Virus record (IMG/VR): IMGVR_UViG_2706796752_000001
Coordinates: 32,001 to 96,000 of that record
DNA length: 64,000 nucleotides
Direction: 5' to 3' (one strand)
DNA from: a virus
Taxonomy: Duplodnaviria > Caudoviricetes
Each line of letters begins with the position of its first letter. The first letter of the stretch is position 1. The notes below the pieces were generated by a model. The model searched no databases. It saw only the letters and a program-made list of their open reading frames with translations, and was not told where the DNA came from. Below are positions 1 to 64,000 of the stretch, in pieces. The position numbers and the translations under genes were made by a program.

Positions 1-79
1 ATGCGTACTACTTATTATAGACAGTCACCGTTATGACAGTCCTAGTAATTAGTACAACAACCCCTCTGGTTATTTTTTT

Positions 80-118
80 CCCTACTATTAGTCCGGTAAA
101 CTATGGTAGGGTTTTTTT
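80..118 (+). terminator. Intrinsic terminator of the gene upstream of the window
   Basis: CCCTACTA...TGGTAGGG stem followed by T7. Confidence 0.7.
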
Positions 119-130
119 ATGTCCACTTTC

Positions 131-140
131 TGCTATATTA
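131..140 (+). promoter_or_regulatory. Late-type promoter motif TGCTATATTA
   Basis: Same decamer recurs upstream of structural genes (3298, 5116, 19580, 31656) with no TTGACA -35. Confidence 0.65.
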
Positions 141-178
141 GTAAGTGGTAAGACTAAAACTATTTAAGGGGGCAATAC

Positions 179-1015
179 ATGATATATGTGAAGGATTTTA
201 GTGGGATTACTGAGGCTGTTAAGATACAGAATGCCATCAATGCAGCAGCCGTAGCAACATCTTCATCAAAGACTGTCATGCTAGAAGAGAAAGATTATTA
301 CCTAGAGTCATCTCTTACTTTGTTAAATGATGTAGAGTTACTGTTTGGCTATCGTTCAAGATTAGTTATTGGCGGTAATTTCCCTGTACTACTAATAGGG
401 CGCAACGCCTCTGTTACAAATCCATTCATAGCTATTGATGCTCCAACTTTCGATTCACCCGTATTTTACCTTGATGGTAAAAATAAATATTACAATACAT
501 GGAATAAGACATCTATAAAAGATGGTGTCGTTCTCAACTGGACAGGTTCTCATAAAGGTGTTGGTATCCGATTCTACTCTGGAGGAACTGACCATGAGAT
601 TTCATTCGTAGATACATCAAACATCAAACTAGTAGGTTTAAGAAAAGGTATTGAACTAGAAGCTAAAGCTCCAGCTACCGGAATGGCTTGGGTGAACGCA
701 AATCGTTTCGATAAGATATCAATTGAAGACTGTGTAGAAATGATTACGATTGACAGCAGTGAGACAATCCCGAACGAATGTAGTGGTAATACTTTCTCCA
801 ATCTTCAACTACAGCCATCTACCGCAACAACAAAAGTTTTAAAAGTAAGTGGACAGCATAACCGATTCGATGGTATGCTTTGGGATATCTCTTTAATACC
901 TACATCTAAGTTTGTAGATATTACAGCGAATAGCTCCTTTACAAAGATAGACTTTAACCGTTCCCTGCCTAGTACGAAAGTACAAGATAATGGAGCAAGT
1001 ACAATTTTACTTTAA
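179..1015 (+). CDS. Pectin-lyase-like right-handed beta-helix protein (possible polysaccharide depolymerase)
   Basis: N-terminal YVKDFSG..EAVKIQNAINAA motif typical of pectate_lyase_3-like folds; N/I/S-rich beta-helix periodicity; SD AAGGGGG. Confidence 0.6.
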   Translation: MIYVKDFSGITEAVKIQNAINAAAVATSSSKTVMLEEKDYYLESSLTLLNDVELLFGYRSRLVIGGNFPVLLIGRNASVTNPFIAIDAPTFDSPVFYLDGKNKYYNTWNKTSIKDGVVLNWTGSHKGVGIRFYSGGTDHEISFVDTSNIKLVGLRKGIELEAKAPATGMAWVNANRFDKISIEDCVEMITIDSSETIPNECSGNTFSNLQLQPSTATTKVLKVSGQHNRFDGMLWDISLIPTSKFVDITANSSFTKIDFNRSLPSTKVQDNGASTILL

Positions 1016-1074
1016 CACGATTTCCACCGAAGGAAGGCACGGTAAAGCCCTAAACCAAATATTCCATTTTCGGG

Positions 1075-1106
1075 ATGAGCATAGCTACACGCTGTGCTCA
1101 TTTTTT
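1075..1106 (+). terminator. Intrinsic terminator
   Basis: ATGAGCATAGC / GCTGTGCTCAT 11-bp stem plus T tract. Confidence 0.85.
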
Positions 1107-1195
1107 ATGTCCACAAACCATACATAATCTTATAGAATGCTATAATTAATAAATACGAGTAACCATTATATTATACAAGATAGAGGTGTAACCAT

Positions 1196-1465
1196 TTGTC
1201 AATTCATATAACTGATGCAAAATGGAAGACAGCTAAAACTTTATTATCTCGCGGTTATTCTTGGATTGAAGTAGTTACGTATTATAAACTATTAGGCGGT
1301 AAACAAGTTACCGTTTATATATTCCTAGAAAATAACCGATATAAACTTTTAGGATTGTCAGACGATGATGAGTCTAAAGTTAAACTAGAAGATAGTTTAG
1401 GGGAAGTTGTTTTATCTGATTACTACGATGTAAAGAACGCTAGGAAGATTTTTAGTAGCGAATAA
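1196..1465 (+). CDS. Hypothetical protein upstream of portal
   Basis: 89-aa ORF, TTG start after AGAGGTG SD. Confidence 0.7.
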   Translation: MSIHITDAKWKTAKTLLSRGYSWIEVVTYYKLLGGKQVTVYIFLENNRYKLLGLSDDDESKVKLEDSLGEVVLSDYYDVKNARKIFSSE

Positions 1466-1484
1466 TAGAAAAGGTGGAAAATAG

Positions 1485-3176
1485 ATGAATCCGTTTAAGT
1501 GGTTTAGAAAGAAGAAGCCAACCACATTGTCAAAGATGGATATTTTAAATCCGGAAGACATGGGTGAATTCTCAGTCATGATTAACGGACTAGAGCAAGA
1601 AGTGGTATCTAAATCTGGAGACAAAAAAGATATAGGTAGAACGAAAGGTTATGAAGAGCCCTACCTAACATCGATGACTGTCAACCCAGATTATAAAGAA
1701 GCACCGTCAAGAGATGGAGATTACCGATTACTAGATACACTTAAGTTATGGTCCAGAAAGAATATTATCGTCAACGCTATCATAAACACACGTGTCAATC
1801 AGGTATCGATGTTCTGTACCCCATCGCGATACTCAACTAAAGGGGTAGGATACGAGGTTCGCCTTAAGGACCCGTTAAAGAACCCTAGCAAGGCGGAGGA
1901 AGCCAAGATTAAAGAGATTGAGACTTTCCTAGAGTACACGGGCGTAGACAACGGAGACTTGACGAGAGACACGTTTAGAACGTTCATTAAGAAGATAACA
2001 CGTGACAGATTAATTTACGATAAGGTTAACTTCGAATTAATCTACAACAAAGAAAAGCAGTTAGCTAGATTTGCTGCACGTGATGCTTCTACCATTTATA
2101 CCGCTGTAGATTCACAGGGTAAGTTACCTAAAGGTAAAGATGCTTACAAATACGTACAGATTATCGATAGCCAAAAGGTAGCATCATTCAAGTCTAACGA
2201 GATGGCTTGGGAGGTGCACAACCCGAGGACCGACATCACAGTTGGTAGATACGGTTATAGCGAGCTAGAGATATGCTTACAGCATCTTCAGTATCATGAG
2301 AATACCGAACTATTTAATGCTCGTTACTTCGCGCAGGGCGGGACGACAAGGGGCTTATTACACATTAAAACAGGACAAGAACAATCACGTTCTGCATTAC
2401 AGTCATTCCGTCGTGAATGGCAATCAATGTTCTCTGGTGTAAATGGAGCTTGGAAGATTCCAGTTGTATCTGCTGAAGATGTAAACTTCATCAATATGAC
2501 TCAGTCGTCTAAAGATATGGAATTCGAAAGATGGTTAAACTACCTTATCAACGTTATGTGTAGTATTTTCGCAATCGACCCATCTGAGATTAACTTCCCT
2601 AACCGAGGCGGAGCTACAGGGTCATCAGGTAGCTCATTAAACGAAACATCTGCTAAGGAGAAGAATCGTATCTCTCGTGACAAAGGTTTAGAGCCATTGC
2701 TTAAATTTATCGAGGATACAATCAACAAATACATCATCAAACAATTCGGTGATGAGTACCTATTCCAATTCGTAGGCGGAGACGCTGCTACAGAGAAAGA
2801 AGCGCTAGAGTTACTAGAACTTCGTACTCAAGTTGGGCTAACGTTCAACGAGGCAAGAGCTATCTTAGGATACGGCGCAATCGAAGGCGGAGATGTAATC
2901 AACAGTCCATACCATGTTCAGTCTAAAGGTCAAATCATGCAAGAGAAAATGATTGCCCAGCAGCAAGCAGCTGAAGGTCAGTCAGATGACAAACAGATGT
3001 CCGAGATGAAGCAGCAAGGTATGAATGGTAAGTCTGATGCCGTTAACGGTAATGCAGGAAAACCTAAGCAAGATGGACAAGTGAAGGGCGTTAAATCCGG
3101 AACTGCCATGAAGCAGGGTGGTAAGAGTGAGAATAAGGCAACAGTAAATGAAGATGCAAAGCGAGGTAAGAAATAA
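1485..3176 (+). CDS. Portal protein
   Basis: 563 aa; portal motifs (YGYSELE, NARYFAQGG, WQSMFSGVNGAWKIP, KDMEFERW, DPSEINF); precedes protease and capsid. Confidence 0.95.
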   Translation: MNPFKWFRKKKPTTLSKMDILNPEDMGEFSVMINGLEQEVVSKSGDKKDIGRTKGYEEPYLTSMTVNPDYKEAPSRDGDYRLLDTLKLWSRKNIIVNAIINTRVNQVSMFCTPSRYSTKGVGYEVRLKDPLKNPSKAEEAKIKEIETFLEYTGVDNGDLTRDTFRTFIKKITRDRLIYDKVNFELIYNKEKQLARFAARDASTIYTAVDSQGKLPKGKDAYKYVQIIDSQKVASFKSNEMAWEVHNPRTDITVGRYGYSELEICLQHLQYHENTELFNARYFAQGGTTRGLLHIKTGQEQSRSALQSFRREWQSMFSGVNGAWKIPVVSAEDVNFINMTQSSKDMEFERWLNYLINVMCSIFAIDPSEINFPNRGGATGSSGSSLNETSAKEKNRISRDKGLEPLLKFIEDTINKYIIKQFGDEYLFQFVGGDAATEKEALELLELRTQVGLTFNEARAILGYGAIEGGDVINSPYHVQSKGQIMQEKMIAQQQAAEGQSDDKQMSEMKQQGMNGKSDAVNGNAGKPKQDGQVKGVKSGTAMKQGGKSENKATVNEDAKRGKK

Positions 3177-3274
3177 TGCGCGATAACGCTTTTGAGTTTT
3201 TCATTACTATAGCTGCCGGACTTTATTACCTCGTGTGGGATATTAAAGACAAAGTTGTCGGAATTTTTAGATAA
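3176..3274 (+). CDS. Small hydrophobic protein, 32 aa (MRDNAFEFFITIAAGLYYLVWDIKDKVVGIFR), not in the ORF track
   Basis: ATG overlaps the portal stop (TAATG); GAGGT SD 8 nt upstream; hydrophobic core. Confidence 0.5.
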   Translation: MRDNAFEFFITIAAGLYYLVWDIKDKVVGIFR

Positions 3275-3297
3275 AACTCCAAACAAAGAGGTACTTT

Positions 3298-3307
3298 TGC
3301 TATATTA
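3298..3307 (+). promoter_or_regulatory. Late-type promoter motif TGCTATATTA
   Basis: Motif 30 nt upstream of the protease start. Confidence 0.7.
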
Positions 3308-3337
3308 AGGGAAGTACCTCTAGAAAGGAGACGAGAG

Positions 3338-4144
3338 ATGCAAACACTAGTTGACAAACACACAGGAGCATTTACCATGTTCGTTCCGATTGATATCGAA
3401 GAATCTATTAAAAAGAACGACGACTCTCCTGATGAGCGCTCTTGGTATCTACGTGGATACGCGACAACACAACACTTAGATAGACAAGACGATATTGTGG
3501 ACCCTAAAGGAATCGATATCTCCTACTTTATGAATCACGGATACATTAACTATGAACATAAGCAAGGAGACTTTTACAAAGTAGGCGTCCCGACAGATGG
3601 AACATACATCGATGAAGAAATCGGATTGTATGTAGAATGTAAATTATACAAAGAGAACCCATACGCTAAAAGCATGTGGGACTTAGCAAATAACATTAAA
3701 ACTTCTGGGGTACCTAGAACACTAGGATTCTCAGTTGAGGGATTCTGTCTAGCGCGTGACCCAGACGACCCTCGCATTATGCGTAAGCTACGTGTTACTA
3801 ATGTGGCAGTAACGACAAACCCAGCTAACCCTAACGCGGTATGGGAGCACTTCGCTAAATCGTTTACAGCAGGTTACGCAATTACACCGGAAGATTCTAT
3901 CAATGCAGGTGCACTAAGTCCAGAACAATTCGCTAGAAGTCTTTACAATTTAACGTGGACGTTGAAAGGTAAGTCGGATAAAGAATTTAAGGACGTATGG
4001 AGCAAGATTGGTAGACACTTAGATGACATGGGAAGAAATAAACCAGAAAGTGCAGTTCTATTTTTACAGCTATCAAAAGGCATGTCGAGAGATGAAGCCT
4101 TAGAAACAGTCAAAAATAAAATGTTAAAGGAGACTATAAAATGA
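3338..4144 (+). CDS. Prohead protease
   Basis: GYATT..LDRQDD, INYEH, LGFSVEG (catalytic Ser), VAVTTNPANP motifs of HK97-type/S78 prohead proteases. Confidence 0.92.
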   Translation: MQTLVDKHTGAFTMFVPIDIEESIKKNDDSPDERSWYLRGYATTQHLDRQDDIVDPKGIDISYFMNHGYINYEHKQGDFYKVGVPTDGTYIDEEIGLYVECKLYKENPYAKSMWDLANNIKTSGVPRTLGFSVEGFCLARDPDDPRIMRKLRVTNVAVTTNPANPNAVWEHFAKSFTAGYAITPEDSINAGALSPEQFARSLYNLTWTLKGKSDKEFKDVWSKIGRHLDDMGRNKPESAVLFLQLSKGMSRDEALETVKNKMLKETIK

Positions 4145-5094
4145 CAGTATCGATTGAAGGATTAAACAAGGAACTTGAAGAGGTAACGAAGTCTATGGAA
4201 TTAGCCCAAACAGAGGTAGTTGTTCCAGACCCAGTTAAAGTTGAGGAGGAAGTCGAAGTGAAAGAAGAAGAAAAGGTTGAAGAAGTAGAGAAGGATAAGA
4301 AAAAAGAGGAAGAGGTTAAGGAAGAAAAAGAAGAGGAAGTTGTAGAAAAATCTGCTAAGAAAGAAGACAAGAAAGACGAGAAAGAAAAAGATAAGGAGAA
4401 GGAGGAAGTTGAAAAGTCGGACGAGGAAGATGAAAAAGAAGATGTAGAGAAATCCGACGAAGAAGATGAGGACAAAGAGAAAGAAAAGAAAGAGAAAAAA
4501 GATGAGAAGGTAGCCAAGTCTGCTGAAGCTCTACCAGTTGGTTCAGAGTTTATTACGTTCCTAGAATCAGTTGTCAAGTCTACTACAGCCGTTGCTAAGA
4601 ATCAAGAGAACGTAGCAGAGCGATTAGAGCGTATTGAGAAATCTGTGCTACCAATGATTGAGAATATCGCTAAGCACTTTGAAGAGTTAAAAGCTAAAGA
4701 GGTGCAAGAAGCTGAAGTTGTTGAAGAAGTTAAAGAAGACGAAGGTAAAGTAGAACTAGACGTTCCCGAAACCAAAGTAGAAGAGGAAGTTGTAGTTGTT
4801 CCAGAAGCTGTTGCTAAATCAGCTAATGAAGACGAAGACTTAGATGGCAAAGGCGTAGAGTATATTGAGAAATCTGCTAACGCTCCAGAAGCTGCTGAGG
4901 TAGAAGAGGAAGTTGAAGAAGTAGTATTTAAGGCTGCTGACCATGTAGGCGCTGTAATCGATTATGTTCACGCAGGTAAAGCAAACCCTACAGAAAAAGG
5001 TTTCTTATTCGGAGTAGTTAACCGTGTTAAGGGCGGTTATGCAAGTGACCGAGATGTAGCCGCTGTTAAAGCAATTGTAGATGGTCGCTACTAA
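4141..5094 (+). CDS. Acidic E/K-rich scaffold-like head protein
   Basis: Low-complexity E/K-rich; lies between protease and capsid; many x-K-S motifs like the capsid cleavage site. Confidence 0.7.
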   Translation: MTVSIEGLNKELEEVTKSMELAQTEVVVPDPVKVEEEVEVKEEEKVEEVEKDKKKEEEVKEEKEEEVVEKSAKKEDKKDEKEKDKEKEEVEKSDEEDEKEDVEKSDEEDEDKEKEKKEKKDEKVAKSAEALPVGSEFITFLESVVKSTTAVAKNQENVAERLERIEKSVLPMIENIAKHFEELKAKEVQEAEVVEEVKEDEGKVELDVPETKVEEEVVVVPEAVAKSANEDEDLDGKGVEYIEKSANAPEAAEVEEEVEEVVFKAADHVGAVIDYVHAGKANPTEKGFLFGVVNRVKGGYASDRDVAAVKAIVDGRY

Positions 5095-5115
5095 TTAGAA
5101 ACAGGTAGTATTAAG

Positions 5116-5125
5116 TGTTATATTA
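5116..5125 (+). promoter_or_regulatory. Late-type promoter TGTTATATTA for the capsid gene (second copy TGATATACTA at 5176-5185)
   Basis: Motif match upstream of the major capsid gene. Confidence 0.7.
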
Positions 5126-5260
5126 AGTACAGAAGAGGTTGTAGCGGACTCCTCCTAAGCTACTTCCTCTTGTTATGATATACTAGTTTTATAGTGAGGA
5201 AACAGAATTTTTAGAATATTGTGAATAAAACATAAACCACTTTGAAAGGAAGATAAAATA

Positions 5261-6694
5261 ATGACTGAAGTAAAAGTAGAAAAAGAAAAAGAGGTTAAGT
5301 TGCCTGAGCAAGCTGAAGCCCAGTTAGCTGAGATTGTAAGCAAATCGTTTACAACTGGTACAGGTATCACGCCAGATACGCAACAAAATGCAGCTGCGTT
5401 ACGCCGTGAGTTACTAGAAGACCAAGTGAAAATGCTTGCTTTCGACAATGCAGACTTCACGATTTATCCAATGATTAATAAGCAACAAGTAAATTCAACT
5501 GTTGCGAAGTATGCAGTATTTAATCAACATGGTCGAACAGGTCATTCTCGTTTCGTGCGTGAGGTAGGGGTAGCTAGTATCAACGACCCTAACATCCGCC
5601 AAAAGACAGTACAGATGAAGTTCTTATCTGACACTAAACAACAATCTATCGCAGCAGGTCTTGTGAACAACATCGCTGACCCAATGTCAATCTTGACAGA
5701 AGATGCAATCTCTGTTATTGCAAAATCTATCGAGTGGGGTATTTTTTACGGAGATGCAGCATTATCAGCTGAAGATGATAGTCAAGCAGGTTTAGAGTTT
5801 GATGGATTAGGTAAATTAATTGACAAGGATACAAACGTAATTGACTTAGCTGGTAAACGTTTAACTGAAGAAGTTTTAAACAAAGCAGCAGTTATCGTTG
5901 GTAAAGGTTACGGTCGCGCTACAGATGCGTTTATGCCGATTGGGGTGCAAGCGGACTTCACTAACAATCTATTAGACCGTCAACGTGTAATTCAACCGTC
6001 ACAAGCTGGTGGATTCTCTACTGGATTCTCTATCAATCAATTCTTATCTACACGTGGTGCTATCACACTTCACGGTTCAACAATCATGGAGAATGATAAT
6101 ATCTTAGTAGAAGGTCGTATGATTGAGCCTAACGCTCCTCAAGCTCCAGCATCAGTTGTAGCTACAGTTGCAAAAGGTAAAGGTAAATTCCGTCCGGAAG
6201 ATATCAAAGAGCAAGCTTACAAAGTTGTAGTTCACTCTGACGATGCAGAATCATTACCATCTCAAGAAGTTATTGCTACAGTTGCAGAAGCTGCGAGCGA
6301 AGTTAAGTTAACTGTTAAACTAGCTAACTTATACCAAGCATCACCACAGTTCATCTCTGTATACCGTCGTGGTAACGAAACAGGTCACTACTTCTTAATC
6401 GCTCGTTTCCCAGTTTCAAAGCGTAACGACCAAGATGAGTTAGTAGTAATCGACCGAAATGAAACAATCCCAGAAACAACTGATGTGTTTGTTGGTGAGA
6501 TGACTCCACAAGTTCTTAGCTTACTAGAGTTACTTCCAATGATGAAGTTACCACTTGCTCAAATGAATGCTACAACTACGTTCACAGTCCTTTGGTACGG
6601 CGCTTTAGCTCTTTACGCTCCGAAGAAATGGGTTCGTATCCGTAACGTTCAATACATCCCAGCTTTAGCTGCTGATGTAACTTACCGTCCTTAA
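5261..6694 (+). CDS. Major capsid protein precursor
   Basis: 477 aa; KSFTTG N-terminus, AKSIEWGIFYGD and LWYGALALYAPKKW motifs as in Herelleviridae (K/A511/Twort) capsids. Confidence 0.97.
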   Translation: MTEVKVEKEKEVKLPEQAEAQLAEIVSKSFTTGTGITPDTQQNAAALRRELLEDQVKMLAFDNADFTIYPMINKQQVNSTVAKYAVFNQHGRTGHSRFVREVGVASINDPNIRQKTVQMKFLSDTKQQSIAAGLVNNIADPMSILTEDAISVIAKSIEWGIFYGDAALSAEDDSQAGLEFDGLGKLIDKDTNVIDLAGKRLTEEVLNKAAVIVGKGYGRATDAFMPIGVQADFTNNLLDRQRVIQPSQAGGFSTGFSINQFLSTRGAITLHGSTIMENDNILVEGRMIEPNAPQAPASVVATVAKGKGKFRPEDIKEQAYKVVVHSDDAESLPSQEVIATVAEAASEVKLTVKLANLYQASPQFISVYRRGNETGHYFLIARFPVSKRNDQDELVVIDRNETIPETTDVFVGEMTPQVLSLLELLPMMKLPLAQMNATTTFTVLWYGALALYAPKKWVRIRNVQYIPALAADVTYRP

Positions 6695-6900
6695 TCGGAT
6701 GGTAAGCTCCCGCTTGGGGGAGTAGAAAGATACCACGAGGCGTGTGAGTTAACGGTTACGTTGCTCACCTAAATAATGATAAGGCATAGTGCCAATTTCT
6801 AAATAACTAGTAAACCTACGAGTGTGTTATAGTACACCAAACGAAACCGGAACTAGTTATCTAAGAAACTAATTGAATAGTTCGATGACAATTGAATAAC
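6681..6900 (+). ncRNA. Putative structured non-coding RNA / 3' UTR element after the capsid gene
   Basis: Five or more adjacent hairpins plus a long 6796-6868 stem in a 270-nt gap without a credible ORF; G-U pairs favour the + strand. Confidence 0.55.
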
Positions 6901-6908
6901 AACTAAAT

Positions 6909-6935
6909 AGGAGCAGATAAATTTCTGCTCCTTTT
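6909..6935 (+). terminator. Capsid transcript terminator
   Basis: AGGAGCAGA / TCTGCTCCT stem plus TTTT. Confidence 0.85.
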
Positions 6936-6963
6936 ATTATATCTAAACTAGGAGGAAATGTAA

Positions 6964-7188
6964 ATGTTAAAAAGTATTTTTTATGGTGATTACACAACGG
7001 CAACTATTTTCGGTGATGTCTACTTCGATAAGGATGGTATCGCACAAGGCTTGACATTAGAACAGGAACGTGCATTATCCGCCGTAGCAGATTACAAGTT
7101 TACAGAACCAGAACCTGAGAAGCCTAAGGCTCCAGCTAAACCGAAGACACCACCTAAAGCTAAAGCTGCACCTAAAGAAGAAAAATAA
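6964..7188 (+). CDS. Small virion-associated protein with P/K/A-rich tail
   Basis: SD AGGAGG; position directly after capsid. Confidence 0.75.
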   Translation: MLKSIFYGDYTTATIFGDVYFDKDGIAQGLTLEQERALSAVADYKFTEPEPEKPKAPAKPKTPPKAKAAPKEEK

Positions 7189-7200
7189 GGAGGTATTGAT

Positions 7201-8082
7201 ATGGGAGCTCACTTAGTAGAACCAGAAAGCGGCAGCCCGTATCAACATAATAATAAACAACGAATCGAGCTAGCTGATGTAGATAAACTGACGCTAGCTG
7301 ATTTTGGGTTTACAGTTGATGCGGTTAAACTAAACCACTTTGGTATCGACGTAAAGAATCCAACTACAGGAGAATTCCTTCCGGATGCATTCTATGAAGC
7401 TAAGATTGAACAAGGTATTGCACAAGCAGAGAAAATGCTTGACATCGTTATCATCCCTCGACACGTCGAAGAGCACTCCGATTTCTATCGTAATGACTTT
7501 GACTCATATAACTTTATACGAACGCGTAAGCGCCCTGTAATCCAGTTAGAGAAGATGAGAATGGAGTATGGTGGAGGAACAGTATTCTCTTATCCTCCTA
7601 AATGGTGGAGAGTGTATACATTAGAGGGTCATGTAGAGCTAATGCCTACGATGTTACTATCCTCACAGGGACAGAATTTAAGTCTATCAAACATCTACTC
7701 AGGTTATCCTATGATATCCGGTATACCTTCTCTAGTAGGCGGAGAGTACGCACCACAGCTATTCCACGTAGAATATGTTGCTGGACTGTTACCACCTAAA
7801 CGGAGAGGCGTGACAGAGGACTGGGAACTGTCTCCTGACTTATGGACATTAGTTATTAAACTAGCATTAAAAGAAATCCTGCAACAATGGGGAAGACTTA
7901 TCGTTGGTGCTGGTATCGCTGAGATGACAACACAAATAGATGGTGTATTCCAGAAGATTAATACAACTCAGTCTGCTATGTACGGTGGAGCGTACGCAGA
8001 TATATCTCAGTTAGATAGAGATATAGAGGACCTATACAAAGGGTTAAAATCTCACTACGGAGTAAACTTAGGAATTATCTAA
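7201..8082 (+). CDS. Head-tail adaptor / neck protein
   Basis: 293 aa; synteny; GAGIA and TTQSAMYGGA motifs. Confidence 0.7.
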   Translation: MGAHLVEPESGSPYQHNNKQRIELADVDKLTLADFGFTVDAVKLNHFGIDVKNPTTGEFLPDAFYEAKIEQGIAQAEKMLDIVIIPRHVEEHSDFYRNDFDSYNFIRTRKRPVIQLEKMRMEYGGGTVFSYPPKWWRVYTLEGHVELMPTMLLSSQGQNLSLSNIYSGYPMISGIPSLVGGEYAPQLFHVEYVAGLLPPKRRGVTEDWELSPDLWTLVIKLALKEILQQWGRLIVGAGIAEMTTQIDGVFQKINTTQSAMYGGAYADISQLDRDIEDLYKGLKSHYGVNLGII

Positions 8083-8095
8083 GGAGGTATAAAAC

Positions 8096-8881
8096 ATGGC
8101 AGAGAAGCCAATTATGCTCCAGCAGATAGCACAAGCAACAAATAGGCTTCCGGACTTAGACCAGCATATTGACACATTCTCACAAAAAGTGCTATGGGAA
8201 AAGTCATTTCTTTGCCCGTGTAAGGACAAGGATACATCTCAGCCGGACCCTACTTGTCGAATCTGCCACGGTAGAGGTATTTCATTTAGACCACCAGTAC
8301 AGATGACCATGATGGTTCAATCACAAGCTAAAGGCGCAATCAATGATGACCTTGGTATAAGCGATACAGGAACCGCTATAGGTACTCCAGACCGGAGCCA
8401 ACGTATTGCATTCCGCGATAGAATAACGGTACCTAACGCTAAGCTATCACAGTCTATCTTATTCGATGTAACCGACAAGCGTGTCAAAAATGGACTATAC
8501 CTAGTTTACGATGTTCAATCTGTAGACTTGGCTATGAGCATCGATGGTGAGATATTTGAAGGTACACACTTCCGTATTGACTACAAGACTAACAGAGTTT
8601 ATCCAGATGCGAGTATGATAGGGAAAAATATATCCCTTAATGTCTTGACAACACTGAGATATCTTGTAGCTGATTTATTGAAAGAACATCGTTACGCACG
8701 TGATATGGACTTCTCCCAACATAACACGTACCAGAAGCTATTGCTTAAGCGTGAAGACCTGTTTATTGACAAAGAAGCATTCTCACAAGGTGTATCTAAC
8801 GAAGTTGCTAGAGAACAGTTAGATTCCAAGAAACCTCTAAACACAAATGGCATGAACGGATTCTTCGGTAACCTTGGCTAG
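8096..8881 (+). CDS. Head-closure / neck protein with Zn ribbon
   Basis: CPC...CRICHGRG motif; synteny. Confidence 0.7.
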   Translation: MAEKPIMLQQIAQATNRLPDLDQHIDTFSQKVLWEKSFLCPCKDKDTSQPDPTCRICHGRGISFRPPVQMTMMVQSQAKGAINDDLGISDTGTAIGTPDRSQRIAFRDRITVPNAKLSQSILFDVTDKRVKNGLYLVYDVQSVDLAMSIDGEIFEGTHFRIDYKTNRVYPDASMIGKNISLNVLTTLRYLVADLLKEHRYARDMDFSQHNTYQKLLLKREDLFIDKEAFSQGVSNEVAREQLDSKKPLNTNGMNGFFGNLG

Positions 8882-9512
8882 GAAACCAAGAAAACCAAGG
8901 AAGGTTCCAAAGCTCCTACGCGGCGGACAAGATACTTCGAGAGCTCTTAACAACATTGGCAAGGCATTGCAGCAGCAAGCCCTACAATCGACAGCTAAGC
9001 AGCTCTCCGAGTCACTTCCGGAAGGATACGAACTTAAACAACGTCCGAAATACTTAGAGGTTACTGAGAAGCGATTAACAGGTATGGGAGTAGTAGATTT
9101 GAAACCAATGTTCGCTAAAAGTCCGAAAAGGAAGTTTAGTAAGAATGGTGGTTGGTACTTGGATGTACCGATTAGAAGAAAAGCTCGTGGAATGTCCCGA
9201 AGAATGTATGACCAACTAAGAGCAGTCGATATGGGTGGACAACAGAAGATTAATATCATATCTGATTACCTGTACGATAACCGAGGAGTATCAGATGCAC
9301 CACTACTAAACTATAAGCCTAAATCTAATACTATCACAAAGATTGCATCAGGTAAAGGTCGACATGATTATGTAGCATTTAGACGTGTATCGAATAACTC
9401 ATCACCTACTAGCTGGATAGTTAACCGAGATAAAGTAACGGTAGCTAATACATCAAAGACGTTCGTAGCAAATGTTAATAGGCTCATGAAGTACAACATG
9501 AAGAATATGTAG
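8874..9512 (+). CDS. Basic neck / tail-completion protein
   Basis: Very K/R-rich; GGWYLDVPIR and YVAFRRVS motifs; synteny. Confidence 0.6.
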   Translation: MARKPRKPRKVPKLLRGGQDTSRALNNIGKALQQQALQSTAKQLSESLPEGYELKQRPKYLEVTEKRLTGMGVVDLKPMFAKSPKRKFSKNGGWYLDVPIRRKARGMSRRMYDQLRAVDMGGQQKINIISDYLYDNRGVSDAPLLNYKPKSNTITKIASGKGRHDYVAFRRVSNNSSPTSWIVNRDKVTVANTSKTFVANVNRLMKYNMKNM

Positions 9513-9526
9513 AAAGGAGGAACTTC

Positions 9527-10399
9527 ATGTTACCAAGTATAGATACTTACATTAAAAGTGAGATAGAACGAACATTAGGAATGCTCCTAGACAACCGCTA
9601 TATTATAGAGGAACTATTAAAAGAGGTTCAAGATAGTGTACGAAATAAGTTCATCAAGGCTTATGTCTACGATGAATACTTACAAGCTGCACCGAAAGAA
9701 ATACCTATCGTTTATACAATGCCGCAGACAAAGCAGCAAATGCAAGGCACGATTTACATCTCATTACGAGAGGGAGAGGAATCGCACACTTCATTGAACA
9801 ATCTGGAGAGTACGTACGATAATCCCGAAGTAAGGATGAGGTCGCAGGTATGTGATGTGAAGATATTCTCAGATGAGAGAATGTACTTTGAAGTCGAACA
9901 TCCTGTAGCATCTATGGAATCCGTAAGTAACGTAACTTTTACAGATAAGGATAATATAGTTTGCGAAGGTAATAGAATCTACTTCAATTACTCTCCTGAT
10001 TTAGAAGGACTAGGAGGATTCACAGTCTGGTATAACGAGGCATCAATAAAGGCTAATAGAGTTGGTGAGTTTGGTGTTCGTTCTGGTTTCACTTCTACCG
10101 AACATTATAGCATCCTTGTTATCTCAACCAACATGGACACAGTAAGGTGTTTAGACCTACTTTTGAAAGCCGTACTTATCTACATGCGTAGTAAACCGGA
10201 AGAACAAACCAATCATCTATTACAAGGCATACGGTACGGTCAGATGGAAGAATTAAATTCTAAGGATGGTACTGAAGCACCGGAGATTCTATACGGTCGA
10301 GAAACAATAGTAACGTATACGACTTCATACAGTCTGGACGTTCCAATTCTAGAAAGAATAGAAAACATCGTCCTTAAAAATAAATTAAACGTTAAGTAA
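9527..10399 (+). CDS. Putative tail terminator protein
   Basis: 290 aa, two genes upstream of sheath; SD AAAGGAGG. Confidence 0.6.
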   Translation: MLPSIDTYIKSEIERTLGMLLDNRYIIEELLKEVQDSVRNKFIKAYVYDEYLQAAPKEIPIVYTMPQTKQQMQGTIYISLREGEESHTSLNNLESTYDNPEVRMRSQVCDVKIFSDERMYFEVEHPVASMESVSNVTFTDKDNIVCEGNRIYFNYSPDLEGLGGFTVWYNEASIKANRVGEFGVRSGFTSTEHYSILVISTNMDTVRCLDLLLKAVLIYMRSKPEEQTNHLLQGIRYGQMEELNSKDGTEAPEILYGRETIVTYTTSYSLDVPILERIENIVLKNKLNVK

Positions 10400-10416
10400 C
10401 AGGGAGGAAAAATGTA

Positions 10417-10647
10417 ATGGCAGAAGTTAAGGAAGAAGTTAAAGAAACCAAGAAAATAAAATCGGAAGCTAAGAAGCCACAACCTCTATCGTTAGTCTAC
10501 ATCGATGATTATCTAAACATGGCAAAAGGCACTCACAAGGTGTCAGACGCTTACCTAGCAGGTTTTAAAGCGCACATGTATGGCAGTCACTATATGTACG
10601 ACATTAACGACTTCGAGAAAGCTTTTAAAGCTTACCAAAACTCATAA
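10417..10647 (+). CDS. Small conserved virion-module protein
   Basis: SD GGAGG; directly before sheath. Confidence 0.7.
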   Translation: MAEVKEEVKETKKIKSEAKKPQPLSLVYIDDYLNMAKGTHKVSDAYLAGFKAHMYGSHYMYDINDFEKAFKAYQNS

Positions 10648-10669
10648 TAGAAAAGGAGAGAAATAACAC

Positions 10670-12400
10670 ATGGCACTTTCATATGGTTACAATAGAAAAC
10701 GTCCACGTACTGAGGTATTTGTGGATTCAACAGCTTTACGTTCAGCGAACACCCTTAGTGAAAAACCACTTATCTTAATTGGTCCAGCTGACGGTGGCGT
10801 TCCTCATAAATACGAAGAAGTAACAAACTTAGCACAAGCTCGTACTTTCTTCCGTAGTGGTGACCTTGTCGATGCAATCGAAATCGCATGGAACCCAGCT
10901 ACAGAGGCTCGTGGTGCAGGTAAGATTTATGCGATGCGTTCTGACGATGCAAAACAAGCGACTTTAACACAAGAAGGTTTAACATTCACTTCTAAGTTAT
11001 ATGGTACCGATGCTAACGGTATCCAAGTCGAGATGAAAGAACACACAGGTATCAGTGGAGCTAAAACGAAAGGTAAAGACGTTACAGTCTACTTCGTTAA
11101 AGACCGCTACCAAAACACTTACCAAGACGTAGGTAACATCTTCTCAATCACTCATAAACCAGAAACTGGTGCAGAGTACGCGTCAATCGAAGTTAAAGTA
11201 AATACTGACAAGAAATCAACAGAGTTAATCATCAAAGAAGGTAAAGATGAGCAGACAGCAGCAGTTCTTCGTTCATTTCCATTAGGTGAAGGTCTTTACC
11301 GCGACGTTAACGTTCTTGTAGAGGACATTAACAACATTGCACACTTCACAGCAACTATGAACAACGTTGGTGGTTACAAAAACATCACAACTGACTTCTT
11401 AGATGAATTAAAGTCTACAGAAGTAAAAGAAACTCCAGCTTTAGCTGTAACTGCAATCGGTGCCGACTTAGAGAACGTACTTGCAACTGACCCGTACGTA
11501 TCCGCTACAATCGACCGAGCTAAAACAGTTCCTGCAACAGTTGCTATCTCGTACTTAGCTGGTGGAGAAACAAAACCATTAACTAGTGGATGGGATACAT
11601 TGTTTGAGGAAATCGCTAACTGTGGTGGTTACTACGTCGTTCCTTTAACAGCTAGTGAAGGCGTACACGCAGAATTAGCACACTTCTTACGCAGCGAGTC
11701 TACTGGTGGTAACCAATTACGCGGATTCGTCGGTGGTGGCGTAGGTGAGTCATTCGACAAACTTCGTTCACGTCAAGCTGGTATCCGTTCTCCTCGTGTT
11801 TGCTTAATCGGTGACTCTGTAGAACGTCGTATGATGGATGGTCGAGTAGTTAAGCTTCCAGCTTACATGTACGCAGCACAAATCGCAGGTTTAGCATCTG
11901 GATTAGAAATCGGAACACCTATCACTTACAAGAAAATGAACATCGAGAAATTACTAGTTAAGTTTGATAGTGACCAGTTAGACCAGTTAGATGCATCTGG
12001 TGTAGTAATGACATCTTACATCCGTAATCGTGACATCTCTACATTCCGTATCGTATCTGACCCAACGACTTACAACAACGTAGAAGATGTAGTACAGAAC
12101 AGAATGTCATTAGGTGAAACTTCTGACTTCTTAGCTACAGATATTCGTATGATGCTAGATGATAGCTTCATAGGTACACGTATCCGTAACACTTCTGCTT
12201 CTATCATCAAAAACGCTGTAGAGTCATTCCTTGACAAACAAACTGGAGTAGGCGGCTTAATCGTTTCTTACAACCCAGAAGATGTACAAGTAATCATCAA
12301 TGGTAACACAGCAATCATCAATGTCGGTGTTCAGCCAACTCGTGGATTAGACTACATCAACGTATTCTTAAACTACAAGGACAACGCAATACAAGCTTAA
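10670..12400 (+). CDS. Tail sheath protein
   Basis: 576 aa; FRSGDLVDAIEIAWNP, YYVVPLT, FIGTRIRNTSASIIKN motifs of Herelleviridae sheath. Confidence 0.95.
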   Translation: MALSYGYNRKRPRTEVFVDSTALRSANTLSEKPLILIGPADGGVPHKYEEVTNLAQARTFFRSGDLVDAIEIAWNPATEARGAGKIYAMRSDDAKQATLTQEGLTFTSKLYGTDANGIQVEMKEHTGISGAKTKGKDVTVYFVKDRYQNTYQDVGNIFSITHKPETGAEYASIEVKVNTDKKSTELIIKEGKDEQTAAVLRSFPLGEGLYRDVNVLVEDINNIAHFTATMNNVGGYKNITTDFLDELKSTEVKETPALAVTAIGADLENVLATDPYVSATIDRAKTVPATVAISYLAGGETKPLTSGWDTLFEEIANCGGYYVVPLTASEGVHAELAHFLRSESTGGNQLRGFVGGGVGESFDKLRSRQAGIRSPRVCLIGDSVERRMMDGRVVKLPAYMYAAQIAGLASGLEIGTPITYKKMNIEKLLVKFDSDQLDQLDASGVVMTSYIRNRDISTFRIVSDPTTYNNVEDVVQNRMSLGETSDFLATDIRMMLDDSFIGTRIRNTSASIIKNAVESFLDKQTGVGGLIVSYNPEDVQVIINGNTAIINVGVQPTRGLDYINVFLNYKDNAIQA

Positions 12401-12449
12401 TAGGAGCCCTTCGGGGTTCCTTCTAAATAAATTATAGGAGTGATTGTTA

Positions 12450-12878
12450 ATGGCAAGTTTAGCTAACCAAACTGTCCAATCCGCAAATACCGTCTACTTC
12501 ATGATTAAAAACGTACCAATCGCTCGTGCACAGTCAATCAGTTCAGAGCGTTCATTCGGTACAACTGGTGTTTACGAGATTGGTTCTATCATGCCTAAAG
12601 AGCACGTTTACTTACGATATGAAGGTACTGTAACAGTTGACCGTTTCCGTATGCGTAAGGAGAACTTAGCTGCATTAGGTTTCGCCGCTCTTGGTGAAGA
12701 AGTATTACAAATGGATATCATGGACATCGTTCTATATGATAACATTACCTCTGAGGTAGTAATCGCATACCGCGGTTGCTCAATCGATACTTACAGCGAG
12801 ACTGTATCTGTAGGTGAAATCAGCTCAGAGAGCGCACGTTTCTACTTCTTAACATCAGCAAACGTTCGTTCTAACTAA
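12450..12878 (+). CDS. Tail tube protein
   Basis: MASLANQTVQSANTV...GTTGVYEIGSIMPKEHVYL; follows sheath; ATG at 12450 after AGGAG. Confidence 0.9.
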   Translation: MASLANQTVQSANTVYFMIKNVPIARAQSISSERSFGTTGVYEIGSIMPKEHVYLRYEGTVTVDRFRMRKENLAALGFAALGEEVLQMDIMDIVLYDNITSEVVIAYRGCSIDTYSETVSVGEISSESARFYFLTSANVRSN

Positions 12879-12905
12879 TAGAATCCTTCGGGGTTCTATT
12901 TTTTT
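12877..12905 (+). terminator. Terminator after tail tube
   Basis: AATAGAATCC-TTCG-GGGTTCTATT (UUCG loop) plus T tract. Confidence 0.9.
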
Positions 12906-12908
12906 ATG

Positions 12909-12937
12909 TTGACAATTAAAAACTACCATGGTAAGCT
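12909..12937 (+). promoter_or_regulatory. Sigma-A-type promoter
   Basis: TTGACA-17-TAAGCT with extended TG. Confidence 0.75.
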
Positions 12938-12967
12938 TACCTCAACAAATATTAGGAGGTAGTTAAA

Positions 12968-13312
12968 ATGACAGAATTCAAATTAGGAAGCATAGTGGAT
13001 AACATGATGAATATTAAGGACGAGACAATTAAGGAGCAAATCAGCAAGATTGTTGATTTAGAGTTTGAGAACTATGACCTAAAGAACAAGAAAAAGAACT
13101 TAGAGGATGACGTTAAGTTCATCTATAAAGTATGTGGTGGTTGGATTGGATTATGTTATGACTGGGCTAGAGAAGCAGAAAAGGATAGAGAGCATTATTA
13201 TTACACAGATGAAGAAATAGATGCTAAGAAATCTAAGTATATGGAAAGAGCACAAGCGTTACGAGAAGTAAGAGAGCTAATTGCACGAACACGAGAGAAC
13301 AGAGACTTCTAA
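12968..13312 (+). CDS. Hypothetical protein (independently transcribed insert)
   Basis: SD AGGAGGT; own promoter and terminator. Confidence 0.8.
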   Translation: MTEFKLGSIVDNMMNIKDETIKEQISKIVDLEFENYDLKNKKKNLEDDVKFIYKVCGGWIGLCYDWAREAEKDREHYYYTDEEIDAKKSKYMERAQALREVRELIARTRENRDF

Positions 13313-13328
13313 GAGGTCTCTTTTTTTT
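13301..13328 (+). terminator. Intrinsic terminator
   Basis: AGAGACTTC/GAGGTCTCT stem plus T tract. Confidence 0.85.
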
Positions 13329-13329
13329 A

Positions 13330-13358
13330 TTGACAGAAAAGTATAAATCTGTTACAGT
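13330..13358 (+). promoter_or_regulatory. Sigma-A-type promoter
   Basis: TTGACA-17-TACAGT with extended TG. Confidence 0.7.
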
Positions 13359-13387
13359 CAAATTATACCAAAGAGGAGGAGATTTAT

Positions 13388-13789
13388 ATGCAACATAAAA
13401 AGATTGGATTTAATTTAGAAGTGGAAGAGTTTACACCGGACCCAACATTGAAAGCTTATGCAGACATGATGCACGAACATGTAAACCAAGTAACAGACAA
13501 GATTCGTAAAGAGATGGATGACACTATTAGGCAAGAGATAGAAAAAGGATTAGAAGGTTACGAGTATGACACATATACCGTGGAGAAACCACATCCTAGT
13601 CTACCAGCTTTAATAACTTTATATCCTAGTAGAAAAGAGATACTACTATTCGGTGTCACCGAGCATCAGCCCGATTTAATAAACTTCAAGCAGACAGAGA
13701 TATTCAAAATCAGAATGTTCGATGGATACGATGAGATTTTTAAAAGTACAACAGTATTCTATAAAGACTATAACATTAGTATCATCTAA
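13388..13789 (+). CDS. Hypothetical protein (independently transcribed insert)
   Basis: SD GAGGAG; own promoter and terminator. Confidence 0.8.
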   Translation: MQHKKIGFNLEVEEFTPDPTLKAYADMMHEHVNQVTDKIRKEMDDTIRQEIEKGLEGYEYDTYTVEKPHPSLPALITLYPSRKEILLFGVTEHQPDLINFKQTEIFKIRMFDGYDEIFKSTTVFYKDYNISII

Positions 13790-13796
13790 GTTACAG

Positions 13797-13824
13797 GAGG
13801 GTGTCACATGGCATCCTCTTTTTT
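13797..13824 (+). terminator. Intrinsic terminator
   Basis: GAGGGTGTC/GGCATCCTC stem plus T6. Confidence 0.85.
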
Positions 13825-13831
13825 CTATGAT

Positions 13832-13859
13832 TTTACAGTAATATTACAAAACTGTTACA
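13832..13859 (-). promoter_or_regulatory. Putative WalR (YycF) boxes: three TGTWAH half-sites at 11-bp period
   Basis: Minus strand reads TGTAAC-AGTTT-TGTAAT-ATTAC-TGTAAA, matching TGTWAH-N5-TGTWAH twice. Confidence 0.6.
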
Positions 13860-13933
13860 TTAATATAATATCTAACTTGGTGCGGTATATTACTATTAAG
13901 AAGGACAAAAACAAACAAAGGAGTTTTGATGAG

Positions 13934-14536
13934 ATGAAAAAACTAAGGAACACGTTAACAGGTTTGGTGTTAGGTACAGGATTATTGTTTGGCGCCGGAG
14001 CAGCGAGTGCTGATACAGGAGGTACTAGTGTAGTAGACTTCCTACATTCAAAAGGAGAATCATATGACTTCGGAACACGTAGTAATCTAGCAGCACAATA
14101 TGGTATTGCAGGTTACCAAGGAACAGCTAACCAGAACATCCAATTACTAGGTTACTTACAAGGTGACCTAAATCAACCGCAACCTAAGAAAGTAAAAGAT
14201 GAGTCTTACACAGAGACTACACCACAAGGTAAAACAATCGTAGTGAAAGCAACAGCTTATACTGCTGACCCATCCGAGAATGGCGGAACATATGGTGGAC
14301 GAGTATTAACAGCTACAGGGTTTGACTTAACAGCAAATCCATCGGCTAAAGTTATCGCAGTTGACCCACGAGTAATTCCATTAGGCTCTAAAGTTCATGT
14401 AGAAGGATACGGAACAGCAATTGCATCAGATACTGGTGGAGCTATCAAAGGAAATCGAATCGATGTATTAATGCCTTCTAAATCTCAGTCTAGTAACTGG
14501 GGCGTACGAACAGTAAAAGTAACAATCTTAAACTAG
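13934..14536 (+). CDS. Secreted 3D-domain (YocH/MltA-like) cell-wall enzyme with N-terminal DUF3597-like PG-binding module
   Basis: Signal peptide MKKL...AGAASA; SVVDFL..YQGTANQN motif; ATAYT, IAVDPRVIPLGS, DTGGAIKGNRIDV; start moved from 13808 to the ATG after AAGGAG. Confidence 0.9.
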   Translation: MKKLRNTLTGLVLGTGLLFGAGAASADTGGTSVVDFLHSKGESYDFGTRSNLAAQYGIAGYQGTANQNIQLLGYLQGDLNQPQPKKVKDESYTETTPQGKTIVVKATAYTADPSENGGTYGGRVLTATGFDLTANPSAKVIAVDPRVIPLGSKVHVEGYGTAIASDTGGAIKGNRIDVLMPSKSQSSNWGVRTVKVTILN

Positions 14537-14537
14537 T

Positions 14538-14572
14538 AAAGGGACCGTCTCTCAATAGAGATGGTCTTTTTT
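14538..14572 (+). terminator. Intrinsic terminator, followed by late motif TGTTATACTA (14572-14581)
   Basis: GACCGTCTCT/AGAGATGGTC stem plus T6. Confidence 0.85.
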
Positions 14573-14627
14573 GTTATACTATTTATATAAGTACTATATT
14601 AGAGAAGATAAAACAGGAGGTATAATT

Positions 14628-15056
14628 ATGGAAATTACTAAAGAGTATGAAGAAGTACATGAAGGTGAAAGCAAAGAGTTGACACGTGAAGAGGTCCAAG
14701 AGGAACAAGCACAGGAGAAACGACAACTTATCGATAGAATCATGCGCGGTAAAAACGATATGTTCATCAAACACTACAATCTACCAGAATACAACATTGA
14801 GTTTACGGTCCATATCCAAGCACCGAACGCAATTGAGAGTGGTAAGATTCAAGCCAAGACTGCTAGATACTTAGATGGTATGAACCTTTACTCATCCCAA
14901 TACTACGTAGTCGTTTATCAGACTCTTGCAATCTTAAGAATTTGCGGAAGAGAATTACCAGAATATTTAGAAAAGGACGAGAACATTTACAATCTAGACA
15001 TCTTGTATTTAATCGGTGTCGATTTTGCAGAATGGCTAAGTACCTTTCGAAAGTAA
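14628..15056 (+). CDS. Tail assembly chaperone (gpG-like)
   Basis: Two genes upstream of tape measure; ATG at 14628 after AGGAGGT. Confidence 0.75.
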   Translation: MEITKEYEEVHEGESKELTREEVQEEQAQEKRQLIDRIMRGKNDMFIKHYNLPEYNIEFTVHIQAPNAIESGKIQAKTARYLDGMNLYSSQYYVVVYQTLAILRICGRELPEYLEKDENIYNLDILYLIGVDFAEWLSTFRK

Positions 15057-15102
15057 GGTCAAACAGTACGGTGGGCTAAAGCAGTTAGCTAAGGAACCAT
15101 AT

Positions 15103-15684
15103 ATGAGAAACATGTGGGTACTTATCAAGACACTTAACATGCCACCTACAGACCCCCGATTCTTAGCCTTAGATGACGCACAAGTAGAGTTGATGCTTTA
15201 CTCATTAGAGGAAGATGCAAAAGCTATTGAGAGAGCTCGCAGAGGCGTACAGGTTGAAGATGAAAACTTTGATAGTTCATTCGATGACAAGATTTGGAAC
15301 AAAGCTGCTGGTGAGTGGCAAATGGTTGAAGACGGTCATGATATGGACGAGATTGCTAGACAGGTTAATGCGATGACAGCAGCTAAGGACAGAGCAGACC
15401 TAGAAGGTAAGTTTGATGGTATTGAAGGTTACAATGAACATCTAGAAAACGGTGGAATGACTTCTCGTGAAGCCGAAGTATCTAACCATATCGCGAATCA
15501 GTTGGCTAAGGCAGAACAAAGAGCGAGAGAGTTGGAATCAGGTGCAACGTCTAACAAAGACTTCATTGATGACCGCGAGCGCGCAGGAGAAGTTGTTATG
15601 GATGAAGAGCACAGGCTCAACAAACAAGCAATGGATGAGGCAATCGCAGCATTTGAAGACGATGACGATTATGATGTTCTTTAG
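15103..15684 (+). CDS. Tail assembly chaperone C-terminal part (gpT-like), probably reached by frameshift; frame open from 15040
   Basis: Directly precedes tape measure; +1 frame overlaps the upstream ORF end at TTT CGA. Confidence 0.7.
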   Translation: MRNMWVLIKTLNMPPTDPRFLALDDAQVELMLYSLEEDAKAIERARRGVQVEDENFDSSFDDKIWNKAAGEWQMVEDGHDMDEIARQVNAMTAAKDRADLEGKFDGIEGYNEHLENGGMTSREAEVSNHIANQLAKAEQRARELESGATSNKDFIDDRERAGEVVMDEEHRLNKQAMDEAIAAFEDDDDYDVL

Positions 15685-15730
15685 AGAGAGGGGTAACCCT
15701 CTCTTATTTTAGATATAAGGATGTGGAAAA

Positions 15731-18700
15731 ATGGCTAAAAGGGAAAAGTATATTTTCGATGTAGAGGCTGAGGTCGGTAAAGCTGCCAAGAGTATTAAGT
15801 CGTTAGAAGCTGAACTCTCTAAATTACAAAAGCTAAATAAAGACATCGATGCTACTGGTGGAGACCGTACAGAGAAAGAAATGCTTGCTACATTAAAAGC
15901 AGCAAAAGAGGTTAATGCTGAGTACCAGAAGATGCAACGTATTTTAAAAGACCTTAGCAAACATAGTAGTAAAGTAAGCCGTAAGGACTTTAATGACAGT
16001 AAAGTAATTAACAATGCCAAGACATCAGTTCAAGGTGGTAAGGTTACAGATTCATTCGGTCAGATGTTAAAGAACATGGAACGACAAATGAACTCCATGA
16101 ACAAACAATTCGACAATCACCGTAAAGCCATGGTAGACAGAGGTCAACAATATACCGAGAACTTGAAAACGAATCGTAAAGATTCACAAGGTAATTCTAA
16201 ACCGTCTATGATGGGTCGTAACAAGTCTACAGGTGAAGACATGGAAAAGGCTGTAGACAAGTTCTTATCCGGTCAGAACGAGGCGACAAACGGATTAAAC
16301 CAAGCATTAATGCAGTTGAAAGAGATATCCAAGTTAAATAGACGTTCGGAGAGCTTATCTCGTCGAGCATCTGCATCTGGTTATATGTCATTTCAACAGT
16401 ACTCTAACTTCACAGGAGACAGACGTACGGTTCAACAGACTTATGGTGGATTAAAGACAGATAACCGTGCGAAAGTACTAGAACTATCTGGTCAAGCTAC
16501 AGGTATCAGTAAAGAGTTAGATAGATTAAATAGTAAGAAAGGTTTAACTGCTCGTGAAGGTGAAGAGCGTAAGAAGTTAATGCGACAGCTGGAAGGTATC
16601 GATGCAGAGTTAACAGCACGTAAGAAGCTAAACAACTCGCTAGATGAGGCTACAGCTAACATGAACAAGTTCAATCAATCTCTACTAGATGCTAACGTAA
16701 CTGTTAAACCAGAACGTGGTACGATGAGAGGTATGATGTATGAGCGTGCTCCTGCAATCGCATTAGCAATCGGTGGAGCAATTACTGCTACAGTTGGTAA
16801 ATTATACAGCGATGGTGGTAACCACAGTAAAGCTATGAGACCGGATGAGGCATACGTAGGACAGCAGACAGGTGCAGTAGGTGCAAACTGGAGACCGAAC
16901 CGTACAGCAACAATGCGTTCTGGTTTAGGTAATCATCTAGGATTCACGGGACAAGAGATGATGGAGTTCCAATCAAACTACTTAACTGCTAATGGTTATC
17001 ATGGTGCTGAAGATATGAAAGCAGCTACTACTGGTCAAGCGACATTCGCTAGAGCTACTGGTCTTGGTGCCGATGATGTTAAAGACTTCTTCAACACAGC
17101 TTATCGTTCTGGTGGTGTAGATGGTAACCAAACGAAACAGTTCCAAAATGCCTTCCTTGGAGCCATGAAACAATCTGGTGCTGTAGGTCGTGAGAAAGAC
17201 CAACTTAAAGCATTGAACGGTATCCTAACTTCTATGTCACAAAACAGAACAGTTACGAACCAAGAAATGATGAGAACCATGGGTCTACAATCTACCATCT
17301 CTGCAACTGGAGTATCTTCTTTACAAGGTTCAAAAGGTGGAGCGTTAATGGAACAGCTTGATACAGGTATCCGCGAAGGATTCAACGACCCACAAATGCG
17401 TGTACTGTTTGGTCAAGGTACAAAGTATCAAGGACTAAAAGGTCGAGCTCAATTACGTAAGCAGATGGAGAAAGGTATATCCGACCCTGATAACTTAACC
17501 ACTCTTATCGATGCAGCTAAAGCTCAAGCTCCTTCTGGAGATAAGGAAGAACAAGCCGAAATCTTACAGACGTTAGCATCTAGAATGGGTGTCAATATGT
17601 CTTCACAGCAAGCAGGTGGTTTGTTAGGTATGGACCCTAAGAGCCTAACAAAAGATAACATTGACAAGGTTATGAAGGAAGGTTTGAAAGAAGGTTCCAT
17701 TGAATCCGCTAAACGTGATAAAGCTTACTCAGATTCTAAAGCGTCTATTGATAACTCATCTGAAGCAGCTACGGCTAAACAGTCTACTGAGTTAAACGAC
17801 ATGGGTAGCAAACTACGTGAAGCAAACGCAGCATTAGGTGGATTACCTGCCCCTATGTACGCAGCAATCGCAGCGGTAGTAGCATTCACAGCAGCAGTTG
17901 CAGGTTCAGCAATCATGTTCAAAGGAGCTAGTTTACTAAAAGGAGGCGTAGCAGGTAAGTTCGGTAAGAAAGGCGGTCGCGGCGGTGGAGGCGGCGGCGG
18001 CGGTGGAGGTGGTGTTGGTGCCGCAGCTACCGGAGCTGGTGCAGCGGGCGCCGCTGGTGCAGCAGGTGCAGCCGGAGAAATAGGAGCGGGAGTAGCAGGT
18101 GCCGCAGGTGGAACAGCAGCGGGCGCAGCAGCTGGAGGAAGTAAACTTGCAGGTGTTGGTAAAGGCGTCATGAAAGGCGCAGGTAAATTAATGCTACCTC
18201 TTGGTATCCTTATGGGTGCTAATGAAATCATGCAAGCCCCAGAAGAACAGAAAGGTGCAGCCGTAGGTTCCGCAGTAGGTGGACTTGGTGGCGGTGTTCT
18301 TGGTGGTGCAGCAGCCGGAGCCGCAGTAGGGTCATTCCTTGGACCAATCGGTACAGCAGTTGGAGGTATCGGTGGTGCTATTGCAGGTGGTTGGGCTGGT
18401 TCTGGTATCGGTGAAACGATAGGTGGATGGTTCGATAGTAAACCTAAAGAAGACCCGACAGCTTCCGCAGCAGCTTTAGCCGCAGCAGCAGGTACTACTG
18501 GAGCAGTTGGTGCATCTAGTACCGCATCTTTACAATCACAAATGTCACAAGGTGTAAGTGCGAGTAACGCTAGTCAAATCAACTCAATGGCTTCAGCGTT
18601 AGGAATCTCATCCGGAGCCTTGGCATCTCAACTAGGCATATCTTCTGGTCAAGAGAATCAAATCCAGACAATGACTGATAAGGAGAACACGAATACCAAG

Positions 18701-19543
18701 AAAGCCAATGAATCTAAGAAAGGAGATAATCTATCTTTCGAACGTGAAAACATTTCTATGTACGAACGTGTATTAACACGAGCTGAGCAGATTCTTGCAC
18801 AGGCTAGAGCACAGAATGGTATCATGGGAGTAGGTGGAGGTGGAACTGCTGGAGCTGGTGGTGGTATAAATGGCTTCACAGGTGGTGGTAAGTTACAATT
18901 CCTAGCAGATGGTCAGAAGTGGTCTTCAAGCAACCTTCAGCAGCATGATTTAGGATTCACAGACCAAAACCTGACAGCAGAAGACCTTGACAAATGGATT
19001 GACTCGAAAGCCCCTCAAGGCTCTATGATGAGAGGTATGGGTGCTACGTTCCTTAAAGCAGGACAAGAGTACGGTTTAGACCCTCGTTATCTAGTTGCTC
19101 ACGCAGCTGAAGAGTCTGGATGGGGTACTTCTAAGATTGCTAGAGATAAAGGTAACTTCTTTGGAATTGGCGCGTTCGATGACAGTCCGTACTCAAGTGC
19201 CTATGAATTCAAAGACGGAACAGGTTCGGCTGCCGAAAAAGGAATCATGGGTGGGGCTAAGTGGATATCTGAGAAGTACTATGGTAAAGGTAATACCACG
19301 TTAGATAAGATGAAAGCAGCAGGTTACGCAACGAATGCTACGTGGGCTCCAAACATTGCTTCTATCATGGCTGGTGCTCCTAAGGGAAGCGGTAGCGGTA
19401 ATGTCCAAGCCACAATTAACGTCAACGTAAGAGGAGATGACAAGGTATCCGATAAGCTGAAGAATAGCGCGGATATGAAGAAGGCAGGAAAAGATATTGG
19501 AAGCTTGTTAGGATTCTATTCTAGGGAGATGACAATAGCTTAA
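15731..19543 (+). CDS. Tape measure protein with C-terminal glucosaminidase (GH73-like) domain
   Basis: 1270 aa, helical with G/A-rich hydrophobic segment; C-terminal AHAAEESGWG, NFFGIGAFD, YATNATW. Confidence 0.92.
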   Translation: MAKREKYIFDVEAEVGKAAKSIKSLEAELSKLQKLNKDIDATGGDRTEKEMLATLKAAKEVNAEYQKMQRILKDLSKHSSKVSRKDFNDSKVINNAKTSVQGGKVTDSFGQMLKNMERQMNSMNKQFDNHRKAMVDRGQQYTENLKTNRKDSQGNSKPSMMGRNKSTGEDMEKAVDKFLSGQNEATNGLNQALMQLKEISKLNRRSESLSRRASASGYMSFQQYSNFTGDRRTVQQTYGGLKTDNRAKVLELSGQATGISKELDRLNSKKGLTAREGEERKKLMRQLEGIDAELTARKKLNNSLDEATANMNKFNQSLLDANVTVKPERGTMRGMMYERAPAIALAIGGAITATVGKLYSDGGNHSKAMRPDEAYVGQQTGAVGANWRPNRTATMRSGLGNHLGFTGQEMMEFQSNYLTANGYHGAEDMKAATTGQATFARATGLGADDVKDFFNTAYRSGGVDGNQTKQFQNAFLGAMKQSGAVGREKDQLKALNGILTSMSQNRTVTNQEMMRTMGLQSTISATGVSSLQGSKGGALMEQLDTGIREGFNDPQMRVLFGQGTKYQGLKGRAQLRKQMEKGISDPDNLTTLIDAAKAQAPSGDKEEQAEILQTLASRMGVNMSSQQAGGLLGMDPKSLTKDNIDKVMKEGLKEGSIESAKRDKAYSDSKASIDNSSEAATAKQSTELNDMGSKLREANAALGGLPAPMYAAIAAVVAFTAAVAGSAIMFKGASLLKGGVAGKFGKKGGRGGGGGGGGGGGVGAAATGAGAAGAAGAAGAAGEIGAGVAGAAGGTAAGAAAGGSKLAGVGKGVMKGAGKLMLPLGILMGANEIMQAPEEQKGAAVGSAVGGLGGGVLGGAAAGAAVGSFLGPIGTAVGGIGGAIAGGWAGSGIGETIGGWFDSKPKEDPTASAAALAAAAGTTGAVGASSTASLQSQMSQGVSASNASQINSMASALGISSGALASQLGISSGQENQIQTMTDKENTNTKKANESKKGDNLSFERENISMYERVLTRAEQILAQARAQNGIMGVGGGGTAGAGGGINGFTGGGKLQFLADGQKWSSSNLQQHDLGFTDQNLTAEDLDKWIDSKAPQGSMMRGMGATFLKAGQEYGLDPRYLVAHAAEESGWGTSKIARDKGNFFGIGAFDDSPYSSAYEFKDGTGSAAEKGIMGGAKWISEKYYGKGNTTLDKMKAAGYATNATWAPNIASIMAGAPKGSGSGNVQATINVNVRGDDKVSDKLKNSADMKKAGKDIGSLLGFYSREMTIA

Positions 19544-19544
19544 T

Positions 19545-19578
19545 AGGGTGGTGTGGGCATAGCTCACCCATCCTTTTT
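19545..19578 (+). terminator. Terminator after tape measure, followed by late motif TGTTATATTA (19580-19589)
   Basis: AGGGTGG-GTGGGC / GCTCAC-CCATCCT stem plus T tract. Confidence 0.75.
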
Positions 19579-19614
19579 CTGTTATATTAGTAGTATACAA
19601 AAGGAGGAAAATAC

Positions 19615-21792
19615 ATGACTACAATAGTTACTAGATATCCTCGTATAGAGGTTGATTTAATTACAGAAAATACTACTTACGAAATCCAGTACGATACAGG
19701 AGAAACATTAACGACAAAGAACTTCGACAATGCAATTCTATCTCTATCTACTAAAAACGCAATGGCAGATGATAGCCCTGCTTTCTCGCTAATTGTAACA
19801 GCACAAGATAAGTGGGATAAAGTTGTCGGACCTAACGACCTAATACGTATCAAAGCTATACCAGATGTAACTGATAAAGTACCAGATAATCCGTGGATAA
19901 TGGTCGGACTGATATCAGATATCAAGAAAGACGGTGAATATGCGAACGGTACACTTGTCTATCGTGTAACTGGTCAGGCAATGACAAAGGCATTAATCAA
20001 TTTCCAAGTCGGTGTAATCCAACAATTCGCATCTATTTCCCCTGATATCGGATGGTTACCTGATGGAACAGAACAAGGTCTGAAGTTCTCTGGTAACAAT
20101 GCAGCAGGAATAGGTAACGAGCTAATGGATAGATTCTTGTATAAATATGCGCAATATGAATTCGCAAATGGAACAGGTCTACAAGACTATTTCACTCATG
20201 AGTTTAAGAGTTGGGAATCTGATGAATCATTACAAGACCCATCACCATTCGTAAACTACCAAGGTTCTATGAGACAGTTCTTAGAAGACATTGTAGCTAA
20301 ACCATTTAATGAACTGTACTTCGAGTTCACTAAAGATGGTCGTTGTATTGCTTTAATGAGACCGACACCGTTCGACAAGGACAAATGGGAAGCCTTGCAT
20401 TCTTACGAGATAACGAGTGATATCGTGTTGCAGGAGTCTTACAGTAGAAATGATAACGAAGCTTTCTCAGTATATTGCGTGGATGCACCAAACATCGCGG
20501 AGTTTACTAGTTTAGACTTGGGGGTATATCCTCGTTTCCATCCGGAACTTATTAAGAAGTACGGATACAAGAGACTAGATGCCTCTAACAGATATTTATT
20601 ATCTACTAACAAAGCACAAAGCGGTAATGTGAATACTGGTAACGCCGCTAACAATACTGGGAATACTGCTAAGCAACCAACCTATGATGAACTGTTACTG
20701 TACATCAACCAGCAAGGTTTCATGGATAAGGAGACTATCCGTAAGAAGAAGTCCGAGATGTCCGCTTCTCTGAAGGCACAATTCCCATCAATGACTGTGT
20801 CTATGACAAACAATATCATAGATGCGATTGCGAATGAGCAGTTTAATCCCGATAAGTATAAACAGATTATATCATCCGCAACTGGAGATGTCAACCAGTC
20901 AAATAATAATGAAAAATCAGCAGATAGCACAAAGCTAAAAGCATTCACTGACAGACTGTATAATTGGTATTGCGAGAATCCTAACTTCTACTCAGGAGAT
21001 ATTCGTGTACTAGGTAACCCCGCCTTCCGTGTTGGCGCAAAACTATATTACGAAGACTTCGAACAAGAGACTAAGTGGGAGTTCTATATTGAGTCTATAC
21101 AGCATGAGTTTAGCTATACGAACGGTTACTCTACTATTATCGGTGTTACTCGAGGATTACAAAATAGAGGAGCTAGTAGATTCACAAACCTATGGGGTAA
21201 ATCGGAAGACTTCAAAGGCGGTTACTTAGGGGAGGATACACTAGCTACATTACTAGAGAAAGCGAAAGCTGCTCGAGAGGCACAGATGGCTGGGGGAGGA
21301 CAAGGAGGAAACACTGGAGGTACAGGTGGAGTTGTTGCAGGTGGACCAGTAGCAATGAACGCAGTAGCTATCGCGAAAGAGATGACAACTAAACCATCTG
21401 TCTATGTATTCGGTGGAGGTCGTTCCGGTGGTAACCCATTCACTAAATCTCCAATCAAGACTGACTGTTCATCATTCATCTGGTGGATATTTAACCTAAA
21501 TGGTGTCGACCTCAAAGGTGGAGAGCATGGGATGACAACAGACACAATAAAGACGGACTCAAGACTCCAACTTATCAGTCCTCGCGGAGGAGATAAGAAA
21601 GCTGCATTGGCTCAGGCTCAGGTGGGAGACATCATATGGTTTGATACGTATAAGTCTGATGGTCATATCGTAATCTATACTGGTAACAATCGTTTCATAG
21701 GTTCACAGGATAAGGGAATCACTGAGGAGGATATCACTAGTTCATATTGGCAGCGAGTGTTTAATGGACACATCAGACGCTTTACTGGATGA
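19615..21792 (+). CDS. Baseplate hub / tail lysin with C-terminal NlpC/P60 peptidase
   Basis: C-terminal YVFGG, TDCSSF, GDIIWF, GHIVIY; follows tape measure. Confidence 0.88.
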   Translation: MTTIVTRYPRIEVDLITENTTYEIQYDTGETLTTKNFDNAILSLSTKNAMADDSPAFSLIVTAQDKWDKVVGPNDLIRIKAIPDVTDKVPDNPWIMVGLISDIKKDGEYANGTLVYRVTGQAMTKALINFQVGVIQQFASISPDIGWLPDGTEQGLKFSGNNAAGIGNELMDRFLYKYAQYEFANGTGLQDYFTHEFKSWESDESLQDPSPFVNYQGSMRQFLEDIVAKPFNELYFEFTKDGRCIALMRPTPFDKDKWEALHSYEITSDIVLQESYSRNDNEAFSVYCVDAPNIAEFTSLDLGVYPRFHPELIKKYGYKRLDASNRYLLSTNKAQSGNVNTGNAANNTGNTAKQPTYDELLLYINQQGFMDKETIRKKKSEMSASLKAQFPSMTVSMTNNIIDAIANEQFNPDKYKQIISSATGDVNQSNNNEKSADSTKLKAFTDRLYNWYCENPNFYSGDIRVLGNPAFRVGAKLYYEDFEQETKWEFYIESIQHEFSYTNGYSTIIGVTRGLQNRGASRFTNLWGKSEDFKGGYLGEDTLATLLEKAKAAREAQMAGGGQGGNTGGTGGVVAGGPVAMNAVAIAKEMTTKPSVYVFGGGRSGGNPFTKSPIKTDCSSFIWWIFNLNGVDLKGGEHGMTTDTIKTDSRLQLISPRGGDKKAALAQAQVGDIIWFDTYKSDGHIVIYTGNNRFIGSQDKGITEEDITSSYWQRVFNGHIRRFTG

Positions 21793-21822
21793 TTGTGATA
21801 TAATTAATTTTATTAAGGGAGG

Positions 21823-24800
21823 ATGAGAAATATGGTAGAATTTGAACCTTTAGAAACAATGAGATTCCAATCACAACTCGGTAAAGAAATGAAACGAAAA
21901 TACAAGGAGGGTAACAATCTTGTTACTCTCTCTCTTGCTGATGTCGTAAAAGTTAACTATAAATACAACACAGTTGACGTTATCACAGTAAGAGAAAACA
22001 ACTCGACAGCTAAAAACCCTAACGATAACGGAAAGTACTCAGCTATGCTTCCGACTCATATGTCCGGTCGTACAGCTAACGGTAACATCTACGGTTCTAC
22101 AACATTAGTAACTGTAGGTACCCGTGTCCTAATCGGATTCATCGATGGACAAGTTGACACGCCAATCGTAATTAACATCTACGGTAAAACGGATGACCAA
22201 CAACAATTAACACGTACAGACTTCACATCAGCTGATGATTCAATCGAGTCTATCCAGCAAGAACTCTGGAATACTTTCAATTTATATCCATCTATGACTT
22301 ACGACAACATTGATGGTAGAGGTAACCGTGAAGTAACATTTTCTGGTAAGACATTCTTAATCGCAACAGACCGTGACCAAGAAAACATGTACGTACAAGA
22401 TGCGCATTTCGATTACATGGACCTTCCACATTCTCGTTATGCAAACGGAGAGCTTATTGAACCAGAATCTCCTGATGCACCAACAATGCTATTCGTACAC
22501 CAAAGTGTATATGACAACCATCGTACAACTTTCTTCGTGAAAGCAGATGGTACATTCCGTTTAGGTTCTCGTCATATCAGTGGTGGAGGAATTACGTACC
22601 AAGAACTAAAACCAGATGGCTCTTACTCAATCGTTAAGAAGAATGATACGGAGAATCCAGAAGAAGAGTCTAGTGATTTATCTTCTATCGAAATTCTTAA
22701 GGATGGTAACGTAGTGTTACAGAATCCTAAGACGAAAATGGAGATTACTGATGAGGGCGTAATGGTTAATGGTAAGCCAATCGGTTCCGGCGGTTCTGGT
22801 GGAGGTATATCCCCTGAGTTAGAGAATATCATAAAACAGATTAATAATCAATTCTCTTTATTAAAAATTACAATGTCTGAGATTGAAGGCGGTCTTGAAA
22901 CGAAAGTAGAGAAAGACACATACTTCATCGACACTGCTGAGATTGAAGCTAAGATTAAAGACATGAAAGATGGCGCTCGTAAAAGTAAAGATAATCTACA
23001 AAAATCTATTGAAGACCTAGTAAAATATATTGCTAATGAAGTTAACACGAACCCTATAACAGATGCTAACAAATTACAAATTACAAAATTACTAGATGAC
23101 ATAGATAATAAGAAAGCATCATTAGACGCCGCTGCACAAGTGGTACTATTAGACCCATTCTTAACTGATGAGCAGAAAGTAGCTGTTAAGAAGTGGTACG
23201 ATAAGCTTAACTCTGACCACACTGCACTGAAGACAACTGTGATGGTGGCTATCCAAGATGGTAACTTAACAGCACAAGATAAAAAGGACATCTCAACTGC
23301 CGCAGAAACATACCTAAATGACCTTACTTCTTGGTTAACGGAGATGGATAAAGCAGCTGATGCTAGTTACGAGCAGCGTATTGTTGATGCATTCGAGAAC
23401 GCAGTAAACTACGCGAACAAAGAATCATTACATCAAAGCGCAGTAATCACTCATCTATACAACATGGTATCTATTAAAGTTAGTTCTGAGCAAGTGACAC
23501 AGCAGTTCATCGATTTGAACACGAAGATAGAAAAGACACAAGAAGAGACAGCTACAGCACTAGACGATTTCCAAACTCAGATTGATAACACAGTTAAGAA
23601 CTTACCCTACAAGGTAGAAGTAACATCATCTAACGGTTTGATATTCGTAAATGGTGGCGTTAACTCTACAATCGCAGCTAAGGTTACTAAAGGTACTGAA
23701 GATGTGACAAGTACAGTGGCTGTTGCTGATTTCATATGGACTCGCGTTTCTAACAACACAGCAGGAGATACAGCTTGGAATAACGCTCATAAAAATGTTG
23801 GTCGCTCATTCAACATTAATGCTGCTGACGTAATTGATAGAGCAACATTCTTCTGTGATTACAAGAATCCTCCAGTAGCTACAGGTAGTGTTACAATCGC
23901 GAACATCCAAGATATCACAGTAGGTAATGTTGAGCCAACAAATCCACGTGAAGGTGCTTTATGGTATGACCGTGGAACAGGTATCGTGTGGATGTGGCAG
24001 CAAAACAAATGGGTGGAGATTAATAGATTCGATGTTAACATCCGTAACTTATTAATCGGTTCTCGTGACTATGGCGCACAGAACTCTAACAATCCAACAG
24101 ACCCTAACAACTCGACACCTCAAGGCAATATATCAGGCGCATGGGTTATGTCTGGTGACACGACAGGAACTCCACCTAAGACAGGAGTTAAACCTTCACC
24201 ACAGAACGCTACAAATCAAGATACATGGATATCTTATACGCAAAGTCAATGGGGCGGAGTGAAATACAAATCTAGTAAGCTTGCTAGCAGTGGTCTACTA
24301 GATGTTGGGGATATGGTTACTTACGTGTGTTATGTACGAACAGTAGGTGGAACTAGTCCTGATAAAGGCGTACCTATTAGATTGTATGTAACAGATAATA
24401 GGGATGGTGGTACTGGTACAATTGGTTTCGAAATGAAAGATAAAGAGACAGATGGCAAACCAGTCACTGGAGCACCTGTATCGATTAGAGCTACGCAGCA
24501 GTGGAGAATGGTATGGGGAACATTCCCTGTAACTCAACTGTTCTTAGATACAGCTAACGACCCTAACAGTACATCAAAGACTGTTCGTGTAGAACCGACA
24601 AGCTTTACAGATGTTGGAGCCGGAGGACAACTAGAAATTAAGTCTCATATGGTTGTTAAAGGGGTTATCCCTTCTGACTGGGTTCCAGCTCCAGAAGATA
24701 CAAAGCGTGACTCAGATAACACCAACTGGAACATGGACGCTCTTGGTAATGACAACTATCTAACTCGTTTTGAGCGTGGATTAGTTAAAACTAAGTTAGC

Positions 24801-27800
24801 AGACATTACAGGTGAGTCACTTCTTGGTACACAGGACATGAAGACATCAGCTCAGTTAGACGCAGACACATGGGGTAAAGGTCAATTCTACTCTTTACGC
24901 AAACAAGCTAGAGACATCGCTGTGGACCCGAACCAAGATGCAGCATACAAAAGCTTAACTACAACTTACGATGCACTTAGAACGTATCTGAGAGCCCTTA
25001 AAACAGGCGCTGGTCGAAACACAGTTTACCCATGGGATACAACTTCTGATGTAATCATGGATGTTAAGCGTACAGAATGGGATAAAGCGTGGGCAGACTA
25101 CGAGAATGCTTATGCATCGTTAACGGTAGTTGTGCAGCAAAAGCAGAAAGACTACACAGATAATCGTATTGAAGATGTGAATTCAGCAATCAAGAACATT
25201 AGTAAAACAGGTCAGCATGCAACAACAGACCTACGAGTTCCGACTACATCTATTTCTGCTCCGATAACAACAATCGCTTTACCAAGTTTCAAAGGATTTA
25301 CGAAGAACAACTTACAGGTTGGTGGTGTGAACTACGCGTATGGAACAGCAAACAAAGTAGAGGTTAAAGGTAATGGTGCAGCTTCAACAAACCAAACAGT
25401 CAAACCGTATACGATTAAACAAGACGGTCTAGACCTAATTAATACAGGTAAGTTCATCTGTGGCTATTATTGGTCAATCGCTCAGGATGGGAACAATCCT
25501 GTACAAGGTTCGATGTATGTTCAACTAGGTGGAGCTCCTTGGACACAAATAGCACCTGCGATATCATTCTCTCCAAGTAACATGTCTGGTGTTTACTTAG
25601 CCGAGAGAAACATAGCACAAAGTAACGGCTCAGGCATAACAGACTTGCAGCTGCGTTTAGACAATGTGGTAGGTACTGTAACAGTAACTAACTTCATGCT
25701 AACAACGAACACTACACTGGAGACTGTCGAGTACTCTACAAACCCTACAGAGATAAGAGCTGATGGTGAGTATCTTTACTTTAACCGTAACAGAGCAATC
25801 GCAGGTGTAACAATGCCTACATTCTATACAGCTAAAAATGGCACACCAGATACAGCTCGTTCGTCCATGACAATCCAAGAAGTGTTCCACGGTAACGGTT
25901 CGGTTTACGATGATTTCCATTGGACAGAGGATGGTACACCAACTAAATCTAACAAATTTACAGATATGCTGTTAGACACTGGATTCTCTCTTGCTATCCA
26001 AAACCAAAACGTCCAATTGCCTAATGAAAACGGAGTTACAGAGCGATACATCCAAGTACAGCTTAATAACTTCGCTAGTAGACCGATGGCGAATAATGGT
26101 ACGGTTCGATTAGCTAATGGTAAAGGTCTAGAGTTAGAGAGATTGGCATCTGGTAACTTCACTAAGTACAACCAGTTCAAGGTTGATTTTGCTAATGCAA
26201 ACATGTCCTTCCTTGTATCTGCGAAGGAAATGAACGTTGCACCCGCATACCAAGTAAAGGGCGAAGAAGTATTGTTCTTTATGCGTGGATGGAAAATGTT
26301 CCAAGGTGAGCCAGTGCAGAAAACTACAGGAGGTGTTGTAACGTACACGTTCAATACTTACTCTGGTTCCGATAACTCAGCGCCTAACTTCACTCCAATC
26401 GGTTACGTTCAAAAAGACCAAGCGATTATGAACAAAGGTGTACTCGCTTCTACAGGAGAATACAAGCGCCCAGTTGAAGTCGCGGCACCTATAAGAACAA
26501 AACAAACAGGTCAACAGTGGCAAGTTGTGTATCAGTTAGCACTACCCTATGATTCTACATGTCAGTTCACAGGAGCTATCGATTTAATCGGTGACCCAGA
26601 GAAAGTATCGCCTACAGTAGTCCGTTACACGTACGTAGATTGGACACCACCGTTTAATGACAAAGACGGTACATTTATGTACGGGATTAACTTAGCAACC
26701 GCACAAGAGGACACTAGGTACCTTATACCTGTTCTTGAGAGACGTATTGCTAACGCAGAGCAGAAAGTAGAGACAGACTCTATCAAGAGTGTTGTATTTA
26801 GTTCTCGTGAGTATGAGTTAGGTCTACAAGATAAAGCAAGCGTAGCTGATGTAGAAGCTAAGGCTGATAAGTCGGACCTTACCGATTTAGCGACTAAGGA
26901 TGAGTTAAAGAGTAGTGAGGAGGCGCGTAAGCGTGAATTAGAAGAAGCGATGAAAAATATCGACTTCACTCCTTATGTACAGAAGTCCGAGATTGAACAG
27001 TTAGATAGACAATGGACAGCTGCATTCTACTCATCCGGTGGTATGAACATCGTAAAAAACTCTATCGGGTTTGACCGTTCGATGAGCGCTAAATTAAATA
27101 AAGAGACGTTCACTTTCTGGGACGATATGATTAACCCCGCATACCAGCAACCAGTTAACATTCAAACTAACGCATTAGACGCATTAGGGTTTACTAGCGG
27201 ATTCATGTTTAACGAATCGCCTAATACTAACTGGACAGCAATAGCACAAGTGCTCAACGTTATCCCTAACCAACCGTACACGATAAGTTATTTCTTACAA
27301 AAGATGAATGCAGGGGATAGTAACTACAGATTCAACATCCTGATACAGCAAACAACTAAGGATAATCCAACATCAGATGCGGATTGGGCTACGATTAACG
27401 GAGGTCAGCTAGCGGACAACAGTAGCATTAAACACAGCGGGTTCATGCCTTCTTACTTCGAGTTCACTCCAACAAATAGTAAGGTTAGACTTGTGTTAAT
27501 TGCTTCCCCTAAATGCGTAGCACAGATTTCTGGTATAATGGTTAACATAGGAAAAAAACCTATCAAGTGGACAATGTCTACAGGGGAGAACTACAACACG
27601 AACGTTCGTATGAACTTAAATGGTATCCGCGTATCTCAGGTTGACAAGGATGGTACAGAAATTGGGTACACAGTCATCACACCGGAACGTTTTGCAGGTT
27701 ATTATATCCGAGACGGTAAACCAGAAGAGATATTCCGACTCGACGGTGATGAGACTTGGACTAAAAAGTTAAGAGCCGAAAACGAGATAAACATGGGACC

Positions 27801-27864
27801 TATTAAGATTCTACGTGTTGAGAATCCTAACAACGCAGGATGGGCGTTTATTTCTAACTACTAG
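21823..27864 (+). CDS. Central spike / tail fibre protein (2013 aa) with carbohydrate-binding-like modules
   Basis: N-terminal gp5-like OB region (VKVNYKYNTVDV, VLIGFIDG); coiled coils; RNLL...WVPAPED modules. Confidence 0.8.
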   Translation: MRNMVEFEPLETMRFQSQLGKEMKRKYKEGNNLVTLSLADVVKVNYKYNTVDVITVRENNSTAKNPNDNGKYSAMLPTHMSGRTANGNIYGSTTLVTVGTRVLIGFIDGQVDTPIVINIYGKTDDQQQLTRTDFTSADDSIESIQQELWNTFNLYPSMTYDNIDGRGNREVTFSGKTFLIATDRDQENMYVQDAHFDYMDLPHSRYANGELIEPESPDAPTMLFVHQSVYDNHRTTFFVKADGTFRLGSRHISGGGITYQELKPDGSYSIVKKNDTENPEEESSDLSSIEILKDGNVVLQNPKTKMEITDEGVMVNGKPIGSGGSGGGISPELENIIKQINNQFSLLKITMSEIEGGLETKVEKDTYFIDTAEIEAKIKDMKDGARKSKDNLQKSIEDLVKYIANEVNTNPITDANKLQITKLLDDIDNKKASLDAAAQVVLLDPFLTDEQKVAVKKWYDKLNSDHTALKTTVMVAIQDGNLTAQDKKDISTAAETYLNDLTSWLTEMDKAADASYEQRIVDAFENAVNYANKESLHQSAVITHLYNMVSIKVSSEQVTQQFIDLNTKIEKTQEETATALDDFQTQIDNTVKNLPYKVEVTSSNGLIFVNGGVNSTIAAKVTKGTEDVTSTVAVADFIWTRVSNNTAGDTAWNNAHKNVGRSFNINAADVIDRATFFCDYKNPPVATGSVTIANIQDITVGNVEPTNPREGALWYDRGTGIVWMWQQNKWVEINRFDVNIRNLLIGSRDYGAQNSNNPTDPNNSTPQGNISGAWVMSGDTTGTPPKTGVKPSPQNATNQDTWISYTQSQWGGVKYKSSKLASSGLLDVGDMVTYVCYVRTVGGTSPDKGVPIRLYVTDNRDGGTGTIGFEMKDKETDGKPVTGAPVSIRATQQWRMVWGTFPVTQLFLDTANDPNSTSKTVRVEPTSFTDVGAGGQLEIKSHMVVKGVIPSDWVPAPEDTKRDSDNTNWNMDALGNDNYLTRFERGLVKTKLADITGESLLGTQDMKTSAQLDADTWGKGQFYSLRKQARDIAVDPNQDAAYKSLTTTYDALRTYLRALKTGAGRNTVYPWDTTSDVIMDVKRTEWDKAWADYENAYASLTVVVQQKQKDYTDNRIEDVNSAIKNISKTGQHATTDLRVPTTSISAPITTIALPSFKGFTKNNLQVGGVNYAYGTANKVEVKGNGAASTNQTVKPYTIKQDGLDLINTGKFICGYYWSIAQDGNNPVQGSMYVQLGGAPWTQIAPAISFSPSNMSGVYLAERNIAQSNGSGITDLQLRLDNVVGTVTVTNFMLTTNTTLETVEYSTNPTEIRADGEYLYFNRNRAIAGVTMPTFYTAKNGTPDTARSSMTIQEVFHGNGSVYDDFHWTEDGTPTKSNKFTDMLLDTGFSLAIQNQNVQLPNENGVTERYIQVQLNNFASRPMANNGTVRLANGKGLELERLASGNFTKYNQFKVDFANANMSFLVSAKEMNVAPAYQVKGEEVLFFMRGWKMFQGEPVQKTTGGVVTYTFNTYSGSDNSAPNFTPIGYVQKDQAIMNKGVLASTGEYKRPVEVAAPIRTKQTGQQWQVVYQLALPYDSTCQFTGAIDLIGDPEKVSPTVVRYTYVDWTPPFNDKDGTFMYGINLATAQEDTRYLIPVLERRIANAEQKVETDSIKSVVFSSREYELGLQDKASVADVEAKADKSDLTDLATKDELKSSEEARKRELEEAMKNIDFTPYVQKSEIEQLDRQWTAAFYSSGGMNIVKNSIGFDRSMSAKLNKETFTFWDDMINPAYQQPVNIQTNALDALGFTSGFMFNESPNTNWTAIAQVLNVIPNQPYTISYFLQKMNAGDSNYRFNILIQQTTKDNPTSDADWATINGGQLADNSSIKHSGFMPSYFEFTPTNSKVRLVLIASPKCVAQISGIMVNIGKKPIKWTMSTGENYNTNVRMNLNGIRVSQVDKDGTEIGYTVITPERFAGYYIRDGKPEEIFRLDGDETWTKKLRAENEINMGPIKILRVENPNNAGWAFISNY

Positions 27865-27876
27865 GGAGGTTATTCA

Positions 27877-30510
27877 ATGGCAAGTGGTTCTTTTGTAATA
27901 GGTACAACGAACCCCTATGTAGAAGGTAGATGTTATTGGGATGCTTGGTCAGTCCCTGACCGAAACGTTAGTAAGATTAACGTTTCGGTATACTTCTATC
28001 GTACAAATAGTGGTTACACAACAAAAGGTACATTTACCTTTATGCTATACTCATCATTCGGTGAGCAAGCAAGAAATACACAGTACTTTACATTTACAAA
28101 CCCTAACGGAGGAATAGGTACACAGGTACTTAGTACATCATGGGAACAAGCTCATGATGCTAGTGGTAACTTAAGTTTCCGATTATCGGTAGGTAAGGAC
28201 TCGGATGTATTCTCCTTACACAATAATGGGGGCGACGTTGTAGCGGATAAGATAGCTCGAGAGAGTACTGTATCATCACAACCGTCTGCAACATTACCGA
28301 ACGATATCTGGATTGACTTGAATGTGAACAATAGTACATTTCGTCACACAGTTGAATTGTGGGCAAAGAATGCAAGCAACCAAGATGTGTTAATAGAAAC
28401 ACAGACAAATGTAGGTTCACGAGCGTATTACAGTGCTGTACCCGCTCTTCGACAGAAACTAGCACAAACGTTAGGTAATAGGAGTGAGATGGCACTTTGG
28501 GCAACCGCAGTAACATATGATGCCAACGGAAATCAGGTAGGCGGTAAGAAGTGGGGTCCAGAAGGAAGATATTATAGACCTAGCTTAGGATTCATAGCAT
28601 GTCCGGAGCTATTTGTCAATGAAACTATAAGAGCTAGGGTCGGCTCATATGACAGTAGACTTCAGTACAGAGTCCATGTATGTGTTCATATGAATTACAA
28701 TGGCGGAACAGGTTCGCCGCCTCCACCCGAACAAGCAAAGTTTAGAAAGATTCATACTAATGCTAGTGAGAATTTTGACATAACATTTACTCAAGCTGAA
28801 CAGGAAAAGATAGCGACAGACACCATGCCCGATAGAGTAGCTAGAATCGTAACGTATCAGGTTGACACGATGTGTGAAGGCGTTGTTCTCAATAGTAATA
28901 CTGTTATGCCAGCATTCTCTAATGGTAGTATTAACATCTCAAGAATGGCAGGAATCAACCCAGACTTTACAGGTATACCTACAATAGTAGATACTAATGC
29001 AAAAACAGTAGGAGTAACGAAAAATAGTGCGTACATCATTCAAGGACAATCTACCGTACAGGTACAAGTTCCAGCAGCAAGTAAAGCAGTAGCTAAATTC
29101 GGCGCTAGTATCGTTCGTTACGATGTGACAATAAATGGTGTAACATCATCATATCAGTTCCCTGCTACAGGTGACCTAATTGTAAACTATGGTATAGTTA
29201 ATGCAGCGGCAAATACAACATGTAACATCAACGCAGTAGACTCAAGAGGAATGTCAACACCGATAAATAGAATCATATCGATGATACCTTATGCTCCACC
29301 AACGGTATCCGCGACTGGTATGCGTAAGAATAATTTCGAAATATCTACAACGGTATCTGCTACAGGTGCGTATTCCCCCGTTCTAATAGGCGCAACGAAT
29401 ATGAACAAGATATCTAAGTATCAGTATCGTAGTAGAGTACTAGGTTCATCAACATGGGGTCCGCTTACCACTCTAGGTCAGTTAACGGCTAACAACGGAA
29501 CATACTCAGCCGTATTAGCTAACATCCAGTTTGACGTAGATAAAATCTATGAAATAGAGGTGACGATACAGGACGATGTTTCTACGACTGCCTCATTAGG
29601 TAAGTTCATACTGAACAAAGGTACTCCTATTGCCTTCATGGATGCTAAGACACAGTCACTAGGTGTCAACATGATTCCTGTTGCAGGTAATGGTGAGAAC
29701 AAGCTACAGGTAACTGGTGCAGCATACGTTAGTGATAACTTAAAGACACAAGTTATCTTGTTCCCGAAAACTGGTGCAGAGAACAATCCATCAGCAGCTA
29801 ACAACCAATATACTTCATTTCGGATAAAAGATGATAGAGTTATGATGAATGACAAAACTATCTTCTCTCAGGTAGGTAACTTTCCTGATATTCGATTAGG
29901 TGGTAAGTTCTACTCGTACAGCCCTTATGGTACGTACGATGACGAGTTTGGTAATATCAAGGCGCAAGATGCAGTACAACCTCAAAATACGTGGGGAGTA
30001 TTCCAGAAGTCATCTACAGGTCACAATGCTGCTATACTCATACCTTTACTAGCAGATGCTGACCCTAATATTACTACAATAACGCTCGGTGGGGTTAACT
30101 ACAAGATGAATAGAAATGCGTCTAACATGGCACCTAACGGCGCGATGGCATTTACTAACGCGTACAATGGCGGAAGAATGACTGCCTACTTTGAAAACAT
30201 ATTCTCAAACAACGCAGGTGCAAACCCATCTAGACCAGAGTATAAAGAACATGTAGAGTTACTTGACATCGATGCAACAAGTCTCATAAATAGCAACAAC
30301 GTTTACTCTTATGATTATAAAGATGAATATCGACAGCCTAACCATAATAAACTCAAAAAAGACATAGGTGTCCTTATAAACAAAACTCTTAGTCTCATGA
30401 CAAATGATGATGATACTGCAATCAAGGATTATGCTATGTCTAGTATTCTATGGAAAGGTCTGCAAGAAGCAAATGCACGTATTACAAAATTAGAGGAGGA
30501 AATAAAATGA
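27877..30510 (+). CDS. Minor tail / fibre protein with probable C-terminal intramolecular chaperone (S74-like)
   Basis: Beta-rich with IARES and YAPP motifs of DUF859-like proteins; C-terminal SRPEYKEHVE...LWKGLQE coiled coil. Confidence 0.7.
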   Translation: MASGSFVIGTTNPYVEGRCYWDAWSVPDRNVSKINVSVYFYRTNSGYTTKGTFTFMLYSSFGEQARNTQYFTFTNPNGGIGTQVLSTSWEQAHDASGNLSFRLSVGKDSDVFSLHNNGGDVVADKIARESTVSSQPSATLPNDIWIDLNVNNSTFRHTVELWAKNASNQDVLIETQTNVGSRAYYSAVPALRQKLAQTLGNRSEMALWATAVTYDANGNQVGGKKWGPEGRYYRPSLGFIACPELFVNETIRARVGSYDSRLQYRVHVCVHMNYNGGTGSPPPPEQAKFRKIHTNASENFDITFTQAEQEKIATDTMPDRVARIVTYQVDTMCEGVVLNSNTVMPAFSNGSINISRMAGINPDFTGIPTIVDTNAKTVGVTKNSAYIIQGQSTVQVQVPAASKAVAKFGASIVRYDVTINGVTSSYQFPATGDLIVNYGIVNAAANTTCNINAVDSRGMSTPINRIISMIPYAPPTVSATGMRKNNFEISTTVSATGAYSPVLIGATNMNKISKYQYRSRVLGSSTWGPLTTLGQLTANNGTYSAVLANIQFDVDKIYEIEVTIQDDVSTTASLGKFILNKGTPIAFMDAKTQSLGVNMIPVAGNGENKLQVTGAAYVSDNLKTQVILFPKTGAENNPSAANNQYTSFRIKDDRVMMNDKTIFSQVGNFPDIRLGGKFYSYSPYGTYDDEFGNIKAQDAVQPQNTWGVFQKSSTGHNAAILIPLLADADPNITTITLGGVNYKMNRNASNMAPNGAMAFTNAYNGGRMTAYFENIFSNNAGANPSRPEYKEHVELLDIDATSLINSNNVYSYDYKDEYRQPNHNKLKKDIGVLINKTLSLMTNDDDTAIKDYAMSSILWKGLQEANARITKLEEEIK

Positions 30511-30887
30511 CAGAATTAAAGAAATATTATGAGGTGCCGTTCGACTATAATAACAGAAAGTCTACAATTAAGGATGCGTGGGCGAAACTAACAGCAGATA
30601 TGTACGCTTACGATGGTACAGTTCTTTCACAATACAATGTGTATATGATGGAGGCTGGATTCCTCTAACGTTTTAATGGATGGTCATATGTGCCTACAGA
30701 TACACCTTATGTTAATATGTATCCAGTAGATACGATGGACCCGATAGACTTTGAGAAGAAGATATGGGTTATAATAAGAGCACAGCTTAAAAAGGTAGTT
30801 CTAGGTGAAATGAGATTCTACTTAACGACATATAAAGCTGACCCATATGAACTAACATCAGTACCACCAATAAGATACCCAAGATAA
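30507..30887 (+). pseudogene. Small tail accessory gene interrupted by in-frame TAA at 30666-30668
   Basis: ORFs 30507..30668 and 30690..30887 share a frame with one stop between them; second part has no SD. Confidence 0.6.
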
Positions 30888-30899
30888 GGAGTGATTTAT

Positions 30900-31565
30900 G
30901 TGAATTTTAATAGACCGTATGAAGAGCAGCTTTTGTACAATGGTTATGAAAGCTTGCCATACGAATTTAAGAATATGATTGTATCGGACCTAGCTAGCAA
31001 TTTTGGTATCACATTTAACGAGGTAACCATGGACATGATTCTACATGTTCACAAATCTCTTAAACTTGCAGAGACAAAAGAGATACATCGGACGGTGCTT
31101 GAGTCAGGATTCTTTCATCCAGCAACTTTTCGAATGTACGATATCACGATAAAGAAACAAGTTGACATGATTGGTATTCGTGTGTTAATGCAAACAACAG
31201 ATAAGAAATCCGTAGACTTGTTCACGGAGGACTCCGGTGTAGTAACTCACACAAGAGAAGAATTCATACAGTTATTCGAAATGATTATTTCATATAAGGA
31301 CGAGCTAGACACGAAGTTGATTAGAATGAACGAAGCTATCATGATGTCGAATTCTACAAAAGAGATTCTAGCGTTAGACTGGTATAAATTTACGACTAAT
31401 CCAAATGTAGAAGGAGATGGAGATAGTGCAGGAGAAGCAGATTCAAGTACAGGACAAGTATTACCTGATGGTGTTGGAAGCGAAGGTACAGGAACTAACG
31501 AAGGAGAACCTAGTGGCACAGGCTCTGGTGAGACAGCTGGTGGAGGAGAACCAAAACCTGATTGA
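30900..31565 (+). CDS. Tail-fibre assembly-type protein (DUF4376-like) with G/S/E/T-rich C-terminal extension
   Basis: GTG after AAGGAG; HTREEFIQL and EILALDW motifs. Confidence 0.55.
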   Translation: MNFNRPYEEQLLYNGYESLPYEFKNMIVSDLASNFGITFNEVTMDMILHVHKSLKLAETKEIHRTVLESGFFHPATFRMYDITIKKQVDMIGIRVLMQTTDKKSVDLFTEDSGVVTHTREEFIQLFEMIISYKDELDTKLIRMNEAIMMSNSTKEILALDWYKFTTNPNVEGDGDSAGEADSSTGQVLPDGVGSEGTGTNEGEPSGTGSGETAGGGEPKPD

Positions 31566-31635
31566 GATGTATAACGCTTTACAGAATACGGCAGAGACAA
31601 CTGATGAATCTGAGGGAGAGAAGGAGGGCAAATAG
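31426..31635 (+). CDS. Small coiled-coil protein overlapping the upstream ORF
   Basis: GTG 9 nt after AAGGAG; heptad pattern; followed by terminator. Confidence 0.65.
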   Translation: MQEKQIQVQDKYYLMVLEAKVQELTKENLVAQALVRQLVEENQNLIEMYNALQNTAETTDESEGEKEGK

Positions 31636-31648
31636 CCTCCTTCTTTTT
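31619..31648 (+). terminator. Terminator, followed by late motif TGCTATATTA (31656-31665)
   Basis: AGAAGGAGG/CCTCCTTCT stem plus T tract. Confidence 0.85.
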
Positions 31649-31689
31649 CTTTATCTGCTATATTACAAACGAGAAAGGGAGGAAACTAA

Positions 31690-32466
31690 ATGACTATTGC
31701 TAATGGTAAATCTAGACTACAGCGTATCGCCTTTGAAGTGGGCGGTCGAACATTCCGATTCGCACTAAACCCTGAGTCGATGGAAGAAGCGAGACCACAT
31801 AGAACGACAGCATTAAAAACAAAGAGTCGTATTATTGTAGAGGACTTCCAAGATGACATCCCTACATTAACAATCTCCGGTACGACAGGATTCAATCCTA
31901 CAGGTCAAGCATCCGATAGAGGTGTTAACAAGATTAAAGAGATGAAGAATTTCATTGCAGACTTCTCAGCTACTGGAGGTAATGGTAAGCTATCAAAAAA
32001 CGAATTCTTCTTTCATAACTTTACGAATGATGAAAGTCACGTCGTAACACTAGCACCGGAAGGTATTACCATTTCACAGGATGCACAGTCACCATTACTA
32101 TATCGATATAGTATGAAGTTCATAATCATACGAGCATCATCAGAACCAGCAGATGCTGATGTAGTAAATCCAGAGATTGGTAATAAATTCCCAACACTAC
32201 CCGACTCCGGTAACTATCGACCATCTCCTAACTACCCCAAACTACCTACACCTTTCCCTAATGGAGAGACAAGTGTCCCTATCCCAACTAGACCGTCTGG
32301 TGATGGCTCTGTAGGAGATGACGTATATAATAAAGGTAACGGAGGAAGTTACAATCCAAAGAACGATAATGCAACAGTAAACCCGCAGATATCAAACGGT
32401 GGTGCGTATAACTATGGTACGACTGGACTTGGATACAGTATAGGGTATTACGGAAGGTGGAGTTAA
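31690..32466 (+). CDS. Baseplate / tube-initiator-type protein
   Basis: FALNPES and ISGTTGF motifs; first gene of the baseplate operon. Confidence 0.65.
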   Translation: MTIANGKSRLQRIAFEVGGRTFRFALNPESMEEARPHRTTALKTKSRIIVEDFQDDIPTLTISGTTGFNPTGQASDRGVNKIKEMKNFIADFSATGGNGKLSKNEFFFHNFTNDESHVVTLAPEGITISQDAQSPLLYRYSMKFIIIRASSEPADADVVNPEIGNKFPTLPDSGNYRPSPNYPKLPTPFPNGETSVPIPTRPSGDGSVGDDVYNKGNGGSYNPKNDNATVNPQISNGGAYNYGTTGLGYSIGYYGRWS

Positions 32467-32467
32467 T

Positions 32468-33001
32468 ATGAAAGAGGTACAATCTAAACCGGATGTGCTA
32501 GTCACATTTTGTTCCGGAGTCTATCCGATGGAAAACGGTGTGATTCCATTCAACACAATGAACGATGCGCCAATGTTTAAATCTGAGTTGTACACGCCTA
32601 CATTCGCGTTATCAGCTGTAGCAATGCTAGTACTGAAGAAGATTAGAGCTGAACAAATAGCAACGAATACGTTAGATGTGGATGAGAAGACAGTAGTAGC
32701 ATTAACTAGGAGTTCCGATTTAGCTAGCACGAACTCTAAGATGTATACGCTAATCGTATCAACTGTGTTAGAAGCTTTTGCTATCCTTTACACACTAGAG
32801 AGTGAATCTTCTGATATTTCATACTTGACACGAAAAGATTTTATGCGAGTTAGAGAGAATGTAAACTACATCACAGACTATCTATCTACTGAACGTAAGT
32901 ATCGCCACATGATTGAGGCATTTAGAGGATTTGAACTATCGTTTGGTTATATGGAGAATCAAGTAGAATCAATGACAACATTCGGATTGGAGGTGCGATA
33001 A
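32468..33001 (+). CDS. Baseplate-region structural protein
   Basis: 177-aa ORF in tight operon. Confidence 0.65.
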   Translation: MKEVQSKPDVLVTFCSGVYPMENGVIPFNTMNDAPMFKSELYTPTFALSAVAMLVLKKIRAEQIATNTLDVDEKTVVALTRSSDLASTNSKMYTLIVSTVLEAFAILYTLESESSDISYLTRKDFMRVRENVNYITDYLSTERKYRHMIEAFRGFELSFGYMENQVESMTTFGLEVR

Positions 33002-33754
33002 TTGGCACAGTATATCGAAAAGATAATTGCAAGCGGTGATACTCTACAATCTATCGCACAACACAAACTAGGTGATGCACAAAGATGGAGAGAGCTAGCC
33101 GAATTTAATAAACTCAGATATCCGTACATAGTAAATACGGTGGCTGAGAAAATGAAGAATCCAGAACATTTACTAACTGTAGGTGACACATTAACATTTG
33201 CAGTTAATGATGAAAACAGAGCTACAGTATTAACATCTATGAGATACAGCGATAAATTTAACGCAACTAACATTTACGATATCACATTAGGTATGGACAT
33301 CGATGTTTTACCAGCACTAGATGATAACGGGGCTGCTGGGTTTGACGGGGAGATATTAGGGTTTAACGGAAATGGATGGGACGTAAGTCATCCTGCTAGT
33401 ACAAGCTACAAGAAAGACTTAAAGATTTGTAGAGGTATTGAGAATCTAAAACAATCTTTACTAATACGATTATTGACACCTAAGGGTAGCTATCTAAATC
33501 ACCCTAACTATGGTTCCGTGTTAGCAGATATCATGGGGAGTAAAAAAACCGAAGAAGTTGCATTGCGTGCGGTTAATGAGATAGAACGTTGTATTCGTAC
33601 TGATGGAAGGGTAAAGCATGTAGAGCGAGGTGCTAACAGTTTTGATAGTAACACACTTACAGTAGAAATGTCAATATACACAATTACGACAGAGGAAGCT
33701 TTTACCTTCGCCGTAAGTGCTAACACTAGTGGTATCATATCACTATTAAACTAG
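33002..33754 (+). CDS. Baseplate wedge protein (LysM-like plus gp25-like)
   Basis: GDTLQSIAQ..LGD..WRELAEFN; GIENLKQSL..LLTPKGS..HPNYGS. Confidence 0.85.
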   Translation: MAQYIEKIIASGDTLQSIAQHKLGDAQRWRELAEFNKLRYPYIVNTVAEKMKNPEHLLTVGDTLTFAVNDENRATVLTSMRYSDKFNATNIYDITLGMDIDVLPALDDNGAAGFDGEILGFNGNGWDVSHPASTSYKKDLKICRGIENLKQSLLIRLLTPKGSYLNHPNYGSVLADIMGSKKTEEVALRAVNEIERCIRTDGRVKHVERGANSFDSNTLTVEMSIYTITTEEAFTFAVSANTSGIISLLN

Positions 33755-33763
33755 GAGGTCAAC

Positions 33764-34810
33764 ATGAAATTTAAAAGTATGAGTCAAATTTATAGAAAGA
33801 TGGTCGACAAGACTTTAACATCTACCGATAAGATAAATGACTTCTCAGTCGGTTCTGCAATTAGAGCTATCTACGAAGCCGTTGCAACGGAGTTAGAGGC
33901 GTTCTATGTAATGACAGAGGAGAATCTATTAGAAGCTATCTCTAAGGGCGTATACAGCTCTTTCGGGTTCGAACGTAAGCTACCACAGAAAGCATACACG
34001 CCGATTACGATTACCCTTAACAACCCGACACAAGTAATCCAGCCGATACCTCGAGGTACAAGATTCACATCTAGTTATCCAGAGTATGCAAATATATATG
34101 AGACTCTAGAAGACTACTACATTCCTCAAGGAGCTGTTACAGCTGTCGTGCAAGTATTCTGCACACAATCCGGAACAATCGGTAACGTACCAGCTAATGC
34201 GATTGATATCATGGTTACACCTATCACGAATATAAAATCGTCTACGAATAAATCAGCAGTACAGACTGGTCAAGATGAGGAGCCATTAGAACTACTACGT
34301 TCTCGTTTCCGTCAATATATTGAGTCATTAAGTAAAGCTACGAAACCAGCGTTAGAGTACGGAACACGATTAGTACCAGCAGTATCTGGAGTGTACATCG
34401 AAGAGTTAACAGGTAAGGTTAACGTATACGCGCATGATAACAATGGTGACCTTCCCGATAACGTTAAGATAGCTATTGAAAAATCTCTAGAAAACTATCG
34501 AGCAGCAGGTATTCGAGTAGATGTAAAACCTGTAACACGATTAGCCGTAGATGTTGATGTGGACGTAATCATCGAACCAAAAGCAGCTATCACTGACGCT
34601 CTAAATACCCGTATCAGATTCGCTATTGAAAACTATCTAAATGGTATGCAGGTGTCCCAAGACCTTATCATGACAGACTTATCTTGTATAATTAAAGATG
34701 TAGATAAAAGATTAGTTTACGATATCATATACAAGAAGCCACCTTCCAATCTATTAACAAAAGGTAGCGAGATAATCCGAGCAGGTACAGTCAAAGTAAA
34801 CTTAAAATAG
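33764..34810 (+). CDS. Baseplate J-like protein
   Basis: DFSVGSAIR, GTIGNVPANAI, GQDEEP..LRSRF motifs. Confidence 0.9.
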   Translation: MKFKSMSQIYRKMVDKTLTSTDKINDFSVGSAIRAIYEAVATELEAFYVMTEENLLEAISKGVYSSFGFERKLPQKAYTPITITLNNPTQVIQPIPRGTRFTSSYPEYANIYETLEDYYIPQGAVTAVVQVFCTQSGTIGNVPANAIDIMVTPITNIKSSTNKSAVQTGQDEEPLELLRSRFRQYIESLSKATKPALEYGTRLVPAVSGVYIEELTGKVNVYAHDNNGDLPDNVKIAIEKSLENYRAAGIRVDVKPVTRLAVDVDVDVIIEPKAAITDALNTRIRFAIENYLNGMQVSQDLIMTDLSCIIKDVDKRLVYDIIYKKPPSNLLTKGSEIIRAGTVKVNLK

Positions 34811-34820
34811 GAGGGCATAT

Positions 34821-37800
34821 ATGAGTTTTATTAAATATTTACATCCACTTTGGAAATCAATGTTAGGTAAAGTTAACGACAGCCACACAGCTGTCGTTAC
34901 TTCTATAGAGGACGCTTTTACAGATGCAGAGAAAGACGCTATGTCATTAATCACAGACGCGAACCTAGAAACTGCTACAGGGGAATGGTTAGATGAGTAC
35001 GGAGATATCTTCGGTGTGTTCCGTAAGGACAATGAAGTAGACGAGGATTATCGCCGCCGTATCATCAACTGGATTCTAACAGAGCGCGGAACAATCGGCT
35101 CAATTAAAGATGCTATCGAGAAATGGTTAGATGACCCAGAAGCAGATGTGGAAATCTATGAACCATTCAAGAACGTATTCTTTTTAAACAAGTCGAAGTT
35201 AAATGGTCCTGACCACTTACTAGGTCGTTACTACACATCCGCTGTTATCGATGTGCGATTCACTAAGCACGTACCAATTGAAATCATCGATGAAATTCGT
35301 AAGTTTAAAGCAGCAGGTATTACAGCTAAGCTAACGCGAATCCCTAACCGTAAACGTTCCGACTATTCAATTCAAGAAGCTAAGATTCTTAGAAGCCGCA
35401 ACTACGCTACGAAATCAAACATCTGGTTAGAGATGTGGAGACCAGCGGGTATTGGTATGGTACCATCTTCGTCAGAGAAGACAACGTTAATGAACCCAAG
35501 AAACGTGTTTACGAATACTAATACGTTACAAAGTACTACAACTGCATTCCCTGCTGATGTTGCTACTAAAACTATCTCTCGTACACATTCTAGTTTAACA
35601 GCTAACCCTGCATCTGAGCAGATTGAGTTACCTGTAGAAACTGCTAAGCTAATTAACAAGCGTCGTATTAAAATGCGACTTAACCTTATGAAAGACATTA
35701 CACAGATAAAAACTGACGGGGATGGTAGTACGCAATACTGGATTGGCATGGAACTTCGAGTTAAGTATACAACAGGAGTTGACATGTGGTACCAGTGTCG
35801 TGAGTTACCTACTAATAGTCCTAAATACGGTGTAGGTAAAATCGACCCGATTCCAGACTTTAATTACTCGGACGTAGTCCTAGAGTCTGATTACACCATT
35901 GACCCTAATAGAACTGTAGATAAGGTTTGGATTAACTTTATTACACGAGGTCTTATTGGGACAGTAACACTAAAAGGAGCTAGATTAGACGTATATGATG
36001 AGGTTCCAACTGCGTTAAATGCCAATAACTTTACAAACCTTCCAGCTCAATCAGTAAGTTACCCATTATCTGGTGTACCTGTTACAGACATTATAGGAGG
36101 TACTAATTTACTTGTACCTAAGTCACCTATCTCATATACCGTTACGGGTCTTGCTAACCAGACGACAGTAGCGACTACTTTCGTTGCAGGTTCATCAGCA
36201 GATGCAGACGACAACACGGTAACTATAGCATATGATTACGAGTTTATACCTAAAGACCCGAATGCTGAAATAGATTCAAGAGCGTCGATTAGACTTCAAG
36301 GAACTAACCCGTATCCATTATTCTCTAGTACAGCTATTAGCAAGAATAACCTAAAAGGTAGAGTTACAAAGAAAATCTATCTACCTCTTTCTTACGTACC
36401 TTTTAATGGTATTGGTGTTCGTTCTGACTACTTGGATGGGACAGTAACAATTACTAACTTGAAGGTAGTTAAGGGTGATTATTGGGCGCTAAATAATGCA
36501 GACTGGTATAAGCAGCCAGATTTAGATAAGTTAAAGACAGCAGATGGTGTAGAGTTAATCACACCTTCTAGTAGTACACTTTTATCTTTCCCGTCACAAA
36601 TCATGCAATTTGATATTTTCAAAGTGTTCACGGATAGATATGGTTCTAACTTCTTTAACAACAAACCTACTGTAAAAGAAAAGCAAGAGTATATTCGTGG
36701 TTTTATCCGAAACCTAAGAGTATCAGTAAAGATATCATCTACAGCAAATGAGAGTAACCGCATGTACTTTAGTTCACGTAGGTGGGACGCTTTAAGTAAT
36801 GATTGGGACCAGAAAGATACGATTATCATTTCTTCTCAGACAGGATTGATAAATGATGCAATTGTGTTAACTCCAGATAACGTAGAAAAATACATTTGTC
36901 AAGATGGGTATGTGTATATCGCAGTAACAGGTGTTCCACACACAGCTACAGATGTAAAAACAGAGTTGAAGACAGACCTATTCACGACACGTGTTGAGTT
37001 CAAAAGAGGTACAACAATATTCACTACATCTGGATTCGCTACTACACCTACTCCTGATGATGTATCTTGGAATCCGCTACCTTCTTCCGATTATGATAAG
37101 TTGCAGACTAACAGTGACACGACTTACATCTCTGTTGAGCAAGATGTAACCAAGCCAACACAGTCACCGTTTATCATGGCATCGTACTACCTTCCGGACG
37201 TTATCGAAAAGTCGATAGGTGCACATATCTTTAGAGGTGTAGATGACCACCAAGGTCGAGTACAGATATCGAAGAACCTTCTATCTGATTTAGCCTTTAG
37301 AATGATTGCCCGTGGTGTACTAACTACAGGCGGCACTACTTCTTCCGGATTTGAGATGTCGTATTATAACGTAGGACAAAAGAGATGGGTTCCACTGAAG
37401 ACAATGAATACAGATAACACGCTAAACTTTGTCAACGCTGATTACAGAATAGACGTTCCGGTAGAATGGAGAAACTCTATTGTCGACGAGAATGGTTATA
37501 TCAATCTAGCATTACGCGGACGTAACACCGACGCAACTACAACAAGAGCTGCAATCGAGTTAACGTACAGTGAACTACGTGTTGGTCTATCTTTACCTAA
37601 TCCAAGTTCGGTACCAAAAGGCGAGAACAGAAACTTACTGTTATGGACAAAAGATTGGGGTAAAGCATATGGTGCAGCAGAACCTAATAAAGGACTAAAC
37701 ATATGGCAGAGTAACTCTACGGTTATTACTAACGAAACTTACAATGGTGGGTTAATAGCCGAGACTAGTGTTAACTGGGGGTCATTACGATACAAGACAT

Positions 37801-39527
37801 TCACGTTAAACGACAGAGATGTAGTCAAAGTAGGAGATAAGGTAATACTGAGCGCAGACGTTCGTATGTTAGGTCTTTCTTCTACCGATTCCAAAGATGT
37901 ACAGCTTTTCTGGGAATATGCACCTAACAACAGTGTGACAGTAGCCAAAGCAACAAACCAATGGCAACGTATCTACGTAGAAACAACGTTCACAGCAGGA
38001 ATGTTAACAGAAGCATCTAGAGCTAGATTTGAGGCTCCATCAATACCTGCCGGATGTAAGTTCCAGTTCGCGAACTACATGCTCATTAAGAAGCCGGAAG
38101 TAAACTTAAATCCGCCTTATGAACAAGCTCCGGAAGAGTACCTAGTAAGCAAGTACACGATGAACCAGAACGCATCGTATACAGTATCACCTGACATCAA
38201 GGCGCATCTAGGTAAGCCAATAACAATCGCAGTAGATGTTGAACTAGTTAACGCTAAGCCTATCAATCTCGGTAATGGTTCTAACCGAGTAGGTACCGAG
38301 ATTCAAGCTGCATTTACCGAAGGTCCGAACCAGTATTACGGTGCGTGGCAACGTACAGACAACGTGACCAACTTCAAAGGAAGAATATACAACTGGGTCA
38401 TCTTAACCCCGTCAGTGTATAAAGCGTTGACAGCTGGTATATACATCCAATGTTTCGGTGATTACGTATATGTCGGTTACCCATCTATCTACGCTGGTCA
38501 AGATATTAAAGACCCTTGGAAACCAGCACCAGAAGATATAGGCGCACCAAGTCATCTATACGATACTCAAGAGCTCATTACGTATCTAGCTAATAACAAG
38601 GACCGCACATATTATACATTAGTAGATAATGATATAATAGGTTATAAGCGAATGGAGAAGATTATACCAGTAGCTAAAGTTAATCCTAATTCACCTAAGC
38701 CATTCCCGAAAATTAAGTTCGCTGATAAAGAGTGGTATATGATTCCTCAAGATAAGATAAATGCAGAGGGGGCTGACCACATCTATTACTCAGCTAACAT
38801 AAAAGGTGGAATGCTAGACAACAAGGGTTATCGCGGAGTGTACATTAGCGAGTTCGGCAACGTTAGTCCAGAAGGCGGATTCCAAGATGTAATGACTCCA
38901 GAACAGCTATCTAAGTTTACTCCAGCGAATAGAATCGCAGAGTATCTACCATCGTACAACAAGAACAAGGTAATCAATAGTAACGTAGATACTAACTTCC
39001 CATATGGAGACAGCGAAGTGTTCACATTGTTCAACATGCCACGTCAGTCTCGAGTTACGAAGTGTACGTATACACAAGCACAAGGATACGGAGAGCTTAA
39101 GTGTATCGAACCAAGAGATGCATTCCTTCAGCTAGGGTCGTACAACGAGGTATGGACAGATATCAAAGGTGGAGACGACGTAACAATCTCTGTTGATATG
39201 AGAACAGATGACGACGACGTTCAAATGTACCTTAGAATGTTCTTCTGGGTTAATGGCTATTACGAGAAGAACAGCCCTCTTTATAACATAACTAAAGAGT
39301 GGAAAAGATACACGTTCAAGACACAAGCTAACGCAAACGCAACAGGGACAATGGGACGCATACGATTTGTTGATACTCCTACGAATCTTAACAAGACAGT
39401 TCAGTTAAGAAACATCATGATTAATAAGGGTGTCGATATCCCCTATATTGAAGGTAACAACAAACAAGAACGCATAGACGAGTTAGATATCATCCATGAA
39501 TCTATGATAAAAATAACGAAAGAATAG
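34821..39527 (+). CDS. Baseplate wedge/arm protein extended with multiple carbohydrate-binding-like modules (1568 aa)
   Basis: N-terminal LETATGEWLDEYG..FR..NE.DEDYRRRI (gpI-like); RNLL and PAPED modules. Confidence 0.8.
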   Translation: MSFIKYLHPLWKSMLGKVNDSHTAVVTSIEDAFTDAEKDAMSLITDANLETATGEWLDEYGDIFGVFRKDNEVDEDYRRRIINWILTERGTIGSIKDAIEKWLDDPEADVEIYEPFKNVFFLNKSKLNGPDHLLGRYYTSAVIDVRFTKHVPIEIIDEIRKFKAAGITAKLTRIPNRKRSDYSIQEAKILRSRNYATKSNIWLEMWRPAGIGMVPSSSEKTTLMNPRNVFTNTNTLQSTTTAFPADVATKTISRTHSSLTANPASEQIELPVETAKLINKRRIKMRLNLMKDITQIKTDGDGSTQYWIGMELRVKYTTGVDMWYQCRELPTNSPKYGVGKIDPIPDFNYSDVVLESDYTIDPNRTVDKVWINFITRGLIGTVTLKGARLDVYDEVPTALNANNFTNLPAQSVSYPLSGVPVTDIIGGTNLLVPKSPISYTVTGLANQTTVATTFVAGSSADADDNTVTIAYDYEFIPKDPNAEIDSRASIRLQGTNPYPLFSSTAISKNNLKGRVTKKIYLPLSYVPFNGIGVRSDYLDGTVTITNLKVVKGDYWALNNADWYKQPDLDKLKTADGVELITPSSSTLLSFPSQIMQFDIFKVFTDRYGSNFFNNKPTVKEKQEYIRGFIRNLRVSVKISSTANESNRMYFSSRRWDALSNDWDQKDTIIISSQTGLINDAIVLTPDNVEKYICQDGYVYIAVTGVPHTATDVKTELKTDLFTTRVEFKRGTTIFTTSGFATTPTPDDVSWNPLPSSDYDKLQTNSDTTYISVEQDVTKPTQSPFIMASYYLPDVIEKSIGAHIFRGVDDHQGRVQISKNLLSDLAFRMIARGVLTTGGTTSSGFEMSYYNVGQKRWVPLKTMNTDNTLNFVNADYRIDVPVEWRNSIVDENGYINLALRGRNTDATTTRAAIELTYSELRVGLSLPNPSSVPKGENRNLLLWTKDWGKAYGAAEPNKGLNIWQSNSTVITNETYNGGLIAETSVNWGSLRYKTFTLNDRDVVKVGDKVILSADVRMLGLSSTDSKDVQLFWEYAPNNSVTVAKATNQWQRIYVETTFTAGMLTEASRARFEAPSIPAGCKFQFANYMLIKKPEVNLNPPYEQAPEEYLVSKYTMNQNASYTVSPDIKAHLGKPITIAVDVELVNAKPINLGNGSNRVGTEIQAAFTEGPNQYYGAWQRTDNVTNFKGRIYNWVILTPSVYKALTAGIYIQCFGDYVYVGYPSIYAGQDIKDPWKPAPEDIGAPSHLYDTQELITYLANNKDRTYYTLVDNDIIGYKRMEKIIPVAKVNPNSPKPFPKIKFADKEWYMIPQDKINAEGADHIYYSANIKGGMLDNKGYRGVYISEFGNVSPEGGFQDVMTPEQLSKFTPANRIAEYLPSYNKNKVINSNVDTNFPYGDSEVFTLFNMPRQSRVTKCTYTQAQGYGELKCIEPRDAFLQLGSYNEVWTDIKGGDDVTISVDMRTDDDDVQMYLRMFFWVNGYYEKNSPLYNITKEWKRYTFKTQANANATGTMGRIRFVDTPTNLNKTVQLRNIMINKGVDIPYIEGNNKQERIDELDIIHESMIKITKE

Positions 39528-39538
39528 GAGATTGACAT

Positions 39539-42500
39539 ATGCCTCAAAACATTTACAGAGATAAGCCTTACTATGATAGATTCGATGCCACTAAGAACAG
39601 GACTCAGGTCCTGTTCCAAGGTGACAAAGCCTTACAACAATCTGAGTTAAATGAGCTGCAATCCATCCAGAATCACTATTTAGGTACTCTCGGCGATAGC
39701 ATCTTTAAAGATGGCTCCATCCAAGATGACATGAACTTCCAATTCCTACGTGCAACAACTGACCCTGCATCAGCAATTACGGGTATTAAAGTCCGTAAAG
39801 GTAAGTTATATCTTGCAGGTAAGATTAGAACATTCGAAGAACAGGAGTTAAAAACGTTCACAGGTAAAGGTCACGAAGAAATCGGTGTTAAGTTAACATC
39901 TAGAATCATTACCGCAGCAATGGACCCATCATTACTAGACCTGACACAAGATGTAGAGAACTACCTATCGGAAGGTGCTGATAGACTAGAAGAGAAAGTA
40001 GAGCTTACGTATAATGACCCTAACGCAACTACAATCTATGTATTTGACGATGGTCAGCTATTCACAAAAGCTGTTACACCAGATTCCGATTTAGTCAATA
40101 AGGCAATTGCTACATTCGATAGTGAGACGCTTGGTTCATATCAGATTAACGGATTCGAAATGTACATCAAAGAAGAGCCAGCGAATAGCTCACGTAACTA
40201 TATCACTCTAGTAGTAGATAAAGGTGTGGCTCACGTTAATGGTTGGCGTGTAGAGAAACCATCTACTACTCTTATACAAATACCAAAAGAGCGACACACG
40301 ACAGCTATTACCAACTCTACTTATACAACACAACCGAATAAGCCAATAACATTAAACAGCATGTTTGTCAACAAGATAAACTTCATGTCATCTCAATACC
40401 AGAGTCCATTACAGGCTATGACAAGGGCTTCTACAGGTGATGATGATGCACTACCAAACCAATACACGAATATCAAAGGTGAAGGTTCTATTGTAAAAAC
40501 AAATACAGTAACCTATAAGCATAACCAAGATTACTACTTCGTTACTCGTGGTGGTATCTCATATATCCACTGGGTTGTAGCGGGAGAAGTAGTTGACGGA
40601 AAAACAATCGCAGACCCTAAACGACCAACAGCAGGTACCGCTTACACAGCAAGTTTCACATACGATAAAATTCTTGCAGATAAGATAGACTACACACAAG
40701 CGTACAAGGCTAATGCGAATGGTATCGGCGGAACAACAACTATCACGTTCATCAAAGAACAACCAATTGCAAATGCTATCACTCGTGTCGATTTCGAGAT
40801 AACATTATCTAGGGAAGATATCGTAGCATTAGACGCAAAAGGGAATGTACATGTTCACCAAGGGGAACCAGCTGAAGAAGGACAAGCGACAATCCCTCGT
40901 AACTTGGACCCGTTATCACTAAAGCTAGGTAACATCCATATTTACCCAGACTCGGAGAAAGCAGTAGTTAAGAACACAGCAGTAACGCGACTACGCTTTG
41001 AAGACTTACAGTTAATGAAAGCTAGACTAGAGCATGTAGAGGCAAACCAAGCAGTCCTAGCGCTAGAACGTGTAGCACAAAAAGGACAAGAGCCACTAAG
41101 ACTACGTGGAATATTCGTAGACCCATTTACAGACTTCTCTCGTATCGATAAAGACCTGACGGATGTATCTTACAGCTTTGATGATGCGCATATTACAATC
41201 CCTACCGAAACGCCGGATGACAAAAAGATTCGACCTAGTTTCCTAGAGAACGAGTCTAATGCTAAAGCGTGGGGCGCTAATGGTCGTATCATTACTGCAC
41301 CGTTTAAAGAGACAGCAGAAATTGTTCAGAACATTGCGACTAGTCCTATGAACGTCAACCCATATCAAGTATTCCAAGCAAACGGTACAATTGCATTAAC
41401 TCCGTCTGCTGATAACTGGATTGACGAATCTCGTGTTACGTTGTATAATGAAGAATTTACAACTACGAACATAAACCGTTGGTGGGCTCACCAAGGAGAC
41501 GGGGAGTTCGGACAGTTAAATGACTACAACCAGTGGTTAGTAGATAACACAAACTTACTAGGAGGCGCGCAGTGGAACGAGGCATCTCTTGGTTGGTCTA
41601 AGACAGATAAGGCAGAAGGTGAAATGTGGAGTTCAGCTCAAACGACTCGTAGTGAGATGATTGAGTACATGCGTCAGATTGATGTTAAGTTTAGAGCAGA
41701 TGGATTCGCACCATTAACCTCTGACTACTACATCATGTTCGATGGTGTGAGAGCAGCAGTAACTCCAGATACAGGACACACTGGTGGTATGGCAGGTACA
41801 GCTCGAGCAGATGCTGAAGGTGTTATCCGTGGAACATTTAAGATTCCACAAAACATCCGTACTGGTACTCGTGAGGTAGTAATTACGAATGCTAAAGGTG
41901 ACCCGAATAAACCAATTGGTGATGGACGAGCTATCACAACATTCTCCGCACAAGGTACAGCTAAGATTACAACTGATACGATTACACGTACTCACGTAAC
42001 GTTCCAGTTATATGACCCATTAGCACAATCGTTCGTATTCCCAGCTGCACGTGTTGTATCATCTATCGGCGTTTACTTCGCAACAAAAGATGACAAGCTA
42101 CCTATCATCATGCAGATTCGCGGACTATCGGATGGCGGTAACCCGAACAGAACAGTTTACGCAGAGCGTGTACTAAAACCAAACCAGATTAACGTATCAT
42201 CTACTGGTCTAGTAGAAACAAAGATTGCACTAGATGACCCATTAATGGTTGAAGCTGGAGTTAACTACTGTGTGGTATTCATTACAGATAGTGCGAACTA
42301 CAACATGTGGACAGCTACAATGGGTGAAACAAACATTGCAGATGGAACTGTCGTAACATCTCAACCATACGTTAACGGCGTACTATTCAGTTCTTCTAAC
42401 GCAGTATCTTGGTCAGTTCACCAATCAACAGACTTGAAGTTCAAGGTTTACTCAGCAGAGTTTAACTTAGATAAGGACCCTACAATTGAGTTTGATACGA

Positions 42501-43150
42501 TGCGTAATATTGACTCTAACGGTCTACTGTTAATGGCATCATATCTAACACCAGACAATACAGGTTGTAAGTGGGAAGTTAAGGTTCTACCATCCAACAG
42601 CTCAGGCAATATCAACAGCATGGAGTGGTTACCTCTAGCAAACTACGCGAGCCAACCTACACCGTTCCTAGTGAAAGAGGCGAAGTTACGAGCAACATTC
42701 AAGACAAATAGATATATCTCCCCAATGCTATCTATGGATGACTTACTATTTGTTAACTTCGTAAGTAAGCAGAAAGCTACGTATACATCTCTTAACACGG
42801 AACAACCGGAAGCTCCGTTCGATACACTGACTCTAGCATACAGTGCAAGTCTTCCATCGAACACGAAAGTTACTCCATACGTGCAGCTAGATAGTGCACT
42901 TAACGCAGATGGTTCGTTCAAGTGGATTCAAATCCCAGATACGTATCTCAAGGTGGAGCCAGATAACCAAGAGTTTAACAGATTTGTATACACTGTTAAT
43001 TTAGATACACAGTTAGATGGTAAACCAGAAAGCGATAAGAAAACGTACAAGGCAATCCGCTACAAACTAGAGTTGACTGCACCTAACCGACTAGTTCGAC
43101 CACGTGTTAAAAAGTTAACTGCTTCTGTAATCCAAAGAATAAGAGCATAG
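39539..43150 (+). CDS. Adsorption-associated tail / baseplate protein (DUF4815-like)
   Basis: PYYDRFD, LQQSELNELQ, GADRL, DPLAQSF motifs. Confidence 0.85.
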   Translation: MPQNIYRDKPYYDRFDATKNRTQVLFQGDKALQQSELNELQSIQNHYLGTLGDSIFKDGSIQDDMNFQFLRATTDPASAITGIKVRKGKLYLAGKIRTFEEQELKTFTGKGHEEIGVKLTSRIITAAMDPSLLDLTQDVENYLSEGADRLEEKVELTYNDPNATTIYVFDDGQLFTKAVTPDSDLVNKAIATFDSETLGSYQINGFEMYIKEEPANSSRNYITLVVDKGVAHVNGWRVEKPSTTLIQIPKERHTTAITNSTYTTQPNKPITLNSMFVNKINFMSSQYQSPLQAMTRASTGDDDALPNQYTNIKGEGSIVKTNTVTYKHNQDYYFVTRGGISYIHWVVAGEVVDGKTIADPKRPTAGTAYTASFTYDKILADKIDYTQAYKANANGIGGTTTITFIKEQPIANAITRVDFEITLSREDIVALDAKGNVHVHQGEPAEEGQATIPRNLDPLSLKLGNIHIYPDSEKAVVKNTAVTRLRFEDLQLMKARLEHVEANQAVLALERVAQKGQEPLRLRGIFVDPFTDFSRIDKDLTDVSYSFDDAHITIPTETPDDKKIRPSFLENESNAKAWGANGRIITAPFKETAEIVQNIATSPMNVNPYQVFQANGTIALTPSADNWIDESRVTLYNEEFTTTNINRWWAHQGDGEFGQLNDYNQWLVDNTNLLGGAQWNEASLGWSKTDKAEGEMWSSAQTTRSEMIEYMRQIDVKFRADGFAPLTSDYYIMFDGVRAAVTPDTGHTGGMAGTARADAEGVIRGTFKIPQNIRTGTREVVITNAKGDPNKPIGDGRAITTFSAQGTAKITTDTITRTHVTFQLYDPLAQSFVFPAARVVSSIGVYFATKDDKLPIIMQIRGLSDGGNPNRTVYAERVLKPNQINVSSTGLVETKIALDDPLMVEAGVNYCVVFITDSANYNMWTATMGETNIADGTVVTSQPYVNGVLFSSSNAVSWSVHQSTDLKFKVYSAEFNLDKDPTIEFDTMRNIDSNGLLLMASYLTPDNTGCKWEVKVLPSNSSGNINSMEWLPLANYASQPTPFLVKEAKLRATFKTNRYISPMLSMDDLLFVNFVSKQKATYTSLNTEQPEAPFDTLTLAYSASLPSNTKVTPYVQLDSALNADGSFKWIQIPDTYLKVEPDNQEFNRFVYTVNLDTQLDGKPESDKKTYKAIRYKLELTAPNRLVRPRVKKLTASVIQRIRA

Positions 43151-43160
43151 GAGGAATAAC

Positions 43161-43349
43161 ATGTCAGAATATAGAGCAGCATCCGGCGCGTTGGTCTTTG
43201 TACCAACCGCTGAGATGGAAAGACAGATTGAACAGCAGAACCAAGATTTACGCAATTCTATCAAGCTTAAGCAAGACTTAGAAGACGTGGCGAAGATGAA
43301 GGAAGAGCTAGCAGAAATGATGAGAAAGATGAAAGAGTCCACTACTTAG
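43161..43349 (+). CDS. Small coiled-coil protein ending the tail module
   Basis: SD GGAGG; SGALVFVPT motif; followed by terminator. Confidence 0.75.
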   Translation: MSEYRAASGALVFVPTAEMERQIEQQNQDLRNSIKLKQDLEDVAKMKEELAEMMRKMKESTT

Positions 43350-43362
43350 TGGACTCTTTTTT
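43332..43362 (+). terminator. Terminator at the end of the structural module
   Basis: AAAGAGTCCACTA/TAGTGGACTCTTT inverted repeat plus T tract. Confidence 0.9.
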
Positions 43363-43420
43363 ATTTATAATTTTCAACTCTGCTATACTTAATTTATACA
43401 AAAGAAGAGGAGAGAGTTAA

Positions 43421-45190
43421 ATGATAATTAAGGTAGGTAATAGCTACACAACAGTAGACTTCCAGAATAACGTAAAACTACAAGATGAAGTAAGAGATTA
43501 CATGCATCACCAACTTGGATTAAAGGACCCTCAAGCAATTCACTCACGAGTTTACAAGCTAGGTCATTGGGATGGAATTACAGATTACTATGATATGAAG
43601 AACGATAAATTCCCTACAGGATTCCTTGATAAATTCCTAGAAGGTATTCGTCACATGCAGACATATATAAAGATGTTGACATATACCATTGAAGATGATA
43701 GACCATCACCGCTAATCCATCAAGATTCTATCGATGAGGAAATTACAGTTATTAAAAAAGGTGAAGTGTTAACGCTCCATGATTATCAATACGGTTCCGT
43801 TAAACAGTCACTAGCAGAACAGACTGGAGTTGTTAATCTAGCTACGAATGCAGGTAAAACGTTCCAAGCAACAGGGTTAATCAAGATACTTCAACCACTA
43901 CTTGACAGAGACGAAAGAATATGCTTCATGGTTCACTCAAAAGATATCTTGCAGCAAGCACGAGCATCTATTTGTGAAGGTTTGGGTATTGACATTAAAG
44001 AAACAGGGTTAGTCGGTGAGGGTAAATTTGATGTGAAGGATAAGAAACTAGTATTCGCAATGAGCCCTTCTTTAGCATCTGCTTTATCGGACCCGAAGAA
44101 AGGTGTTTCACTAACAACAAAAGAGCGAATGTTCAAAAAAATGAGTGAAGACATTGCTCCTAGATTCATTGGCACAGTTAATACAAAGACGCTTATTAAA
44201 AACTTCTTGAAGAACTGGACGCCTAAAACAAAGAATGATTTAGAAATTGAAGAGGCTCTTACAGTACTAGCTTACGATAATACGTATTCACAAGCTAAAG
44301 TACAGATGGAGCTTATGGGATTCAAAGTTAAATTCGAGAAAGTACTAGAGAAGAAGAATAAGAAGAACTTCGATAAGTGGAAACAGGCTAATGACTTTGT
44401 CGGCTCTGTACGCGTACTAATCGCCGATGAGTGTCAACGTGCGAAAGGTGATACTTGGTATAACAATGTGTTAGCTATGGAAAATGCACAATATCGAATC
44501 GGTTTAACTGGTACTGTTGACCCTAAAGACGTAATCATGAAACACCGACTAGAAGCACTGTTTGGTAACATTATTGCGAAAGTATCGAATGACGAGATGA
44601 TTCAACGAGGTATTTCTTCTAAACCTAGAATCCGAGTATTAGAGGTCAAGGAACCACGGAACATCGAACTTGCAGAGAACTATCTGGAAGCCTACAAAGT
44701 TGGTATCGCAGAAAATGACTACCGTACTGGACTAGGTGTCAAGATGGCAATTACCTTCTACGAAGCAAAGAGAGCCGGAGTAGTTCTCACAGTTACTCAT
44801 ATTGAACATGGTAACAGAGCTGTCGCAATGTTGCAAGAAAAAGGTTACGAAGTTGGATTCCTTCATGGGGAGCTTACATTAGAAGAGCGTACCGAATTAT
44901 TAACTAGATTTGATAGTAACGAGCTCCACTTCTTGGTAGCTTCTACCATTATCGATGAAGGTATCTCCATCAACTCAATCGGATGTATGGTTTTACTAAA
45001 CGGTGGTAAATCGATGAGACAGATTCTACAGCGTATCGGTCGTGGACTTCGTCTTAACGGAGTGGACGGAAACCAAACTGTAATTTTCGATTTTGTCGAC
45101 ATGACTCACCGGATACTAAAATCCCACAGTAAAGAGCGTTTGCGCCTATACAAAGAAGAAAAGTTCGATGTGAAGCTAGTAAAACTTTAA
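43421..45190 (+). CDS. Superfamily 2 (UvsW-like) DNA helicase
   Basis: ATNAGKT, LIADECQ, GLTGT, IDEGISI, QRIGRGLR. Confidence 0.93.
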   Translation: MIIKVGNSYTTVDFQNNVKLQDEVRDYMHHQLGLKDPQAIHSRVYKLGHWDGITDYYDMKNDKFPTGFLDKFLEGIRHMQTYIKMLTYTIEDDRPSPLIHQDSIDEEITVIKKGEVLTLHDYQYGSVKQSLAEQTGVVNLATNAGKTFQATGLIKILQPLLDRDERICFMVHSKDILQQARASICEGLGIDIKETGLVGEGKFDVKDKKLVFAMSPSLASALSDPKKGVSLTTKERMFKKMSEDIAPRFIGTVNTKTLIKNFLKNWTPKTKNDLEIEEALTVLAYDNTYSQAKVQMELMGFKVKFEKVLEKKNKKNFDKWKQANDFVGSVRVLIADECQRAKGDTWYNNVLAMENAQYRIGLTGTVDPKDVIMKHRLEALFGNIIAKVSNDEMIQRGISSKPRIRVLEVKEPRNIELAENYLEAYKVGIAENDYRTGLGVKMAITFYEAKRAGVVLTVTHIEHGNRAVAMLQEKGYEVGFLHGELTLEERTELLTRFDSNELHFLVASTIIDEGISINSIGCMVLLNGGKSMRQILQRIGRGLRLNGVDGNQTVIFDFVDMTHRILKSHSKERLRLYKEEKFDVKLVKL

Positions 45191-45206
45191 TAGTAACTGT
45201 CCTACT

Positions 45207-45237
45207 AAGAGAAATAGTTGTTGCTATTTCTCTTTTT
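45207..45237 (+). terminator. Intrinsic terminator
   Basis: AAGAGAAATAG/CTATTTCTCTT plus T tract. Confidence 0.85.
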
Positions 45238-45286
45238 CTATTATATACTTCGTAATATATTAAAAACAACAAAGGGGATGTTACAT

Positions 45287-46120
45287 ATGGCTAAGACAAA
45301 CATAGAGTTAGTTGCATGCGAAGAAACATATAATAGTTTAGTAACTTTCAAATCAGTGGACGAGCTTAACGAAGTAGTTCGTGTTTACCGTGACGAAATT
45401 AAGAAGTTGGATATCCGCGGGGATATGAAACAGAACTTATCGAAACTTATCATGATTATTAAGGAGCATAGCTGCAAGTACTTCGGCGTGAGCTTTTTAA
45501 CAAAACGTTCTATGTCTAAGATTTTAGAAGTTAGCTATAAAACGATTCAACGATTAATGATTCGTCTTCGTGATTTAGGTATGGTAAAGGAGTACGATAT
45601 GAAGCGCCCTTCAGATATGAGACAGACATCAAATATCGTTACAATTCAACCAATCGTAAAAGAGGAAGAGTCCAACAAGGAACCTGCAAAAACACCTGTT
45701 AAATGTCCGACTAAAAAAACAACTACTCAAGACCTTAAAACAAATACATTTAAAACATATAAACAACGTAATAATAATAGCTCTACTGAAGATACATTAA
45801 ACAACTTAAAGAGTGCGGAATTTGTAGCTCACTGGGTAAATCCACGTTTCACTAATCTAGCAAACTCTTATTTCTCTAAAGCGAAAACAATCGAAGAGCT
45901 ATGGAGAGTAGTGTTACAAAACAATACAACAGCAGCATTCAACAAAGAGCAGGAAGCCCACATTGGTTACATCGCGCTTAAAGAGTTAGTTATGAAAATG
46001 AAATCTGGTACACGATTCACAAAATCTATCTTCGCTTACTTCCACGGAGTAGTGGACAAGCTTATGGGTAAATTCTACTTTGACAAGAAGTTCATGGACG
46101 AGGAAAACCTCGAGTTTTAA
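45287..46120 (+). CDS. HTH-domain Rep-like protein
   Basis: TKRSMSKILEVSYKTIQRLMIRLRDLGMV winged HTH; K/T/N-rich linker; start at 45287 after AAGGGG. Confidence 0.65.
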   Translation: MAKTNIELVACEETYNSLVTFKSVDELNEVVRVYRDEIKKLDIRGDMKQNLSKLIMIIKEHSCKYFGVSFLTKRSMSKILEVSYKTIQRLMIRLRDLGMVKEYDMKRPSDMRQTSNIVTIQPIVKEEESNKEPAKTPVKCPTKKTTTQDLKTNTFKTYKQRNNNSSTEDTLNNLKSAEFVAHWVNPRFTNLANSYFSKAKTIEELWRVVLQNNTTAAFNKEQEAHIGYIALKELVMKMKSGTRFTKSIFAYFHGVVDKLMGKFYFDKKFMDEENLEF

Positions 46121-46183
46121 TCCTGTGTTATAATAGTTATACACAACTAAATACGTCCTTTTACAGACAATTCACAAAACATC

Positions 46184-46212
46184 TTGACAATTACAAACAA
46201 GTGTGCTATACT
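46184..46212 (+). promoter_or_regulatory. Sigma-A-type promoter
   Basis: TTGACA-17-TATACT with extended TG. Confidence 0.8.
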
Positions 46213-46267
46213 GTCTATGTTACAAATCTATCTAGGGTGTATAACTAAATAATAAGGAGAAGAGAAC

Positions 46268-48067
46268 ATGGAAACTACTATGAACCAAAGCATTTATATT
46301 AACACATCGTTCTTTAAAAACGGTGGTGTTAGCTGTCACCAGTTACTTGTTGAGTTAACGGAAATAGCTAAAACAACAATCGATAAGACGGTACTAATGA
46401 CTAAGACTGAGATGGGTAAGCTTGTCGGTAAGTCTGTTAGTACTATTAGCACGCAGTTAAACAAACTAAAGGAGATGGGAGTATGCGATGTCGAGTCTAA
46501 ATCCGGTCGTGGAGGAAAGACATTAGTCGTATTCAACCAAGAGTTTGTTCAGTTCGCTACGTCTGAAGAATCATCTTTAGTTAACGGTACAAAACCTGAG
46601 CAACGTACTACAGAGGAGATTAAAGGTGAAGTATTAGCTATGGCTCCAAAACGTAAACCTAAAACTGACCGTAAGCGTCGTAACAGCAAGCAAATTGAAG
46701 CTGATTTATTGAAACGTCGCGCTGTTGATGGTGCTTACAATCTAGCAAACAACGACATTATCGAAGGTGTTATTCCTCAATGGGAAACATTTAAGAAGTC
46801 ACCTACAGCAGTAGAGGACTTTAAAGCATACATTGTGTCCGTTATGTACACTCGTTATGCTTATTTAGCTATCGAATCTCATAATAAACGTCATGAAAAG
46901 AACGTTGAATCGAATAAAGAGGACAGCTCATACATTGTTATGACTCGTAAAATCCCTCAAATCAATCAAAACTACTCACCGTTCAAGGATGGTGTATTCG
47001 GTTCTAAAGAAATGACGTATTTCAAGAACTTCATTAAGATGTGTGATGAGGAAGGTATTGATATTGGTACGTACCTTAGCGCACAAATGAATAGATATGC
47101 ACTTGTAACAGGTAGACTTGGTGGTAAAAACAACTCACTACCTTACTTGAGCACACTTAAATCTGCTGAAGGTATGGAGATTTACAAGAATCATATTAAG
47201 TACTGTGATAAAGGTGAGCTCCGACACTGGAAAGCTACCGCTAACTATGACAAGTACGCATTCGATGTAATTATCAGCATGTGCCAATATGCATTAACAT
47301 CTACGAACTACAATGATTACACACTAGAACGTAAGTACGATGCATTCTTTGCCCCTACAACAAACAAAGGTCTTAGTATGTTGAACTACTTTAATAATGT
47401 TAGCGAAACAATGGAAGCGAAAGGTACTAGTGAAACTTCACAACGTGCGATTAAAGACTTCATTGTTCGACAAACATTGCTATTGACAAGAGGGACAAGA
47501 GATGTTACTAAGACAGAACTATTTATGTCGGCTATGTTTAGTACTACTTTGGCGGACCTGAGCAATTCGACAAAGCATGACAATCCTACGTCGGCTATTA
47601 ACAAAGATACAGATTGGTATAACAAAGTCTGTCACACTGTAGGTAAGTACATTCTTCCTAATGCAGAAGGAACAATGACAGAGTGGAATAAGATACTACG
47701 CGATATGATTGAGATTGACAAGTATTGTAACTTCTTCAATTTAGTAGATTTAATCCAAGAGTATAAAGGTAATTACATCTCATGGGACAACCTACATGCA
47801 GCATTCAAGGAAGTAGGATTCAACACGGTACCTGTAACTAAGTTCAGTCAATTAGATATCGATGCAATTACGCGTGAGTTCTCTCCGTTTGTACTAGAGC
47901 AAGAAAGTTTCATTTCTAGCATGGGAGAATATACACCGAAGTACAACATTAAGAAGACAGAACTAGATGTAAAACGTGATGAGATTAAAGCAGAACAATT
48001 GGCAAAAGAAGTAAGTATATCAGACGATATTCAATCTACTATAGAAGCGGAGATGAAACTATGGTAA
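46268..48067 (+). CDS. Rep / origin-binding-like protein with N-terminal HTH
   Basis: KTEMGKLVGKSVSTISTQLNKLKE HTH, SKSGRGGKT wing; lies between the two helicases as in Herelleviridae. Confidence 0.7.
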   Translation: METTMNQSIYINTSFFKNGGVSCHQLLVELTEIAKTTIDKTVLMTKTEMGKLVGKSVSTISTQLNKLKEMGVCDVESKSGRGGKTLVVFNQEFVQFATSEESSLVNGTKPEQRTTEEIKGEVLAMAPKRKPKTDRKRRNSKQIEADLLKRRAVDGAYNLANNDIIEGVIPQWETFKKSPTAVEDFKAYIVSVMYTRYAYLAIESHNKRHEKNVESNKEDSSYIVMTRKIPQINQNYSPFKDGVFGSKEMTYFKNFIKMCDEEGIDIGTYLSAQMNRYALVTGRLGGKNNSLPYLSTLKSAEGMEIYKNHIKYCDKGELRHWKATANYDKYAFDVIISMCQYALTSTNYNDYTLERKYDAFFAPTTNKGLSMLNYFNNVSETMEAKGTSETSQRAIKDFIVRQTLLLTRGTRDVTKTELFMSAMFSTTLADLSNSTKHDNPTSAINKDTDWYNKVCHTVGKYILPNAEGTMTEWNKILRDMIEIDKYCNFFNLVDLIQEYKGNYISWDNLHAAFKEVGFNTVPVTKFSQLDIDAITREFSPFVLEQESFISSMGEYTPKYNIKKTELDVKRDEIKAEQLAKEVSISDDIQSTIEAEMKLW

Positions 48068-48324
48068 TACTTTTGGCTACTGGTGAACTTAGCGAAGAGC
48101 AGATGGACCAATTAAATAAAGAGACTGCGATTATATTTGAGGCTAAGTATACAGAAGCGTACGCAGAAGCCCTAAAACATTCGTATGAAGCAGCCACTAT
48201 GTTCGATGACTGGTGGCATGGGGGACTTGTATTTAATGATGAGTACAAGGACTGTATTCCCCATGATTGTTACGAACATGGTAGACATATCATAATGTGG
48301 GTAACAAGTCAAGGTTTTGGTTGA
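48061..48324 (+). CDS. Hypothetical protein
   Basis: 87-aa ORF filling the gap before the helicase; start uncertain. Confidence 0.6.
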   Translation: MVILLATGELSEEQMDQLNKETAIIFEAKYTEAYAEALKHSYEAATMFDDWWHGGLVFNDEYKDCIPHDCYEHGRHIIMWVTSQGFG

Positions 48325-48349
48325 CATTAGTTTAAAAGTGTGATATAGT
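48321..48349 (+). promoter_or_regulatory. Sigma-A-type promoter
   Basis: TTGACA-17-TATAGT with extended TG. Confidence 0.8.
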
Positions 48350-48377
48350 AGTAACATACTAGGAGAGGGGAGATTTA

Positions 48378-49856
48378 ATGAAACCAATTATTAAAGAAAT
48401 ACTTAGGAAAGGGGTAGAGTCACCTTCATTTGCAAAGGAGATTTTACCTTTACTTCCTAAATCAACACTAGAAGAGAACCACATGTACGTGGAGATTTCT
48501 CAAGTCATCCAGCATTTTTACAAGAGTAATTCGTCTCTTGCTACTGAGTCTACGTTACTGTCACTAGTGGAGCAAAAGCTAGACAGACAGAAAGCGGATG
48601 CGGAGAAGCAGCAGACATATTACGAGACAGTATCAAGTCTGTATGAGGTTCGAGATATGAGTGACGACAGTGTAATCGATGAATCTATCGAGGCTTACAT
48701 TAAGAAACATTTACGTCTTGACATTTTGAAGAAATCTGCTATGAGACTAGACGATGAAGAGTTCCAGAAGAAAGTTATCGATGACCTTCGAGATGTAGAA
48801 GCGTTAGACGTAACTGGAGGACAGAATGAAATCTTCAACGTGCTTTACGATGAGATGGAGAAACGAGCACTCCTATCATCAATCCAAAGTAATACTATTT
48901 CTACAGGTTATCGAGAGTTAGATAGATTAAATGGTGGTGGACTAGCTAAAGGTGAGCTAGGGCTAATTGCTGCCTTATCTGGTTCTGGTAAAACATTATT
49001 CATGACTAACCTAGCTACAATGTACGTTAAGAAAGGTTATAACGTTCTGTATGTAGCATTAGAGGAAAAGAAAGACCGTATGACACTACGATTCGAGCAA
49101 TCTATGTTAGCGCAGACTCGTGGGGATATCATCGATGGAGATAACCTAGATGAAGAGAAGTTTAAGAAGAGACAAGCTATCTATCATAAACTTAAAGGTA
49201 AGCTTGGTAATTTACTATTCTCTCGTTATTCACCACAAACTATTACACTAGCAAAGATTGAGCAATTACTATCCGATGCGATGTTACGTTTAGGGATTCC
49301 AGTAGACGTACTGATTATCGATTACCCAGAATTATTACGTAACCCTAATGCAACAGGTAACGAATCTGATGATGGTGGTAAACTATTTGAAGAGGTTCGA
49401 CGTGTAGCACAAGACTTTAACGTAGTAACGTGGGCAGCTTCACAGCTTAACCGTTCAGCTTATAACGCAATCATTCGTACATCAGAACACATGGAAGGTT
49501 CAGTACGTAAGAAGAATGCTTGTGAGTTGGTATTGATTGTCAACCAGTATCCCGAAGAGTACAAAGCAGGGTTCCTTCGTATGTACGCGGATAAGGTCCG
49601 AAATCCTCCCGAAGGTGTATACGATAAGATGTTAGGCTTTGTTGTAGATGGGACAAGACAGTTAATACGAGATTACAAGTTTGATGAAGGTTCCGGTAAT
49701 CAAACATCAGCGGAAGAGAAAGCACACAGAGCATTACTTGCAGAGATTGAAAATGATGGTATGGACTTTGGTAAAGGGAAGCAAAAGCAACCTCAATCTA
49801 AAATAGCTATGCCTAACTTAAGTGATGAAATAAATAAAGCAGTTGGAGGGAAATAA
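48378..49856 (+). CDS. DnaB-like replicative helicase
   Basis: ALSGSGKT Walker A, YVALEE, LIIDY, ASQLNR. Confidence 0.93.
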   Translation: MKPIIKEILRKGVESPSFAKEILPLLPKSTLEENHMYVEISQVIQHFYKSNSSLATESTLLSLVEQKLDRQKADAEKQQTYYETVSSLYEVRDMSDDSVIDESIEAYIKKHLRLDILKKSAMRLDDEEFQKKVIDDLRDVEALDVTGGQNEIFNVLYDEMEKRALLSSIQSNTISTGYRELDRLNGGGLAKGELGLIAALSGSGKTLFMTNLATMYVKKGYNVLYVALEEKKDRMTLRFEQSMLAQTRGDIIDGDNLDEEKFKKRQAIYHKLKGKLGNLLFSRYSPQTITLAKIEQLLSDAMLRLGIPVDVLIIDYPELLRNPNATGNESDDGGKLFEEVRRVAQDFNVVTWAASQLNRSAYNAIIRTSEHMEGSVRKKNACELVLIVNQYPEEYKAGFLRMYADKVRNPPEGVYDKMLGFVVDGTRQLIRDYKFDEGSGNQTSAEEKAHRALLAEIENDGMDFGKGKQKQPQSKIAMPNLSDEINKAVGGK

Positions 49857-49857
49857 C

Positions 49858-50160
49858 ATGAAAAAGGGATTAGCAGCTTTAGCATTAACTAGTACACTAT
49901 TAGTTGGAGCCATCACTGGATGTGCGGCTAGTAAGTCTGAAGAGAAACCAAAAGATAAGTCAGAGAAAACAGCAGCAGAGAAACGTGGTGTGGACATCTG
50001 GGCTATGAAAGGTACTACTGAAGTACACTATGAAGGAAAAGACATCAAAGATTACTACCGCTCAAATAAGTCCGGCACTCTAGTGATTACTTTCAAAAAT
50101 GGTAAAGAAGTAGTAGTTACAAATTACCATCTAGAGGAGGAACACCCTAATGCGGAATAA
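49858..50160 (+). CDS. Putative lipoprotein
   Basis: MKK plus hydrophobic stretch plus lipobox ITGC; ATG at 49858 after GGAGG. Confidence 0.75.
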   Translation: MKKGLAALALTSTLLVGAITGCAASKSEEKPKDKSEKTAAEKRGVDIWAMKGTTEVHYEGKDIKDYYRSNKSGTLVITFKNGKEVVVTNYHLEEEHPNAE

Positions 50161-51247
50161 TATTATCTGTTTCTCGGACTTTCATTGGCACAACTGGAGT
50201 ACATTCGCTAAACCACAAATATTTACCTACAACGGTAAGGAAATTGAAGCTACCGATAGACTAGTAGCTCAGTGGAACACGATTGATAAAATCTTTGAGT
50301 TAGCGGATGAGCATAATGCACATATTGTGTTTGCAGGGGATTACTATCATGCTCGTAAACGTGTGGAGTCATTAGTGTTCAACATGGGGTTCAATGCGAT
50401 TAAGGAGAACATGGATAAGCGACCTGATATAGAACTGTTCATGGTAGTAGGTAATCACGACCAATCTGACTCTTCTAGGATACCAGAGCACTCGTTAGAG
50501 CAGTTTAAAGCGATTAACAATGTATTTGTATTAGACGACTTCCAAAGCTTCCAGACGGACAGCGTAGTCATTTATCCAGTGTCTTATTCTGACGATGTTG
50601 ACTTTGTAAAAGAACAGATTGACAGATTTGCAGTAGAGGCGGAACAAGAAGAGAGACTTACAATGTTAGTAGCTCACCTCGGCGTAGATGGTAGTGAAAC
50701 GGGAAGACACTCACACCGATTAGGTGGAGCGTTTAGTATTGCTGACCTAAACCCAGACTCATTCACGTACATCGTTCTAGGACACTACCATAAACGACAG
50801 TATATAGGGAAATGGGACAGTGTATTCTATTGCGGCAATACGTTGCAAGAAAGCTTCTCTGATGAGGGACAAGTAAAAGGTGTGTTCTTGGTTAACGGAG
50901 AGTATTACGAGAAACCTATATTCATTGAGATTCCTAATAAACAGTTCATCACTATCACCGAGATTGATGAGAATACTGAGCAAACTGTGAAAGACCATTA
51001 TGTACGATTTGTCATCCCACAAGAGTTAGCTGTAGAAGTAGCTGCAATTACAGAGGACGTACCAACAGCTCGAATTGAAGTACAGAGGGAGTTTAAGTCT
51101 GAAGTACGTATCGATATCAAGGTAGATTCTACTGAGGAGGATATTGTCGATGCATATACGGACGAGTTCTTTACGCATACTAAGAGTAAGGCGCTAGCAA
51201 TCATTAAAGAGGCGAAACAGCGAAAGGCGGAGATTGACAATGAGTAG
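50150..51247 (+). CDS. SbcD/Mre11-like metallophosphoesterase nuclease
   Basis: SDFH, AGD, GNHD, LGHYH motifs. Confidence 0.93.
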   Translation: MRNNIICFSDFHWHNWSTFAKPQIFTYNGKEIEATDRLVAQWNTIDKIFELADEHNAHIVFAGDYYHARKRVESLVFNMGFNAIKENMDKRPDIELFMVVGNHDQSDSSRIPEHSLEQFKAINNVFVLDDFQSFQTDSVVIYPVSYSDDVDFVKEQIDRFAVEAEQEERLTMLVAHLGVDGSETGRHSHRLGGAFSIADLNPDSFTYIVLGHYHKRQYIGKWDSVFYCGNTLQESFSDEGQVKGVFLVNGEYYEKPIFIEIPNKQFITITEIDENTEQTVKDHYVRFVIPQELAVEVAAITEDVPTARIEVQREFKSEVRIDIKVDSTEEDIVDAYTDEFFTHTKSKALAIIKEAKQRKAEIDNE

Positions 51248-51614
51248 AATGGAGTATCTTACAGACAAAGAACAAGAACTTAGAGATAAAATAGAAATCG
51301 AGATACAGAATGGAACTTACGACTTAGCTAAAACGACACTCAGTAGATTAACAGACAATCAAAAGTTGATAACTAGGGAACTAGAGAATCAAGCGATACC
51401 TTTAGGATACGACCTAGACTTTGATAGCATTGAAGTTGGAGACAAGTTTAGAGAGGAGTCCTCAACTACTGACATTGATGGAATCTATTATGTTCATGAA
51501 GTATTATACATCGCGAAAGAGGTAGATAGCTCAGGGAATCGAACGTTATTTGCAAAGGTATCTTACGAGAATGATTTCTGGTACGGAACTATGGACGAAG
51601 ACTATTTTAAATAA
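51240..51614 (+). CDS. Hypothetical protein
   Basis: ATG overlaps the nuclease end; followed by terminator 51598-51626. Confidence 0.7.
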   Translation: MSRMEYLTDKEQELRDKIEIEIQNGTYDLAKTTLSRLTDNQKLITRELENQAIPLGYDLDFDSIEVGDKFREESSTTDIDGIYYVHEVLYIAKEVDSSGNRTLFAKVSYENDFWYGTMDEDYFK

Positions 51615-51627
51615 TAGTCTTTTTTTC

Positions 51628-51656
51628 TTGACTTTTTTATGGTATTATGATATATT
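51628..51656 (+). promoter_or_regulatory. Sigma-A-type promoter
   Basis: TTGACT-17-TATATT with extended TG. Confidence 0.7.
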
Positions 51657-51685
51657 TGGTTTACATCAAATAAAGGAGGAGAAAA

Positions 51686-51868
51686 ATGAATAAGTTCCAA
51701 AGTATGATGAAACGAATTATCGATGGGTACTATAACAAAGAGCAAGTGTTCTTCGAAGAAGGAACAGGATGGTATAGCCGCTTAGACGGTAAGTACGTAG
51801 ACGCTAATGTAATCGAGCGTTACGTAGAAGACATTTTGAATTACTACGAAGTGAGGGAAAGCGAATGA
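51686..51868 (+). CDS. Hypothetical protein
   Basis: SD AAGGAGG; coupled to SbcC-like gene by ATGA overlap. Confidence 0.75.
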   Translation: MNKFQSMMKRIIDGYYNKEQVFFEEGTGWYSRLDGKYVDANVIERYVEDILNYYEVRESE

Positions 51869-53754
51869 TTTGGGAGAAGTTAATTGTAAAGAACTTCCTA
51901 GCTATCAATGACGCTGAGATTCCACTAGAGAACCAAGGTCTTATTTTGATAGAAGGGGAAAATAAGAGTGACGATAAATTTGAGTCTAACGGAGCAGGTA
52001 AATCATCTCTAGTAGCTGAGCCGATTCGTTGGGTTTTATATAATAAGATTTCCAAGGGTGGCGGCAGTGACGACGTTGTAAATGACAAGGTTGGCAAGGA
52101 TACTGAAGTGACACTTATTGGACGAGATGGTGATGACCGTTACGAGATTTCTAGATATAGAAAGCATAGTAAGTTTGGTAATAAGGTGCTTGTATATCGT
52201 AACGGAACCAACATCACAGAGAAGAGTAACACAGGTACAGACACGCTTATCGAGCAACTTGTTGGTATCTCACACTTAACCTTCATCAATAGTATTCTAT
52301 TTGCACAAGGAGAGGGTATTGGTTCTTTTGCATCTTTAACAGATAGCAAGAAGAAAGAAATACTAGAGTCGGTTTTAAAGCTAGACGTCTACTCTACAGC
52401 GCAGCAGATTGCTAAAGATAAAGTTAGTGAGACAGAAGGTAAGATTGAGGATAAAAAGAAAGAAAAAGAGAAGCTGCAATGGGAACTATCACAAGTTGAT
52501 GTATTGGAGCAGAACGATAAAGCAAACTATGAATCTACGAAAAACAACATCATCAACGGACGTAAGCAATTAGAGCTAGCGGTAAAAGAGTTAAACGATT
52601 ATCCAGCAGCTAACTTCGGTCTTATCGAGAAAGATAGGGATACCAAGAAACTACTAGAAGAACAAATAGCAGAGATAGCAAATGTAGATACAAGTAAAGA
52701 GGAAGAGACAGTAGCCAAGGTTCAAGACATCTTACAAAAGTTCTCAAATAAGGATAAAGAGCTAAGGATGCAACAGAAGACACTATTGAAGAATTACAAG
52801 GCACTTGATGCTACAGATATTTGTCCGGTATGTGGTTCACAGGTAGATGTTTCGCACATTAAAACAGAGCAGAATAATATTAAAACAGAAGTGCAAGTTG
52901 TTGTTAACGCACTAAAGCAGTTAGAACTTAAGTTCCAGCCATACTCCGGTCTTATGGACAAAGCTAGTGCAGCATTAGACGCTAAACGAAAAGAACAACG
53001 AGACGTGATAAACCAGATTCAAGGTATGCAGCAGCATATAACAAAGTTAGACAACAACATCCGCAACTATGAACATCAGTTACAGTTGTTGAAGAATAAC
53101 AAGGACGCAGTTGTATCACGATTAGAAATGCTAGAAGAAACACCGGAACCAAAACCACGTACAGCTGAGCGTAAGAAATGGTCCGATGCTATCGCTAAAG
53201 TGGACAAAGAAATTATCGAACTAGAGAAAGAGAAGTTAGAAGACGAAGATGTTGTAAAAGTATTCTCTAACGATGGAGTTAAATCTCACGTACTAGATTT
53301 AATTACACCAGAGCTTAATAAAAAAGGTAACGAGTTCCTTAAACGTTTAGCAGGGGAAAACATGGAGCTAAACTTTACTACTCGTACCCTTAAGAAAGAT
53401 AAAACGTACTCGGACAAGTTTGATGTGCAGGTAACCAACCGTGTAGGAGGTAAGAACTACAAGTTAGCATCTGGAGGGGAAAAGAAACGTGCTGACCTAG
53501 CTATTTCTCTTGCATTACAGGATATCGTGTCACACTATACGAACTTTGTTGTATGTGATGAGTTCTTCGATGCTTTAGATGAAAAAGGTATTGAGTCATC
53601 TATTGAGGTATTGAAAGACATCGCTAATAAAGTTGGTACAGTGTTCGTAATCACACAATCTAGTCATTTTAAATCCTTATTCGAGAAGGTTATAACAGTT
53701 ACAAAAGACAACACGGGAATTTCTAAAATTAAAACAGAGGAGAGAAAAAAGTAA
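51865..53754 (+). CDS. SbcC/Rad50-like ATPase
   Basis: NGAGKSS, Q-loop FAQG, CPVC zinc hook, ASGGE signature, VVCDE Walker B. Confidence 0.93.
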   Translation: MIWEKLIVKNFLAINDAEIPLENQGLILIEGENKSDDKFESNGAGKSSLVAEPIRWVLYNKISKGGGSDDVVNDKVGKDTEVTLIGRDGDDRYEISRYRKHSKFGNKVLVYRNGTNITEKSNTGTDTLIEQLVGISHLTFINSILFAQGEGIGSFASLTDSKKKEILESVLKLDVYSTAQQIAKDKVSETEGKIEDKKKEKEKLQWELSQVDVLEQNDKANYESTKNNIINGRKQLELAVKELNDYPAANFGLIEKDRDTKKLLEEQIAEIANVDTSKEEETVAKVQDILQKFSNKDKELRMQQKTLLKNYKALDATDICPVCGSQVDVSHIKTEQNNIKTEVQVVVNALKQLELKFQPYSGLMDKASAALDAKRKEQRDVINQIQGMQQHITKLDNNIRNYEHQLQLLKNNKDAVVSRLEMLEETPEPKPRTAERKKWSDAIAKVDKEIIELEKEKLEDEDVVKVFSNDGVKSHVLDLITPELNKKGNEFLKRLAGENMELNFTTRTLKKDKTYSDKFDVQVTNRVGGKNYKLASGGEKKRADLAISLALQDIVSHYTNFVVCDEFFDALDEKGIESSIEVLKDIANKVGTVFVITQSSHFKSLFEKVITVTKDNTGISKIKTEERKK

Positions 53755-54342
53755 ATGAAAATTAAAAATCACTCAGTGGAGAGTATCGAGCTAGTGCTCG
53801 AGAATACAAACAATGAAAAGGAAAATGTGTCATACTTCTTCCCGAAGACAAACATGGTCTTCTGGTACCCATTAAATAACGGATATGAGTACAAGCACTC
53901 AGACGCACGAGGGTTCATGTATATCACACAGGATAAACTTGCTACAGTGGACGTGTATAAAGTAGTTAGAGCTAAACGAGCTAAGAAGTTACCACAGAAG
54001 AACGGTATCCCGTTCAGTCAGGATATCTTCAATAAGAACTTAGCTACACTTAAGTGGGCAAAACAGAACGGGTATGTAACATACGATAGTAACTACGTAT
54101 TTACAGGGAACTACGATGAATCTATTAAACGAGTATTAACAGACTTACGAGCGTTAGAATCTATGTTAAAGTCTAGATACTACTCTAAGCACCTATGGAA
54201 CGTACAAGATATCCTTGAAGATAAAGCAGAGTTAAATTTCCACGAAGTAGCAACAGCAGCAGAGAAGAACCGTATCCGCTTATTCGGCGAAACGTACGCA
54301 TACCTTCGCATGAGCGCACGAGCAGGTGTTACGAATGCATAA
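53755..54342 (+). CDS. Conserved hypothetical protein
   Basis: 195-aa ORF between SbcC and primase. Confidence 0.7.
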   Translation: MKIKNHSVESIELVLENTNNEKENVSYFFPKTNMVFWYPLNNGYEYKHSDARGFMYITQDKLATVDVYKVVRAKRAKKLPQKNGIPFSQDIFNKNLATLKWAKQNGYVTYDSNYVFTGNYDESIKRVLTDLRALESMLKSRYYSKHLWNVQDILEDKAELNFHEVATAAEKNRIRLFGETYAYLRMSARAGVTNA

Positions 54343-54508
54343 ATCAGACAAAGCATATATCACTAAACTAGTAGAAGAATTATCCGCTACGGTAGACCAC
54401 GGTGAATGCTTTTATGAAGAAGCAGAAATGAATGAGTATCTGGACCTATTGACAAGGTTAAGGGAACGAAGTGTAGCGTTATTCATTCATAATCAACGAG
54501 AAGACTAG
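54335..54508 (+). CDS. Hypothetical protein
   Basis: 57-aa ORF, ATG overlapping the upstream gene end. Confidence 0.55.
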   Translation: MHKSDKAYITKLVEELSATVDHGECFYEEAEMNEYLDLLTRLRERSVALFIHNQRED

Positions 54509-54523
54509 AAAGGGTGAGTTGAG

Positions 54524-55600
54524 ATGTTCATGGATTTTGTAGAGCAAGAGCTGGGTATAGGTGTTCCGGCAAACGGTGAGATGCGTTTCAACTGCCCTTT
54601 CTGTGGTAACGATAAGCATAAGCTATACGTAGAGACGAATCCTAGAGGATTATGGCAATGTAAACGTTGTGGTGAAGCAGGGTATCCTATCAGCTTTGTT
54701 ATGAAACTGTATGAAGTAGGGTACAGACCCGCTAGAGAAATTCTAGAAGGGTACGATTATGACCCAGACGAGTACCGAAAGGGTAACATGTCTCACACAC
54801 GTTATGGTGCTGAACTGACTGAGGAGGAGCAGTTGCTTCTCTTCATCGTCAATGAAGGTCGAGATGTTAATACAGGTATCGAAGTAAATACGAAAAAGAA
54901 GTGTCCTAAGCCACCAACAAACTGTAAGAGGTTGCTAGATAACTTTAATAATCCAGAAGCGTATCCTTTCTTACAGTACTTACACGGTCGAGGTGTTTCT
55001 ATTGAACAGATAAAACAATGTGATGCGCATTACACATTAGAGGGAATTGTCTACTTAGAAAATGATAAGACACTAACTCTACGAAACAGTCTCGTATTCT
55101 TCACTTTTAACAACGCTGGTAAGCCCGTGTACTGGAATACTCGCTCGATTGATAGTAACGCTTATATAAAATCATTTAACGCCACAGCGAGGGACTGGGA
55201 GTACTCACGTAAGGACGTAGTGATGGGATTAGATAGAGTTGGAGATAACCACAAAGTTATTATCGTAGAGGGATTCTTTAATATGACAACACTAGGTGAT
55301 GGTGCTGTAGTTACTTTCGGTAAACAAGTAACGAACGACCAGATTGATTTAATCCTAAAAGCTACACAGAAATGGAAACAACCAATCTATCTGTACTTGG
55401 ATAGAGATGCAAAGCTTGAGATGATTCGTACAGCTAACGTTATACGAGAGAAAGAACCATCTCGCGAAGTATACTTTGTCTATAGCGAAGATGACCGCGA
55501 TGCCAACGATTTAGGATTTCAAGATGCGTGGGCTAGAGTCAACAATGCGATAAAGGCAGATGCCGAAGGTATATTAAAACTAGAATTACTATACATGTAG
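54524..55600 (+). CDS. DNA primase
   Basis: CPFC...CKRC Zn finger; TOPRIM IVEGFF and YLDRD. Confidence 0.92.
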   Translation: MFMDFVEQELGIGVPANGEMRFNCPFCGNDKHKLYVETNPRGLWQCKRCGEAGYPISFVMKLYEVGYRPAREILEGYDYDPDEYRKGNMSHTRYGAELTEEEQLLLFIVNEGRDVNTGIEVNTKKKCPKPPTNCKRLLDNFNNPEAYPFLQYLHGRGVSIEQIKQCDAHYTLEGIVYLENDKTLTLRNSLVFFTFNNAGKPVYWNTRSIDSNAYIKSFNATARDWEYSRKDVVMGLDRVGDNHKVIIVEGFFNMTTLGDGAVVTFGKQVTNDQIDLILKATQKWKQPIYLYLDRDAKLEMIRTANVIREKEPSREVYFVYSEDDRDANDLGFQDAWARVNNAIKADAEGILKLELLYM

Positions 55601-55605
55601 GAGGG

Positions 55606-55872
55606 GTGAACATGGAAGAAACTAAGAACGCGTACATGAACATTGAGAAGATAAAACAAGATTATCCGGATGAGTATGCAGCTAAGCTATTTATCTGTAA
55701 AGCATGTAACTATTATTGTACTTCAATAGATGGGTTATTTTCTCCAGAGAATCTAAAATATCTAGCAAACTGTACAGCCGATGACTTCTACGATGATACG
55801 ACAGAGACTATCTCCAAGCATGGTATGGACGCTGTCACATTACACGGTCTAGTAAATTGGAAACCTTTTTAA
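55606..55872 (+). CDS. Hypothetical protein
   Basis: SD AGGAGG; start probably ATG at 55612. Confidence 0.65.
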   Translation: MNMEETKNAYMNIEKIKQDYPDEYAAKLFICKACNYYCTSIDGLFSPENLKYLANCTADDFYDDTTETISKHGMDAVTLHGLVNWKPF

Positions 55873-55881
55873 AATAAAGTG

Positions 55882-55910
55882 TTGACAATCTATTAATCGT
55901 GTGATATAGT
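55882..55910 (+). promoter_or_regulatory. Sigma-A-type promoter
   Basis: TTGACA-17-TATAGT with extended TG. Confidence 0.8.
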
Positions 55911-55941
55911 TTAATAGTAGATAAAACAAGGAGGAGATTAT

Positions 55942-56751
55942 ATGACAGACGAATTAAAAGTATCAGAATTACCAGTTAAAGTTGTACTAGGAGATGGAGC
56001 TAAGATTCCTAAGAATGCGCACGGAGATGACTTCTGTGATGACGTATATGCAGCGGAAGGACGTTTAGTTCCACCAGCTACATTTAAATCAATTTTAGTA
56101 CCAACAAACGTAACTACTGAGTTCGATGCAAAGTATGGGCTTAAGTTAAACACACGAAGTGGTATGGGATATAAGACGCCTTTAATTCTAGCTAACGCAA
56201 CAGGTATTATCGAAGCTAGCTACCGAGGTACAATTGGAGTGTTACTACGAAACACATTTGTAGGAAGTAGCTTAGTAGATTTTGTATTCGATACATCAGG
56301 TAACCGAGTACCTTATACCGAGATTCCAAAGGAGCTAATCACACAAGCTCGTGAATTCTTCGAAGAAGAAAGTGAATTCTTAGGATATGGTAAACCCGAA
56401 AGTATGGAAGATTTTAAGAAAGAGATGAACGCATGGTTAGAACGTAGTAAGACTGGAGAATTTGGAGAAGGTAATATTTCTAGAATCCAGCATTTACTAA
56501 ACAATGGTGAACAATTAAATATGAAAGATGCGGCGACATGGGTAGACCGCGTGGCACCTAAACCATCTGCAAAACAACGTCTATTCTATGACCTATTCCC
56601 TGTTGGAACTGTTATGGTAGAAAAAGGAGAACGTATCGCTCAGATTCACTTCCAAGAAATCGTTCGAGCTAAGTATGAAGAAATCACTAAAGAAGGATTG
56701 TCAGAGACAGCTCGCGGTGATAAAAAATATGGAGGAACGGGAGTGAAGTAA
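55942..56751 (+). CDS. dut: Trimeric dUTPase-family protein with large insertion
   Basis: Motifs RSG, GIIEASYRG, GERIAQ, RGDKKYGGTG. Confidence 0.85.
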   Translation: MTDELKVSELPVKVVLGDGAKIPKNAHGDDFCDDVYAAEGRLVPPATFKSILVPTNVTTEFDAKYGLKLNTRSGMGYKTPLILANATGIIEASYRGTIGVLLRNTFVGSSLVDFVFDTSGNRVPYTEIPKELITQAREFFEEESEFLGYGKPESMEDFKKEMNAWLERSKTGEFGEGNISRIQHLLNNGEQLNMKDAATWVDRVAPKPSAKQRLFYDLFPVGTVMVEKGERIAQIHFQEIVRAKYEEITKEGLSETARGDKKYGGTGVK

Positions 56752-57059
56752 TGCAAAATCGAATTACAGATTACATTGATGGGATGATAGAGGCTAAGTT
56801 AAACAACGATGGTCATACTATGTTGCAGCTGCAAAAACAGTACGCAAATATGAATGTAAGTGTAACCGATGTAGGAGATGCAATTGTAGACTCACTAGAA
56901 GGTGTAATACAGCACGTAGACGCAATCCAAGCTATTATGGAAGCGCGTATGCGAGTGATTGTCAGTCACCTTGAACCAGCAACAATGTTAAACATCATAG
57001 ATGAATTAGAAGAATATGGAGACCACTTCATAAAATCAAACAAAGAGGAGATTAAATAA
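56751..57059 (+). CDS. Hypothetical protein
   Basis: TAATG coupling to dUTPase. Confidence 0.7.
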   Translation: MQNRITDYIDGMIEAKLNNDGHTMLQLQKQYANMNVSVTDVGDAIVDSLEGVIQHVDAIQAIMEARMRVIVSHLEPATMLNIIDELEEYGDHFIKSNKEEIK

Positions 57060-57060
57060 C

Positions 57061-57501
57061 ATGACTAAAAACCAAAAGGCACTTACAAAAGCAGAACTAA
57101 CAGCAGCGGTAAATACACTAGAGGGTAAGATGGTTAACTTAGAGCCAAAGACAGCTAGTGTTGAAGAATTAAAAGTATATCTAGACTTCATCACTACAGG
57201 TGAATTACAAGAAGAGAAGCATGCAGACTTTATCCAAGCTTTCGCTAATAAAGCAGCTACAGTAGCAGATTCAACATTATTAGCTCGATATGCATTCTCA
57301 CAAATCTTAGGTGAATTTGATAAGCAGCTACAACGTACAATGCGTACAGTACACGTTCTAGAAGAAATTGCAGTTAAGCTAGGCGCTACACAAGAAATGT
57401 TTGATGAAGTAGCTGAGGCTCACGATAAGAAAGTTGAGGAGCTAACAAAAGCACAAGCAGAAGAAATCATTAAACAACAATCGGAAACAGCAGGGGCGTA
57501 A
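57061..57501 (+). CDS. Hypothetical helical protein
   Basis: SD GAGGAG. Confidence 0.75.
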   Translation: MTKNQKALTKAELTAAVNTLEGKMVNLEPKTASVEELKVYLDFITTGELQEEKHADFIQAFANKAATVADSTLLARYAFSQILGEFDKQLQRTMRTVHVLEEIAVKLGATQEMFDEVAEAHDKKVEELTKAQAEEIIKQQSETAGA

Positions 57502-57528
57502 GCCTCTCTTCCTTTTAGGAGGCGTATA

Positions 57529-57906
57529 ATGAGAGATATTACATGTAAACATACGAACGCGGTAGAGGATGGGTACTTCCAATGTTATCACTGTGAAGAT
57601 TGTCAGTCATATATAGAAGTACATGACATGGTGTTCGATATCAGAGCTACTATGCACGATGAGGAAGACCCGAGGATTAAACTAGATGTTACAGAAGAAG
57701 ATTACGTAGATAAGAAATGGCTAGGTCTTCATATACAACAGAGTAACTTTGTTGATGGTGATGAAGATTGCTATATTAATCTATCTGAAGACCAAGTACT
57801 TGAACTGCATGAACTGTTAGGTAAGTTCATTCATAACAGAAACATGGAGATAATCAAGCAAGGCAAGGAAGAGTATAAAGCATCGTTAGAGGAGTGGGTT
57901 AAGTAA
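57529..57906 (+). CDS. Hypothetical protein with N-terminal Cys/His cluster
   Basis: CKH...CYHCEDC; SD AGGAGG. Confidence 0.7.
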   Translation: MRDITCKHTNAVEDGYFQCYHCEDCQSYIEVHDMVFDIRATMHDEEDPRIKLDVTEEDYVDKKWLGLHIQQSNFVDGDEDCYINLSEDQVLELHELLGKFIHNRNMEIIKQGKEEYKASLEEWVK

Positions 57907-58469
57907 TGGCTAGTCAAGGTAGAGGTGCAAGAAATAAAGGTTCGGGTTTTGAGCTTAAGATGGCAAAAGAACTAACAGCGTGGTCAGGTGAAAACGTACA
58001 ACGTGTACCGCAGTCAGGTGCTGGAGGATTTCGTTTCGGTTCTGATATGCGTATGAATGGAGATATCACATTCCCTGTAGGAAGTGGGAACGTATTCGTG
58101 CATGAATGCAAGAAACAGGAAGGTGTAGAAGTTAAGGATGTCTTCATGAGCGGTGGTAAGATTAAGTCTTACTGGGAGCAAGTAGTTACAGATGCTAGAC
58201 GTTGTGCAGATATCAAACTCGTTCCGTGTCTTATCTGGTCTAAAAACCGTGATAAAGTCTACTTCATTATGCCGTATGTAGAAGAAGTGTATAATGAATT
58301 AGCTGGTAAATTCCCAGTATCAAGGCAGCTAATAAAATTCCTAGATATACGAGAAGAAGAGCAACAATTCGATACGTTAATGACTACTATTGAAGGATTC
58401 ACTTCTTTCGATAAAAATGTTATCTGGGATTACTACCGAGGTATCGACTGGGATGTGTTAAACAAATAG
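57906..58469 (+). CDS. Holliday junction resolvase (PD-(D/E)XK, Hjc-like)
   Basis: KGSGFE, RVPQSGA, GDI, HECKK motifs. Confidence 0.85.
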   Translation: MASQGRGARNKGSGFELKMAKELTAWSGENVQRVPQSGAGGFRFGSDMRMNGDITFPVGSGNVFVHECKKQEGVEVKDVFMSGGKIKSYWEQVVTDARRCADIKLVPCLIWSKNRDKVYFIMPYVEEVYNELAGKFPVSRQLIKFLDIREEEQQFDTLMTTIEGFTSFDKNVIWDYYRGIDWDVLNK

Positions 58470-58484
58470 AGAGGAGGTTCGATA

Positions 58485-58670
58485 ATGGATGGCAGAGAAG
58501 TTCTAAAGGGTATGTTAATCAACAATGACACCATTAAACATCAAGGTATTGAGAAAGTTGAACTTGAATTTAATAAAGACGGTTCAATTCTATCAGTATT
58601 CGTAAAACGTAGACCAGAGAAATGCGGATGGTCAGATAAATTATCACTTGACGCATGGAAGTTAATCTGA
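58485..58670 (+). CDS. Hypothetical protein
   Basis: SD GGAGG; 61 aa. Confidence 0.6.
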   Translation: MDGREVLKGMLINNDTIKHQGIEKVELEFNKDGSILSVFVKRRPEKCGWSDKLSLDAWKLI

Positions 58671-58676
58671 TATATT
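58648..58676 (+). promoter_or_regulatory. Sigma-A-type promoter for RNR alpha
   Basis: TTGACG-17-TATATT with extended TG. Confidence 0.7.
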
Positions 58677-58708
58677 ATAAGTCTAGACAAAATAAAGGGA
58701 GAGATTGC

Positions 58709-61063
58709 ATGGACACACTAAAGCAGACAGAAAAGAAAGTAACAATGATTACGAAGAATCGAGGCACATACATTCAAAGTAAAGAGTTTGATGAGCAACG
58801 CTTCGTAAAATTTGTAGATAGCATCATTGAAGTAACAAAAGATTTAGAGAAGATTGATAGTATTGAGTTACAAGAAATTACGGATGCGGTAATCTCGTTC
58901 ATCAAAGCTAAGAAGACAGTCGAGGCGGACCGATTATTTAGTTACCTAATCCGAGAGACACAATCTCGTGTAACGAAAGAGAATCTTCCTCTATTAAACT
59001 TCGTAGCAGCAGTAGATTTACGAGCTAAGTATAAAGGTGTTTCTAAGTTGCGTGGATTCGATTATCGTGAAGGATATGGAGATTATGCATCTCACGTACT
59101 AGCAATGGTTGAGCGTGGATTATATGATTCTTCATTACTAGAAGACTATACGCGTGATGAACTAGAAGAAGCAGGTGCAATGATTGACCCATCGAAAGAT
59201 GTTAACTTTAGTTATGCTGGTCTATCTGCACTAAAAGAAACTTATCTAGTGCATAACAAAGATAAGAATTTAGTAGAGTTGCCGCAGGAACGATTATTAA
59301 CATCCGTGTTATACCTGATGCGATTAGAACCGAAAGAGAAGCGTATGGCACGCGTTCTTCAAGGTTATCTTGCATTAGCTAATCATATGGTAGGACAAGC
59401 TACCCCGACGTTAAAGAACTCAGGTCGACCACATGGTTCGTTATCATCTTGTCACATCGTAACAATGGATGACGATTTAGATAACATCTTTGATGTATTA
59501 AAACAAGTAGCGTTATTCTCTAAAAATGGTTCTGGTCTAGGAGTGTACGGTGGATTCTTACGAGCTCGAGGTTCACGTATCCGTGGCGTTAAAGTAGCAA
59601 ACAATGGTATTATCCATCCAGCAGGTATGCTATCTCGATTAGCTGAGTACGTTGACCAAACAGGAACACGTAAAGCAGGTATCGCTCTTTATCTACCAAT
59701 CTGGCATGCGGATGTCATGGAGTTCTTGGAGTTACGATTAAAAACTGGTACACAAGAAAAACGTGCACAATCGATTACGACAGGCTTATGTATTCCTGAT
59801 GAGTTTATGCGTCGTTTAGATAAAGTACAACCAGTAACATTATTCGACCCACGTGAAGTACGTCAACGTTTAGGAGTAGACCTTAACTTACAGTACGATA
59901 AGAAATTGCTGCAAGATGGAGAAGAGCCTAACATTCATGACCATGCTTTCACTTACTGGTATCGTAAAGCGGAACAGTTAAAAGATTTAGAGATTAAAGA
60001 AGTACTGGACATTCGTCAAGTGTACAAGAAGATTCGTTCATCTCGTATGACTACAGGTACGCCTTACATGTACTACAGCGATACAAGTGCTCGTATGAAT
60101 CCTAATGGTCATGCAGGTATGCCACTCGGCTCAAACTTATGTACAGAAATCATTCATAACATGTCTTATGACAAGTTGATACAGAATGAAGATAACGAGT
60201 TAGGTCAAGTAATCTATAAAGTTGAAGCAGGAGACTTAGTAACTTGTAATCTATCATCTCAAGTAATGCACAATGTAGCACACTTATCTGATGAGGAGTA
60301 TGAGGCGCTTACAGAGATTCAAATGCGTATGTTAGATAACGTAATTGACCAAGGTCGTTTATCTGTTGGACAGGCACGAGTTACAAATAACAAATACCGC
60401 GCAGTTGGTGCAGGACTTTTAGGAACTGTAACACATCTAACTAACGAAGGCATTCCATGGGAGTCTACGAAAGCAACGGAAGAAATCGAACGATTCCACA
60501 AACGTTATCTAAAAGCAATTATTAAAGCTTCATACAAGATTGCATTAGAGAAAGGTTCGTATCCACTATATGAGGGCTCTGACTGGCAGACAGGCGCGTT
60601 CTTCGACAAACGAGGATTCGTAGGTGAGGAATGGGAAGAGTACCGTAAGATGGCAGCTACGGCGTTTAGATTCGGTTATGTAAAAGCGACAGCTCCGACA
60701 GCTACAAACAGTATCATCATGAATGGTTCACCTGCTGAAGACCCATTATACGATGTACTGTATACGGAAGTTAAATCAGGTATTACTGTTCTAGTAGCTC
60801 CGCCAAACTATAACAATAAAACAAAATGGTTATACAAATCCGGTTTCGACATGGATGAGGGTTGGGCGTTAAAACACGTAGCAACAGCTCAACGTTATGT
60901 AGACCAAGCGATTTCACATAACATGCATATCAGTGAAAATACACCACCATCAGAACTACGTCGACTAGACTTAATGTCTTGGAAACTAGGAATGAAAACA
61001 GTGTATTACACGCACACAGAGGACCGTGAGCGACCAGCTGATTGCCCAATGTGCCAAGGTTAA
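58709..61063 (+). CDS. nrdE: Ribonucleotide reductase class I alpha subunit
   Basis: ATPTL, LSSC, SNLCTEI, TCNL, APTA, KTVYY, C-terminal CPMC; start at 58709 after AAGGGAG; nrdE rather than nrdA inferred from the adjacent flavodoxin. Confidence 0.9.
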   Translation: MDTLKQTEKKVTMITKNRGTYIQSKEFDEQRFVKFVDSIIEVTKDLEKIDSIELQEITDAVISFIKAKKTVEADRLFSYLIRETQSRVTKENLPLLNFVAAVDLRAKYKGVSKLRGFDYREGYGDYASHVLAMVERGLYDSSLLEDYTRDELEEAGAMIDPSKDVNFSYAGLSALKETYLVHNKDKNLVELPQERLLTSVLYLMRLEPKEKRMARVLQGYLALANHMVGQATPTLKNSGRPHGSLSSCHIVTMDDDLDNIFDVLKQVALFSKNGSGLGVYGGFLRARGSRIRGVKVANNGIIHPAGMLSRLAEYVDQTGTRKAGIALYLPIWHADVMEFLELRLKTGTQEKRAQSITTGLCIPDEFMRRLDKVQPVTLFDPREVRQRLGVDLNLQYDKKLLQDGEEPNIHDHAFTYWYRKAEQLKDLEIKEVLDIRQVYKKIRSSRMTTGTPYMYYSDTSARMNPNGHAGMPLGSNLCTEIIHNMSYDKLIQNEDNELGQVIYKVEAGDLVTCNLSSQVMHNVAHLSDEEYEALTEIQMRMLDNVIDQGRLSVGQARVTNNKYRAVGAGLLGTVTHLTNEGIPWESTKATEEIERFHKRYLKAIIKASYKIALEKGSYPLYEGSDWQTGAFFDKRGFVGEEWEEYRKMAATAFRFGYVKATAPTATNSIIMNGSPAEDPLYDVLYTEVKSGITVLVAPPNYNNKTKWLYKSGFDMDEGWALKHVATAQRYVDQAISHNMHISENTPPSELRRLDLMSWKLGMKTVYYTHTEDRERPADCPMCQG

Positions 61064-61123
61064 ACAAGAAGAGTGGATTTAGGTTCACTCTTTCGCTATA
61101 TTAATATAGAAGGGAGAGATTAC

Positions 61124-61414
61124 ATGTATAAATCTATTATTGAGGTTATCAATATTTATATCCAACGAGGGTATAAGCTAGAGTATACGAATGGTTCTAC
61201 GTTTGCGGTATTTAATATGAATGGTTTCTATCACTTAGCGGTAGACATCTTGAATGGCGAACCAATGTATTATTACTCAGCAACAGTTTATATTACAGAA
61301 GAGAACCCAGAAGGAAAACGAATGTTTATGTGTAAAGACTTCGAGGATATGGACCGACAGATTCGTCCTTTTGAGGATATAACTTCTTTAGAAAAAGATG
61401 TTGACAAAGATTAA
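61124..61414 (+). CDS. Hypothetical protein inserted between RNR subunit genes
   Basis: ATG after AAGGGAG; preceded by hairpin 61069-61093 and CGCTATATTA. Confidence 0.7.
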   Translation: MYKSIIEVINIYIQRGYKLEYTNGSTFAVFNMNGFYHLAVDILNGEPMYYYSATVYITEENPEGKRMFMCKDFEDMDRQIRPFEDITSLEKDVDKD

Positions 61415-61429
61415 TAGATAGTGTATAGT
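61401..61429 (+). promoter_or_regulatory. Sigma-A-type promoter
   Basis: TTGACA-17-TATAGT. Confidence 0.75.
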
Positions 61430-61464
61430 AGGTATTGTAGCGAAAGCTATGGTACCTATTTTTT
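61429..61464 (+). terminator. Terminator overlapping the predicted transcription start
   Basis: TAGGTATTGTAGC-GAAA-GCTATGGTACCTA plus T6. Confidence 0.75.
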
Positions 61465-61482
61465 ATTTAAGGAGGAGAATAC

Positions 61483-61788
61483 ATGTCTATTAGAAAAGTA
61501 GATTTAGACAATGGTAAATATACCATTCGTTTTAACGAGAGCACTGGAGCGTTAAGTGTCTTACGACATGGAGAGCAATGGTCAGAGGAGACTGGTAGTA
61601 AGTTCATCTTATCTGTACTTCATCGTATTGAAGAATTACAAGATAAAGAGAAAAAGCTACAAGAGAAAATTAATACAATGTACAGCTTACTAGATGATGC
61701 ACATACAATAATGGGTGATTCCCATTGTGATGACAATGATGTGTACTCGGAAGTTAGCGATTTCTTATATAAATTCAACAAAGAATAG
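61483..61788 (+). CDS. Hypothetical protein
   Basis: SD AAGGAGG. Confidence 0.75.
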   Translation: MSIRKVDLDNGKYTIRFNESTGALSVLRHGEQWSEETGSKFILSVLHRIEELQDKEKKLQEKINTMYSLLDDAHTIMGDSHCDDNDVYSEVSDFLYKFNKE

Positions 61789-61799
61789 GAGACGATTTA

Positions 61800-62909
61800 A
61801 TGTTCAACACTGTAACAGAAGAAAAACCTTTTAGACTTTACAACCCAGCAGCACCTAACCGAGCAACGCGTATCTTTGGTGGCGTAGCGAATGGTATCCG
61901 AAATTGGGACGACCAGTTAGTAGATAAGTGGATGGACTTCCAGAAAGCATTATACGGTGAGTATTGGATTCCAGAAGAAGTTCGTATGGGTAAAGACATC
62001 GAGCAATACAAATTAGTATTAACAGAGGATGAGAAAATCGTATACGAGCGTGTATCCGGTATGCTCAACTGGTTAGATTCAATGGCTAGTGATATCGTAA
62101 CGATGTTATTCATGACGACATCTGACCCAGCGTTACGTTCTGTGTTAACACTAATTGCATCGTTTGAAACAACGCATAACATCTCATACGAGCACATGAC
62201 GAGCTCAGTTATCAGTTTCGAGCGTAAGCAGCAGTACTTCGCTAAAGTACAAGAGTTACCATTGTTGGCTAAACGTAACAGCCATATTATCGCGCAGCTA
62301 GAAGATATGTGTGACCTGTTCCGTGACAAGCTGTCGAAAAACGAACCTATTACATTCACAGAAGAGGAAATTCTACGAATCTTTAAAGGATTAGTGGCTT
62401 ACCAGATTCTAGAGGGACTATACTTCTCTGGTGGATTCGTGTACTTCCACTCATTAGCACGAGATAACAAAATGATTGAGTCCAACAATATGATTAACTT
62501 AATCAAAGCTGATGAGAACCAACATAGTGAGGTATTCGGTTTCGTTATTCAAATCCTAATTAAAGAGAATCCATTCTTAAATACAAAAGAGAATATGGAT
62601 TGGGCTTTGTCATTCATTCAAACGGCAGTAGAGCTAGAGAAAGATTGGACAGAGTGGTTATACAAAGATATTGACACAATGTCAATCGATGAGTACCACA
62701 ACTACGCCGAGTATCTAGCAAACTTAATTTGCCGCAATGCAGGTATGCAGGAGCCATTCCCAGACAATGGTGAGTTACGAGCTAAATGGATTGTAACGTA
62801 TGGTTCTAAGATGTCTGGTAGCAACGAGATTGCATCTAAGGTAGATTTCCTACAGGGTAACGCTATCGGATACAAACACAAGTCAGAAGAGGAAGAGATG
62901 GACTTCTAA
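61800..62909 (+). CDS. nrdF: Ribonucleotide reductase beta subunit
   Basis: YWIPEE, LD, ETTH..SY (radical Tyr), LEGLYFSGGF, DENQH metal ligands. Confidence 0.9.
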   Translation: MFNTVTEEKPFRLYNPAAPNRATRIFGGVANGIRNWDDQLVDKWMDFQKALYGEYWIPEEVRMGKDIEQYKLVLTEDEKIVYERVSGMLNWLDSMASDIVTMLFMTTSDPALRSVLTLIASFETTHNISYEHMTSSVISFERKQQYFAKVQELPLLAKRNSHIIAQLEDMCDLFRDKLSKNEPITFTEEEILRIFKGLVAYQILEGLYFSGGFVYFHSLARDNKMIESNNMINLIKADENQHSEVFGFVIQILIKENPFLNTKENMDWALSFIQTAVELEKDWTEWLYKDIDTMSIDEYHNYAEYLANLICRNAGMQEPFPDNGELRAKWIVTYGSKMSGSNEIASKVDFLQGNAIGYKHKSEEEEMDF

Positions 62910-63388
62910 TGAAGTCTACTCTCTTTTACTACTCTTTAAAAGGTAATACGGTAGGAATATTATCTGAGTTAAGAGAAGAAGAGTTTACGCACATTATAGA
63001 TTTAGGATATGATGGTATAACGAAAAGCTTAGTACGAGACTTGATTAAAGAGTCTACTATAATTGTACTGGCAGTACCGACTTATTATCCATCATATCAA
63101 GAGAAACCAGACTTTCCTAAATTTCTACGAAAATATGAAAAAGAACTCTTGCAAATTAGAGATAAACATGTTATAGTAGTAGGTAGTGGTAGAAGTGAGT
63201 ACAAACATTTCTGTGGCTCAGTAGATTTCTTCAGACAACACTATGTTAAAGCAAACTATGTGAAGACATTTAAGTTTGAAGGATATCCTAGAGCGAAAGA
63301 GATATCTCAGTTTACTAGATTATATAGAGAAGAGGTAAAGGAGGTTACCAATGGCAAAGGTACACAAAGTCTTAATGTACGTGACTGA
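62909..63388 (+). CDS. Flavodoxin (NrdI-like)
   Basis: YYSLKGNT, VPTY, VGSG..EY.HFC flavodoxin motifs; follows the beta subunit. Confidence 0.8.
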   Translation: MKSTLFYYSLKGNTVGILSELREEEFTHIIDLGYDGITKSLVRDLIKESTIIVLAVPTYYPSYQEKPDFPKFLRKYEKELLQIRDKHVIVVGSGRSEYKHFCGSVDFFRQHYVKANYVKTFKFEGYPRAKEISQFTRLYREEVKEVTNGKGTQSLNVRD

Positions 63389-63590
63389 TTACGAAGAGTT
63401 CAGTGCAGAGCAAGTAGCTCAAGAAATAAAACGAACGTTACAACGCTCAGAGTTCTCAGTTCTAATAGAGCGTCATGAGGAGTCACCGCCGTTCGAGTGG
63501 GACGATGACCTTAAGATTAACTACGCAGACGAGACAGCAGAAGACTACGAAAACATTATGAAGGGGAGACCAGAATATGACAGAACATAA
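63351..63590 (+). CDS. Hypothetical protein
   Basis: SD AAGGAGGT. Confidence 0.7.
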   Translation: MAKVHKVLMYVTDYEEFSAEQVAQEIKRTLQRSEFSVLIERHEESPPFEWDDDLKINYADETAEDYENIMKGRPEYDRT

Positions 63591-63978
63591 ATTTACAGAA
63601 GTAGAGGCAGCACGCGTAATGAAAATCGTAGTAGGTGATAAAGCAGGTGCTTTCCCTATGGAAGACGAAATCTTGATGACATCTATCCTTAACGATGTAT
63701 TAACGAAAGATACAGTGAACGAGACGAAGGATGTAATCACAAAGACAGAAGAGATTCTGCGACGTTTACATGTAGCGCTGCAAGAAAAGAAACTAGCTAA
63801 TAAAGTTAAAGAAGAAGTGGACAAGCTTGTAGACGCTATTAACACGTTGTATCCGGAAGAGTCACGTCACTATCGTGTAGATGCAGTACGTAAAGCCGGA
63901 TTCAAAACCGCCGAGTTTAAAGTCCATAAGCATGACATTCTAGTTAATCAATTCAAGAAATATCTGGAGGTAAAATAA
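63577..63978 (+). CDS. Hypothetical protein
   Basis: SD AAGGGGAG; 133 aa. Confidence 0.7.
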   Translation: MTEHKFTEVEAARVMKIVVGDKAGAFPMEDEILMTSILNDVLTKDTVNETKDVITKTEEILRRLHVALQEKKLANKVKEEVDKLVDAINTLYPEESRHYRVDAVRKAGFKTAEFKVHKHDILVNQFKKYLEVK

Positions 63979-64000
63979 TGAAAAAGTTAATCAAATTATA
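63978..64000 (+). CDS. 5' end of the next gene (MKKLIKL...), truncated by the window
   Basis: GGAGG SD and TAATG coupling. Confidence 0.5.

Follow-up and report, generated by a model that had tools for sequence, protein, structure and literature searches.

The long gap behind the major capsid gene of this phage raised the question of whether it encodes one large structured RNA. A preliminary description of the window, which is the whole stretch of 64,000 nucleotides that was analyzed (positions 32,001 to 96,000 of IMG/VR record IMGVR_UViG_2706796752_000001), had proposed such an RNA of about 250 nt at positions 6695 to 6935. Comparison of the capsid region revealed 99.9% DNA identity to the Bacillus phages MrBubbles and Phireball, and by its sequence the source phage is a Bacillus thuringiensis myophage of the genus Wphvirus (Herelleviridae, Bastillevirinae). 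The locus comprises the following features.

5116..5125, plus strand: late promoter box TGTTATATTA of the capsid gene, an exact match to the Kayvirus late -10 consensus (PMC7698491)
5261..6694, plus strand: major capsid gene, 477 aa (phrog_752, E 1.8e-215)
6695..6963: gap between the capsid gene and the DUF7349 gene, 269 nt
6964..7188, plus strand: DUF7349 gene, 74 aa, with a Lys/Pro/Ala-rich tail (phrog_1205, PF24040)

Only one gap in 50 kb of the Phireball annotation is larger, and gaps within late operons there are mostly 10 to 20 nt; no plus-strand ORF of at least 20 aa lies in the gap behind the capsid gene. Its unusual length and its noncoding character were thus confirmed, and its placement in the sense 3' UTR of the late capsid gene was borne out by gene positions and orientation. 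The DUF7349 gene, to which phrog_1205 and Pfam assign no function, is the first gene past the capsid terminator. It was located directly past this terminator in every related locus in which it was detected by tblastn, and the same synteny was present in the four annotated Wphvirus records examined.

On the other side of the capsid gene, the 5' UTR (window positions 5132 to 5171) opens with a stem-loop whose loop, CUCCUCCUA, is anti-Shine-Dalgarno-like. Nearly all loci of Bacillus Herelleviridae have a TTCCTCCTCCTA loop in a covarying stem of the capsid leader, a possible 5' stabilizer or translational element. Pairing between the capsid 5' UTR and 3' UTR was rejected because the duplex energy equaled the shuffle mean.

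All helices named in the preliminary description were found in the sequence, and the three longest were recovered independently by an inverted-repeat search.

6707-6711 with 6718-6722, plus strand: hp1, CTCCC/GGGAG
6734-6737 with 6741-6744, plus strand: hp2, CACG/CGTG, weak (the MFE fold keeps 2 bp)
6744-6768, plus strand: hp3, GTGAG-T-TAACG/CGTTG-CTCAC
6783-6793, plus strand: hp4, GGCA/TGCC
6796-6811 with 6852-6868, plus strand: long stem (12 nt, 92%, in the inverted-repeat search)
6824-6827 with 6834-6837, plus strand: GTGT/ACAC inside the long stem

The minimum free energy of positions 6695 to 6935 was -66.5 kcal/mol, compared with -48.0 +/- 4.8 kcal/mol for dinucleotide shuffles (n = 200). 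None of the 200 shuffles folded as well (z = -3.89), and the z value was still -3.4 without the terminator, so the proposed folding beyond shuffled controls held. The minus strand of the same region folded equally well (z = -4.4), and short gaps of the same genome that contain only a terminator also gave z values of -3 to -4. A further gap that folds better than shuffles (z = -3.35) lies upstream of gp83 in Phireball (L074, positions 2294 to 3109, corresponding to window positions of about -630 to 185). This gap of 816 nt has no annotated gene and contains late-box-like sites.

Known RNA families were searched in window positions 6000 to 7600 with Rfam covariance models, which include self-cleaving ribozymes, phi29 pRNA, 6S, tRNA-like, and EAR families. 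With E values of up to 10, no match reached the gathering score. The best E value was 0.31, and the top hits scored 17 to 25 bits, compared with thresholds of 45 to 90, and fitted only the terminator. Eight related loci likewise gave no hits at the gathering score, and ARAGORN detected no tRNA or tmRNA in the gap. The region thus matches no known RNA family; the preliminary description had matched it by eye to no tRNA, group I intron, hammerhead, HDV-like, or pistol core.

The capsid loci of relatives (68 from IMG/VR plus GenBank phages) were then compared. Across the subfamily, the gap ranged from 83 to 300 nt and measured about 90 nt in most phages. The Wphvirus flanks were 96 to 99.9% identical over 2.8 kb, yet the gap lengths differed: 269 nt in the window phage, Phireball, Darren, MrBubbles, and Belinda; 235 nt in OmnioDeoPrimus; 215 nt in Zuko, DIGNKC, and about eight others; 183 to 186 nt in Nigalana, JackRabbit, Megatron, Eyuki, and others and also in W.Ph. 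and the L018 contig; about 250 nt in Crookii; and 300 nt in SalinJah and BPS13. The gap and its capsid-side border can be divided into the following parts.

6681..6706, plus strand: M0, 10-bp hairpin CTTACCGTCC / GGATGGTAAG, found by the inverted-repeat search
6707..6795, plus strand: M1, variable hairpin cassettes (hp1 to hp4)
6796..6868, plus strand: M2, closing stem (6796-6811 with 6852-6868) and inner hairpin (6822-6842)
6825..6834, plus strand: late-promoter-like box TGTTATAGTA, 9/10 to the consensus, with a predicted start at about 6841
6871..6908, plus strand: M3, pre-terminator box, AATTGAATA twice and then AACTAAATAG into the stem
6909..6940, plus strand: intrinsic terminator, stem AGGAGCAGA / TCTGCTCCT, loop TAAATT, tail TTTTATTAT

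Five parts persisted, namely, M0, M2, M3, the terminator, and the decamer at 6825. M1 was missing, or different small hairpins stood in its place, in DIGNKC/Zuko, OmnioDeoPrimus, Nigalana/JackRabbit, W.Ph., and L018; hp1 was retained in SalinJah, and extra optional hairpin cassettes were present in SalinJah and Crookii. Phages whose DNA is near-identical outside M1 lack it or carry a replacement, so M1 is dispensable. The extra modules are likewise not essential, because most of the subfamily has a gap of about 90 nt without additional hairpins. A single functional RNA of about 250 nt is contradicted by the turnover of positions 6707 to 6795, which make up nearly half of it. Likewise, a packaging RNA, a ribozyme, or a sponge acting as one unit of about 250 nt was not supported, and only sub-elements were retained. 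The larger claim of a new 250-nt RNA machine does not hold.

A blastn-short search of the gap against the 158-kb genome revealed no second copy of any part; the matches were at most 12 nt if exact, with one of 16 nt containing a mismatch, and all had E values of at least 0.5, i.e., chance level. In IMG/VR, hp3 was found only at the same locus (in Belinda), and no copy was present in 185,579 prokaryote genomes. Because these searches gave no copies beyond the capsid locus, the cassettes do not behave as a dispersed or host-derived repeat, and a mobile hairpin cassette of the REP, MITE, or PeSL type was rejected on the same grounds.

Analysis of the retained parts revealed that in M0 the final capsid codons pair with GGATGGTAAG, so that the capsid stop codon TAA lies in the loop. 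M0 was kept in all Wphvirus variants and was absent in other genera; one G.U pair on its plus strand is a G-C pair in W.Ph. M2 spans roughly 70 nt. Its closing stem consists of 9 + 5 bp with an internal loop, and it contains the A-rich single-stranded stretch CAAACGAAACC. This architecture was predicted in all eight genus variants folded. With the terminator removed, the plus strands of the eight variants gave z values of -3.1 to -5.0 against shuffles, and for five variants the minus strand was clearly weaker. Two other genera have long gaps of unrelated sequence, for which the plus-strand z values were -3.1 to -4.5 and a closing stem around an inner hairpin was again predicted.

Ten double-sided compensatory changes were identified in six helices. 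The M2 closing stem accounted for two between the window and Nigalana, which carries an additional new 9-bp outer stem in M2, and for three between W.Ph. and SalinJah. Two further changes were found between loci L016 and L063, two between L007 and L006, and one in hp1 between the window and SalinJah (C-G to U-A). The changes were counted by hand from the sequences; eight of the ten were checked by program, and the two between L007 and L006, where the hairpin is bulged, were read by eye. The helices also contained G.U pairs, which work solely on the plus strand. In the alignment of clade-2 M2 sequences, taken from a small comparison set of six variant types in two clades, 94.7% of cells were paired, compared with 23 to 45% when the partners were slid by 1 to 3 columns, and three pairs had changed on both sides. 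In a search with a covariance model of clade-2 M2, the clade-1 element escaped detection under default filters and was a weak top hit at 6804-6859 with filters off (7.8 bits, E 0.14 in 401 nt). The two clades are barely alignable, and their homology is only weak. MAFFT alignments of M2 across clades and of the box plus terminator placed the stem arms out of register, and RNAalifold returned no pairs on the latter alignment. For this reason, M2 pairs were counted on the clade-2 alignment and by hand. Retention of the whole element of about 250 nt with covariation, as expected of the proposed RNA, was not observed in the relatives. Paired changes are not strict proof of selection on RNA, because one-step DNA template switching in palindromes is possible. 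As judged from the aligned variants, the M2 closing stem is maintained within the genus by compensatory changes.

M3 was compared by anchoring the capsid-downstream sequences on the terminator stem. A core of T[GTA]AATA was located 13 to 22 nt upstream of this stem in 43 of 44 distinct contexts, which span Bacillus, Staphylococcus, and Listeria phages. The box mostly reads AAYTGAATA, followed by 5 to 9 nt and then by AATAG into the stem, with AAT/AG as the junction. It corresponds to TTGAATAACAACTAAATAG in the window and to CTGAATAACAACAAAATAG in a Staphylococcus phage contig, and it holds in the Twort-like, Kayvirus, and P100-like phages retrieved with the Twort capsid. Within the genus, M3 is nearly invariant despite the upstream indels. 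The stems behind the box differ (AGGAGCAGA, GGGACAGA, GAGGACAG, GTGGGTAAAC, CATGGG), and none of the other terminators of the same genome carries it. By this comparison, the box directly before the terminator, which the preliminary description does not mention, is the most conserved part of the gap. Because its sequence is kept across host genera, its conservation suggests a sequence-specific reader. The box also closes all three reading frames with stop codons and places an A-rich tract ahead of the stem. Late promoters and other noncoding RNAs are covered in the transcriptome papers on Kayvirus (PMC7698491), phage K, and Listeria CKA15, which contain no description of the capsid 3' UTR or the box.

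Several other readings of box-like sequences were discarded. A sigma-A or SPO1-middle-type promoter was rejected because no acceptable -10 element or spacing was seen by eye across the aligned relatives. The capsid 5' UTR contains TGAATA in just 13 of 54 loci, mostly from Wphvirus, so its presence there does not characterize the family. The combination of ATGACAAT...TTAATAGGG plus hairpin at window position 19529 is formed by the final coding stretch of a 1270-aa ORF and its tandem stops and was considered a coincidence. A dense array of (A)ATA[GT]TCTGACAAT(T) on both strands, which resembles an iteron or operator array, is present near the left end of the phage's own genome (positions of about 360 to 1420, outside the window at 32001-96000) and holds 13 of the 20 genomic CTGACAAT sites. 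The gap contains a loose look-alike, TGAATAGTTCGATGACAATTG (6874-6894), which may be due to chance.

The terminator hairpin (6909-6932) has a 9-bp stem with five G-C pairs and a 6-nt loop and is followed by TTTTATTAT. It therefore has the G+C-rich hairpin and the U tract on the transcribed strand that define an intrinsic terminator. A terminator was present in every relative, and the arms of the stem variants remained paired (GGGACAGA/TCTGTCCC, GAGGACAG/CTGTCCTC, CATGGG/CCCATG). Its 5' arm AAATAGGAGCAGAT (6905-6918) nearly repeats the ribosome-binding region of the next gene, AACTAGGAGGAAAT (6946-6959), and CUCCU of the 3' arm could pair with the Shine-Dalgarno sequence of that gene if the 5' arm were removed; this near repeat is not conserved outside the genus. 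On the minus strand, a near-consensus sigma-A-type promoter (6964..6936; TTTACA, 17 nt, TATAAT; 11/12) is directed into the terminator and the capsid 3' UTR and could drive an antisense RNA. Its spacing is not kept in W.Ph., and it may be a chance occurrence in A/T-rich DNA. At window positions 61397 to 61470 and 82501 to 82570, TTGACA, 17 nt, and a -10-like hexamer lead directly into a strong hairpin and a T run. A start inside the 5' arm of the hairpin would let the promoter escape a terminator meant for upstream transcripts; alternatively, very short RNAs may be encoded there.

The decamer inside M2 was evaluated against the known late promoters. TGTTATATTA is the experimentally determined late -10 box of Kayvirus vB_SauM-515A1, which has no -35 element and a start 6 nt downstream (PMC7698491). 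Of 54 distinct Herelleviridae loci, almost all have TGTTATATTA or TGCTATATTA at a distance of 68 to 157 nt upstream of the capsid start codon ATG. Across 50 kb of the late region, the consensus TG[TC]TATATTA was strongly confined to intergenic DNA. Nine of the 12 boxes with no or one mismatch (two of two exact boxes and seven of ten one-mismatch boxes) were intergenic, compared with an intergenic share of 5.5% of the 50 kb. No late-promoter box was found between 6940 and 14579. Further boxes of the form TG[TC]TATA[TCA]TA are located on the plus strand at window positions 137, 3304, 14579, 19581, 31657, and 46178. They precede gp83, the prohead protease, the tail chaperone, the tail lysin, gp110, and Phireball gene 119, which is annotated as "HTH binding domain protein," and several of them sit directly behind a terminator. 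The suggestion that the decamer is late-promoter-like was upheld to the extent that, with nine of ten positions matching and given the intergenic enrichment of such boxes, it is a good candidate; the box is missing from the W.Ph., Crookii, and L018 equivalents.

The gap is no ordinary spacer. It is folded beyond chance and modular, and it ends in a good intrinsic terminator. We consider it probable that it represents a modular, structured 3' UTR of the capsid mRNA, which would stabilize the transcript and attenuate transcription. Its modules most plausibly fold independently of one another and are lined up between the stop codon of the capsid gene and an ancient unit made of the box and the terminator. 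The region is thus known in kind, as a structured 3' UTR with a terminator, and the family-wide pre-terminator box is the feature worth attention. A polymerase starting at the late promoter at 5116 would transcribe the capsid gene and mostly halt at the terminator (6909-6940), and this stop would set a high ratio of capsid to downstream expression. Since no late box lies between 6940 and 14579, the head-completion, sheath, and tube genes would rely on read-through. By analogy with known stabilizers, the M0, M1, and M2 stem-loops would keep the long untranslated tail folded and block 3'-to-5' exonucleases one stem after another as well as attack by endonucleases, which would leave the capsid ORF intact in decay intermediates. 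Such analogy is also what suggests a stabilizer role for the upstream hairpins.

The site behind the stop codon appears to accept insertions, and hairpin cassettes would therefore come and go by recombination, with only well-folded inserts persisting. When a payload was carried immediately behind cps by an engineered phage K (K::nluc CPS), its expression was the highest among the sites compared (PMC12538581), which fits a permissive, highly transcribed insertion site. M3 may be read by a sequence-specific protein or nuclease that tunes termination, processing, or stability. The 9/10 late box in M2 may also fire and yield an RNA of about 100 nt that ends at the same terminator, and the modular 3' UTR does not otherwise depend on it.

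A separate late small RNA is a somewhat unlikely alternative. TGTTATAGTA would fire with a start near 6841, and an RNA of about 100 nt, ending at the capsid terminator, would act in trans. Its predicted form is a mostly single-stranded A/U-rich body with the conserved box and the terminator hairpin; apart from that hairpin it would be open, and the only terminator past 6841 is the one at 6909-6940. Besides the 9/10 match of TGTTATAGTA and the intergenic enrichment of near-consensus boxes (9/12 versus 5.5%), this reading is favored by Zuko, which has a 10/10 box at the equivalent place, and by a related element in a sister genus with TGTTATAGAA in the same hairpin. Position 8 of the box also varies (C, A) in other intergenic boxes and in the L016 and L063 capsid promoters, but G at this position is absent from about 50 capsid promoters. 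The W.Ph., Crookii, and L018 equivalents lack the box, and L063 has lost it and kept the hairpin. A hairpin could mimic the box, whose sequence is palindromic in part (TGT-TATA-ACA in SalinJah). In Kayvirus, expression did not increase at consensus sites beside a terminator (PMC7698491). M3 could serve as a seed, but its presence throughout the family includes loci in which the promoter is absent. A search of the genome for trans targets revealed only complementary matches of at most 12 nt, at chance level. In four soil metatranscriptome runs, contigs of relatives with 88 to 95% likeness (Nigalana-type and B4-type gaps) were found. One of them spans the capsid gene, the gap, and the downstream gene, with DNA carry-over possible; a 4.3-kb contig starts exactly at the equivalent of the predicted start, and the contigs of two other runs start elsewhere in the gap. 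These contigs are uninformative on RNA ends or expression, because contigs of about 200 kb imply possible DNA carry-over and assembly breakpoints.

The gap may instead act in cis, with M2 and/or the box binding a phage or host factor (candidates are the DUF7349 protein, RNase III, RNase Y, and NusA/NusG) that sets the share of polymerases passing the terminator or cuts the read-through RNA; in the latter case, the downstream message would begin with a protective hairpin. We regard such control of read-through or processing as unlikely. It is favored by a box that is conserved in sequence throughout the family and fixed in its distance from a stem of variable sequence, by the conserved synteny with the DUF7349 gene, by sheath and tube genes that have no late box between 6940 and 14579, and by the compensatory changes in the M2 closing stem. 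Precedents for the cutting version are the action of Bs-RNase III on SP82 early mRNA and the RNase III sites of T7. Against it, the stem of M2 is short for an RNase III substrate, the element itself is genus specific whereas the need for read-through would be family-wide, and the stop codons and the A-rich tract could partly explain the conservation of the box. A joint view, in which the box is a cis-regulatory RNA signal that sets the capsid-to-tail ratio and a late small RNA of about 100 nt is additionally released in Phireball-type phages, is likewise doubtful. In Wphvirus the box adjoins the covarying M2, and its readers would be a phage factor, perhaps the DUF7349 protein, or a host ribonuclease or termination factor. 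That the gap has no RNA function, being a recombination-prone spacer whose palindromes have their role in the DNA or persist as neutral remnants, appears very unlikely. The high turnover of cassettes between near-identical phages, the equally good folding of the window minus strand, and the length of just about 90 nt in most relatives are consistent with it. However, all variants fold far better than shuffles regardless of their sequence, the plus strand is favored in most variants, the helices carry G.U pairs and compensatory changes, and M0, M2, and M3 are kept across indels.

In engineered Herelleviridae (phage K and A511-type phages), the standard insertion site for payloads or reporters lies directly behind the capsid gene. 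Placing a payload without disturbing capsid or tail expression would be aided by three points on this site: the natural swapping of folded cassettes at the exact insertion site, the short family-wide motif between the insertion site and the terminator, and the apparent dependence of the downstream sheath and tube genes on read-through. The pre-terminator box is a compact candidate signal for termination, processing, or stability in phages of three host genera.

Several known systems resemble parts of the locus. The PeSL elements, reportedly described by Arbiol et al. in 2010 as mobile promoter/stem-loop cassettes of T4-type phages, are likewise small noncoding hairpin cassettes that differ between close phages and mark modular exchange. 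Unlike them, the cassettes of the gap have no copies elsewhere in the genome or the collections searched and give no sign of mobility. Bs-RNase III processes hairpins of SP82 early mRNA, and T7 uses RNase III sites similarly. Like these sites, the gap has intercistronic stem-loops with internal loops in a phage operon, the family is related to SP82/SPO1, and after a cut the upstream RNA would by analogy end in a protective hairpin; the stems of the gap are shorter (9 + 5 bp), SP82 being compared by architecture. As in the Herelleviridae late promoters, the same decamer stands before the capsid gene (5116) and other late genes, but the copy in the gap matches at 9/10 positions, lies in a hairpin upstream of a terminator, and has G at position 8. 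DapZ and MicL are enterobacterial type I 3'-UTR small RNAs with their own promoter. The gap shares with them a promoter-like box within the 3' region of the parent gene, a parental terminator that the predicted RNA would use, and a predicted product of about 100 nt whose body is open and which carries a terminator hairpin. Unlike in DapZ and MicL, the promoter in the gap is a 9/10 match that is absent from half of the genus, and the conserved part also occurs elsewhere without a promoter. The leaky terminator T-phi of T7 lies behind capsid gene 10, and the cry gene of Bacillus thuringiensis, the host species of the present phage, is said to carry a "positive retroregulator," a 3' stem-loop that stabilizes mRNA (reportedly described by Wong and Chang in 1986). 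As in these two systems, stable hairpins and an intrinsic terminator are located directly behind the most abundantly expressed gene, and protection from 3' exonucleases together with a step-down of downstream transcription would be expected by analogy. In contrast to both, the gap has four to seven hairpins over about 200 nt, which are swapped between close relatives, and a sequence-conserved pre-terminator box.
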